Shown here: piece after piece, positions 1-64,000 of the stretch
How positions within the stretch are numbered: the first letter of the stretch is position 1
How the letters are laid out: every line of letters begins with the position of its first letter
DNA from: Candidatus Omnitrophota bacterium
Lineage (GTDB): Bacteria > Omnitrophota > Gorgyraeia > Gygaellales > Profunditerraquicolaceae
DNA length: 64,000 bases
Reading direction: 5' to 3'
NCBI GenBank assembly: GCA_050012075.1
Contig: JBEKHW010000001.1
Span: 132,766-196,765, forward strand
Notes under the pieces: model-generated
What the model was told of the DNA's origin: nothing
The model's input: only the letters and a program-made list of their open reading frames with translations
The model's database searches: none
Program-made: the position numbers and the translations under genes

Positions 1-3000
1 ATTCTTTGGCGACTCTTTTTAAATCATATCTGTCTTTTTCTGCAAAAGAAGGGATTATTTTCATACCAGTATCGTCTAACCACAGCTTATCCTTATCTAA
101 CCTGTCTGTTAATACTATGTAGCCGAGCGAAGCTATTGTTTTTTCGTATAGTAACACGTATTGCTCTAACTCATTCACCGGATTACTCTTGCCTCTTCTA
201 AAACGCAGTAGCAAGACTACTAGGCTAGCTATACACATTGTTGGGCTGTGTAGAAGTTGATATATTAATCCTGAATCTGGCTTATTAGGTATTTTCTTTA
301 TTTTTTCATAAGTATCTAAAAGATCTTTTTTTGTTTCTGATTTATTTAATAACCAACGCATTGCCTGGGCCACTGCCATGTTGTCTTCTTTTGAGATTTC
401 TTTATTAATATCTCTTATAGTTAAGAGAATCACGTAGTTAATAAAGAAAACTTTTGTCGCAAACATCCTGGAAGTGAATTTCTTTAATTCTTCGCGCAAC
501 TCTGCCGTATCGCCACCCCTATAATGCCGCTCCAAAATCTCAATTGCTTCTTGCAGACAGACAATATTTATCGTATCGTATATCGTCTCTGCCTGCTTTT
601 GGCCGTACACCATTCGCTCATAGACTGCTTTTAAATTACCTAATACTATTGGTGGAGATTCCTCTTTCTTTATTCCAGAATATGCCCAGCGCGGCAATAA
701 TTCTTCCATGATGTACCTACCGGCTTCTTTAATCTCAAGATTATTTTTATTCAATGCTTCAATGCGCGATTTTATTATCCTGGCCAGCGACCGTTTTCGT
801 AGGTGATATGGCAAGACGACATAAGATAAAAATACTGATAAAACCACCACTGCTAATATCGTAAATTCAAGCAGCGAAATTTTACCGTCAGCTGCAAGGA
901 ACTTTTTTATCTGACTTAATCCGCTATCACTGCCAAGGATAAGCGCCAACAATGCAGGTCCGCTATAACAATATAATCCCCTGCCCCCACCCGCCTCTTC
1001 CGCCGGAGAGCTGCCGCGGCCGGTGCCATTTTTTGCCTGGTCTATCCTTTTCCATGCTTCCATGGTATTGCTCAACTCTTCATAAACCTCATCAGCAAAT
1101 CCATCGCGGTTGCCGACATCTTCTACGATAGGAATTATCTCTCCTAGTAATATGAATTCCTTTTCGGCAGAAAGCTGTTTTCCGGCCAAGCTAAATACCC
1201 TCTTTAATAACCCGGCTAATAAAAGTGCTTCGTTGGGTAGGAGGGGCTGCTTGGGGCAAATCGCCCAATAATCCTTTATCGCCTTAACGGCCTTGACTAA
1301 ATCCAAGTGGCGGTCCGACGCATAAACATTACAAAGCCTGTAATGCCCGCTTAGGAGGAATCTCCTGCTTTCGCCGCTAAAATGCACTTCCAGTTTTAGG
1401 CATTCGCCAAACAGTACATCTGCCTCAGACAGCATCTTTTCGGCAGAGTTGTAATCTTCGGCTTTAATCGCCTTATGTACCGCTTTTGTCTTATCGCTAT
1501 ATTGCATTACTTTTGTAATGGCTTCCATTAGCTGCCTCGGTTTCAAACGAAGCTCGATTGGGAAATACACTTCGATGCTTTTACGGACAAAAATATTCCG
1601 CCTTATCTGGAACGAAATCCAGTTAAGCATGTCTTGCCGGCTTCTCTGTACTTGGCGCCGTTCCGAGCTTTCTAAAAGAGAAAACAGGAACTTCACCAAG
1701 ATAACATCCGTGGTTTTAACATGTTCGTGGCTATACCATTTCAGGAATAAACTTAAGGACTCTATAAATAAGCCGGCGGCCTTCTTGAAATTGCCTTCTG
1801 ACGTAGCATTTGTTCCCAAACGCCTATAAGCCAATATCATGAAAGGTATCTCGCAAAGCACCTTTTCGTTAAACCTAGAACGCATCTGTTTATCTACGAT
1901 CTCCCTGGCTGTCTGCAGAAAAACAGCCGCTTCCTTGTATCTGCCTTGCTTCATCCTCTGATGCGCGAAGCGCGTACAAAATTCGCATTCCCACACCTCC
2001 TCGCACGGGCCTTTTCCTGCCGGTGAGCTGCCGCTTCCGCCCGTGGCGCTATCTTCAAGGGTGCCCACCTGGAGGAAGGCCCCAATGGAAATATTCTGGC
2101 CGCTATTCTTTATCAACGCTTTAGTGGAATCTACTAACTTAGATAGAGGCAGCTTCGGCTTGCCGTTTACGCCCATTACAAGGAGTATTTTTGCCAAAGG
2201 CCACTCTGCCTTATCTCCTATAGCGCTATCTATTATGTCAACCAGCTCCATACCTTTATACTTTAACCCTTTTTGCTGGATATCTTCATCGGATAAGACA
2301 GGCAATCGCAAAGCGTTTAATCCTTCCAGTATTGCCTGCCGCAACTGGCGCTCAACTTCCTGTTGTCCGTTTGCTGACGACAGTGTAGGTACTGGTTCAT
2401 CCGTGGGAATAACATCTGGAGGCCTGTAGTAATCGTCATCCCCAATCACGGGCACCTTTCTTAAAGGAATCTCTTTCTTTGACTCTGCCTTAACAGCTTT
2501 TACCGGATGTTTTCTTGTTCCTTTCTTCTCCCATTCTTTCCATTCCTGCCGCAGTTCTTTCAATCCCGCATACATTGATTTCAAAGAAGCCGCTTCTTTG
2601 TTCTTCTTTGCTTCAAGGATCATTATCGCTTCTTCTAATAGCCCTTCTGTAGTTACAAAATCCTGTTCGGACAGGGCCTGGGGTAATTCATCCCACAATT
2701 CTATTAACAGCTCCCAGAAATAGCAGGCCAGATCTATCCGCTGTTCTTCGACAATACTCATCTTTCTTGCCCTATTTTCAGCTGCGATGAGTCTGAATCT
2801 TTCTATCTGCGGCAACTGTTCATCCTGTTTTCTTGCGCCTGCCGCTTTTTTCGCAATAGCCGGAGAGCTGCCGCGCCTACCGCTTGAAAGCGATATTCCA
2901 TCGGGAAATAATTTATCTACATCGATGTCTAACGGCTCTTCCGGGACCATACAGATTTTACCTGCGCGTAAATCAAGCTCAGAAATCTCATTCGCTATCG

Positions 3001-6000
3001 CGATAACAATGTCGAGCCTTCTTGAAAAGAAATAGACCTTAGAAAGTATTCCGTAGGCCATCCGCGCATTATGCAAGATAAAGCCGGGATATTTCGGATA
3101 GTATCGCTTTAGCTCCTTAAGAGTGGTCTTGGCCCACTTTTCTGCTTCTGGCAAATCTCCTGATTGGATACATGCCTCTACAATCTTATGCAGCACGATG
3201 AAGCGGCCTCTCACGTCGCCTGATTCCCTGGATATCTTTTCTAATCTAATTAACTCATTTAACCTTTTGCCGGGATCAATGATTGCAAACGAATTCTTGA
3301 GCCCTTTTTTCACAAAAGGAGTAATGGGCCGCAACCTGGCAGGGCTGTTGCCTTTACTGTCCTCGCCCTGGCCGTAGCCAATATTGTTATTTGTTACGGC
3401 AACCGCGCTACCGGTGGCATCCCCATCGAGCCATTTTCGCCTTATGCTTTTATCAGGAAAGGTGCCTGTCAAAGAACCGGGTTTTTGCGCAATTAGCCTA
3501 TAGGCAGGATTCTTTAACTTATTTTCGAAAGCCAATTCCTGCGCCTCTATATCTCTCCTAAGCTGGGAGCTGATAGCGTCAATTTCCTGTTTGAGCGTTT
3601 TTGCATGCATACCGAAAGAATCGCTTAATTCATCTATGCTCGTACCCATCGCGTATTCAACAAATAGTTTCTGTTTGTAAGCAGGTAATTGCGCCAAGGC
3701 GCTGCGCGCCCTGGAGAATAATTCTAAATCGACGATAGCCCGTTCTGGTGCCTCTTTTTCTGTACTAAAGGTATCCAACCAAGTAGTTACTTTTCTATTT
3801 CCCTCATCTCCATAGCGCGCAGCGGATAAACTGACATTCTCTCGCGAGGCTAAGGAAGCGCGGCTTATAGCATAACCCTTAACCTTAGATCTTACTTTCT
3901 TAAAATATCCGAATTCATCCACTGTCCGCACCTTATATACAGATAAATATTTGCTAAGGATTACATAAAAAGCCAGATTGGCTTCATTAAATAAATCATT
4001 GACCCCTATGCCTTTCAAAGATAGATATTGCCCTTTATAATACCTTCCTTTAAATTCCGAACCCACGGAAAAGGCGGCATGGCCGGTAATATCATAGTGG
4101 GATTTGAGAAATACCTGAGAGGCATTAGTATTGCCTTTTTTAATCTCCCTGCATAAGCGTATTTCGGCAGCGCGGTCAGGCCTTAACTCGTTCTCTTTCA
4201 TATACATGACAAAACCCGGTTCCGACAGCTTGTTCAGCATAATTTTGTCGGTTTCTCCATCGCCGTTGGTAAAGGCCTTGGGATGAATAGCCTCAAGTAT
4301 CCCGTCATCGTAATAATAGCCTCCATTATTTGACGCAGCCAAGATAGGATGCGTATAATCAAGCGCTTCTCCTAAATAGAAATAATCATCCGACAATACG
4401 CCCAATTCTGAAAATATCTGCAGTATATTGTATCTATCAAGCAAATACATTGCCTTTAAAAATACCGTATTTGAATTATTGGAGGGATAGAGGTTTTGAT
4501 AAAGAGCTTCACTCTTTAGATACGGCTCATGCATAACTCTTGCAATAATCCTACGCGCTATCTCAAGCTGGACAAGGCGCGGATGTAAATCTATATCTTT
4601 TAGGCATGGTATAGCGGATAAAAATACTTCCCAAAGCATGGATTGTCTTAAGGGGATATTCTGCTTTTCTTCTTTTTCCAGGCGCATACCGGTAAACATA
4701 CGCAGAAAAGACTTTGCCTGAACAGAGAGCATTTTTCTTTTGCCTTGTAACTCTTCAAAATTATTAAAGGTTACGATGGAGCCGTTGGTATCTTTTAATA
4801 TTCCTGACCAGTACGCCTTATCGTCAATGGATAGTTCAAATCCCTGCTTGTCGTCCTTCAGGCTAAATGCTGTCTTTTGCCTAATTATCTCTTGTAGCTT
4901 TTTAAATCTCTGCTCTTCTTTTTTAGCCCTCTTGCGCCAGGAAGCTAAGGGCGTGCCTTCCTTAATCAATCTATCAACAAACACCTCATTAACATTGGGG
5001 CTATCCATACCATCTATGGCTACAAAAGAACACCATCTGCCTTCGTTTAATACTTCTCTTATATGTTCATCTACGGTATTTTTGGCAATTATGCTGTAGA
5101 CTAAAACCGGTTTAGTCTGGCCAAAACGGTGTTCTCTGTCTGAGGCGTGGTCCATTATCTCAGGCACCCAGTCTTCATCTACAAAGATAGTGATATTTCC
5201 TGCGCAGAAGTTCTTTGACTGGCCTCCGCTCTTTACAGTGGATGCGATTATAGGATGGTCAAAGTTAGGTTCCTGGAATAAAGAAACATCTCTATAATTG
5301 GCGCGCTGCCTGCCTCCTAAGACAGCCAAAGCACCGAGATGGCTATAACGCGCCTGTAGGGCTTTTACTACTTCTCTAAAATTAGAGAAGATGACTATCT
5401 TTTCCTTTCTCTGCAGATGATACTTTACCAGTTCATCCACCTTTTCATACTTGGCAGACGTACAAATTATACCTTCAGGCATATCTTCTACTAAACTCGC
5501 ATCTATGCAGGCTTCTCTACCCCTCATTATCTTGGTCAAGATAATCGCCTTGCTGGGTTTCTTGCCCTCTTTTGCATAGTTTTTGACCCATGATTTAAAA
5601 TCTCCCCAGACCCTGTCATAGACTTTTTTCTGCTCTCCTTTTAATTCCACCTCTACTACGATTTCCTTTTTGGGAGGGAGGTCGCATAAAACTTCCTCTT
5701 TGTAGCGGCGCAGCATAAACCGCCTTAATTCATTATTTAAATTTCTTAAATTTTCAAATGAGCCGGAGAATAACGCGGCAAAGGTTTCTCTTGATTTATA
5801 TCTTTCCGGATAAAGCCAGTTTAAAAGATTGTAAATCTTCATTGCGGAGCGTCCGATAAGAGGAGTAGCGGTAACTAAAATCTTATACTCGGCATCAAAC
5901 TTTCGCAAGGCCTGCATATGGAGAGTTTCGTTACGCATTTCATGTGCCTCATCTGCAATAATAAAGTCGAAATTAAACGACTTTAACCCCGCGACTATTG

Positions 6001-9000
6001 CGTTGTTTCTTAAGCCCTCATAGTGAACAATCACAAAGCGGCAATCTTTGGCTAGTTCAAGCTCCCTGGCTAATTTTTCATTATTTCCCGAGATAACCAC
6101 GGTTTTATTTTGCATCAAGACCTTGGTGAGGATTTCATCCTCCCAAATTTCCTTGGCGCCGTTAGGGCAGACGATTAAGATTTTTTGCGCTCCCCGGCCG
6201 CCATAGGCGTTTAAGGCAGCGGCTATAACCTGAATGGTCTTACCCATACCCGGCTCATCAGCCAGGATAACTCTTTTATTGTCAAGCATAAAAATTATAC
6301 CCGCTACCTCGTAGAGCCTTAAGATAATCTTATCCTTATCTAACCCTTTTATCCTATCTTTGTCTATGTCTTCCAATAGCCGCCGGTAGTATTCCAGTGT
6401 ATTGCCGTAAGCATTTCTGATAATCTCCGAGTTAAGCTGATCTTGCGCTTGCTCATTAAGCTTTTCTAAGAACCGATTATCCCTGACTAAATTCGGATAG
6501 GAAAGCCGGATTATCTCCTGGGTCAGTATGTCAAGCTGGTTTGGCCCGAAAACAACCGGCCATTCTATTTCTCTCATCCTGGTAAAAGATAATGACCGGG
6601 TTCTCTGAGGCATAGCTGCCTTCTTCTCTACATTTCCTCTATCAGCCAAGGCACAAATTGATTTTATGGTATGGGCCAGTTCAGGGCGGCTTAGCTGGTC
6701 GCCATAAAATGCAGAAAGCAAACCAAACGCCCTTTCGGGACGGCCGCAGACATTGGAAATCTTTTCTATCGTGCCGCTATCTACCAGGGAGTCAAGGAGA
6801 GCCTTTTTTGCATCCGTTCTTTTCGTTTGCCTTAAGGCCTTGATTTTTTCTTCAATATAATCCCTGATACCTAAACGAATTAGCCAGCCGTTAATCGTGT
6901 ATACGCTTTCCCCGAAGAATCCGGCTACTTCTTTCTGGGTCATCCTGCGCTCCAGGAACAGTTCTTCCATTTTTTCCTTCAAAAAGTTTGCCTTGTTAAT
7001 CTCAACGAGAGATTCTACAAGCTCTTTTTTTCTTATAAACCCATAGGATTTTAGCTTTTTCATTACCTCAATGAGTTTATATCCGCAAGACTCAAATATC
7101 TGCCGGATTTTCTCTTCAGGTAAGCTTTTCTGTTTCTCTTTCAGCGCCTGGCCTATTATATTCTTTAGCCCTAACTTACCAATCCAATAATCAATGAGAT
7201 AGTTTTGGACGCCAAAATATCCGGCTGTGAGTTCCGCATTGCACCAATCATCCAAATGTACCCTTTCCAGCTCTTTTTTAAAGCTATCCAGAAGCCCTAA
7301 AATACTGAAGATAGCGATGTAATCTAGCCATCTCTCTTGCCTTATTCCTATCCCTTCCATCATCCGTGGAATATTCCAGGCATTATCCTGGCAGAACTTG
7401 GCTAAACCGGAAGGAGAGGTATCTATATTCCTGGTACGCCCTATAAATTCTAATAACCCTGAAGCTATGTTTAATCTCTTGTATAACGCTATTATGGTAG
7501 GCATACTAACACCGAAAATTTTAGGAAGGCTCTTAAAGCTTAAACCTGCCTTTAGATACTCTTCCGGTATCTTGTCGCGGAATTCATCATAAAGCCCTAA
7601 GGAGGCAAATCTTTCCTCTATCATAGGAGAACTGCCTGCTATACCGGCATGGGAAATCTTCTTAAAAGATCTGGCGATATGCCAATTATTTGCTGTTAAA
7701 ATAGCTCTGGCTTTCTCGTTAGGCGGCATAAGTTCCTTTTTCCATTCCCCTACCATAGAAACAGGGATATTGAATTTATGGGCGATTAGATTGTGGTTGC
7801 CGGCCTGCTGACAGTAAACCTTGATAAACTGCCTCTTTAACAGATGTATTGCGCCTAATTCTTCTAATAATTCAATATAAGAGCCATATTCCTTAACTCC
7901 CCGGAGGCGAGCTAACTCTCCACAGGCTATTTCCATATTCCATTTGTGCGCGGTGAAAATGGCTCCTGTCGGTTTCTTCCTGGCTTTAAGACTCTCGGCT
8001 ATCTCCTTATCAATGCCTAAATAAATAAGCCAACGCCTCACCGCAGCCGTACTCACACCGAAAAATCCTGCTACTCTTCCCGGCATCATCCTTTTTTCTA
8101 AGAACAATTCCTTCAATTTGTTCTTTATAAGGAAGGCCTTATTGATGCTGATTAAGAATTCTACTGCCGAGTTTTCTTTTACATTACCGTATGGCTTGAG
8201 CTTAAGAGAAACTTCTCCAATCTTATAGCTGCACTCCTCGAATATCTCTGCGATCTTCTCCTCGCTCAATCCGGATTGCATCTTTTGGAACTCACTGTCC
8301 GCCTTATCTTTTATGCCTAATTCCCTCATTAACATATTGATGGTAGTGTCAGTCACGTTAAAATATTTCGCCATCTTGCCGACTACACAGTTGCAATCTG
8401 AATATACCCGGCTTAGCTCTTTTGTAAAAATATCAAGCATCCCTAACTGGTTAAATGCTTTCATATAGCCAATTGAGTCGCACGTAATGCATAGTTTCTG
8501 CAGAATCAATGGGATATTCCAGGAATTATGCTGACAGAACTTCTCTAAAGAACCGGAGGACTTAGATATTACTTTATGGCGATGCATGGCCTTTATGGCC
8601 TCCGGCTCTAATTGTAATCTTTGCAATAGACTCATTGAGATCCTTATATCTTGACCGAGAGCTTTTGCCAACTTAGTAATGCTATATCCTGCCCTTATGT
8701 ATAATTCCGTCACCTTCCTGCGGAATTCTCCGTAGAGTCCCCAGGAGGCAAAGGCTTCTTCCAAGACATTGCCCCTTCCGTATTTAAATGAAAGCTCTTT
8801 CAGTGACTTGCCAATGTTCCATTTGTTCTTTGCTAAGACACCTCTTGCCTCTTTATCTAGAGGCATAAACTTATCCTCCCATCCTTTTACCGTAGAGGCA
8901 GAGATATTGAATACTTTAGCGATTAGATTATGGTTGCAAAGCTGTTGGCAGTAAACCTTGATAAACTGTTTTTTCAAGATGTGCGCCGCGCCTAATTGTT

Positions 9001-12000
9001 CCAATAATGCAAGGCAAGAATCGTATTTCTCAATCCCATAAGCTTTAGCCAACTCTGCACAGGCCTTCTCTATATTCCATTTGTATGCGGCTAAAATGGC
9101 AAGGATTGCAGTGTCGGCGGAAGGAATCTCCGTCTTACCGCCTATCTTTGCAAGGTATGCCCGTAGATGCACAAAATAAGGTTCAATTTTTCCCTTTAAT
9201 ATTCCGTCTTGTCTACCAGAGAACCCAAAATATCTGGCTGTTTCCTCTAAACTGTATCCTGTGTTGATATATACGGATATAAGCTTTTCATAAGAGATAT
9301 CTTCATAACCGAATTCTATGGGTATATCTAAGGCGCACCTTGCCTGGATTTGTCTGGGTAATCTTGCAAGAACTGCTTCCTTGCCCCAATCTTCTTCTTC
9401 CAAAATTCTGCATAGCTCATCCCTGGTAGGCGGTTGCCCAAAAACCTTCAGGCGCTTATCCGCTAACCAATCGGAGATAGTTGATACGTAAGCATTAAAA
9501 AATAAAGCGGTCTTCCCGATATCCTGGCCGTTGGAAAAATAGACCTGTCTTAGCTTTTCAGCAATAATATCTATACAACCTAATGCCTCCAACCTTTCCA
9601 AGATTCCACCTACGGCATTCACATACGTTCCCAGCTCAATAAATATCTTCTTCGTATCCCAGTGGCAGACTTTATCGCAAAGGTCTTCTATTTCTTTCCG
9701 GGATGGCTGCGGGATTAAATCTGCTTTTAACTTACGCACTTCGCCCTCACTTATAGCAAAAAACTTAGCTATCTTTTCTATAGAGCCTTTGTACCTTTTA
9801 TTAATTTCTCTGAATTTATCTTCAAAAATATTTCTGTGGTCTACGTTTGGAGCCCGGACCGTGATAGTTCCTTCTGATTTTACCGGTGCTGCTACTTCCG
9901 TGGAACGAACTGAAGAGTCAGAAGTATTGAGGACGGCTTGTTTTTTAGGTAAAGGTATCTTGAATCTATAACAGGCTATACGCAACAGAGTATCGCCTCC
10001 TTCTTTTCGGGATTTTTTCAGGACCGAAGAAACATTATTAAGTTGTCCTCCGGGAAGGGTGGCACGCCTGGCCAGTTCTAGCCGGGCTGATTCTTCTGTA
10101 GGATATTCTTCTACTCTATTAGATTTGACAGGTTTAGCCCTGTGCAATATCTTAGGTAACGTCATCTTAAACTTGTAACGAGCTCTATATAATGTAGGAT
10201 CACCGCCTTTTTCACGGGGTTTTGCCAGAGCTGAAACAGTATTATTGAGTTCACCACCGGCAAGGGTGGCACGCCTGGCTAGTTCTAGCCGGACTGATTC
10301 TTCTGTGGGGTATCTATGAGGTTTAATACTGCGGGGTTTATTTGGTAACGCTATGCTCAACTTACGGCAAGCTTTGCATAGCGCATTATTACCCCCCTCC
10401 TTATGAGATCTTTGCAAAGCTGACGCAACATTGTTCAACTTTCCACCTGGAAGGTTGGCACGCCTGGTCAGTTCTTTCTGTGCTGATTCCACTGTGGGAT
10501 ATGCAGGCTTGTTCTGTACGCCGGCAGGGCTGCTGCCCTTTGAAGGCCTATCTAATCTTAACGCCTTTATCAACGCCTCGGCAGAATTCAATCGTAAAGA
10601 GATTGCTGCCTGGCTCGTAATGGGCGTTGCAAGAAGGTCAGCAAAATAATCCAGGCCGTCCTCATCTCCCATCATAAGCAGGGTCTCTGCAATACAACGG
10701 CAAATCTCCGCAGGCATACTACTTGGCTTATCTTTGCCTAATAATTTCTTGTAGTAATCAATGGTATTACCCAAACGTAATGCTTCGGCTGCCGGAAGGA
10801 ATTTCAAGGTAAGAAGTATCGCGCTGCCAAGTAATCCTGTCTGGCCTTCTATCTCTTCAAAATATTCCCTAAGCTGAGTTACCACATAACCATATTCTCC
10901 TATGTCCCTAAGCGAATGCGCGATATCTTGAAACAATAACGTATCCATATTAGTGTCATGTGGGGCGCGCATCGAATATTCGAACCGTTCTTTTAACTCG
11001 GAGACCGCTTCTCCTGCGGGCTCCAGGACAGCAATAGCCCTTAATAAAGCTATCCTGGCGCTTGCCCGTTCAAAAAGCTCTGCTGTAACACTTAGAGGGC
11101 AGGCAAAATGCGTAAGTGCTTCTTTTAACGCAGGCACTAATTCTTCCCTACGGAATTCTGCCGCTAAATCTGCGCTCTGGAGAATAAGTTGCGGATTGTC
11201 GGAACCCAAGAGCCACTGAAGCCACAATAGAGCCCACCCGTCATTGCAGCGCACCAAAGCCTTAGTTACAGCAGCTATCTTCTGTGCCATCCCCATGGCC
11301 CTTGTATCTTGTGAAAGAGGCGGGATATTACTGCATCTTTTGTATAATTGAACAAACCGCAAATCAATTATCTTCTTTTCCTGCTCATCAAACTTCTGTA
11401 AATAAGGAAAGCTGGTTGCCCAGGCTTTGCCGACAGTCACGGCTGTTTGCGGATCTATATGCATTAAAGCCTCTAACGCAATTGCTTGTGCCGCCGTAGA
11501 AATATTTGAAAAAGTGAATATTTTATCTATGTTAAACCTTGCTGCCTGATGGCTAAAATAACTAAGTATAAGTGTCAGCCGAGCAAAAGCAAGATCCTCC
11601 CAGTATTCTTCATGAGAGTTTAGTAAAGAGGAAAGCACCACCTCCATGGAGGCAACAATGTCTTTGGTAGCCGCTGCCTTGAAATGAATTATTGCCAAGG
11701 GTAAGCGGTAATCTTTAGCCAGTCTTATGCCGTAAGAACGGGATTCAGAAAGGAACTGTTGCAGTTCTTCGGGGTGTTCTTGATAATAAAGGAAACTTTT
11801 CTTGCGTGCTTTGCTGTTTGGCCCAGTACAGAGCTCTTCCAGTATGTAGCGGAAGAAATCATTGAGGATAGCGCAGGGCTTGTTGACCGTATTCCAGGCA
11901 ACCTGGATGATACCGGAAACTGCTTCTCCTGGACCGATTGCCCGGACTATAATCTCGCCTAAATAAGTTTGGCCAGCTGCCAGATGCGGAGAAAATGCGG

Positions 12001-15000
12001 TTTGTGAAACGAATTCAAAAACAAGCTCCTTTAATGGCGGAGAGTGTTCCTGGCCAGCAAGATATGCCCTGAATGCCTCTAAGTAAGAATGAACTCCTTC
12101 AGTCAACTGCTCTATTTCTACCTGAAGGAGTATATCTTTATCAGGCGTAAACTCTTCAGCGATTTCTTTACCCTTAAAGCTTAATTTTAATCTTACCGGC
12201 CCGTTACCGGGAATACCCTTTATCGGCTCTGTGCCGGGATAGGAATAAGTAGCGGGGCTGCTTCCGACCAGGACTAATTCACGCTGCTCCGCAGAGCATG
12301 CATCCATAAGTCTTTCTATTTCTTTCAAATCAGTATCATATGCCTGTCCGTATATCTCACTTAAAACATCTGATGCCTGTATAAATTTCCCTTTTAGTAT
12401 CAGAGAACGCGCATGGTCTATACCGAGCGCTACCGGATACCTTGCCTCGTTTCTATTTACGCTTTCGCCATTAGTGCGCCGATATATATCCTCCTCCGGC
12501 AACAAGTAAGGTTTACTGGTTATAATGGAAAGCGGAATCTCCATGTTAAGACGTTTTGAATAGAAAGCTACCAGGCGCCCTATCTTTTCATTCCTGCCTT
12601 TCTTATTTTTCAACATGTTCCTTTCAATCCGACGCAAGGCTGGATCGGAAACGCCGTATGCCGGGCCCGCCTCTTGCCTGGACCATCCGCAGCAGAGCCG
12701 CAGAAGCACAAGACACTCACCCGGAGTCCGACAGATATTCTTTAAACTATCGAGCAATCTCCGGCCTGTCCAGACCTGGCACATCTCGAACTTGCTTTTC
12801 TCCTTCTTAGGCAAAGATTTCATGATCTTCTTTACGCTGTGAGGAAACCTAAAAGCCCCGTGCTTATCTATGGTCCTGCCGCATTCAAGCAGTATGATCT
12901 CTATGCGCTTGTGCGTGTGTTTTAAATTATCCATAAGTTTTGGTTTTGAAGTTTTCTCCAGGTATTCTTCAACCGGTTTATTTAATATAATATCGCAGAG
13001 CCCGAACTTCGTCCCAAGCCGCCTGTTATAAATATTCACCAGGCGTTTCAATTGGCCAAGAATCTTACACAGCTTTCTTACACCCGTTTCATACTTGGAT
13101 AGAGCTGAAAATGATATACCAAGAAGATCTGCTGCCTGTTTCAAGCTTAGCCCACAGCAGAGCCGCAGGAGTTTCAGGCGTTCTCCGTAATCTTTACAGA
13201 TATCCCTTAAGCTGGGCAGAAGCTCTTTCCCGGTAAAAAGCTGGCATATCTGAAAGTCAACACCACATCTCTTCTTTAGAAAATTAGCAATTTCCCTGAT
13301 TTCCGAAGGAATAATTTTACCAACCTTTTTATTCCTATGACGATAGAAGATTATCTGGCCCAGCCTCCCTTTCTGTGCCAATTTCAGTAAGCTTAAACAC
13401 CCTGATTCGCTTATGATAATTTCAATCCTTTGCCAAATTAGCTTGAGATTATCTTCCAATTTTAATTCCGATGTTTCTTCAAGGAATTCTGTCAATGATT
13501 TTCCTGTCCTGATATGGCTAACATCTAACTTTAATTTCAAAACCTTATTGGTAAAGTTAATAAATTCTCTTTGGAGCTTACGGCCGAAATTACGCTCGCC
13601 TCTTATAACTGCAGCCAGATGCCTGGTATTTATATGGTTACCGATTGAAGCTATGGAATAACTCTTAGCTTCCATCAAGGAACAGAGATACCCGATGCGC
13701 TCATTTGGTTTCTCCAGCTCTTTTAGTTTGGCAAAAATCTCGTTTGTTCCGTTCGCCGGAGAGCTACCGGTTTCACCCACGCTGCTATCCAGAAGGGCTC
13801 CCTCTTGGGGAACGACTTTCGATAAAGCAAGATTGTACCGGCTTAACGCAGTTACGACCTCTTTAAGGCTATTCTCTCCGAAACCTTCAACCCTTGAAAA
13901 ATCTTCTATTCTTTTGGCGCAAAGCTCTGCAATGGTCTTAATATTAAGTATTTCAAACGCTTTTATTACCCGTTTGCTGAAATATGCAAGTTTATATACC
14001 GGCTCCTCTTCTAACCTGTCAATATCTATGCCCTGGCTTAAATATTTCCTGTAATAAGCGATCTTCCCAAGAACTATCTTCTCTATCTGGCGCACCCGTT
14101 CGCGCGTTATCCGAAGCTGCTCTTTAAGCTCCTCAAGGGTTGCGGCATTTGTCCCTGGCTTGACCACAATCCTGGACAATAGTATTGTCTTCTCTCTATG
14201 GTCAAAGGAAAGCGCCGGACAATCAAGCATTCCCTGCACATCCCAGGTATTAGCTGCAGCCTGCTCTCGCATGACAACCTTGTATTGTGTCCGAATGCGA
14301 GGCTTCTTTGCGGGCTTTATTAATTCGACAACCGGTTCCTTGACGGTACGCTTCTGTGCAGCCTTTTCTTGCTGAGGAGCTTTTTTCAAGGCAGATTCTA
14401 TAATCTTAAGCATAGTGGCAAGATATGGCCCTAAGATTTCGAGAGTTATCATGTCGTTGTAGAATTTTCTATTCAGGGCATCATACAAACCGCGGTCATC
14501 ATTTTCATCAGGCAGCTTATAATTTTTATCCAAACCGAGCGCTGCTAAGGCGCCATGAAGCCTTGAATTCCATTCTTCATGCTCTGCTGCGATAATCTCT
14601 AACATCTTCTTTCTTCTCTTTATACTATCCGTAGCCAAGATGTGCCTGACATAATCTATCCTTTGGTATAGCTTATCCAGTTGCCTGTACACCTTTGAAT
14701 CATGCGTTATCTCGCCTGTGCCGCCGCAGGCCGGAGAGGATGCTTGGTGTGAAGAAAAGACGGGTATCCTTAGGCTTATCTTTCTTAAATTCGTATTGAT
14801 ATCAAAGATGGTGATGACGAATTCATTGCCTGTCTTGACGTTGTAGACGATTAAATTAAACTCCGAGATACTTCCGAATACCTTCAAGCGATAATCCCCT
14901 TTTGCCTGCTGGAACTTCTCGGCTTCAGCGCGCAAAGCGGATTCTTTCCACTTGCCGTCTCTATTCAAAAACTTATTATCTTTCTTCATCCACTCTGTCT

Positions 15001-18000
15001 GCAAATGAGACATAATACCGGAAGAACAGGATACAATGAATTCGGCTGCTGGAGCGCTTTTCTCTTCTGCGCCTCCTAAAACGACATGAGCTACCTCAAG
15101 CATGATCTCTGCTTCAGGCGCATCAGGATCAAACCCGCGAAGATGAATATTCTGGCCTTCTCCTATTTCATGTGTTTCCTGTTTAATACTTCTTTGTTTT
15201 ATGGCAGCTTCCTGCGCTTTTTCCCCAAGGAAAGAACAGAGCATTTTTAATATTTCCGTGCCTTGGGATTCCGAGGATCTCTTCCTTTCTTTTAGCAGAA
15301 CCTCAAGATCTCCCTGGCGTTTTATCAGGAACTTGAATTTACCTTCAGCAGTCAAGAGATCAATGGCTTCTTTAACCTTCCAGGCATATTCCCAAGACAG
15401 GTCGCCCTCTGCGACTTTATCCGTCAGCCAGATAAGGATATATTTTGCTGCTGTGGCAGTGAGTTTACGAGCCGCCGGAGAGCTGCCGGAGGAAATCAAG
15501 TGGATACCTGTCGGCACAGGAAGCATCTTTTCTCTAAGCACAGCCAAGACTTTAGCCGGCACTATGCGGCGCATCTGCTTAGCGTAGCGTTCCGAGAGGG
15601 TCTCTACGTCCTGGATCTCATGATTAGCTGCGAGCTTCGATAGCTCCCCTTCAAGAATAAAGTTAGCCTTGAGATAGGCCTCTTCATATTCCGTAAGCTC
15701 TGCTGGTCCGGAAAGTAAAGTCTTAAGCCGAAACCAGGTTGCAACAGACATATTTATCTCCGGAGACGTGGGGTCAGCAAGAACTGAATTCAGGCAACGG
15801 TATTGGTTCGTATCAATATGCTCCAGCATAGAGAAATGCGTTATACCGCGTAAGATGATGATAATAGAGCCGGGCATATCAGCCGCTAATTGCCCTATTT
15901 GCCCGCGCACCCCTTCATCGCGCAGCTTAACCATATTGGCTCCCGGCTCAATGTTTTCTTTCAGCAACTTAAGATAGGATTTCCTGTTACCGAAGTTCCA
16001 ATCAAGCCACGCTTCATGAGATCTAACCGACCATTCCAATGTTGAAACAAAGGTATCGAATGATAGTAGCTCGGAAACAGCGTGAATGTTCCTGTGACGG
16101 TGAAGCATTTCCTGTAATCCATACATATAACCCATTACCACATCCAGTTTTTCAGGGTTCCCCACTTTAAAATCACCTAAGAGATTTCTTTTGCTAAACT
16201 TATCGAGGATGCCTTCACACAACTGGCCATAGATTACCTTTAATTCCTCACGCTTACCGGAGTCTAACCAGCTTTTTACTTTATCGTAGCCCTCCATAAG
16301 AGGTAAGCCATAAACACCCAGCCCATTTTCGACAATGACCGTTACAGGCCGTTCCTGAACATTTGCTATTTCTACAATACGCTCAAATGCAGGAGAAAGA
16401 CAAGCAAATGAATTGCGATAAGCATGAAAATCAAATATCCCTATAATATCCGTTAGCTTCCGTGTCGGCGAAGCAGGGTTTGTGAAGAATTTTTCTATAG
16501 CAGCAGGCAGAATCTTTAAGATCTCTGCCCGGCTATGGACGGATGAGTTTGTAGGAGATGAACCTTTTTCCGACTTTTCTGCAAAGATATTCCAATCCTG
16601 CATATCTTTCTTCAACATCCTTGCTACCTGCATAATCTCATGGGGTAATTCCATAGAATCTACCAAACTAAGGTTATAGCCGTTTTCATATCCATACTTA
16701 CTAGCCTCGGCACATCTTATTATCCGTATAGATTTCTGGCCTTCAGGAAAGGCATCAATAATATATTCGTCTTCAGTGACCACCCAGAATAGTATGAATT
16801 GCTGTCCAGCTATCTTAATGATTTTAAAGAAGATATTTGATTGCTTTGGCTGCCTGTCCAAGCGCCTTTTTACTTCAAAAGCATGGGCCTCGCAGCAGGT
16901 ATTTAAATGCGCGTCGCACAATTCCGCTTTATGCGCCCTGATAAAATATACCGCCTTCTGCGCTATATCCTCGTATAATCCTTGAGCCGGAGAGCTACCG
17001 TATTGTTCATAATTGACCCGTAAATTAGGGATATTATTGAACCTCTCTTTATCTATCCCGGAAATGATGCGTTGCCTGAACCAATCCAGAAGCGGAGACT
17101 TAACATGGGCCAAGGGTTCTTTTTGCCCTTGTATGAATAGAAGCAGAACTTCCTGCGGCAAGGCCTCGCCAAAATCCTTGAAATCTTCCTGAAGGTAGCC
17201 GCGTACAAAAGCAGAAATTGCCTGCGGCACCTTATAACCCAAAATCTTGGGGATGGCATAGCGCAAGTCACAAATCATCTCAGCCAAGAATTGATCCCTG
17301 GTTAATCCGTCAAACTCAATGTTCTTTGAGGACCCCAGGTCAAAGATTACCGGCGGCATATCCAGGAACTGGTCTGCATTAAACCAGGAGTGCGTAAAGC
17401 CGGCATTATGCATCAGGCGCAACAAGCGCCCTCCTGTGCAAATAGCCGAAATAAATTCCTCTTTCGGAAGGAGATCGCATAAACCAAGGCTACGCCATTC
17501 CTGCAGGCTGTTACAGCCATATAACGTAAAGCCCAAAACCTCACGCTGGCCTTCATAGTAGGCCTCCCCTGGAAAATCATAGTAGAACCCGGGGAAAAAT
17601 CCTATCCCAAGCGGATAGCGTACCGATACGCGGTGTTGACAGAAATACTTTGAATGCCAGATATCGCAAGAAATAATAAAATCGCGGATGGATTCACTTA
17701 ACAGGCAGCCACCTTGCGGAGAAGTATGGTCTGGGATAATGCTTATCAACCCTTGAGCGTCTTTAGCAAATTTATAGTCTGTCCAACCGCTGCCCATATG
17801 CGGCAGCAAGGGCTTGCGCGTATCAAAAACAACTCCTTTAGCATAGAATTTAGTGATTGTAAAATCTTTATCATTCCGGGAAACGGAGATCGGGTATTTA
17901 AGCTCTGTCCATGTCGTGCGTAGGTTCTTAACACTGGGCTGATTGGTAGAAATCAAATTCAGCAAGGACGCGTAATCTTCCGCATCAATAAACGGAAGTA

Positions 18001-21000
18001 TATCCTTTTTAATAAATAGTTCTAAAGGCCTCTCACCGGAAGATACGGAAATATGTTCTGTCGCCTCATTGATAAATTTCCAGCAGGAGCCAGCCTGTTC
18101 AAGGTCTATCCCCACGCCTGAATACCGGCCCACAGGATCCAATAATGCCTCTGACGGATGGGTATTCAAATATGAGCAAGTTGCGGTTTTGATAAAGATG
18201 CACGTTGGGAATTGTTTTTCTCCTGAGGGGAGTTCTTCAAGCAATACCATAAAAGGCAAGGAGCGGACATCCAATAAACTATTGGCGAAGACGATAAAAC
18301 GGCTGCCGGGCCTCATGGCCGCCAATTTCTTGGTAATACCATCCTTTAGCTGGCTGCAAGAGCTGTCGTCAAAATAAAAGATCACGTCATAAGCCGAAAA
18401 ATCCTCTTCCCTGAAATCGCCTGAGAGCTGAGTTGGACGGCCATTGAGCAGGCTGACTTTACAGGTGGAAACCTTGTTAAGAAGCATCTTCTCTGCCACA
18501 TCTCCTACCTTTGACAGTTGCTTATCTACCTCAAATCCCCTTGCCTCGGAGCCAAAAGCATAAGATGCCACCAAAAGCGCCCGCCTGTCATCAATGCCGA
18601 TTTTCAGGAATTTGTCTCCGGGCCTAAGCTTTGCTACTGCAAGCGCTTCACTAATATTTTTAATACGTGGAGGCATAAATACACCTTCAGTTGCAGAACC
18701 TATGGGCTTATCGTTTTCCGGAGGGAAACCCCTGATTAGTCTTCCTTGATAAATCTTTTCATAGATACGCGCGATTTCTTTTACCATCGCCTTTCTATAA
18801 TCAACAAGCTGCCAAAATAACAGCTTTTTCTTGTCTAAAACAGCAGGAGAGCTACTCTTGGTTGAAGTAAGTTTTCGGGAGGCGATGTTGATTTTAACAA
18901 GGCATTCTCTAGCGGCATCAGCGATAAGAATATTGCCTTGATAACCAATAATAACGGCTGGTTTAAAGACTTTTCCTTTTGCAATCTCTTTATAAGTGCC
19001 GTCTTTAGGGTTAACTTTGAGCAGGCGTTCCTTAACAGTATCAGCGATAAAGATATTGCCGCGGTATAGGGTCATAATACTTCCAAGTGATATGCTTCCT
19101 TGCGCAATCTCTTTATAAGTATTGCCCCTGAGGCCAATCTCAATGATGCACCCTTTGACAGCATCACCAATATAAATATTGCCACCGCATCCAACAATCG
19201 TGTCAGAATAGGGGATCTTTCCTTTTGCAATCTCTTTATAGTAGCCGTTCTTAAGGTTTATTTTTATAAGTGATTTTTCACTGCTTATGGCATAGATACT
19301 GCCCAGGTACCCAATCATCCTTCTTATAGTCGGCATTCCTGCTGCTATTTCTTTGCAAGTGCCGCTTTTGGGATTGATTTTGAAAAAATACACTTTACCG
19401 TTATCGACAACATAGATGGCGCCCTGATATAAAATCATGACGGTTGGATCAACAAAAATTCCTTGGAGTATAGTTTTACAAGCGCCATCTTTAGGGTTAA
19501 TTTTGACAAGCGATTTATTGCCGTCAATTGCATAGAGACTGCCATTATAGGTAATTATGTTGGCAAGAATAGGCATCCTTATCTTTGTGATATCCTCATA
19601 GCTGCCATTCTTTGGATTAATTTTTATCAGGGTTTTACCAGTGCCATCAAAAACATAGATACCGCCCCTACAGCCAGCCATTGTTCTTGGATTACAGGTA
19701 CTACCTTTGGCCAGTGCTTTATGTTTCCGGTAAGGCTTGGTTTTTTCTGCCTCGGCTATAATCGTTTTGACAAATGAAATTAAAACATCAACGGTTTCTT
19801 TCTTGCCGTCAGCCGAAGATGATATTTCATCTTTTTTCTTCAGTTCTTCCTGGAAGAGAGAAATAAATCTTTTTAAGCTATCTTCTTCTTTCTCCACAAC
19901 GGCATCCTTACCGCCTAACTCTTTCAAATATGCCTTAAATCCCGCTTTAAGGATAGACAATATATCTTTTGCAGCAAATTTATTCTTAAGTGACCAGTAG
20001 GTAATGACAACAACATATTCGCAAAGGTGTTGGCCTGTTTCAAAACTAAGCAAGGCATTGAGTTTTATCTTTTCTACATGGGCAAAGTCAGCTAAACCAC
20101 GCAGCCTTATATTTGACTTACTAACCTTTTTTCTAAGCTTCTCTATACCGCCTATAGGAACCGTGCTCCAGAACCACTGCCTGCGTGAACGTTTCTCATG
20201 CGTAAGCGGCGAGAGTGATTTATGGATATATCCTAACTTTAAAAGTTTGGCAAGCTGGGTCATGGTGTTGACAGCGCATCTTTTCATATCCTTGACGGTC
20301 TTGATATCTTCGGGATAGATGAAGTATTCCGGCTTGGCGATATAGGCGATATATTCATGGGACGCCTTTACAGCGGCAGGCGCGCCGGTAAGTTTTCTTT
20401 TATCGGTAAAAATATAGGAATCGTCTCCGTTGCTTAGCAGAACGGGAACATCTGCTCTCCTGCTTCTTAATTCCTGCATTATCCCTGCTTCACGCTCTAA
20501 TACCAGAAGCCCTTCACCTTTTTTCCTGAATTTCCTTGCTAGATACGCGTGGCTATTCAGCTTTGTAATGGCCGTGCGGAACGCCCAGTCATCAATCTTG
20601 TAACCGGCAAGCGGATTAAGGGCCGCCGGCGAGCTGCCGCGGCTGTCTTTGCCGTTAACCTGACCGGCAGGGCTGCTGCCGATGCTCACTCCCGCCTCCA
20701 GATTGCCAGTAAGATGGCGCCTGCCACTATTCTCTTCAGAATTAGCGATGGAAGATGAAACTTCCCTTATTACCACACATTTGCCGCAGGTTATATCATG
20801 ACCGTTAAATCTATTAACGACATCTAAATCCAGAGGGCTGCTGTCCGAAAGAATTCTTCCATAATACTGAATGATATCCGGATTATTCGTGCCTAAACCG
20901 GGCGCAAGCCCTCTTAAGGGAACGAGAATCATTCCAGCGCCAAGGAGCCTGGCAATTTCTTCTTCATAATCCAGGACCTTTTCTACAAAGTCCTCCGGAG

Positions 21001-24000
21001 ATAAATCTGCGGTAATTTCCGTGCGCGGGCTTAACCCCCTGTCAATAAGCACCTTTTTACCGCCTACGCTGTTAGGCATCAGCAGCGTACCGCCTAAAAG
21101 CCCTCCTGTATCTTCGTCGCTGAAGATGAGCGCTATTGCATCAGGGTTATCGCGGATGATATTCTGCGTGCGCGTCCAGCACTCATCAGAACAGTAACCT
21201 ATAAATTCCGCAATCCAACCACGACAAGCCTGTATACGGATATTCCTTTTTAGCCCGCCTCCTGCCCCACCCAAACACTGCCTCTCTTCTTTAAATATCT
21301 TGACCCCTATATATTTCATTAATTCCGCCCTGGCAGCCTGCTCCACATTATCAAAAAGATGGGGTTTGATAAAGCTATCCACGAACTCTACTATTTTACT
21401 AATCCTTCCATAAGAAACAGGATTGTTGGCATTCTCCTTAAAATAGCTTCGCCAAGAAGGATTTTCTTTTAAAGCTGCGCTAAACAATAAAATGGCTATG
21501 CGAGGGGAGATATTTCTTACTGTGCCTATGGTCTTAAGCTGGATTCCTGTAAGCTGGAATAATGGTGCTACCGAAGAACCGCAGAAGAGGGATAATTTAT
21601 CTTTAATGGCTTTTAGCACCTCTAGCCTTTTCCCTATTGCCTCGGAGGCCAGGAAGGACAAGTCTCTTCCGCTGCTGTCTTTTCCTTTATTAAGCTTATC
21701 CTGAAGAGACGATACCTCTTCATCTATAAGCCTGATAATCTCTGCGGTGGTTTTTTCATACGGTTTCTCCGGATTAAGCCCCAGTTCAGACAATGCCGTA
21801 TTTAATAAAGCAAGCATGTTGCGATAATACGCCTCGGCTTGCCCAGTAAACTCTTGCGCTCTCCTTCTTGCTACTGCGATAACTTTTGGCTGCGGCATGC
21901 CGGCCGGCAAGGATTTAATCTCTCCCTTCTTATAGGCATCTAAGTATTGCCTGTATATTTCCTCAAGCTTCAAATCGCTTCTGAAAAATTGACTTATTTT
22001 AAAACGGGTTATAGCTTCTAATAACGCAAGTGTCATCCTATCGGCTAAATTGACATTGTGCGGCAATAGATCCTGGAAAATATACGGATAAATGTTGTTG
22101 TATAATGCAGTAAAAGTAGCTACGCCTCCCCGCTTAAAAATTTCTTCTAAGACGGTATCTATCCCTATGGAGGAAATTAAAAAGCGTAATAAGGGTAGAA
22201 TGCGCTGATTTTCTCCAAGTGAAATAAAAATTCCCTGCAGATTGTTAACTCTGTCGTTTTCTAAAGCATAAGTTATCAGATGAGCGGAGAGGTCAAAACG
22301 TTCTTTCAACGGGAATTCCCTGTTATTTAGCATATGAATAATTTTTGAGGCCTTCTTGGAAAATTGTATCCTTTCTGCTGCCTCAACTGCGATATCCCCT
22401 GCTAATTCATGGTAGCCCGCATCATAGCATTTATTAATCCACCCCACCACATCAACTGCGCTTATGCCTGGGAGCTTGTTTTTCACTGCCTCAACTGCGA
22501 TCTTCCCTGCTGTGCTAGTCCGGCCGCTATCAAAACACTTGTTAATGTTCCCTACGATATCAGCTACGCTTATGCCTGGGAGGTTGTTTTTCACTGCCTC
22601 AACTGCAGAGCATTCCTTAATCCACCCCATCACATCAGCTGCGCTTATGCCTGGGAGGTTGTTTTTCACTGCCTCAACTGCGATATCCCCTGCTAATTCA
22701 TGGTAGCCCGCATCATAGCATTTATTAATCCACCCCATCACATCAGCTGCGCTTATGCCTGGGAGGTTGTTTTTCACTGCCTCAACTGCGATATCCCCTG
22801 CTAATTCAGGCTGGCGCCTATCATCAAAGCACTCTTTAATGCTTCTTATCACATCATCTATACTTATGCCTGGGAGGTTGTTTTTCACTGCCTCAACTGC
22901 GATCTTCCCTGCTGAGCTAGGAGAACCCATATAAAAGCATTCCTTAATCCACCCCATCACATCAGCTGCGCTTATGCCTGGGAGGTTGTTTTTCACTGCC
23001 TCAACTGCGATATCCCCTGCTAAACTACAATAATGCGTATCAAGGCACTCTTTAATGCTTCTTATCACATCATCTATACTTATGCCTGGAAGCTTATTTT
23101 TCACTGCCTCAACTGCGATCTTCCCTGCTAATTCAGGCCGACCACCATCACAACACTTCTTAATGCTTCTTACGACATCATCTATACTTATACCGTGGAG
23201 TTTGTTTTTCACTGCCTCAGCTGTAATCTTCCCTACTAGGCTAGGAAAACCCATATAAAAGCATTCCTTAATAATTCTTATGGCAGTGTATAAAATTAAT
23301 ATATCGTAGCCTAATTGCTGGCTATCTTGTAAATTTGGCAGTGAAATTTCGCGGATTAAATTTGGTAGTATTCCCGAATGTTTGGAGCTGATGTTTTGCC
23401 TATCCGCCCCGCCGCCCGCGCCCGCGCCGCATACCTTATCTTGCGCCGGCGAACTGCCGCACGCATTTAATACATCCTGGGGAGTGTTAGGATTTTTGGC
23501 AATGAACTGTCTTGTCTGTTTCCACAGCGGCCCTTGAAGCTCGCTACGAAAACCTATCCATAATTCCCTAAGGATCTGCGCAGGCGTTTTCCGGTTCAGG
23601 GCTATCGCGGTAATGATAAACCAATCTCCTTTTTGCTTTTCCGACTCCAATATCTTTCGAATGACCTTCTCTTCGCTTGATGACAGGGCCACTGCCAACC
23701 TTATGGCCGCATCTTTATCAGCCGCGTAACGGGCCTGAATGCGCCTATCCAGCCCGTCTATTCCTGTTTTGATTCTCTTATATTTTCCATTCCAGGCCCT
23801 GCCTTTTCTTTCTGTTAAATAAACAAAAATACGCCTGTTAAATCTTTGTAAAATTCTGGTAACGGCTTGAGTATGCCTGCCATATTCATTAATCAATTCC
23901 TTCTGATTCCAACCCAATCTTTTTGCTATGGCTTGCTGGACCCCTCCCAACCGGTCATCTTCCTGGCCCCGGTAATGGTGCAGTTCGTTCCTCACCAATA

Positions 24001-27000
24001 ATAGGAAACTTAGGGCTTCTCTTAGTATGCCGGCCTCTTGGACGTTTAGCAATATCTTTCCGTACGGCAAATACAAATCTTCTTCTATCTTGAAGTATAA
24101 CGGCGGTTCGTACCCGAAAGACCTCAGGCGGTGGTTTATGCAAGTCATATTCCTCAAGGTGCCATTGCCATATTTCAAGTTCAATTCCGAATCTTTCACT
24201 TCTACTATCGGAAATGATTCTCCGATCAATAACTCTTTAAGCATCAGGCTCTGATCTCTAACGATCTTTTTTCTTTGCTGTTCAGACATAATCTCAGGGA
24301 TAACTTCTTTATTACCCCAGATGAATGTAAGTTGCGATAAAAGATACATTAATTTACCGCTTATCTTCCGCTGCTCAATGGCCTCCGCAATATATTTCCA
24401 GGGGTGAAAAACCATCTTATTTTTGTGGTAACCCGCTAAAATTAAAGAACCTTTGATTTGATTGATCAATATTGCTTCCTGTTCAGTACTGATCCTGTCC
24501 TGATTGCAGAACATAATGAAATCTGTATCTGAATAAAGGACCATTTGCTTTCTAGCTACGCTGCCGTAACCTAAAAGCGCAATGTCTTGAGAATAAGACG
24601 GAGAAACATACCTATCCATAATACTTCTTACGGTAAATTCAAATAGATCAGTGGTTGCCTCGGCAATACGCAGGCCATTAAGTCTCGACGCTGATTGTGC
24701 CCGTATCTTATTAATCTGCTTCTTTCTTTCTGCAATATCGACTTTTAATTTTCTGATAAAGGCCATATCGATATTCTGGCAACCCGCCGGAGAGCTGGCG
24801 CGCTTATCTATACTGGCCTGTGCTTTTATATCCTGAACGAGTTTCCTTCCTTCCAATAGTAGCTCCATCAATTCAAAACATGACGCCATTGCCTTTTGCG
24901 TATCGGAAGGGAATATTACGCCTCCTGCGTCCAGTAAGCTATTTTCCAATAGGGTATATTTCTCATTTGCAGGGGGGATAAGATACTGCCGGTAATTATC
25001 AGGACTAATGCCGGTAAGAATACCCGGATTACGGGTCAGGATAGTGATTATTTCTTTTCTTTTTGCTTGCGCATTCCCAATGTGGCCGTTCAACCTCATA
25101 ACCCTATCCCACCAGCCCTCTGTGGCATAGACGGTATTATCACCTTCATTCTGAAAGACCGCGGCATTGGCTTGAAGATAATTCGGGCTCCTCGCAAGCC
25201 ATCTTAGGTTCTCTTCATCGGCATTATCCTGTGGATTACTTATTTTAATCAATTCACCTTTAATACAACTTATAGAGAATTTATCAGCTGCATCTGCGGA
25301 AATGCTCAATAATCTGGATTGAGTCTCTTTTGGCTCGGTAAGTAAAGGGTGAAGTTTTGGCCGGGCGCTACCTGGTTCGTATTCAGAAATGAGACTGCGC
25401 AACCCAACACCTGTGATTTTCTTCTGGCTGATCTGGGTAGCGATGTGGATTATGATGGGCTTACGCTTATTAGAATCCTTCGGCGGCGCCTGCGGATGCT
25501 GGGTCAGGCTCTCTTTTATCCTGGCCTTCAATACTTCGATCTTTCCTAGGGATAAGCTACCTTGCCTTAACACATTGAAATCATGTTGGCTTACCTTTAC
25601 GACGGCATCCTTGAAATCCTCATATCGCTCTTGGAGTTTACGCCCCAATACTGCGGGAGAACTAACGACGGCTGCCGGGCCGATTTCATCCGGCCTTATT
25701 TTTGAAAGCGGCCGGAAGCCTTCCGACTCAAACCTATCCTGGCCTTCCTGCATTTCAAACGATGTCTTTACATCCCAGAGCAACTTGCCACGAGTAAACT
25801 CCTGTCTTCCGCGCTTAGCCCAAAGCTCCCTCTTTAAGCTTTCGCTTTCCACCGGGAAACCTGCGCCATCTATTATCTTTAGGGCTTCCAGGAAAGGCAG
25901 GCACGGTTTTCCAATAGTTCCTATCTCTACCATTTCTATCGGCAGGTGGGCAAAATAAGCGATGATATCTTCTTCATTCATATATTCCAGCAGGTCAGTT
26001 AATTCTCGGCATATCTCTATAATGCCTCTGACCAGATGGACATTATATAAACTTTCTATGATCTTTTCGGCCTGGTAAATGGAAAATTCTGGCTTCAGTA
26101 TCCCTTGATATTCTTTTATTTCAACACAGGTGGCCCAGAAGGTTTGGCCGAGCATAACGTCTTTCCACCAGTCAATCTCTGCGCCGCGCCGGCGATACCT
26201 TGAAGTTAAATACTTTGGATTAAAAGGAATAAAACCCTGCCAGCCTTTATAATCACAGAGAAAGCCGGCAACGACCGATTCTCCGCTATCCAATCTCTTT
26301 GTGGCGATATCCATGATGAATACCTTCCATAATCTCGTCTCCCGCTCCCGGGCGGCTTTTTCTAATTCTTTGATGGCCTGGCGATGCTCTAATGCCAATT
26401 CCCTGGTGACACTAAAAATCGGCCTGTCGTTAATGCCGAAGCCGGCTAAATATGCGGTAACTTTTTCTCCCTGAGGATGCTTTTTCAGGTAATCTCCTGC
26501 TGGCTCTGGAATCAACCCATGAGGAAGCAGGCTATAAATTTCCCTCCCCTGGTAAAAATAAGAAACTCTTATGCCGTGATACCAGGGGCCGTATATAACA
26601 ACCTCACAGGGCAATGGTTCGCTGATTTGAGCGGCCTGCCTTAGATAAGAAAGAGCTCTGGTTACGGTAGGAAGGTATGGCGTAGGAAGGTATGGCGTAG
26701 GAAGCTGTTGCGTTGGCGCAGGTTTTTCTGTTTGTCTTAACTTATCCTGAGCCAACCGCATTACTTCTCTGCGCTGTATCTGGAAACTTTGTTTTTCGGT
26801 ATCCGTAAGGGCCTGCCAAGCTTCTGGCGGAAAATAACACCCTCTTTTGGCTATTCGTTCTAAATTATCGCCTTTTATTGAAGACGCCCCTTGAGCGATC
26901 TTTTCTTTGTAACTATCAATAACCGCTTGAATTTGGGCGGCAGGAGAAAGCGGCACTTCATTTGCTTTTGCCTCAGGCGGCGCGACTGTTGAATTATTCT

Positions 27001-30000
27001 CCGTCTCTAATAATACCTGAAGGCGTTCTTCCTTCTGCGCCTGTGGCTGTAAAGTTGTTTGCTTAACCAGCTCAATAATTTTATTTAGCTCAATCCGGAT
27101 TCCGTCTTCATTATAAATATTACCTGTCTCTTCATCTAAATAATAAGAGCCGCGGATAAGCCGGTCCTCTACAAATGCCTGCCCTATCAATAAGTCCACT
27201 CTGTGTTCAAATAAGTGCCGCTTTTCTTTTTCAGATAAACTGGTCTTGCGATAACATAGCTTCTCGCCTTCAAGCTGGATATCTTCTTCCAGGCGCTCGG
27301 CAATATCTTCGCTGAAGAACTTAGGTTTAAGTTTTAACCTAAAAATCTTCGAATATTCTCTTAACATAGTTATAACGTCTTCTTTTTCTTCCGCTTTTAC
27401 AAAGGTTCTTGCGGGGCACAGCTCCTGTGTAATGGAAACTTTACGCTTGAAAGAGGAGGTGCTTAGATAAATTTCCGGTAGCCGGCAGTATAACCTGGCA
27501 GTGAATTTCCCGGGGCAGGAGAGATCTTCTGAAATAACCAAAAGATGCTGTTTGTCTGACAACCCAGACAACATCTCTGCAGAAGGAAGCGGGTATTTAT
27601 AGGAGGAATAGACAATGAGGCCATCTAGGTCAGCAAGCAGTGTTCCAGTCCGCTCTTTCTTAGCCTTAGCCAATATCTCCTGCCATTTTTTACTGTCAAT
27701 GCATAACTGCCTGGCTTGCTGCTTAAGCTCAGGTATATTCGGCAAGATTTTCCATACCGGAGGCCTTACTCCGGGATACACCGTATCCCACTGCGCTTGC
27801 GTAAAATCCTGCATGTGCTTTATTGTATTGAACCCAAATATCAGATTTTTCTCAAATGCTTCCCAATCCACCAGGACAAAGTCCAAGTCAGTAACTGCCC
27901 GCTCTTCTCTTATTGCAGCTAGAACCTCATCCCACGGGTCGTATGAACACTTGGTAGTTCCGGATTGGAATTTCTTCAGCTTTCTTTCCACCTCTCTATA
28001 TCTGGCAAAATCCTCCTCCAAACATCCGGTAGCCGAGTCTTTAAAGAATACAAAGACATCCTTACGCACTTTTCCCCCGATATGAAAGCCGCTATCCTGG
28101 CAAAACGCGACCCTTAATGCCGGCAGATAGACCATATCTTCATAACTGCATCCTTTTACCGCTTCTATCTTTTCTATGATCTGCTGATTACCTATTTTCC
28201 TCTGCAGCGCTGTCGCTAGATCCTGTGGGGAGAGCATCGGCTTAAATCCGAATTTCTCCAACCCTTTATACATATAAGTATTCGCGGTAGAAAGTTCATA
28301 TTCTATACCCGGCACTTTATCCCGCGCGATCTCTATTCCTCCGCGGATACCTTCATCCTCTATCATTCCCCACAGCATCTCCTTGGTAAAATCAAGTAAT
28401 TGCTGATTGATGAGCATCTCTTGAATAGCCGCATTTGAAATATCAGCTTGCTGCGGCGTAACAGGTTGCCTTTCCCCGAAAAGCCTTCTGGCTCTTAGCT
28501 GTTTTATAACGGTATCTAACGAATCAGAAGATCCTTTCTGTCCGGAATGATCTGGTGTCCTGGCCGGGGACGAACCCTGCTTTACCGGAACTTTCTTTGA
28601 TGCCAAAGTGGATATCTTTTGCTTCAGTTGAATTGAAAGCTGCTGGAACGCTCCACTCATATCTTCTGGAAGGATAAATTGCCTAGAAAGTATTTCTATA
28701 CGCTGTGAAATATCCTGCAGAACTCTTAAGTCGTAGCTCTGCGCAGCTTTAAGCTTACTTGAACTTAACAATACCTGCCAGGCATCCTGCCAGACCGCAG
28801 AATATTCACCTTGTTCAGCAAGCGACAAACCATATTCCTCCATATTGGTGAATATATCCCTGACCCTTACCAGCAACGATATTTCTGTTTCAATATCCTG
28901 CATTTCCTGCGCTTCGCGCAATTGTCCTCTTAATGCTTGCGGCCTTGGCGCATGTTTCTTGTGGTGTGCCTCTCGCCTTATTTCAGCTGGTCGCTCTATT
29001 GCCTGCTCCGGATACGCAGGTTCCTCATCTGCAAATTCCTGCTTACTACTTTGTCTTGTTATATACTCCAACCTCCGGTATATCCTCTGCCGAAGAACCG
29101 CTAACCATTCTTTTAATTTCTCTCCTTCTCTATAACCGACTTTATTCCATTGGCCCGCAATAGCCCCCTGCCAATTCTTTTCTGTAAGCCGGTCATATAA
29201 TACCTGTAAACCGTCTTCACCCGTAGGATGGACGTACAAAAGATCACTCGCTTCTCTTGCTAATCCTCTAATATGCTCCTCAAGCGCTTGCCTGGCTAAG
29301 ATAGCTTCTTCATTTTTGGTTTTTGCCTGGTCCAACGCATCTTTCCTGTCCTCCAGCGCCTTAGTCCAATACTGTTTTAACTTACCTGTTAATTCCTGCG
29401 AAGCTTTTGAACGATCATCCAAAGACCCTATTTTATCCTGCGTCTGTTTGTTGAGCCCGCCAAATTGCGCAACGGCACTTAAATTGGACAGGGCTACAAG
29501 ATTTTCTCCTATATATAATAATACCTGCAGCCGCTTATTTTGTTTCTCAATGCTTACCGCCCGCTCCTTCAGATACCGTTCCAGTTTTCTTTGCCGTTCC
29601 CTTAAAGGTTCATCATCAGCATATTCAATAAGCTCAACAGGTACCTTCAATTCTGCGCGCGCCTGGGCGATTCTTTCGGATAATTGGGATAGAACTGAAG
29701 TAACCTGGCTGCATGCTTCTTTGGCCGGCAGCTGCCTTTCTTCTCCGCTAAAAGGATCCAAGCACCAATAGACCCTTTGGGAATAACCTCCCCATTTAAG
29801 ATCCTCCAATAACTCTTCTATCCTTGCTTCAAAATCAAAGAGGACTTTCTGGCAAGTGACGATATCTAATCTCCGCTGATTCAGGAAACCCAGATGCGCT
29901 GCTATAGCCTGAACCGCTTTTTGTTTAAACCCTTTCCCTAACTCCAGGATATCTTTCTGCCCCTTCTGTTTAAACTGCGCAAGCCTTCCATCCCCTTCCT

Positions 30001-33000
30001 TGATGCTGATAAAGAACCTTCTTAAAGCTTTCCCGAAAATAATCAGATCTTGCGTTTGCTGCAAGAGAAGCGGACCGAATTTCTTTGCCTCGGCTTCAGT
30101 CAGGCCTCCTTCTGGAATGCCTGCCTCGCTTACTTCCGCTGTTAAATCTTCCAGTTCCACGCCATTCTCGCCTTTGACGCCGATCTCCTGAAGCATGCCT
30201 TGAAGCCGCTTTAATTCCTCTTCCTGCGCCAGGACAAAAGGATCTACCTCTTGAGGGGCTTTTTGCTCTATCGCTTCAACTTGCTTTCCCGCTATCTCTG
30301 TGCGTTGCTGTACAGCTTCATTTGCCAATTTGAGCGTCGCCGATACTTCATTGAGCCCGGCAGCATCAGAAAGGATATTTCCGGCTGATTCAATTGCCTG
30401 CCCTGCCTTAGCGAGGTCACCTGTCGTAATTGCGGTTCTTGCTTCATTAAGAAATACATCAGCTTGCCCCTGTTTCTCCTCCGCTGCTTTTTCCTCGGCT
30501 GCCACCCGCTGAGATTCTTCTAATCTGGCGACTTCTTTCTTCTCTTCCTCGTTTATCCGAACCCTCAGCTTCCTCGCCTGTTTTGTCCGGCCGCTATGCT
30601 CTTCTGCTTCCCTTACTTTTGCGCGCGCCGCATTGAAATCTTTCTGCTCCAAGAAAACTTCCGCCTCTTCTATGATCTGCCTGCGTTCCCTTATTATCTG
30701 TTGAGAAGCATCGATTATCTCTTGCAACTTTGTTACTGCATTTAACAACTGTGCCTTTTGCTCCTCTATCTTCTTACTAAGTTCGTCTTTGCCAAGATCA
30801 AAAGAAGCAGAAAGCAACTGCCCTATCCTTGCCTTTGCGCTTTCTACCGCTCCCAGGTCTCCTCTCTGTCCCTTTCTGACTGCGGCTTCTGCCCGTCCCG
30901 ACAACTCCCTTATCCTGAGCAGGCATTCTACTGCCTGTTTTCTGGCAAGGAGAGTATAGGAATCCGGTATACTTGTTAATGCATATTCCACTAAGTTTAA
31001 GGCCTGCCTAAATTCTCCTGACTCTACCAATCCCTGAGTTTCCTCCATGGTCTTTCTTTCATATAGCACAGGTATGAATTCGTGGGGCGCAGTAAGAGCT
31101 TTCCTTATTCTCGCCAATTCAGGCAGGACCTTGTTGAAGATGGGATTATCCTGCTGATTCATCATCTGCGAGCTAAATGCGTTAGAGAACCGTTGCCCAT
31201 CTACCAAAATATATGGCAGAACTGCTACTGCGCGGCCAGTCCTAAGATATTCGGCTAAGCACGCTGCTGCTTTAGGATTGAATACAGCCCCTTCTCCTGC
31301 CAATTCCCGATAAGGCTCTTCTTCAAAAATGGCTCGGTGCTCCCGGTCATAAAGCACTATGGGTATGGCGTCCTGCATTGTTCCGGCATCATTCCGCAGG
31401 CGCCATTCCTGATTTAAGTAAATATAGAGCAAGGGAGGAACCCCTTCGGAGCCGCTTCTGGCTTCTACCTTGTTATATGCTTGAGGATTGTTAATCACTA
31501 AGCGTATTAAATCCTCTGTGCTTAAGATCGGAGCAAATCCCAGATAAAGCATGGCCACCGGTTCATAAGGACCGACCAATTTCCTGCTTGCATCAATAAT
31601 GCGTAAACAGCTTTGATTAAAGTTACCTCCCTTCCTGGCTAAAGCGAGGACATGTACCATCTGTCTTGCTGCAGCATGCCACATCAACCGCCTTATCTCT
31701 TGAGGATAATCTTTTAACTGATTGTTGCACCAGGCAGAAGCATCCGGTTCCGGAGGATGCACTGTCCAGGCATTAGAGGGATTGGTTGAGTTATCTTCAT
31801 TGAGCCCGCGCCAGTCAGTCAGGATTTCTCCTGCTGCGGTCCAGACACATTCTGCATTTGTTGTATTTATTGCCTTGCATATCCCTTCTTCCAGCCAATC
31901 GCCGATAGCATAATTATCAATCAGCAAGTCATTCCAGGCACAATAAGCCAATACCTCTGTACAAAGGTCGCTATATTCCGGTTCAAGCAGGACGTTCAAG
32001 AAATATCCGTAGCCAATGCTCTTGGCCTTAGGATACCGAGCAAAAGGCAGATATTGACAAAAATAGGCATATCTCAAGGCATAATAGAATCTCCTGGAAA
32101 CCGCATCTACATATATATCGCCTACCGGACAAGCAGCTTTCTCTTCTTTAGTATCCTCGTTTGCCTTATCTGCGCCTTGCCGGCCAATAAACAGATAATC
32201 AACGCCTCCTACGATAATACGGTTATCTTTATCCGTCCAATTTTTCTGTTCCCGCAGCATCTCTAATAATTCCGGCCATTTCTCCGCAGCATATCTATTG
32301 GCTTCCGAATCACTCACTGTGATCCCGGGAAGCGAGGAACTCATCAGATAAATATCCAATACCGCTACATCTGTTACCGGCCCTTTGAATATGGCTTCAT
32401 CTTTCATGAATACCCTGATAACAGTATAGCCACTGACCGTAGTAAGCACATCCTTCCGGAATATCGGGCTTCCCTTCCCAGGAGTATCTTTTAATTTCTC
32501 CGCTATCTCCTTTCCCGAAAGCATAGGCGTGATACCGAGGGCTAAAAGCGCACGTAAGAACGGCAGGTGCGGATAGAAAATTGCGCCTGCTGCATAGATA
32601 ATCGGCACTGAGCGGCCCTCGCCAGCCAAATAATCTTTGATTGTGTCTAATTTATTAATGATTTCTTCGTAGTCCAATGATTGCATACACTCATCTATTG
32701 TTTTGATTACAGATCGCACGGTATTTTCTTTTTGCTGGTCATTCGGCCCGGCTGTATCAACCGTATGTGCAATCTCCGGCTCTTGTCTTGTATCTGCTAG
32801 CTCCTCTGTGTCATAAAAAGCAAATATTGCACCCGCATAATAATCCATCATAAACCTGACAAAATAATTCGCATAATCTTCATTTTTCTTTAACTCATTG
32901 ATATCATTCGTATCTATATCGCAGAGGTCTTTTTTAGTAAGATAGCCGGCCTTGATTGATTCCACTTTACGATAAAAGTCTTCTCTATTGGCCGGCCAGA

Positions 33001-36000
33001 AATAGGACATCCCGGCAGATAATTGTTTCTTGAATTTATCTATTTCCAGCTCATATAGGAGATTGAGCGCTGAACTATCAACCTTGCTCCACACATCATC
33101 AGGAAGCTGATATACCAGTTCTCCTAACTTTTTGAGGATTCCTATATAATATTTCCAGCGTGTCGTATTAACATCACTAGTTGCGTTTACTTCGCGACAT
33201 ATTTCTCTGTATTCATCCGCCATAGCTACCAATATCTTCCTTTGTTCTTTAGGCAGCCAATGCGGGACTATTGCGCGCGCCTTTGCCGCAATCTCTTCCG
33301 AAAGTCCTTTTAACCCCGGATCATTCAGCATTTCTCTAAGCCCTGCTTCCAGAATCTCCTGCGCTGCGTCAAAGTCGTTCTTTTGCAATACCCCGCTTAC
33401 TTTAGTCTTTATCTCATTTAGCTTCTGCTCTTTTTCAGCTCTATTAGCTTCATTTTTCTTTGCTCTTATCCTGCTTAAAAGAAAAGTGATATCCTGATCC
33501 TGGAACCTTTTGCTAAAGTTTTGCGTTACTGTCTCTTCTGCTGCAGTAAGTTCTCCTGCGGCTATTTGTGCTTCGGCATAAGCAAGCACTGCTTTTTTCT
33601 TTCTTGCGGAAAAATCTGCCGAGACTCGCTCTCTCTGCTCCTTGGGCCACCTACCCCATGAAGCGGCTGTCTCATTCCTTATCAACTCCAGCGCCTGGGG
33701 ATATTGTTGCGTATTAATTAATTCATCTACCTTGGCAAAAATACGTTCTACACGCTGCTTCTCTAATAAGCCATTTGCCGCTTCTGTAGCCTCCTGCTTT
33801 TGTCTTATATCCTCTTGTATCATTGCTTCTGCCTGATCCCTTGAGATAAAGACCTCCTCTATAAATCGCTCTTTATCCTTCCGACTAAAACCTACTCTTC
33901 TCAACTCCTCTGCCAAGCATAGAAGCCCGCTTGTATAAACCACAACCATGGGCACACCCGAAAGCACTGCCTGGCCGCTCAAAATTAACTGATGCGCGTC
34001 AGCCGGGTTTGTCAGAATCCTGCTGAACCGCTTTGCGCTCCCTTCATCAAAAGTAAAGAATATTAATTCTTTAGCCGGCTTACCGCTGATTGTAATAACA
34101 TCCTCGGAAAAAGTAAGGGTATGCTTCATACCTTCCCTTACATATTGGACATTACTGCTTCGATGCTTGCTTGACGGTTCTATTTTAGAAATTACGCCAT
34201 CAGCGACCTGCGCAGGGCTAAGATTGCTCATAAAATGATGCTGCATGGCAAAACTTATCTCTTCCCCTGTCTGCGGGACGCAATAAAGCAGTTTCCTCTG
34301 CCCGTCGGCATTAGCCATAACGTCCAGCAAACCTAATCCAATCGTTTCCAAGTCGCAGGATGAAATATCTATCTGGCATTCTTGCGCCGGAGAAAATTCC
34401 TGAGCCCCAGCCGGCGAAGATGCCTGCTTTGGATTTAAGATGCAGTCCATTGCCTGGTAATCAGCCGTATTTAACCCCGGTATAAAGACAAAATCGCCTG
34501 CTATCTGTTTTACGCTGTCCGTTAAGCAAATTTCTCCTACCATAACGCCCTCTTTAGCACTATCAGATATGCTCTTTAATAATCTTGCGAAGAAAATCCC
34601 CTGTCCGGGCATCGGGCGTTTCTTAAAAACCTCCAGCCAATCCCCGGCTGCTTTCAATGCTCTTTCAAAATCTGAAGAGAGGCTCATCTGCTGCCCTAAT
34701 ATCACATAGCCGCCTAAGAGGGGCATTGTTGCTTTGTCCCCAAGAGATACGCCCCACGCTCCTATTTCAAAGAATGACCTTTTTGCCATGGCAAGAGTTT
34801 TCTCAGACAAATCATAATCCTTTTCGGAAAACGCCGTGTGCGCTATCATTGTTTTCCAGAAAAGCTTAATAGTGAACCCGATAATCTCATCCAATCTAAC
34901 CAGCCCTCTACTGATATCATCTGATAAATTGGGAAGACTGTTCATGAGCGATACGTTTTTACGCATTTCCTTTAAAAGCGCAATGCTATCGCCAAGCCAG
35001 CATTTCAATACTCTTTTAATGATAGCGTTTAAGAATCGTATCAAATAAATATCTTCTTCTTTCACGTCCTGGCGCGAATTCCATTTGATAAATAAACGCA
35101 GCCCCTCTGAAAATAAGCTGTGCGCCTTTTTAAAATCACCCTTCTCCGCAAAAACCAAGCTCAAGCGGCAATAAGCGAGTATAAGGTAATGAACCTGACT
35201 AAGCACGCCTTCGTTGGGCCCTTGTTCCGGTTGCGCGTCAATAATCTTTCTGGCTTCCTCTGCAAAGATAAGCGCTTCGTCGTATCTATTATAGCTTATC
35301 CTTGAATTCGCCCGGCGCATGAAAGATTCACAATTGGCAGCATCTGTTTGCTTCGACATAGCCTGACCTGTCTCTGCCTGGCTTACCGATGGAGATGAAC
35401 CTCTTTCTGGATTTATACCAGTTTTCTCTCCTGTTTTCTGTTTATCCCTGCGGGAGAAAGCGGCGCCCAGCGCTGTCAAGAACAAACCTAACACGCATGC
35501 TTCTATAATTGTTAACCGCCGGTCGAAATTACTTTGTGGCTCTGCCAGAGTTTCTTCTTGGGATATTGATTTGGCCTGTTCCCCTATAGTTACCTTAACA
35601 GGCACAAGCTCGTTATTATCGGTAGTTATTCTTACGGCGGGCGCAGGGCTAATTTTTTGCGCCAGGCCTTGCTGGTTACGCACAACGCATGACGTAAACA
35701 GGCAAAGAAGCCCCGGCGTAAGAGCAATGAGTATATATTTAGCGGCGGGCGATGAGCCCTTGCCTGCTTTATGTTTTTTCTTTGTCTTAGCCTTTTCCGC
35801 TGCTTCCTTTTCTAACTGCGCCTTCTTTGCCTCCTCCAGGGCTTTAGACCTGCCTGAATCTACTTCAGCAAGACAGGCGACGGGGAAATTCTGGCGCGTC
35901 GTAGAACCCTCAAGCAATCCTTTCCAGGAAAAGTTAAAATCAACGTAGCTTCCCTGCTGCTTCTCGCCGATTTCTGCTAGTATCTTTTCTATTATGGATA

Positions 36001-39000
36001 TCTCCTTAAGGTTTATCAGGGCGTAAACCAAGGCTTCCTTGATATAAACGCTGAACTCCTCCGGAGACAGCTTCCATTCCCCCCTGTGATTATCTATCTG
36101 GGCAACAAACCGTTTCGGGCCGTAATGGCCTTGTACGACTATCTTTCTATATTTCCTGCCGGCAGAAATAAGCTGGAGATCGTCAGTTACAACAGTTAGC
36201 TCGGATAATCCCCAGGTGGACTTAATCTTTGCTATAATCTCTTCTTTAACTGAATATTCTTTTTTCAAGCAGCTGAGTATCCTGTTTGTCAAGGCTGAAT
36301 CAAATTCAACCAAGGAATCTAAGGGCTGAACATTCCAGCTATTGCCTTGAATGCTATACCTTAGAACAAACTGATCCGTCCCGACCGCACCTGATATTTC
36401 TGCTGCTGCTACTTGTCGCGAGCCTTTCTCGGCCATGAATCTTATATTTTCCTTGTCTATTACCGGCGCCTGGGTAGATACCGTAACCACGCGTTTCGGC
36501 GTTACGGCAGGGGCACTCGGAGTGACGTCTCCACTATTGCCCACCAATCCTTTATATAGCGGATCGTTGACCAAAAGTTGCAGGTAATCCTTATTCCCTA
36601 CTGCTACATTATTCTTTACTATCTGCGCTTCAAAATCAGAGATCTCTGCGGGGTTGCCATTGGCATCCAGCGAAGGCATCTCCTTATTAAACAAAGGCTC
36701 ATAATTCCTGCTTAACTCTTTCTCATTGATGCTTTCTATCGCTTCCTTGTTGAACGCTTTATCTTCAATCTGCAGTATCTGATAACCCTGACTGCTTAAG
36801 AATTCGTATATACTGCGCAGCCCATGCAGAACCTCGTGTATCTCGGCCTGCGATATTACAGGCACTACGACATCCCCATCTCCTTGCGTATATGTTTTAT
36901 CAATTGCGACTACCAAATAATATCCCGGTTTAGTAAAATATTGGGCTTGCCTATCTATCTTAATAAAACTAACCGCGCTTAAAGGCGCTTTTATTCCCAC
37001 CGCATTAACCTGGAATCCTTTTCCTCCGGTATTTATAGGCAGGATCTCCAAATTAAAGATAACAGACCCTGCTTTCTCTTCTTTATTCTTTAGGCTTAGA
37101 TATATTTTCTTACCGGTAAGAATACTTACGGCCAATCCTAAATTATATAGCCGATGCTCATTGCGAATGAATTTTCCGTCTTGCGCGAGCTTATCCAATC
37201 TGGCCTGAATGTGCCCATTAGCTGAATCCTGGACCTGTCCGGGGATTATTTTTAATACCTTCTTTTGCTTGGCGGAGCTAATATAAGATAGGAGCCGATT
37301 TTCTAACCCGCCAAACACTTCCTTGCCCGGCTCGGCATCCAGCGGCGCGCTCTTAGCGCTGCATATTTTATCAGCAAGATGCCTGAGGCGGTCTGGCTGG
37401 TTAATGTCAAGTAAAGGACCTTGGCGCTTAGACTGTGGCTCGCTCTCTTCGGATTGAGTTTCTGATGGATCTTCCATAATAGGATCCGGGTGCAAGGTTA
37501 AAGATTGCCTGGGGTCAGACGGTTCGTTTAATAGCGCTACCGCTTCTGTATCCGTTATCCTTTCCATCTCGCGCCTATGAGTATCTTCATCTATCATATT
37601 TTCTGTAAACAATCGGTCTACGATTTCCCTCTCCTGCCTCAAGCCTGAAGAATGATCATAGGCGCTTTCATGAGCCCAGGCGCAATAAAGCCGCAATGGA
37701 ACACCTTCCTTGGTCGGCCTTAAAATAAGGGCGGAGAATGTGGGTATGCCATCCACGCTACAGCCGTATGTCTGTTGAGCATTGACTTTTATCCTTCCGG
37801 TATCCGAAACAATCCGGAATTTGCATTGAACAGCGGACTCGCCTTTCCTGGTTATTGTCAACTTCGCAGGCAGGGCTAAGATTATATATAACCGGGGAGC
37901 TATCTTTATCATTCCTCCGCAATAACGCAAAATCTCATTCTTTGCCGCCAGGAGATAGTTAATATGCTTTTCTGTGTTTGTGGCGAGGACCTTCTTTCCG
38001 GCTTTGACGATATGGGCAACTGGCGTTTGCGTATCCATGCCTTCAATAGAAATATACTGCCCCTCCTGCATCGCCTGCCATAATGCCCGGCTCTCAAACT
38101 CGCCAAAAGTCCCGTCGCTGGAATAATCTGTTTGGCCAAATTCTGCTATTTTTATATCTATAAGTTCGCGGAGTTCATCTGATATCTGCATAAAGATATT
38201 CCCATGCTTTTCTTCCAAGCCAGACCAAAGCCGGGATATCGCCTTGGGGTCCTGACTGTATAACTTCTCCAAGCGAGCCCAATCAATATTCCCTGTATGC
38301 TCCTGTTGTATTATAAGTTGGAGCGCATATTTAAACGCGCTTTCCAGATTCGGCTTCTTTGCCGCTTTGTTCTTTCCCCGGCTTGTTTCTTTTTTAGCGG
38401 CCTTCGCTCCTTCTATAGGCCATGGTTCTTCTTCTCCGGTCAGCACCCTTATAATCCGTTTTATGATCAGGGAGTCCGGGGCAACTCTTGAGTGCGGATT
38501 TTGAATATATTCAAACGCTTTGACAATATGGCCCAAAGGATAGCCCGCGAAATTATCTCTCAATGCCTTTACCAATTCGGGTAGCTCGGAGAATCTCCCG
38601 TGAAAGCCAATCTGAAGCTCATGCATAAAGGTAAGGAATCTTTTTTCTTCTGTCTTTCCTTTTGTGGCGTCATATTCCTTGTTTAATTCCTCGGCTAACC
38701 CTTTAACTTCTTTTGAAGCTGCTTTCTGTAATCCGGCAATAACTTCAGGCGGCATAAATGCCCCTTGTAAGCGAGATAACCCTGTCTGTTCTGTTTCTTT
38801 ATCCGGGCCCATATGCCTATGCCTTCTCAGGGGGCTGGATGCCTTACCTTGCTTGGCTATCGGAAGATAGACCATAAAATAAGTCGTATTAATGCCCTTG
38901 ACAGTGCGGCAGACGACATTAATACTCCCTCCGTAAAGAGCTACGCAATGCCAGGCATTAGTAGTGCCGATACCTTTGCCTCCCTTCCTGGCGCTGACCC

Positions 39001-42000
39001 CTAAATCAAAGAGTTTCTTGCGTCCTGCCAGTACAATGGATGTCGGTTTCAGTAGATCCTCGGGAATGGGCTGGCCTTTATTGGAGACAATAGCAACAAT
39101 CCTGTCTTTTGTGCGCCTTAAAATGACCCTGACATCAAAAATACCTTCATCCCTCTCAAAGCTATCCGCCCAACCAACTGCATTGTCAACAAAGTCTGCG
39201 AAGGCACTGACCAGGTTCCACTTATCGCTTCTGACAAGAAGATGCGCATAAGAACCAAAATCCTTGGTTATCCTTGCGCGCTTACCGCAGGCAGACTGGA
39301 TAATACTGCCGATACGATGCCTTTCTTCTCCTATTAAACCGTTGACGAAATTCAGCCGGCTCTGTGAAATATCAATTGTCTCCTGAAGCGGTTTAAAAGC
39401 CCGTTTGAGCCGCCAGGTCAAGTCTTTATAATTCTTCAAGACATCTCTTTTTTGTTTGGCAAAACCGACTATACTTTCAAAAACCTCTATATGCCTCCTG
39501 GCTGTGCGCAGTTTAAGCCGCGGATCGGCTATGGCTGCTTGGGCAGCGCTATGGATATTAACAAATCTTTCCCTGAGCCGGTTTAACTCGTTAAGAAGCC
39601 TTTCCAGGTTGAAGTTGGGAGCTTTTTCCTGCAGCAGCTTTCTTTCTTTTATCTGGGAAAGCGTCAAGAACGTTATCGTCTTTCTGGAACGGTCTCTGCA
39701 ATCAAGGATAAGCTCAAGGCCATGGTCAATACTCCTTAAAGCAACAGCCATGCGCTCTTTTTCCACTGCCACACTTGCCTTTTTCAGTGCCAGCCATTCC
39801 CTGAAATCCCTCTTTTCTTTAACTGCCGGCCTTCCTGCCTTATTCAGGATGACTGATTGCCCGATAATGATCTCTTCAGGTCCGACTTCATCAACCAAGT
39901 TGGCAATCGCGTATAAGGAGCGTCCTTCCTTTTCAACCAAACCAAGGGCAGATAAGGCCTGAACAGCGCCCTTGACTTCTTCCTGCGCAAGCCCGAATGA
40001 ACGCGCCATGTATCGCACCGTGCCTGCCTGGCCATGGATGACTTTGCCCATAAACATTTTTGTTAGCAATTCAGTCGGGGTAAGCGGAGAACTGGCATAT
40101 TGCCGATGCTCAAGTACGGAGCCTTCTTCAACATGCTTCAGATTATTTCTTGGGCCCGACAGGAAGACATCCATATAACCGTATCTGGTTTTAATAATAC
40201 ATTCTTTTGACGGCACTCCATAAGATATCCCTTGGCTGACAACAGAGATAATTTCTCCTATGCGCGCCCTTCCGGAACCGCTGAAATCAGTCGGCTCAGC
40301 CCATAGGACGGATAAGTCAAAACCATTTATCTGCGTCCGGGCAGCCAAGCACGGTAGGTAATAAAAAGCGCGTATGCAGCGGGAAATGTCCTTCATCGGC
40401 TGGTGCCAATCAATATACAGGTGCTGTTTAAGTTCGCGCGCCCGGGCAGTCGGATGGGTTGGGCCCTTCTGCGGATAGAAAATATCTTCCCCGCGAATAA
40501 ATGCTTTAATAACGCGGTGCAGAAGTTCGGCGCTTACATAAGCAAGCCTTCTGGTCAAAGACAATGCTGTATCGCTTTCGGTTATGGATATACCGGTAAC
40601 CTGTCCTGCTATATCGCCTCTGTCATACTCTTCTGAAACCTTGTGCACGGTAATGCCGGTTTCCCGCAAACCATGTAATATAGCGCCTATAACAGGCGCG
40701 GCGCCCCGTAGCCTTGGTAAAACAGAAGGATGCACGTTCAAGAAGACTCTCCGAGGCATCTCTATCATTTCGCTATCGAACTTGTAGGGCCAGACAGCTG
40801 AAACCATTATATCCGGCTTAAATCCACTCAGCCTATCTTTAAGATATGGCGTGTGCGCTACTACTTCTATTAAGGGAATATGCCTGGCGCTGGCAACCCT
40901 GATAATGTTCCCGCTCTTTAGCCCTGTAACCACACAGCGGATAGGATAAGATTCCCTGATAAGCCCTTCCAATACAGCCATCCCAATGTAACCGCCTTCT
41001 GAAAAGAGGACCAGCGAAGGTTTCTGCCCTGTAACGGCAGGAGAAGAGGCACTCATAAGGTACTCAAATAGCTGAGGGCTCTTGCGCGCCATCATCTGGG
41101 TCAAATCAGCATTTACATACTCATAGACCTTTGAAGCCCCTTGCGGAACGCATTCATTGAAATCCGGCTCTTTAGATAAAAGCCTGTAAGCGAAGTGAAC
41201 AGCGATATCCCAGCATCGCGTCAGGCGGGCCGTCTCTTTCAAGGATATATCAAGATACCCAAAACCATAAAGGCTATTTTGCGAGGGATTCTGCAACTTC
41301 TTGCCCTGGTTACGGGCATATTCAATCTCTTCCCGAGGATATCCCGTAAGCCACTGAAAATATGCGAACCCATCCTGAGCTCTTTTTGGGTAATTCAAGA
41401 TATAATTGCCGATAATAAGGTTTATCTTCCTGCGTAATATTTCTACGCTATCACTGCTATCAGTCAGGATATCCCAATCCTGCGCAGGGAAAAACCCGAT
41501 CTCTTTTAAATACCTGGCTTCTTCTTTATGCATTCTTTCTATCAGGTCATACAAATTAACGACTTGCCCGCCTAAAAGCATGATGCCTAAAGAGCTGATT
41601 AGTTTATTCTCGAAGAGCTCCTTGGCGATATCCTCTCGCATAATATCATCGTCATGGGAGCTAAGGCAACCTGGTCTTAACCCCAGGAATACAAGCAGCA
41701 CACCCGGCCTTAAAAGTATCTTTCTGGATCGCGGGCTAAGCTGGCGGTAAATCTCCCTGACAATAGGAGCGCGCTCCAGTAATATCGCTTCCTCTTCAGC
41801 ACTTAGCATTGGAGGTATCCTTGCTGATATCGGGTCTTCATAACGCTCTCCTGTTACAAGCTCCTGTCTTTCTTCTAATATCCTTAACGCTTCTTTCTTC
41901 CTTAAAACTATGAATTCCGGCATGTATGTATCGGCAAATTCCTGCTGGACTCTGGCAAGCTCCTGTGGAGTAAAATATGCCTTCTTGATAGGCTGCCATT

Positions 42001-45000
42001 GCCTAAGATAATCGTCGTATTTTGCCACAAGGATGCGCCCTTCCCATTCTTTGCTGAATTGGCCTAATGCCGCGTCTACAACAACCTGCTCTTTGCCTTT
42101 AACAAGGGGATAGGAATGTTCGATCTCTCCTGCAATCACTGTTGATCCCTCTATTTTAACCTCGCTTGTTATCTCAAGGGTATTAAAGGCAGCGGAAAAA
42201 CAATTAGAGAATATCTGGCACACGCCACTGTCAGGCGCCTTTCGTGCACGTAAACGGCTGTATTCCATAACATCATTATTGTATAAGGTCTTGCGCAGGT
42301 CTTTTTCCTTCAAACACGATAACATCCTGAATATCTCTACCTCATGCCCTAACAGGCATCTTCTTGTTTCTGCGGCTGTAACAGGCTTTGCCTTCAGCGG
42401 CTCAAAAAGAGATACCAAATAAATCACTGTCGCAAGAAATGCCTCTCTGTATTCCTGCTCGCAGTTATTCCTCCTGCTTTTTAACGCCGCCTCTAAGACA
42501 GGATGTAAAGGCAGGATATTCTGGAAGGAATGCAATGCTTGTTCTGTTTCCGGATTATCCGGTAAATTAGAGCTGTCAGAGTTTACAGCAGCCATCTGTA
42601 TGCCTTTTAAGATATCTTGCGGTTTTACGGATTGGCGCCTTGTCTCTTGTTGTATCCATGAAGACAACTTGCCTGCTAAACGCATCTGTTTCACATTAAG
42701 CGGTTTTTGCCGCTGTGCCTGCTGCTTATTCTCTCTATTAATACCGTTATCAAAAATCGCCTGGATCTTCTGGTAAGGGTCAGAAGTGTTACTGCTATTC
42801 CCATCTGCAGGAGAAGAGGATGTTACACGCTTATAGCTTCCTTCCCTGACCACTAATTCTTCAAACTCTCCACCCAAGAGCGCTACGTCAACAATCGCCT
42901 CTAACGGTATCTCTACCCTTATAACCTCTCCGCCATCTTCTGCATGTTCCTTTGCGTATTCGATATGACGGGTAAAATAGGCAGGGTCTTTTAATTCTAT
43001 ATCGACCCCTTCAAAAAAGCCCTTCTGCTCCGAACCATGATATAGCCTAAACGCCCGGACATCGGGGAATTTATGCATTAAATACCAGGTGACCATCCTT
43101 TCGTATTCATGATGGCGTATCTGTATTGCATTTACTATTGTCCTTCTCTCTGTCTTCTTAAACTTCATGGCGTCAACCACGAAATATGGGCATTGCTGTA
43201 AGGCGGCTAAGCCAAGTTCGACTTTTTCTTCAAAGTTTAACTTTTCATCGATCCAATAACTGGATACATTAAATATACTGTAGCGCGTGCCCTTGACGGT
43301 TTTTTCAAGATCCAATTGCTTGCCCCTGAAAGGATCTATTCCTCCTTTTTTCTTTAGGGATTCTATTGCCTCCGATAATTCGGCCCTCCCGGTCTCTATG
43401 ACTTCGAATAACCTCATCACTGAATTAAAAATATGCGGCTCCGTAACAAGCTGTAACATGAAATAATTCCAGCGATGGGTTTCTATATTGAGAATATCGT
43501 CGCTCCAGTCATACCCTATTAATTCATCATCCAATCTCTTGGCAAGATGCTTTATCATGCTTATGAATTCTCGCCATGAATCCCCGAATTCCGCATCCAG
43601 CATAGCAAGCTTTGTAGCCCTCTCCCGGAATTGTTTCCTGCCTTTAAGCAAAACCCTAAAATCCTCGCCAGCCGGTGAACTGCCTTTATCAAACTTTGTA
43701 TTCTCGATTATGCCTGCGGTCCTCTGGCTGCCTCCCGAGCGCTCTTTATCCGATAGGGAAATAGTTATCAGGAACATATAACTGATGAACATCACATAGG
43801 CCAATTGCAAGCTAGGCGCATATTGCAATACAAAGTAGGTCAAAGGATGCGCAAAAAGGAAGATGGACCAGGCCTTAAGCGAATCCGCGTACACCCGCCC
43901 TTTCCATTCCGGGCTAAAAGGGGACAACTTTATCTTATGCCAATATGCCGAATCAAATAACCCCGTAAAGGTATGATACAGGAAGAAAAAGATAAAGGAT
44001 GTCCAGATGAACTGGTCAAATGCTATCTTAACCAAAGGATACAACCCTGCTGCCGGAATATATGCCTTAAGCATGCTATACATGAAACGTAGCAGAACCG
44101 CTGTTACTGCAAAAATAGGTATCCGGTAAGAAAGACGGTACCATAAAGGAGACACCTCTCCCGCATGGTCAGAAGTGCCTTTTATGCGGGACAAAGACCA
44201 GGCAGTAAGCTCGGTAAAAATACCCATGATGACAACGGTGATCAAAACGCTGACGGAATACGGGTATTTCTCGTCAATAAAGACCCTGAAGGCCTCAAGG
44301 GCCTGTGATACCGTTGAGAGGCCGAATATACCTAAAGACAAACCTGCCAATCCGGCTGCTATAAGCACAATAGTCAAATAATATTTCTTCTGCCAATTCT
44401 TCTTAACCTGCTCTTTATAATCACGGGCTACTTCTTTGAAAGATTTCCCGCAGATGAATGACAGCGCCAACACCCCTACTATTGTTATGGCTGCTGTTAC
44501 GCCTACGGCAACAGGTGCATTCAACAAGAAAGCGGCGATAGGAGAAGTTGACATATTCTGTAACCATGGCGCCAACAGGTTGACTCCCCAAATAGCAAAT
44601 ACACCGCTGCCTATAGCCAACAATTGTGTCCCCGACTCGCGTAAGAGGCGGTTATTCCTTTTTTCCGGCATAGCCGAGGTTGAAGCAGGAGAGCTGGATT
44701 TACCGCGGATACCGACATTGTTCCTGATTATTCTAAATAAGCGCCTCTTTGCTTTTTTGGAGCTGGCAATTAGAGTAGGCAACCTGGACGAGGGCTGCTG
44801 TAATAGTCCCCGGCTAAGAGGCAATAAAGAAGCGCCGTTAAAATCTGAAACCACTCCTCCTGCCTTAAATACAATAAACATGGAAGGAACTGCATCCCAG
44901 AGCTTTGGAGTACGATGAGTATAAGCGATCGGCATCGCAAAATTACTGCTCATTGCCACTTTAACCATATCAAAACCTTGGGTCAGCAAGGTTCTTGTAA

Positions 45001-45232: not shown

Positions 45233-45560
45233 TAGAGCGATTATAAAACCGTACTCATCTTTACCTTCCACAAAAGCCTTTGTCCCGTCAATAGGGTCAA
45301 TCACCCAGACGTATTCCGCCTCTCTTTTTGGCTCAATCCCTTCCAATTCCTCCTCTGCTATAATTCCATGCTCGGGGAATTCTTTTCTAATCAACCTGAT
45401 TGCCATCCGCTGAATTTCCTGATCGGCTTCGGTGACTATGCTGTAATCTACTTTTGCTCCCAACGACCTCTCTCCTAAAGACGATTTCTTATAATCACTC
45501 ATTATAATCTTTGCTTTTTGGGCTATTGTTCTGGCGATCTCGGCTGCCGCAGCCACAGAG
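44930..45560 (-). other. Inositol monophosphatase / FBPase (IMPase)-family unit, disrupted by the 45241-45360 shifted block
   Basis: 'SIVTEADQEIQRMAIRLIRKEFPEHG' in frame 1. 'IAEEELEG...EYVWVIDPIDGTKAFVEGKDEYGF' readable only in frame 0 (45241-45360). 'ALMRNGMPILALLYAPEW' again in frame 1. Confidence 0.55.
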
Positions 45561-48500
45561 AACGGCGTCCATTCATCTCCCTCAACCTGCGACACAGTAG
45601 CCGGAGAAGAGGCTTTGTCTTCTCGCTGCACGCTGACTATATTAGGATCTGCCTTGCCGGCCTGGATATCTCCCGGTCCCGATAATACCGCTGCCAATTC
45701 TTCGTTCAACTTTTTCAGTTCTTCCTCTAATTCTGTAAGTCTTTTCTCGATTGTTCCCCATTGTGGCGAGCCCTTCTCCCATTTCAATTGTTCTGCTCTT
45801 TTTTCTATTTCTTCTCTGACATTTCCCCTCACCCTTTCCGTGTAATCGTTAACTTTTTTCACTAAGATAGCTGTTGCCGGATGCTCTCCCAAGAGAATAT
45901 CCGGCCTAAAACCATTCGTATTCAACATCTTCAGTAATGTATCAGGAGAAGATTGTAACCCTCTAATCACCAGTACCTTGGGCGTTGTTTGTAATACTTT
46001 TACTATTTCTGTCCCTGCTTTTCCCTCCATTGCTTCTACTATGCCGGCCCATGGCTCTATTATTCCTTGTCGCGTTAATAATATTATGCTATCCAAATAC
46101 TTTTCATAAGCCGCGGGCGTAGGATTATCAAATATAATCTGGAAGCGCTGGCCTTCTTTAGCTTTTTTCTGCAAATATGCATAGAGTTGCCGCTCGAATT
46201 CTTTGATCGCTGATTTACTAAAATCCACCCTTAAATTTAAGCTCGGAAACTCTATTTTGTCTTCAGATATTATGCTCTGCTCCCAGTCTTCAATTGTAAG
46301 CTTATTCAGTCTTTCATTCTGCAAAGATTCTTCCCTAATAAATTTAGAGAAAGCTGCGGCGTAATTAGGGTCGGTAAACTTTCCGTTGTTAGGGTCTCTA
46401 CCTAAAACACCTCCCTCAAGCAAATCTCGAGGTATATGATAGGGCAATGCGATTTCAGGAAATATGGTAAGGCAGTTACCTTCGGCCTTAGCCTGCTTAA
46501 AGGCCTTTTCTAAGCCGGGCATCACCATCTTTTCAAAAACTATCTTTTCAAAATCATCTTTCCCGGGATGAAAACAATATAGAATAGTAATCGGGGAAGT
46601 CTGTTTAACAGAAGAAGCGGCTCTTTTACCAGGAGCGGCCTGGCGGCGTACCGGTACCGCTGCGTCTCCAAGTGAATCAATACCTAAAATTGCTAATACT
46701 GTGCCTATGAATTTGACCAAAAATCCCCTTCGTGAGGAAACAACTAAAGCGTGGGAGTAGATCGTTTCAGCGAATATAGTATTAAAATCATCGCTATTAC
46801 GAGAATAGGCACTAAATTCGTGGATAAAGGATATGGTAAGTTCTTTACTCTCATAGAGGTACTTTTCATTTAGGAATAATCCTTTGGCAGGGACAAGAGA
46901 ACTAAATACTTTATCAGAAGGACCAGCCCTGGTGTGGCCTGTGCGCTTAAGATATTTTATGAAAGCGGCAAGCTGAACAGGGAATTTGCTGCGTAAAATA
47001 TTCGTGGCTGCCGGATCAAGGTTTTTTTCGATTGAGCTAAAATCAATTACTTGTTGCACATCCCACTCCCTACTTATCCTGGCCTGCTCTACGGCAGCTT
47101 CGGCTTCCGAGACGCCGGGTAAGCGGCGGGCGGCATCAAAGAAAGTATTTTTTATGTCCCGATAAATCAGAGGTATCAGTATAATGGCAATAGAGATTAG
47201 CGGTGCAATAGTAAAAAGCAAGCCGATTATATACGCAGGTATATGACCAATAATACCAGCAACATTATGCCAATTTCCATCATTCTGGCAAAACGATATA
47301 AGAGCCCCACATCCTATCTTAAATAACATAAGGAGAGAAATACATCTAACAATTACACCGGGAGCTGTTTTCTTGTATTTACTGCAGCTTAGGATTAAGT
47401 AGAGTGGCAGAGAGCAAACCAGCAGCAAGAGATCCCCGGCAAGATTGAACAATACCGTCGCAACAGAAGGCCCAAGGAATCGTCCGAGCGCATTTAAGGA
47501 ACCCCACTTATCAATATTATACACAGAGGCGGGTAGATCATCGAGATCAAATGAGATAGCGCCACTGTTTCCTTGCCACAGAAGATGATGCATCGCCTTC
47601 TGTGCGAATGCAGGTGAAAATCTGAGTAAAGAAACTACTAACGCTATAGTTAAAACTATTATTAGGAGCGGAACTAGTATGTCTTTTGCTATGTCTTCCA
47701 TTAATCCTTTTTGCGCGAGGGTGGCGCGGGGCTTTCCAGACCGGGCGGTAAGGAAATCGGACGCTTCACCATAGTCCTGTATCCTTTTGGAGAATAGGCG
47801 TGTTTTCAAACTCTTTAAGGCATTCATTAAGGGCGAGGTGAGGAGGACTGGCAAACAAATAATTTGGATGGATCTTAGGGCTAAATAATAAAATAAATCT
47901 AATCTAACCTTTGCGTCTTTGACGGCCTGGAAGTAGAGCCGTAATTCCTTAGGGTGGATGAGATAATATAGGCAACTTATCAAGCAGGCAAGAAGGTGCG
48001 AGCCGGTAGCAAATTCGTTTCGCTCATGGCGGATGAGGTCATTGATAAAAATTTGGAAAGCCATGGAAGCAGGATTGCTGAGATTAAAAGGCGGAGCCCT
48101 GGCTGCTAAGGCCTTGAGAATAGCAATTTTCCCTGGGCGAGTCTTCAAATCGGCAATACTGCCGGTAACGGTCTCATCTACAAAAACAATCTTCTTTAAT
48201 ATTTTGTGGATAATGTATTTCTTAAAATTGCTGAGTTGGTCCTTATTAGCTGATACAATCTCGCCGTAAAGAGTGCCGGGGTAGGCATGCTTCTTCGTGT
48301 CCGCTGCGGCGAGAATAGGTTCCCCACCAGCCACGAAGAGGTAAACTTCTTCCATAAAATTCCGCAGCGGACGAATAATCGAAAGCGTTTTCACTTTGGC
48401 TAAAATAAAATTGAAAAGGGCTGCGGCAGAAGCCAGAACCCCACCAGCCACGGAAGAGGTGATCCAGCTTAAATCCTGCCGCAACCCGATAAAAGATTGT

Positions 48501-51500
48501 TTTATAATGTAGCTATCATAGGCATTGCTGCCCTTCCCCATTGCTGCGGGGCTGGAACCCTTCAAGACAGAACCAGGCCTTTTCTTAAATGTATCCGCCC
48601 GCGAAGAGAATATTCTATTCCAACTGTCAGGTATAGTTAGATGTTCACCTACGGAAATAATCTTGGCGGGCGCAGAACGAGTAGAATATGCCTTAAAATT
48701 ATTAAACAGTGTTTCTTGGACTTCTTCAAAGGAAGCAAACCGGCTAAAATCTATACTATTGGCCCAGGGCGGAAATTGCCACTGACCACTCTCTTTATAA
48801 ACATAGTACATAGCGGATTCTTGATAAAGGGCGGTCTTAAAACGAAATTGCACTTTAATGCCGAGCTTGCCCAGCTCTTTATGATTCAACCAGCCCTGTA
48901 TAAATAAATTTACCGCTTCAAATCCGGGAACCCGACTCTCTTTTCTTATCTTTGTTATTTGAATATTGCTAAACTTTGACTTAAGAGCTGTTTCGAGCTG
49001 CTCAGGGAATGTTGTGAGTGCGCTCGCCCTATCTTCCTGATTCATGCCGTTATCATCAATAATAAAATTAAATCCTAAAATATCATCTAAATATGTAAGC
49101 GGAGCGGCAGTAATAACAGCCCGGTGTTTCATTATCTTTTCTATAACTCTGGATATGCTTAAAGAAGCATTTTTCTTATTAACGCCTTCTATCTGTAGTA
49201 TTATTTTTTCTAACTTTATGATTAAGCTCTTATATTGTTTTATCCTTGAGAATAATTTAATGTTGTCCTTACCGGCTACAATGCTGCCCAATGTTTTGTA
49301 GACCTGGAACACCATGGTTTCCCACATCGTATCCGGCTCCCAGGCCAGTTCTTTGTTATATTCATATCTTTCTGAACTATAAAATATTTCATCAATTTTC
49401 CTTTTTTCTTTTTCGCTTAGTTGCATATTCTTTAAGATTGAGCCCAGGCTATCTAAGATTCCCTTATCAGGTTTACTCTCATACCCAAATAGCAAGGTAA
49501 GTTTCTCAAGGAGCGAAAGCAGCTCCTGCGACGCCTTCCCTCCAAAAGCATAGCAATCTCTCACATCTGAGATGGCCTTATCAAACCATATTTCAAAATC
49601 ACTGAAAGATTCGAAATAATGGGCGATATCGGCAACTTTAGAGGGCACATCCACCTGAAAGCCGGAAATATCCGTTGCGGCCGGGCTGGAACCTTTTGAA
49701 TTGGAGGCTTTTTTGCGCTTGCCCTGGCCTTTCTCACTGATGGTCTTACCGGGAATATTTTTGGCGGTAATAAAATAACTTGGCACAGTTGAGATAAGAT
49801 TAATTAGAAAATGCATCGTAATAGAAGAGACTAAAGAACCTGTTATCCAATAAACGTAAGCAAAGAAAATGCCGCTAACCCATTGAAAGATCATACTACA
49901 TTTGCCATGTGAATCAGAGAATACGTGCGCATTGCTTAATATCGCAAATAGAATACCCGAAGGCATGCCAAAAATATATGTGCCTGTTAGATTCAATAGA
50001 TCGCACCAGAACCAGCATTGTATATTAAAAAGTATCCCCCGGAATAAAACCTCCTCTATGATCGGAGCCCAAAGAGATCCCGCAATAATAAGTTTTACGG
50101 AATCTTTACGCCTGAAACTGTCTTTAAGCTTTTTCCCGGCTAAGTCATATAATATAGCCACTGCCACTAATAAGCCTAATTCTATGGGGGCTTGTACGGT
50201 AAACAAGAAACCCGCACCGAAACAAATATTCGATATTATCGAACCCCAATTTTGATAGAGAATAAACGGCAGGATAAGAGCCGGTATTAAAATATGCCTG
50301 CGTCTGATCTCCAATTCTTCTTTCTTGGTATCTTCTTTCTTAGCGAAATCGGCAATGAATCCTGTGAATTGGCGTAGTAAAAGATACGCTGCGTAGATTA
50401 ACGGTATCCCGATACCTGCGTTAAAGAATCTTAAGCCGATTACGCTGAATTTTGCAGCAATACTGCTTAAACCAGCCATGCCAATATAAATACCGCAATC
50501 TATAGCAGCAATACAGAAGATTGACATGATAGTAGCAGACATCCCTAACATAAACTTTGCCCAAGATCCCGGGGCTGCTTTTTCCAAGATCGTTTTTGTG
50601 AAGGCATTTAATTTATTTACGAGCATTCTTTCTACTTTGAACATAGCCATGCACGCTATTATTGCAATAGCCCAATCTATACCGCTTAGAGAAGGCTTAA
50701 AACAAAAATCAGTCATTGCGGAGGGACTGGAAGCTTTCGATACGGAAGCATCCCTGTTTCCTGTGGGGATCTCCGGAAGGAAGGCCTTTAATTTTGCCTG
50801 TATCCCGGCTAAATCATCTGCGGGGGTAGATTTTTCGCCAAGCGCCAGAATATTGGCGTGATATTCGCTGCGCGCCAATGCTGCCTGCCCTACGGTGTGG
50901 CAAAGGGCGCAGCGCACATTGTTAAATTTATTAGTTGCTATTGATATGCCGATACCGGTTGTGCACATTACGATACCAAACGCGCATTCGCCTGAACTGA
51001 CCAAACAGCTGACTGCCGTAGCGAATTTTGGATAATGGCAGGAATCTATATTGAATGTGCCCTGGTCCAATACAACCCAGCCTGATTTCTCAAGCTCGCT
51101 TTTTACTTTTTCTTTTAAGGCAAATGCGCCATGGTCGCCGCCGATAGCTATTTTTCCTGCTGCGCCCGGCTGCATGATTAATCCAGCTGCCGGCTTCTGC
51201 GCTACTTCTCTTTCAATTTCGCTTACTAAATTCAATCTCTGCGCGTGCCTGCCGCCCTCAAATTCTGCCAGGCGGAATTTGGCAATAAATTCTTTAGTAG
51301 CAGGATTACCTTTTACTATTACAAGGATGTTGGCGCTATTGTGCTGACGGGTTAATGCAACGGTCTCCGCGTTAAAACAGAAAGCAGCGCGTATACCAGC
51401 TTTTTTATTGGCGAACATAGTAATACCTATGGCTGTGCTTTCCGTATCGGCGATAATTATACCCCGCGCGATTTTTTCTTGCGCAATACCATCTGCCATT

Positions 51501-54500
51501 TTATTCACTACCTGCCTGAAATTATCCCGGTTGGCAGATACGCGGACAATTGGCGTAGAACGCTTACTATATTTGATGCTCCACGAGGCAGTCCTTGACT
51601 CGCCCGATTTAAGAATAACTGGGGTGGCTTCATCTATGAGACTGTTATAGAGATTAATCGCATTTGCCGCGGAGGTTGTCGGCTGGATACTGGCAACGCC
51701 CTCCGGGAAGTTAGGGTTACCTAAAGGCACGAAAAGCATTACATTCTTATATATGCTGCTTTGAGTAACATACAGATTCTCTCCGCTAAGCGGGTTAAAG
51801 AAACGGGAAATGATTTTCCTTTTCTTTGGATCAAACCCGGTAATCCCCTGCTCAAATGCACGGGTTAACGGAGTAAGCTCGCTCACATCTGTTGAACCCT
51901 TTTCTACAAACAGCGGCGGCTGGTAACGCGGGACTTGTAGCGCTTCTTTTGTATCGTGCACCTTCCAGTATTTTTTCCCGGGAACCTGCACTTCCCAGCT
52001 GCGGATATCATTCAGATAACCCCACCAATGGTCGCCAAAGCTGCAGATACGCCGTTTTGTATCTTTATTCACTACTTCGGTTATTGGCAGGAATTCATCT
52101 TCTTTGAGCCAGAGGGTGCGAGTAAGGTCAAAATTGCCGAAGTTACTGCTGATTTCCGCGGATTCGCTTGTGGAGTAGAAAAGCTTGATGTAACGCCAGC
52201 CAAACCAGCCTTTTCCTACGCTGATAAAATGCCATTTAACTTTATCCGTCATCCCGTGCAGGGCATTTGGCCCAGTTACAAGATCAGGATTATAACGCAT
52301 GGTTTTCAAACCTTGGCCGGCACTCACATTAATTTTTTGGCCATCAAATTCCGCTATCCCGTTATGTATACGGCTGGTCCAGGGGAACATAAAAGGTATG
52401 CCACCGGGAAGTGGTAACCCGGTTTTTTCATCTACCAAGCGCGTGACTTTACCTTTAGTAGCATCAAAACCCTTGTGCCAGACAATGCGCTTACCGTTCA
52501 ATACCAAATCCACAATAGTGCCGCCTAATTCAGCAACGGAAAAGTAAGAATTCTTACCGCATGATACCGTGCGGATTTTATAACCGTCATCAGAAATATG
52601 TTCCTTGTAATTCTCCTCAGGCGCGACCATTGAGGCCACTTTAACGCGTTCAAAGATAGAAGCGCCCGGCCTTCTGGAGGAAACCCCGAAGGCATTATAT
52701 GTATTTATGCACAATAACGCGGCCCCGCATCCTACGAGAGGAGTCAACCATCCCCACCATGGCAGGAGGTTAAGATACCAATAATTGAGCGGGACGACCC
52801 AACATCTTTTCCACACGCGCTCCCAGGTCTTAATAACCTGCCAAGATAAACTGTAATCCGCGTTTACCACCTCAACATTCTCAAGAGAATTTTCTCTGGC
52901 TGCTTTCCTGGCAAAATAGCCCGGTATAAATATTGAATACAGGGAAATAAGCCCCACGCCTGGTATGTAGATGATCAGCGCGCGAAGCAGATTGTAAAGA
53001 CTCCAAGTTCCTACCTGGGGGACGAAATGGCCGATACCGGCAATCAGGCCCTGCATGGCTACCCCAAGGAATAAACCCGTAACGAAAATGGTAGCTGCGC
53101 GTTTTAAAGATTGGGAGAAGCTATGCCTGGGCCCGTCGGCAATACGCATACCCACAAAATCTCCTGCGACAACCAGGGATGCAAACAACAGGATGTTGCG
53201 TAACAGCACCTGGTCCAATGCAAAAAGGTACAGCAGCGTTTCTCCTATGCCGAATAATGACAGGCCGATAGCGCCTGTGACTAGCGCAGTCAAACAAACT
53301 GCCGAAACTATCAAGCGCCGCGATGAAAGCGCTTTCGTTTCTGGGCCAACAAAATCTACGGCAGGAGAAGAAGCAACCGACCCGCCGAGCACTGCGACAA
53401 GCGACACATCCTTTATAAAATCTATTTCTTTTAATTCATTCTTGCCATAACGCCGGCCTGCTTTTTCTGTATAATAGAGATTTTCTCCTGCCTTATAAAT
53501 GCGTAGATCGGCATTCTTGCAGCGGATGATGATGTCTTCTGCTTTCTTGAGCCGGTATATCTGTAAATCAAGACTGTCGGGGAATTTATTACTTGCCCAG
53601 TCCAAGATCATAAGCGTATCCTGCAGCGGCCTGTATCTTATATGATCTATGACTCTGCCTGCGGCGCCATTTACCTCCAGCAAATTCCTTAAAGTAACTA
53701 TACAAATACCTGCTGCTGCGGCCAGATTCTCCGCGAAGGAATCTTCTTCCGGAGTAAGCCTTACGCTAATCTTAACCTTCTTCACTTTGGAAGGATCAAG
53801 AGAGAGTTCTGCCATAATCTGCTGAAGTAGGGCCCTGAGCGGATCAGGTATTACCTGTTTTTTATTTTCCTCTTCCGGAAAATAAAATCCTACGCGGGCA
53901 TTCTTTTTGTTGCGTAAATCCCAAAGAGTTAAAAGGGTTGTTTTTAAGCTGGGATGAAAGATCTCTTTACCTTGAATTACTGCCGGAGCAATCTGTAGAT
54001 AAATCTTCTGGGCTACATTTTTGCCTATGATTTTTACTGCGCGCGGGATTTTAAGGGTGAATACGCCGATCCCGGAAAAGGTCTCGATATCTCTGGGCCT
54101 TATATTATTAAACATTGCCCGGGCGGCTTTAAACTCCTGCTGCCGGATAAGCTCCTTATAGAGACAGTTGGCGCGGATTATTGTCTGCCTTGCCGGACTT
54201 ATCTTCAATAAACCAAGTAATAACCTTTGTAATTTTGTTTTTTCCTTGCCCCGCGCCTTTATTTCTTTGGCCAGATAAAAGATGGTCATAATAGAGCCTA
54301 TCCTGTCCTGGAAAAGCGCAAAAAGCCCGGTCTGTTTTATGATATAGCAGGCAAAGTCAATCTCCTTCTTACTCGCTGCGACTAACCGCTTCAATAAGGC
54401 CTGCTGCGCGCCCTCAGCTATCTCCTGGTTGAATTCTCCTCTTAGTTTTTCCTGGAATGACCGGGATATGACCTCTACAATGCCTAATGCGTGCTGATGC

Positions 54501-57500
54501 TTCGCCTGGTATTTCTTAAACACCTTACCTATATTAAGTATGTATTCACCTAACAAAGGCACAAGCTCGTCCAAAGGAGTAAGGGATGTCCTGACTATTT
54601 CTTCGGTATCCAGGTCCCTTAACGCAAGGCGTCCTTTTTCATTCCAGGTCTTAAGATATGTTCCGGAGACTTCATATCCTTGCCTTGCGTCTATGTTCTC
54701 AAATATAATTCTCGTGGTGTAGATATCCCGTACCGTCAATGACTGGTTTGACTTACGCGTGGCCAGATGGGTAAGGGTGAGCTGGAAACCACTCATTGCA
54801 TCAATGTCTTTGAATATTATCTCTTTGGTTTTTACCGCTCTTAAGGTAAGATGGCCGCCTGCTTTACGCGTAGCCAGATGCGTAAGCGTCCACGCATAAT
54901 CCCATGTAGCGTCTATGCCGCAAGCTGCTTCCCCGTCCTGAAATACAGGGTTTTCTGCAGGGTCAAATAGCCATACGCGCTTGGATACGCCTTTGACAAG
55001 CTGATAGCCGGCTTCATTTCTCTCAATCTGCCTGACTTTTTCTTTGATTATATTTTCAAACTTCGCGATTAACGCCTCATCTGTAATTACAATCGCGGCA
55101 GGAGAAGAGCCGGCTTGCTTCGTTTTCTCAACACTAGGACGCCTATTCTGATCTTTAAAGGAAGCGGTTAAAATTGCGCCTAATAATAATACATAAAGCG
55201 CCATCCCTGTGGGCACTGCCCAAGATAGATAAGAACCGGCAGGAGGGCTTTCGTTCAACTTATCTTCTACCGCGATTTTGTACGCCTTAACGTCAAATAT
55301 CTTCTTATTGAAATTAACGTACATCGGCTCAAGCTCCGAAACCTGCTCCCAGGTATTGCCTCCTAAAATCCTATTTATCTCTTTATTGTCTCCGGTTAAA
55401 TACAGATATTCTAAAACCTTAAACCCTCTTATACGGGCTGCATCAATATCCTTTAATCCTGACCTTTCACCGATTTTTTCTGCAAGATAAATGACGGCTT
55501 CCTGCTGGCATGGATAGCAGGAGATATCCACAGAACTTAAGACCGAAGATAAATCACCATTTACAATCAGCGCTCTTTCAATCAGGGTGGTCATCCCCTC
55601 ATCCAGTATCTCGTTTTGGAACCCTGCGGCATTAATATGCAGGGCCTCGTGTAGATGAGTCCTCTTAATCCGTTCTGCAGAATCTTTTATCAATAACGGA
55701 TAAATGAATTCTTTACGGCTGACCCCGGGATAACTTCTGCCAGTGAGATTCTCTTCCGGCTTATCAATAAATACCGGCTGCGGCTTCTTGTATCTCAAAC
55801 CGAAAGATTCAATATATTTCCTGGCTATTTCATCGCCTTCCCTGACTATGTTATCTTCTAAAACAGAGGCAGGCCTTGAATTATTCCGAGCATAAACTGC
55901 GATATCAACTTTTTGCAGATTATAGAGCAGAAGAAATGCCGCGCCTATCTCAATCGCCAAGAGGGCAACGAGCAGCAAGGCGTTGGAAATTGGGCTGTCT
56001 TTTTTACCAGTTTTTGTCCGCGCAGCATCTGAGGGCACCGTTGCTGGGCTGCTAACTATTCCTGCTTGGTTTAACAGGCCAGGCTCCGCCCTATGGACTG
56101 CAGGCGCCTGGATTTCAACAAAGGTTTCTCCGGAATATGTGTAATTCGCCAGGAATCCTGTGATAGGTGGAGAGTTTTCAAGTATTTCCAGCCATTCAAT
56201 GAGCTGCCCCTGTAAAGCTCCTGACTCCGGCCCTATATAGGTAGACATATTGGTATCTTCATATATTGAGCCCACGTGAGCGGTTATGACAATAATGAGC
56301 GAATTGGATTCTTTCTTGAAGGCGGTTTCAACCGGTATTGCCGGGGTTGAGGAAGTTTTTGTGCAGACATTACAGCCTAAATCCTGCTGTTGACTATTTA
56401 CAAACGGCCCAACAGTAGCGGGCGAAGAACCGCCCCGCTCTGCTATCAGCCGCACAGCTTCGATTGCCGCGGGTGTAGCAATCTGTGTCCCCGGTAACGT
56501 TACGGTTGCTGCGCCAAATAAGCTCGCCTGATGCAGCGCCTCTTCTTCGCTTCCGCCTTTAGCTAACTTAAGCACAAACCCTGCGTTTGCGGAATCACCG
56601 GCTCCAACAGGGCTTACCACTCTAACCTTGATAGCCGGTTCTTTTATAACCCTACCATCCCGCAATACCAGTATCATTCCTTCTATATCCTGCTTTACCA
56701 GGACACCGCGTAAATTATATTTCTTTATGAGCTCGCGGGAATATTCCTCTATCTCATCCGCGTTTAATTTCTCTCTGGATAAAACACCTCCACTGGCAAA
56801 CCCCATTTGTTCCAATATCGTGATAAATTCTTCTTTATTAGGAGCGATTATATCAGAGGGCTCTTTTCTTTCTACTTGCGCCAACACTGCTTCTGTTTCT
56901 GCTTTGGTAGTGGACCCCCTCTGGAAGTCCAGAAGCGCCTGGATATTATGCCTATGAGCGATCTCTACGATAGATTTATAAATACGCGGCGTTTCGTCCG
57001 ATGCAATCTGCCCTCCTACGGTTGTCACCAGCCACTTACAATTGGGAGCGCCGGACAGCATCCTGTCAACTTCGTTTAATAAATTATCTGCGACCTCCGA
57101 GGAAATCACGCCTCCTAAACTAGTCATTCCGGCAATAAGCTCACCGCCTATAATATGGTTAATAAGTATCTTGTGCGCGGTTTGTGTGGGCACAAAAGAA
57201 GCTATGATATGCTCATTCGCTAATTTCCGGCAGCGCATATCAGCAATCTCGTCTCTTCCCTTAAATCCCACAAAAGCAATATATTCATTCTGATTTGACA
57301 CTGCCTTGGCTGTATTTGCCGCTCCCCCGCCTGCATCAAACTGAACATCAACCAATTCTAATGTGCCGTCGCCCTTATCCTTCCAAACAAAGGCAATATC
57401 CGCTGCTCCGCATATATTGACTCCCATAACCATCGTTTTATTTAATAAACCTTCTCCGGAGAACTCCGGTTCTCTAGTGTCGGGTGATTGCTCTTTCCTT

Positions 57501-57541
57501 AACTTGATAAACCTAATTGGCGCATCCGTTAACCTTGCCAT
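45332..57541 (-). CDS. Giant multidomain protein, fragment 2, in the same frame as fragment 1. Contains PfkB kinase-like, TM plus HExxH, multi-TM, mutarotase-like, tandem RpiB-like and CPBP protease-like units, more membrane blocks, and the N-terminal part of the IMPase-like unit. The start is unresolved. The first in-frame ATG is at 57539-57541, but a GSSPA junction motif (57662-57676) lies in-frame between the TAG and that ATG, so the frame probably does not really restart. Ends at TGA 45332-45334, which sits inside a +1-shifted block.
   Basis: Frame = 1 mod 3 verified at 57478, 57598, 56620, 56431, 56053, 55111, 53374, 52420, 51160, 50734, 50086, 49693, 48559, 47698 and 45613. Confidence 0.5.
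47100..47700 (-). other. Multi-TM membrane block
   Basis: 'EDIAKDILVPLLIIVLTIALVVSLLRF' (47641-47698, verified) plus further hydrophobic helices downstream. Confidence 0.35.
49750..50700 (-). other. CPBP-family (CAAX protease-like) intramembrane protease-like unit with extra TM helices
   Basis: 'IAGSLWAPIIEEVLFRG' EExxxR motif (50037-50086, verified), 'FAILSNAH', 'SITMHFLINL' HxxxN. Flanked by ASSPS (50720-50734) and GSSPA (49679-49693). Confidence 0.5.
50830..51700 (-). other. Tandem ribose-5-phosphate isomerase B (RpiB/LacAB)-like units
   Basis: 'KIAIGGDHGAFALKEKVKSELEKSGWVVLDQGTF...CTTGIGISIATNKFNNVRCALCHTV' (51121-51160, verified), preceded by a second partial RpiB-like copy. Confidence 0.6.
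51850..52700 (-). other. Aldose-1-epimerase / YeaD-type mutarotase-like unit
   Basis: 'GLPLPGGIPFMFPWTSRIHN' (52361-52420, verified) resembles the YeaD 'RGGIPICWPWFG' motif. Confidence 0.4.
52950..53350 (-). other. Multi-pass transmembrane block (about 4-6 helices)
   Basis: Consecutive hydrophobic ~20-aa segments in the frame translation, e.g. 'LIVSAVCLTALVTGAIGLSLFGI' and 'ATIFVTGLFLGVAMQGLIAGIG'. Preceded by ASSPA at 53360-53374. Confidence 0.4.
54720..54900 (-). repeat. Short tandem repeat (~90 nt x2) encoding 'TLTHLATRK...LTLR' peptide repeats
   Basis: 'cgcgtggccagatgggtaagggtgag' and 'cgcgtagccagatgcgtaagcgtcca' repeat on the + strand. Confidence 0.4.
55150..55990 (-). other. Membrane-anchored HExxH zinc-metallopeptidase-like unit
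   Basis: TM helix 'ISNALLLVALLAIEIGAAFLLLY' (55925-55990, verified). 'THLHEALHIN' HExxH (55630-55660, verified). Second hydrophobic helix 'SYLSWAVPTGMALYVLLLGAILTA' near 55150-55230. Confidence 0.4.
56440..57540 (-). other. PfkB-family sugar kinase-like unit (1-phosphofructokinase / tagatose-6-P kinase type)
   Basis: 'NKTMVMGVNICGA...GGGAANTAKAV' N-terminal glycine-rich motif and 'VVSPVGAGDSANAGFV' (56581-56620, verified). Followed by GGSSPATV at 56417-56431. Confidence 0.55.
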
Positions 57542-57697
57542 AATTCCATTTCTCTTGCTTACTTCCAGGCCCCTTACTGCCTTTGTTGCTATCTTTAAGG
57601 ACTCCGCGGTTATCGCTCCCTGCAAATATTCAGCCAGTTCTTTTTTAACAGTATCAACAATCTGCTGGAGAGCTTCCTGCCCGGGCACTGCTGCCGG

Positions 57698-60600
57698 GCT
57701 AGAAGCTTTCTTGCCGGCTTCTGCTAAAATATGGGCCGGGTTCATCGTAGCGATATCGGCCCCGGATGCAAGCAGCCGGTCAAGCAGGTTCTCGTTATCG
57801 GTAAATCCGATGATACGGATATCGTTACCCAGGATATCACGCACCTCTTGGGCTATGTAATGGCTGTCATCTACCAAAGCGCTCTGCTTGAGAGGAATAT
57901 TGTGTTTATTAAGCAAATCACCGATAGCGATGATCTTTTCCCTGCTAGAGGTGCCCCTTCTTTTCTCGTGAAATTCCCCAAAGAGAGGAATATTCTCCCA
58001 GATGGGCTGCGTCCTTTCCGGAATGTTGGATGTAGCCAGGAAGACTTTGATACCCCTCTGTTTTAAATCCAGGATCAATTCTTTAATGCCGGGGGTAAGC
58101 AGGCTCTCCGAATCAGTATCTAAAATCTTTTGCGTCCGCTGCCATCTTTCTTTTTCAAAAATATTCAGATATTCCGCGGGAGAAAGGAATTGCCTTGTGG
58201 ATTGGGATGCCTTGGCCTGCCTTATCAGATCACCTATCGCCCCTATTTCCGGTAGCCCCCGCGTATACTCATCATAATAAGCCCTGCCAGCCCTCAGATT
58301 TTGCTCTGTCCTCTCTAACTTCAGGATTTCAAGATATATCGTATCTACAAAGCAGTCCCGCGTCAGCCCTATATTAATGACAGTGCCGTCCATATCAAAA
58401 ACCACTGCCTTGAGATTACGGACCCATTCCGGAACAGCAAATGGAGCGGCCGGAGAAGAAGCACATTCTTCTTTGATTTGCTTCCATAATTCGTCTGCTT
58501 GCGCCTGGGTATGGCTGAAACCTAACTGCTCATTTAGGCATAACCTTGCAATGCTTATCTTACCCAGGCCTTTAATATCTATATACTTCGTTAAAATATC
58601 TCTATTAGTTTGGCCATCTTCAACTTTAAATGTTTCTCTCAGTATTTCTGTGATGAATTTTTCTTTCCCCTGTTCAGAGATAAGAGGCTTTCCCTTGAGA
58701 TTCTGAAATGCAGCTGCTCTTGTTTTAAAGGACAATTTTTCGGAAGAAATACCCTCGAACTGTTCTGCCCTATCACTCCCCTCCAAGGGTATCGTCATAC
58801 CGACATGTGCAGGTACAATCGTAGCAGGCAGGTTGCCATCGACTAACCTGTTGACTAATGCTTGTTTTGCTTCTTCTGGGGCGTGGACCAAGACAAGGTT
58901 CTTGGGATTTATCTTGCCGATAACGTACGCCAGGCCTCTTTGGTCGGCATGAGCCCTAAAGAGGAATTTCCTGACCTCGGCGTTTACCTGTATAATCGCT
59001 TCGCCTTCACCAGACGGAATAGCTATTTTCTTTCCCTTCTGAAGATTGAGGATCTGTGCCGCAGGGCTTTCTTCCGTGGCATAACCTACGAAAAAGATGG
59101 CATTAGCAGGATTACCGGCCATCTGCGTAAGATACAACAGGGAACAGCCTCCCACAAACATTCCTGAACCGGCAATTATAATATGCGGCTCTTTTAGTTC
59201 AAGAATCGACTTTCTTCTGTCGCGGCCTACCGCAATAATATTACTGCCATCCTCGAATAAATATTCTGAGCCACGTACACGGTATCTTTTGTAAAGCCCG
59301 GCCGTCCTTATCGCAAGGCCGTCAATATAGATATTGGCCTGAGGAATAATACCCTTTCGTTGATATTCCTGTAAAATAAGGGCTATCTCCGTTGACCTTC
59401 CTATCGCAAAAGCAGGGACCAGGATAGAGCCACCCCTGCGCAAAACCTCTGCTACCGAAGCGGCAAATTCTTCTTTTACGGATTGACGCGGCGGCAGATT
59501 TGCTTCTTTGCCATAAAGCGCCTCCATGATCAATAAGTCGATTTCTGCCGTAGATAGCCGCATAGAATCCACCGAATTCTGTTTTTTCACGGAAATATCC
59601 CCGGAATAAAAAATGTTACCGTAAGGAGTGGCTATGATTACCGAGGCTGCGCCAAGGATATGCCCGGCAGGAATAAAGAGCACCTTGATGTCTTCCGAAA
59701 GCCTGTACCATCTTCCAAAATCAACGTATCTAAAACGCTTTGAAATATCCGCAAACTCTTTTCTATTAAACTCATTAGTGAGTAAAATCCTGGCTAAGCC
59801 AAAAGTAGGAGCTGTAGCAAGTATCTTGGCATCCGGCAACTGCCTTGCTGCCTCTATCAGTGAGCCGGAATGGTCAAAATGGGCATGGGTAATGATTATA
59901 TGGCCTATCCGGCCTTCTACATTGCTTAGGTCAAGGGGCTCCAGGGTTTTGGGGTCTGCTCCGATATCTAAAAGCAACTTTTCGCCGGCAATATCTGCGA
60001 GAAATGCGCTCTTACCCGGCTCATCCACTCCGCCTAAAGGCGTTATCTTTATTTTATCTCTCTTCAAAGGAGATTCATCTTCAAGCAGCGCCCGGCACAA
60101 GCCATCATAAGATTCCTGCACGCTCCTATCATTCTCAAAGAAAGATTTTCCGGCCACAAACACATTGGCCCCTGCCTTGGCTGCCTTTCTTATGGTGAAA
60201 CGGTTAATGCCACCGTCTATTACAATATCTCCGTCAAAATGATACTCATTCCTTAATATCCCGATATTCCTTACCGCTATGCCTTGCTGGTCAAACTTCT
60301 GGCCGCCCCTGCCCGGATAAACGCTCATCTGCAATACTCTATCGATGTACTTACGGTTTTCCATGATGAACCTGCAAATAGCATGGATATCGGCTTCGGG
60401 GGATGGGTTTAGAGCAAGTGCGGCAATCCCGTCGTAGGCCTTAATCAACTTAAGGCAATCCAATAAGCGCCCTTTATCTTCAAACCCCTCCCGGTGCAGA
60501 GTAATCATCTTGGTTCTGAATAAGATATAGTCCCGCACCAGGCGCTCAAAGCTGCGGGAGATCGCCCGGCTATCTGCCATTACCATCAGGTGCGCATCAA

Positions 60601-63600
60601 ACATTGTGCCGGTATCAGCCTGCCGAATAATCCTCCATACCCCCCTCGGAGTCAATTCCTTTAAAGTATCTTGCGCATTTGCCTGGACTATGGCGCTGCC
60701 TACGCCATTATTGCTGTCTATTACATCTATGTGAATGATAACCGGAATGGGGCCTTTCTTTCCTATCTTTATTGCCTGAAGCGCTTTCTGGCGCCTATCT
60801 GCCTTTGGAACACTGAGCACCGACGGCTCAATGATAAATCTCTGGGCTGTCGGAGAACTTGCCTTGTAAAGAGCCGGAGCCGGTTGTCTTGGATATAATG
60901 AACCGGCCGCTACGGTGGACTTATTTAACTTTTCCAGCTGCGCCTGTGCAGCCGCGTAGTCCAATACATTGCCGCCTAAATTTAGTAGAAGATCGCGAAG
61001 GCGATTAGTATAAAAATGTATCCCAAGCGCGCCCAAAAGATTATTGACTTCTTCATGTATCAGGCCACCTGTAACAGCAATGAATTCATGTTTAATAATA
61101 TCTTCACTGCTCATCTTCTTTAATTTAGGAGAAAGCTTCATTGTCACAGAAGATAGATGTTTGCCCTGATGTTTTATGGAGGCTTCCATAAGCAATTCGT
61201 GAACCGCTATTAAAACAGGGTGGCCCTTTGCTTCTTCAGGAAGCGAGGCGGCGTTTCTCATTCTTTTTTGGATTTGATCTATTATCAAACCTTCATGTAC
61301 TATTATTGCTCTTCCCTGTGGATGGTTATACAAACCTTGCAGGCAAAGCGGCAATCTTTCAACGCCGCCTATCTCCTGAAGCATCTCTCCCGTTATCACG
61401 CAAGCACCGCAGTCAAATTTCTCACTTTTTGTTGTATATACCTGAACTCCTTTGGCGATCTCCGGTTTACTTATACCGTGCGTGATTCTCGCAATATCCT
61501 CTTCTAACTGCTTACGAAAATCCTCTACTATATCCAGGCCTTTTGTTAAAGATTCGACGGCATTACCATTAATTAAATCTTTTACCAAGTCCTTTACCTC
61601 TTCTCTATCTTTCCCATCTGCAGCGAAATCTAAGCCATCCTGCCCGGATTTACTTTCCAGATTATTACCGGCCGCTGCGGCAAACTTTGCCCCCACCAGC
61701 CACGGAGAGGATAGCAAAGTCTCTAAAATACGCCACAGCGGCCGGATTATTGAAAGCGCTTTCACTTTAAGCCGTAAAAATATGCTTACTGAATTATCAC
61801 AAGATAAAACGGGTGAAGCAGGTGAAGACCCGGCATAACCCGCAGCGCGGCCATTCATCGCAAACTCGGTAAGAACCGGGGCATCTTGCGCAAGATAGTC
61901 ATAAGAAGGCACGGGAGCTTTAGTCACAACATACTTTTCAATATTCAGGATAAAATCCCTCCATTCAGAACTGGCTTTTATAATCTCTCTTAAGAAGCCT
62001 TGCCAGGAGCTTCTTAAGCCATATTCCTTGGGGGTCACGTGTAGATGGCTCCAATACCGGCCTTGCTGGTCGTGTTCTCCGCCTACCATAGGACTCATCT
62101 GCCCCTTATGGAGGAGCCATTCCCGTAAATCAATCATCACCGGAACCCCAAAATAGGCTGCCAAGATTAACAGTTCAATAAATCCTTTGACCGGGCCTCC
62201 CAACGTTGCCAATGACCTCTCGTCATAGTTGGAAGGATAGATGAGCAGTTCCGGCATCCTGATAATGGCATATTTTAATGACTCAACTAAATATCTTCCG
62301 GCATCATTATTACCTTCAACCATTCTCCTGTAGTCGCCGTAAACATTAGGATAATAAACCTTTACTTCGACCCCGGCCTCTTTTGCCAGCCGCAGCAATT
62401 CTTTTCTGTCTGCCTCTTCATACGCCTCCATGATAAATTTAAATTTCTTGCCTTTTACGGAAGCAAATATCATGGACCAGGGCTCTGGCTGCTTTGCCAG
62501 ATAATCTGGGGAGAAATATGTGCCTAAGTTCCGTTTTAAAAGAAGGTGCGGCAGGTCAGCACGCGCTCCTATCGCACCTGAATTAATATGCTCCTGGATA
62601 GAAGTAATATAATATTCCATTACTTCCGTGTTAAAAGGATTGAGGAATACCTGGTCAACATTGGGGACCCCGGCGAATCCTACTAAATGTTTGACGTATA
62701 CCGGCCTGGGCTGCTGGCCATCCGCAACCCTTATCACGCAAGAGCCGCCGTTTTTACTGACTAAATCATCAACAAACCGCTGCTGCATGATTGCAGCAGC
62801 GCGCCTTCGGTACATCTCACCCTGTCTGGCATCTAATTCGGTATACATGGTCCAGCGATAATTTTTCTCCGTAATGGCGTCAGGGGATAACCACGGGATG
62901 AAATCAACAATAACGCCCATTCCTAATTCCGCGGCACGTCCGGTAAATGCCCGCAATGCCTGCCTAGGTTCATCTCCGTTACACAATTGAGGATCGATCT
63001 CCCGCATGCTATATATCGAAAAACTATTACCGTGACAGTCGGTTAATGTAATATCTCCTATCGTAGCTTTCTTGGTCAGATAATTGTTTACGGAGATGGT
63101 AGGGTAGTTCGGTTTTTCTCCGGTGAGGATATACTGCGCTGCGGCAGGAACCCGATGCAGCGATTTTGATATTAGTCCCTTCTTGTACAGATTATAAATA
63201 TAAACTTCTCCTACGCCGCTATCTGCCAATATAGGCAAAATCTCTTCGGCTTTATTGAAACTGTTTTCATAAATAACTGCCCCGCTCTTTGGATCGACCA
63301 CTGACCCGATATCAGCTAAGTTCATAGCAACCGTCAATTCCTTGATTTGATGGCCGTTGCTTAACGCCTGATCTTTTAAAGGAGATGATCCTACCTGGCT
63401 ATTTTGATGGGCTGCGGCAGAAAGAGAGCCCCCACCAGCCACGGAGAGGTAATCCTTTTCTACATTAATGTTTTTATTTCTATCTCTCTGCACAAAGCCA
63501 TTCTCCGAACTTGCCTTTACTGTCGTCGGCGAAGAGCCGTTTGAGTTATTTCCCTGGAAGACCGTGTTTCTAAGCACCTCCCATGTTAAACCTCCCTTAA

Positions 63601-64000
63601 TATTTATTTTAATATTCCTGTACTCACCCCACCCTTTGTAGATACGCAAATAACCGTTATGGATATGCAAGGGAATTATAAAAAGGAGTTCCTTTTTCAT
63701 TCTTTCATCTTTAAATACAGAAGATAATTCTTCGAATTCTTTGATACAACCTTCGCTGTCTAGCATCCAAGACTTATTGGCTGCGGCAACTGCTTCGTAA
63801 GGATCGTTATGCAGGAAATAGTTGCCTGATCCAAACTCTTTTTTAAATTTATCAACCATAAAACTATTCTGCTCGTGGTAATTAGTCAGCCAAAGGTGGG
63901 ACATTTCCTCTAACAACTGGAGCAGGAATTCTTTTGACGACTCTGCTTTTATTAAAACAGCTTTATCTTCCAAATAGGCTATAGCTCCTACAGTTCCTTT
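57698..64000 (-). CDS. Giant multidomain protein, fragment 1. Its 5' end lies beyond the window. Contains GH13-like, ribulose-phosphate-3-epimerase-like, beta-CASP MBL RNase-like and HAD-like units. Ends at an in-frame TAG (57698-57700), possibly an artefact.
   Basis: Minus frame (codon starts = 1 mod 3) translated by hand at 63841-64000, 62701-62820, 60713-60753, 59858-59905 and 58377-58470. All are open and protein-like. TAG lies at 57698-57700. Confidence 0.6.
57720..58440 (-). other. HAD-superfamily hydrolase-like unit
   Basis: 'KAVVFDMDGTVINIG' DxDGT motif I (58377-58410, verified), 'KVFLATSNIP', 'IIAIGDLLN'. Preceded by ASSPA at 58448-58462. Confidence 0.5.
58800..60080 (-). other. Beta-CASP metallo-beta-lactamase ribonuclease-like unit (RNase J / CPSF73-like)
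   Basis: 'IIITHAHFDHSGSL' HxHxDH motif (59858-59905, verified), downstream 'FYSGDIS', 'ILVPAFAIGRSTEI', 'RAHADQRGL' (58931-58957). Confidence 0.6.
60150..60770 (-). other. Ribulose-phosphate 3-epimerase-like unit
   Basis: Motifs 'GPIPVIIHIDVIDS' (60713-60753, verified), 'MFDAHLMV', 'LQMSVYPGRGGQKF' and 'DGGINRFTIRKAAKAGANVFVAGKSFF' (60194-60217), in RPE order. Confidence 0.6.
61832..63376 (-). other. Possible GH13-like (alpha-amylase superfamily) TIM-barrel unit (low confidence)
   Basis: Translation contains 'ELGMGVIVDFIPWLSPDA' (62881-62930), resembling GH13 region I, and 'GGSCVIRVADG' (62701-62760), resembling region II. The unit is flanked by GSSPL (63377-63391) and GSSPA (61817-61831). 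Confidence 0.3.

Follow-up and report, generated by a model that had tools for sequence, protein, structure and literature searches.

Two protease-family modules embedded in a giant Omnitrophota reading frame and their unproven role in junction processing

We detected two modules of protease families, a membrane-anchored HExxH domain and a CPBP/Rce1-like unit, inside a giant stop-free frame of an Omnitrophota contig, and the alignments retain the catalytic residues of both. The modules are genuine, and their role in processing the motif that separates the units of this frame is unproven. The best explanation of the whole, which we hold with middling confidence, is that both are genuine and probably competent protease modules and that the zincin is unlikely to be a general junction processor.

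The window, the whole stretch of 64,000 nucleotides analysed here, reads without a stop in a single minus-strand frame (21,333 codons; positions 2 to 64000; reverse complement, frame 0), open at both ends, versus 599-1,625 stops in each of the other frames; the giant frame that the original prediction placed around both units was therefore recovered. Residue i corresponds to plus-strand positions 64000-3(i-1) down to 64001-3i, and all features below are on the minus strand. SSP occurs 44 times (3.6 expected) and [GA]SSPA 27 times (0.05 expected), and the strict consensus [KR][GA]SSPA delimits modules. The codons of the motif vary synonymously, so it is the peptide and not the DNA that is under selection. 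Many of the 45 between-motif stretches, two of which are the HExxH and CPBP units, resemble whole proteins. Where Pfam recognises a domain, it takes up its stretch as a complete protein would, leaving about 10-20 aa to the motif: RPE, HAD, and IMPase domains start 10-19 aa past a junction, at profile positions 2-10, and PfkB, IMPase, and CPBP domains closing a unit stop about 16-37 aa short of the next junction. Most junctions separate soluble cytoplasmic-type enzymes without membrane helices (e.g., HAD, PfkB) and are hundreds of residues away from the nearest membrane helix. The [KR][GA]SSPA junctions appear to be on the cytoplasmic side. Cleavage at them by either protease module is hypothetical.

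The HExxH unit (aa 2650-2967, 55100-56053) is bounded by the junction motifs IVSSPAT and AGSSPAA and runs from junction through a basic stretch, a membrane helix, a domain of about 235 aa, a second membrane helix and another basic stretch to the next junction. The first helix (aa 2674-2692, 55925-55981; Kyte-Doolittle 2.71) lies where one had been proposed (55925-55990), and the hydropathy scan additionally detected the second (aa 2928-2946, 55163-55219). HEALH, expected within 55630-55660, was located at aa 2784-2788 (55637-55651) on a predicted helix, where it would supply two putative zinc-binding His residues and the catalytic Glu. The putative third metal ligand is E2801 of LDEGMTT (aa 2799-2805, 55586-55606), 12 residues past the second His and on the next predicted helix; LTGD (aa 2868-2871, 55388-55399) falls within a conserved C-terminal signature, Y-x-T-G-D...G...W.

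HMMER detected eight distant homologues of this unit among 1.84 billion representative proteins (E 1.4e-9 to 1e-3), and these are mutually related (E 1e-7 to 1e-25). The conservation of HExxH...E, which the original prediction had proposed as a check, was evident: both His and the downstream Glu are invariant in all nine aligned sequences, the window included, and the catalytic Glu is kept in eight of them. The family signature is HExxH-x12-16-E with the Glu in the context LxEGMTE, whose L and E are invariant throughout and whose E, G, and M are invariant in a subset of five sequences. Over the nine sequences (19-27% identity to the window sequence) only 10 columns are invariant, and three of them are the H, H, and E. 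No family in Pfam, NCBIfam, PHROGs or the PDB matches the unit; the best curated-family result is M56, with E 0.22, and concerns a single homologue. Judged by its sequence, it is a rare, previously unannotated zinc-protease-like domain with a gluzincin-type signature.

The AF2 model of the domain, for which the alignment served as input, reaches pLDDT 80.4 and pTM 0.80, and places HEALH (helix 87-102) and E2801 (helix 109-124) on consecutive helices. The fold gave no significant match among solved and viral structures, and it is therefore motif conservation by itself that carries the zincin assignment; zincins (M61, lethal factor, IrrE-like) are over-represented among the top viral fold matches, all of them non-significant. 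The single PDB sequence match of the family profile is marginal (E 0.021), to Zn5, a de novo designed zinc protease (PDB 11ce; bioRxiv 10.1101/2025.11.20.689622). Zn5 has HEAYH-x13-EG, the same ligand arrangement, but it is a designed protein and the similarity is convergent or motif-level, not evidence of homology.

This family shares with the gluzincins of clan MA(E) (thermolysin M4, M1 aminopeptidases, Peptidase_MA_2) a helix bearing HExxH that is followed by a helix bearing a conserved Glu, and with M56 BlaR1 and M48 HtpX/Ste24 the anchoring by flanking membrane helices. It differs from gluzincins in its spacer of 12-16 residues, in having neither a curated family nor a significant fold match, in the predicted extracytoplasmic position of the domain and in its rarity (8 representatives in 1.84e9). 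The 12-residue distance from HExxH to Glu in the window is below that of the familiar classical gluzincins. The context L-x-E-G-[MI]-[TA]-E is similar to (W)L-N-E-G-F-A, in which M1 and Peptidase_MA_2 carry their third ligand.

The CPBP/Rce1-like unit (aa 4424-4773, 49682-50731), bounded by KASSPSA and KGSSPAA, is polytopic, with eight hydrophobic segments at Kyte-Doolittle >= 1.5. Pfam PF02517 matches aa 4635-4736 (49793-50098) over profile positions 5-93 of 93, with E 1.4e-12 and a score of 48.1 bits (cut-off 22.4). All three motifs are intact: EEVLFR (EExxxR; aa 4649-4654, 50039-50056), FSDSH (FxxxH; aa 4694-4698, 49907-49921), and HFLIN (HxxxN; aa 4730-4734, 49799-49813), and they align with the CPBP of P0003, the fragment of another giant ORF (60.7 bits). 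The CPBP/CAAX-type reading is thereby borne out, and EEVLFRG, predicted within 50037-50086, occupies aa 4649-4655 (50036-50056). None of the specific NCBIfam CPBP subfamilies reaches its cut-off on the unit (MrtJ 26.6 vs 75; the ABC-permease/CPBP model 24.6 vs 435), and a word-index search found no homologues of it. It resembles the known CPBP/Rce1-like proteases (PF02517; Rce1, S. aureus MroQ, Mrt) in exceeding the gathering cut-off, in carrying the three motifs on successive hydrophobic segments and in being polytopic and, at about 350 aa, as large as a stand-alone CPBP protein, but differs in being embedded in a frame of >64 kb and not encoded by a separate gene. From these sequence features, it appears to be a genuine, complete and intact CPBP/Rce1-like glutamic-type membrane protease module. 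Bare HExxH (2 vs 0.38 expected) and bare EExxxR (16 vs 7.2 expected) do not exceed chance in the frame; it is because of homology that both modules are regarded as real. As a lead, the pairing of an HExxH protease with a CPBP protease recalls that of Ste24 and Rce1.

We infer the topology from a crude hydropathy scan combined with the positive-inside rule. The first helix of the HExxH unit has 4 K/R in its N-flank and 2 in its C-flank, and the second has 5 in its C-flank, so that the junction-facing flanks carry 4 and 5 and the domain-facing flanks 2 and 1. These K/R-rich flanks put both ends of the unit in the cytoplasm, and the domain probably faces the outside of the cytoplasmic membrane. 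Five homologues (P0001, P0004, P0005, P0007, and the L008 ORF) have signal-peptide-like N-termini, and in other membrane modules of the frame the junction-facing flanks are K/R-rich and helix counts are mostly even. Where the first or last helix of such a module is near a junction, the flank on that side is accordingly placed in the cytoplasm. The C-terminal flank of the CPBP unit is strongly K/R-rich, and its C-terminus and downstream junction are predicted to be cytoplasmic; the short N-flank is not K/R-rich and gives no clear signal. Junctions between cytoplasmic-type enzymes would therefore be out of reach of the HExxH ectodomain, and by topology the CPBP unit is the more plausible candidate for junction processing.

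The original prediction had proposed both modules as in-cis candidates for processing. Their protease-family nature and catalytic residues held up, but the cleavage role did not find support, as the HExxH domain is predicted outside and the junctions cytoplasmic, and as P0003 departs from the pattern. P0003 covers 3,794 aa at the N-terminus of another giant ORF. Both modules recur in it with their order unchanged, yet HExxH is replaced by HQGLH, which lacks the catalytic Glu, and no repeated junction motif was detected in its 3,794 aa. Under the explanation we prefer, two probably competent modules would lie inside a giant membrane-anchored multi-module ORF, of the 'multi-enzyme' type described in Omnitrophota. 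The HExxH domain between its two helices would most likely be a zinc endopeptidase acting on extracytoplasmic substrates, and the second module a glutamic-type intramembrane protease with a cytoplasmic C-terminus. If the junctions are cut, the ectodomain zincin would be unlikely as the general processing enzyme and CPBP could at most serve junctions near the membrane; a hypothetical protease on the cytoplasmic side, elsewhere in the ORF (cf. C39/S8) or acting in trans, would be the likelier main processor.

An unlikely alternative makes CPBP the in-cis processor: an active site within the membrane, accessible from the cytoplasmic face as in Rce1, would cut [KR][GA]SSPA and free the modules from a membrane-tethered polyprotein. 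CPBP is the sole Pfam-recognised peptidase family within the 21,333 aa, its motifs are intact, its C-flank points to a cytoplasmic junction, it adjoins an HExxH-family domain again in P0003, and the junction motif is strict enough for a recognition site. However, most junctions lie between soluble enzymes far from membrane helices, P0003 combines CPBP with the missing motif, the unit falls below every specific subfamily cut-off, and CPBP genes are so common in bacteria that one among 45 stretches may be a mere passenger. What also counts against this role is that the known substrates of CPBP proteases such as Rce1, MroQ, and the Mrt sorting enzymes are short termini close to the membrane.

That the HExxH module is itself the junction protease, a sequence-specific zincin co-evolving with a lineage-specific peptide (SSPA here, [DN]xAMxG in P0001 and P0005), we consider very improbable. 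In these two large proteins a strict repeated [DN]xAMxG, differing from SSPA, flanks the HExxH-family domain, which hints at a possible functional link of the zinc domain to junction motifs. P0005, a complete gene of 2,677 aa, has nine [DN]xAMx[GAR] sites (0.09 expected), each of them at the domain or downstream of it; P0001 has three (0.05 expected) in the order motif, basic stretch, membrane helix, domain, motif, mirroring the window, and the conserved catalytic residues agree with such a role. Against it stand the predicted opposite sides of domain and junctions, the Glu-to-Gln change in P0003, the lack of fold-level confirmation of a peptidase, and the members without a repeated motif (P0006, P0007, the L008 protein, and stand-alone family members). 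We regard as rather unlikely a non-proteolytic reading, in which the unit is a metal-binding or structural domain, its conserved H/E/H/E residues having some other function, and the motif an uncleaved linker or modification site. The absent match to curated peptidase families (Pfam, NCBIfam, PHROGs), the lack of a significant match to structures, the atypically short ligand spacing and the marginal hit to a designed protein fit it; the gluzincin H, H, and E among so few invariant columns, the catalytic Glu in 8/9, the zincin-like position of the ligands on two successive predicted helices, and the zincin-enriched though non-significant viral fold matches argue against it.

Giant ORFs that combine numerous Pfam enzymes with membrane helices have been described in Omnitrophota (archaeovorins, a 'multi-enzyme metabolic cluster' class), with cleavage hypothesised through embedded C39/S8 peptidase domains; according to a 2023 preprint, information on their cleavage points is absent, and the literature reports no junction or cleavage motif in them. 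The window is likewise stop-free over >64 kb, with many hydrophobic segments and unrelated Pfam enzymes tiling one polypeptide, but C39/S8 domains, the published candidates, were not found in it, nor was any protease besides the two modules, and it has the strict [KR][GA]SSPA. Viral polyproteins (picornavirus 3C, flavivirus NS2B-NS3) similarly place whole-protein modules in one frame with a short strict motif between them and flanking the proteases likewise. The gene in the window is, in contrast, of cellular type with metabolic, membrane, and DNA-binding modules; its cleavage is hypothetical, and the proteases considered for it are membrane enzymes or ectoenzymes and not soluble chymotrypsin-like ones.

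Between the two candidates, aa 3544-4426 (50723-53371) comprise, from the N-terminus, a polytopic membrane domain, one domain resembling aldose-1-epimerase and two RpiB/LacAB-like segments; these parts are not separated by junction motifs. The unit of aa 2965-3546 (53363-55108) is soluble and without a family match, and contains two copies of a short internal repeat, THLATRK...IIF.(D/N)IDA.

The minus strand of the window (2-64000) is read through by a single ORF of 21,333 codons without one stop, numbered here from aa 1 at window position 64000 and open at both ends (at least 63,999 nt), whereas every other frame of the window contains 599-1,625 stops. About 20 distinct, non-overlapping Pfam domain types were detected in this frame. 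The enzyme modules are ribulose-phosphate 3-epimerase, MBL/beta-CASP, HAD, PfkB, aldose-1-epimerase, RpiB, inositol monophosphatase and formyltransferase, and they are accompanied by HATPase_c, TPR, GlnD, sigma-70 region 4, RNAP alpha CTD, HTH and SNF2 helicase modules and by several polytopic membrane blocks. The hydropathy scan gave 37 hydrophobic segments at Kyte-Doolittle >= 1.6, some of them false positives inside soluble domains, and large parts of the ORF have no family match. The length of the ORF (above 20 kb), its numerous membrane helices and its variety of Pfam enzymes agree with descriptions published for giant ORFs in Omnitrophota, specifically for the class termed 'multi-enzyme metabolic cluster'. 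Locus scans with single units detected no relatives in the genome or metagenome contig collections.

Omnitrophota-type giant proteins reach about 147,000 aa, and whether they act as a single chain or are cut is an open question in the literature. Published work proposes C39 and S8 domains lying close to the ends of giant proteins as processing enzymes, and the absence of known cleavage points is stated to have stopped further analysis. Domain searches of the window detected no C39, S8 or other peptidase family besides CPBP, and no SecA DEAD-like domain; the ORF extends past both ends of the window, and C39 or SecA DEAD-like domains may be located there. We found no mention of a GSSPA-type junction, or of polyproteins in Omnitrophota, in the literature.

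The SSP tripeptide occurs 44 times in the frame (3.6 expected), nearly always within [KR]-[GA]-S-S-P-A and at spacings of 14-1,949 aa; [GA]SSPA is present in 27 copies against 0.05 expected. Pfam domains start 10-19 aa past a junction at profile positions 2-10 (RPE, HAD, IMPase) and, where a domain closes its unit, end about 16-37 aa ahead of the next junction (PfkB, IMPase, CPBP), suggesting that the stretches between motifs resemble whole proteins strung together. The SSP sites thus recur as a short motif right where modules meet, as is looked for in a self-processing polyprotein. The motif is not found at every domain boundary, since ribulose-phosphate 3-epimerase and an RNase J-like MBL/beta-CASP domain make up one unit without SSP between them (window 58451-60859, minus strand, aa 1048-1850). 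At the junctions, Ser, Pro and Ala are encoded by varying synonymous codons, which places selection at the peptide level and rules out a DNA element. An internal translation start was rejected as well, because Met seldom follows the motif. Signal peptidase I is blocked by Pro at +1, making its cleavage at [GA]-S-S|P unlikely, and double-glycine-type cleavage after G-S by a C39 peptidase would suit the 24 G-S sites but not the 12 A-S sites, with no C39 domain in the window.

Two protease-like units inside the frame had been put forward as in-cis candidates for the processing enzyme, should these junctions be cleavage sites, one from an HExxH motif beside a membrane helix and one from a CPBP/CAAX-type motif. 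We located HEALH at aa 2784-2788 (window 55637-55651), the membrane helix at aa 2674-2692 (window 55925-55981) and EEVLFRG at aa 4649-4655 (window 50036-50056), all as claimed in the original prediction. As bare patterns neither motif is remarkable, HExxH occurring twice in the frame (0.38 expected) and EExxxR 16 times (7.2 expected), so the claim must rest on homology. According to the homology searches and alignments, both units are genuine protease-family modules with the catalytic residues in place. The blastp search detected no paralogue of either unit in the window.

The HExxH unit (aa 2650-2967), a domain of about 235 aa between two membrane helices, had no match in Pfam, NCBIfam or the PDB sequence search. 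Searched exhaustively with HMMER, 1.84 billion representative proteins yielded only 8 homologues (among them P0001 and P0003-P0008; E 1.4e-9 to 1e-3, 24-30% identity), which are mutually related at E 1e-7 to 1e-25. Word-index searches with the unit and the family profile returned nothing, or P0008 only. The locus scan with the trimmed alignment A3 recovered four loci only, L007 (the P0005 contig), L008, L009 and L010; L008 and L009 encode proteins of ordinary size and L010 is a 1.4-kb fragment. The aligned domain with its 8 homologues gave no peptidase match in Pfam, NCBIfam or PHROGs, the best being M56 at E 0.22 for one member.

Only 10 alignment columns are invariant, three of which hold both histidines of HExxH and a Glu that follows 12-16 residues later. 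Conservation of HExxH...E, the check suggested for this unit, was confirmed: both His and the downstream Glu are present in all nine aligned sequences and the catalytic Glu in eight, the ninth (P0003) having Gln. The downstream Glu (E2801 in the window) lies within L-x-E-G-[MI]-[TA]-E, followed C-terminally by a Y-x-T-G-D...G...W signature, and the LxEG context resembles the motif that supplies the third ligand in M1 and Peptidase_MA_2 enzymes. Single-sequence AF2 prediction of the domain was uninformative (pLDDT 36). The alignment-based AF2 model, a confident one (pLDDT 80.4, pTM 0.80), places HExxH and E2801 on consecutive predicted helices, and HExxH with a Glu on the next helix is, as modelled, the gluzincin arrangement, here with a spacer of only 12-16 residues. 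Structure comparison of the domain model did not confirm a zincin fold. The alignment and the model together suggest that the HExxH unit belongs to a new, rare family, probably one of gluzincin-type peptidases.

The CPBP unit (aa 4424-4773), flanked by KASSPSA and KGSSPAA, matched the Pfam Rce1-like family PF02517 at 48.1 bits (gathering threshold 22.4, E 1.4e-12) over profile positions 5-93 of 93. It carries all three motifs of the family: EExxxR as EEVLFR (aa 4649-4654), FxxxH as FSDSH (aa 4694-4698) and HxxxN/D as HFLIN (aa 4730-4734), which align with WEEFAFR, FALSH and HMFYN, respectively, of the CPBP domain in P0003. The two domains share about 30% identity, and the P0003 domain itself scores 60.7 bits in Pfam. 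About 8 hydrophobic segments were detected in the unit by a crude Kyte-Doolittle scan, and its C-terminal tail is strongly basic. None of the specific CPBP subfamilies in NCBIfam was reached, the scores against cut-offs being 26.6/75 for MrtJ, 24.6/435 for ABC-permease/CPBP, and 14.6/100 and 14.4/81 for the other two models, myxosortase and PEP-CTERM CAAX-related taken together. No homologues were found by word-index search, and PDB sequence searches with the unit and the CPBP profile gave nothing meaningful. Judged from its sequence, the unit adds a new, complete though divergent member to the CPBP family.

Several homologues of the HExxH unit are themselves large proteins, and their own motifs bear on the link to the junctions in both directions. 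P0003 comprises the N-terminal 3,794 aa of a further giant ORF, which runs off its contig (L003, GCA_041653435.1, JBAZFM010000036.1). In P0003 an HExxH-family domain is followed about 400 aa downstream by CPBP, in the module order of the window, and there is also a thioredoxin domain. Its HExxH site is HQGLH, the catalytic Glu being lost, and no repeated junction-like motif was found in it, which counts against a link between the zincin-like domain and the junctions. Repeated motifs were likewise not found in P0006, P0007 or the stand-alone family members. P0005, a complete gene for 2,677 aa (locus L002 2412-10445), has 9 [DN]xAMx[GAR] sites (0.09 expected), none of them upstream of its HExxH domain. 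P0001, also complete (1,862 aa, locus L004 10001-15589), has 3 such sites against 0.05 expected, in the order motif, basic stretch, TM helix, HExxH domain, motif, which matches the window layout. Strict, lineage-specific junction peptides therefore recur in proteins with an HExxH-family domain, and this correlation across a handful of sequences is suggestive of a link to the domain. The P0005 motif DNA (GAC GCG GCG ATG GTG GG) is near-identical between copies, and P0005 also contains an HPr domain.

The predicted membrane topology bears differently on the two candidates. The first helix of the HExxH unit has 4 K/R in the flank before it and 2 after, and the second has 1 before and 5 after, so under the positive-inside rule the unit would have its two ends in the cytoplasm and the HExxH domain outside. 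Signal-peptide-like N-termini were detected in five homologues (P0001, P0004, P0005, P0007 and, on L008, a protein of 860 aa). Four of the five have a conserved domain of about 380 aa in common near the N-terminus. This domain, which follows the signal peptide (loci L004, L006 and L008; P0001, P0005 and P0007), has 30-50% identity among its members, the signature LP.PG...PF.PP.L.G...DPL.FDF and no Pfam match. Most junctions lie between soluble, cytoplasmic-type enzymes, and the other membrane modules in the window have mostly even helix counts and K/R-rich junction-facing flanks. The simplest reading, drawn with the help of a crude hydropathy scan, would place all SSPA junctions in the cytoplasm, out of reach for an ectodomain zincin. 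The zincin-like domain is thus probably across the membrane from the junctions, and CPBP appears topologically compatible with them under the positive-inside rule.

The proposal that these units process the junctions is partly supported: both are legitimate candidates as junction proteases, and their connection to the junction peptide is hypothetical. It is very unlikely that the zincin-like domain is the junction protease; the repeats in P0005 and P0001 speak for it, and the HQGLH site of P0003 and the predicted topology speak against it. For the CPBP unit, which appears compatible with the junctions in topology, the same role is unlikely too, if slightly less so; cutting such junctions would be an unprecedented job for the CPBP family. 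About an even chance is given to both units being passenger modules with substrates of their own, the main junction enzyme, if the junctions are cleaved, probably being another protease on the cytoplasmic side. The boldest proposal takes the giant ORF to encode a cellular polyprotein with 45 or more modules, cut at [KR][GA]SSPA by its own CPBP or zincin-like protease, with junction peptide and protease specificity co-evolving between lineages (SSPA here, [DN]xAMxG in P0001 and P0005). We consider it quite unlikely. If true, it would describe the first self-processing polyprotein system in bacteria and would give Omnitrophota-type giant proteins the cleavage points that are missing so far. Should neither module take part, both are still ordinary passenger modules, and CPBP simply adds one more member to a very large family.

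Peptidase modules are a known component of giant ORFs in bacteria. The window supplies a strict candidate cleavage/junction peptide and two embedded protease modules with defined catalytic residues, and the rare, unannotated HExxH...E family is found chiefly in very large proteins of many modules, two of which have strict repeats of their own. Together, the peptide, the modules and the family make the cleavage question directly testable, and topology narrows the list of candidates, as the zincin-like domain probably faces the side of the membrane away from the junctions.

Additional features of the frame were detected around and beyond the two units. The family HMM found no second copy of the HExxH family in the window. 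The second HExxH pattern, HEVLH (aa 9055-9059, window 36824-36838, minus strand), lies in an unannotated 1,028-aa unit with no family match or family-HMM match and is probably due to chance. In the unannotated unit that separates the two protease candidates, a short sequence of about 35 aa occurs as 2 tandem copies, THLATRK...LT.R...IIF.(D/N)IDA (aa 3036-3107, window 54680-54895, minus strand). Two adjacent partial RpiB/LacAB-like segments (aa 4149-4394, window 50819-51556, minus strand), covering profile positions of about 28-138 and then about 1-111, suggest a permuted or duplicated isomerase; no junction motif separates the pair from the aldose-1-epimerase-like domain and the membrane block at the N-terminus to which it is fused. 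The frame has no sizeable duplications other than two pairs of paralogous modules, both unassigned in function: aa 9535-9860 and 20658-20996, with 31% identity over 284 aa, and aa 17823-18789 and 18790-20377, with 42% identity over 266 aa.
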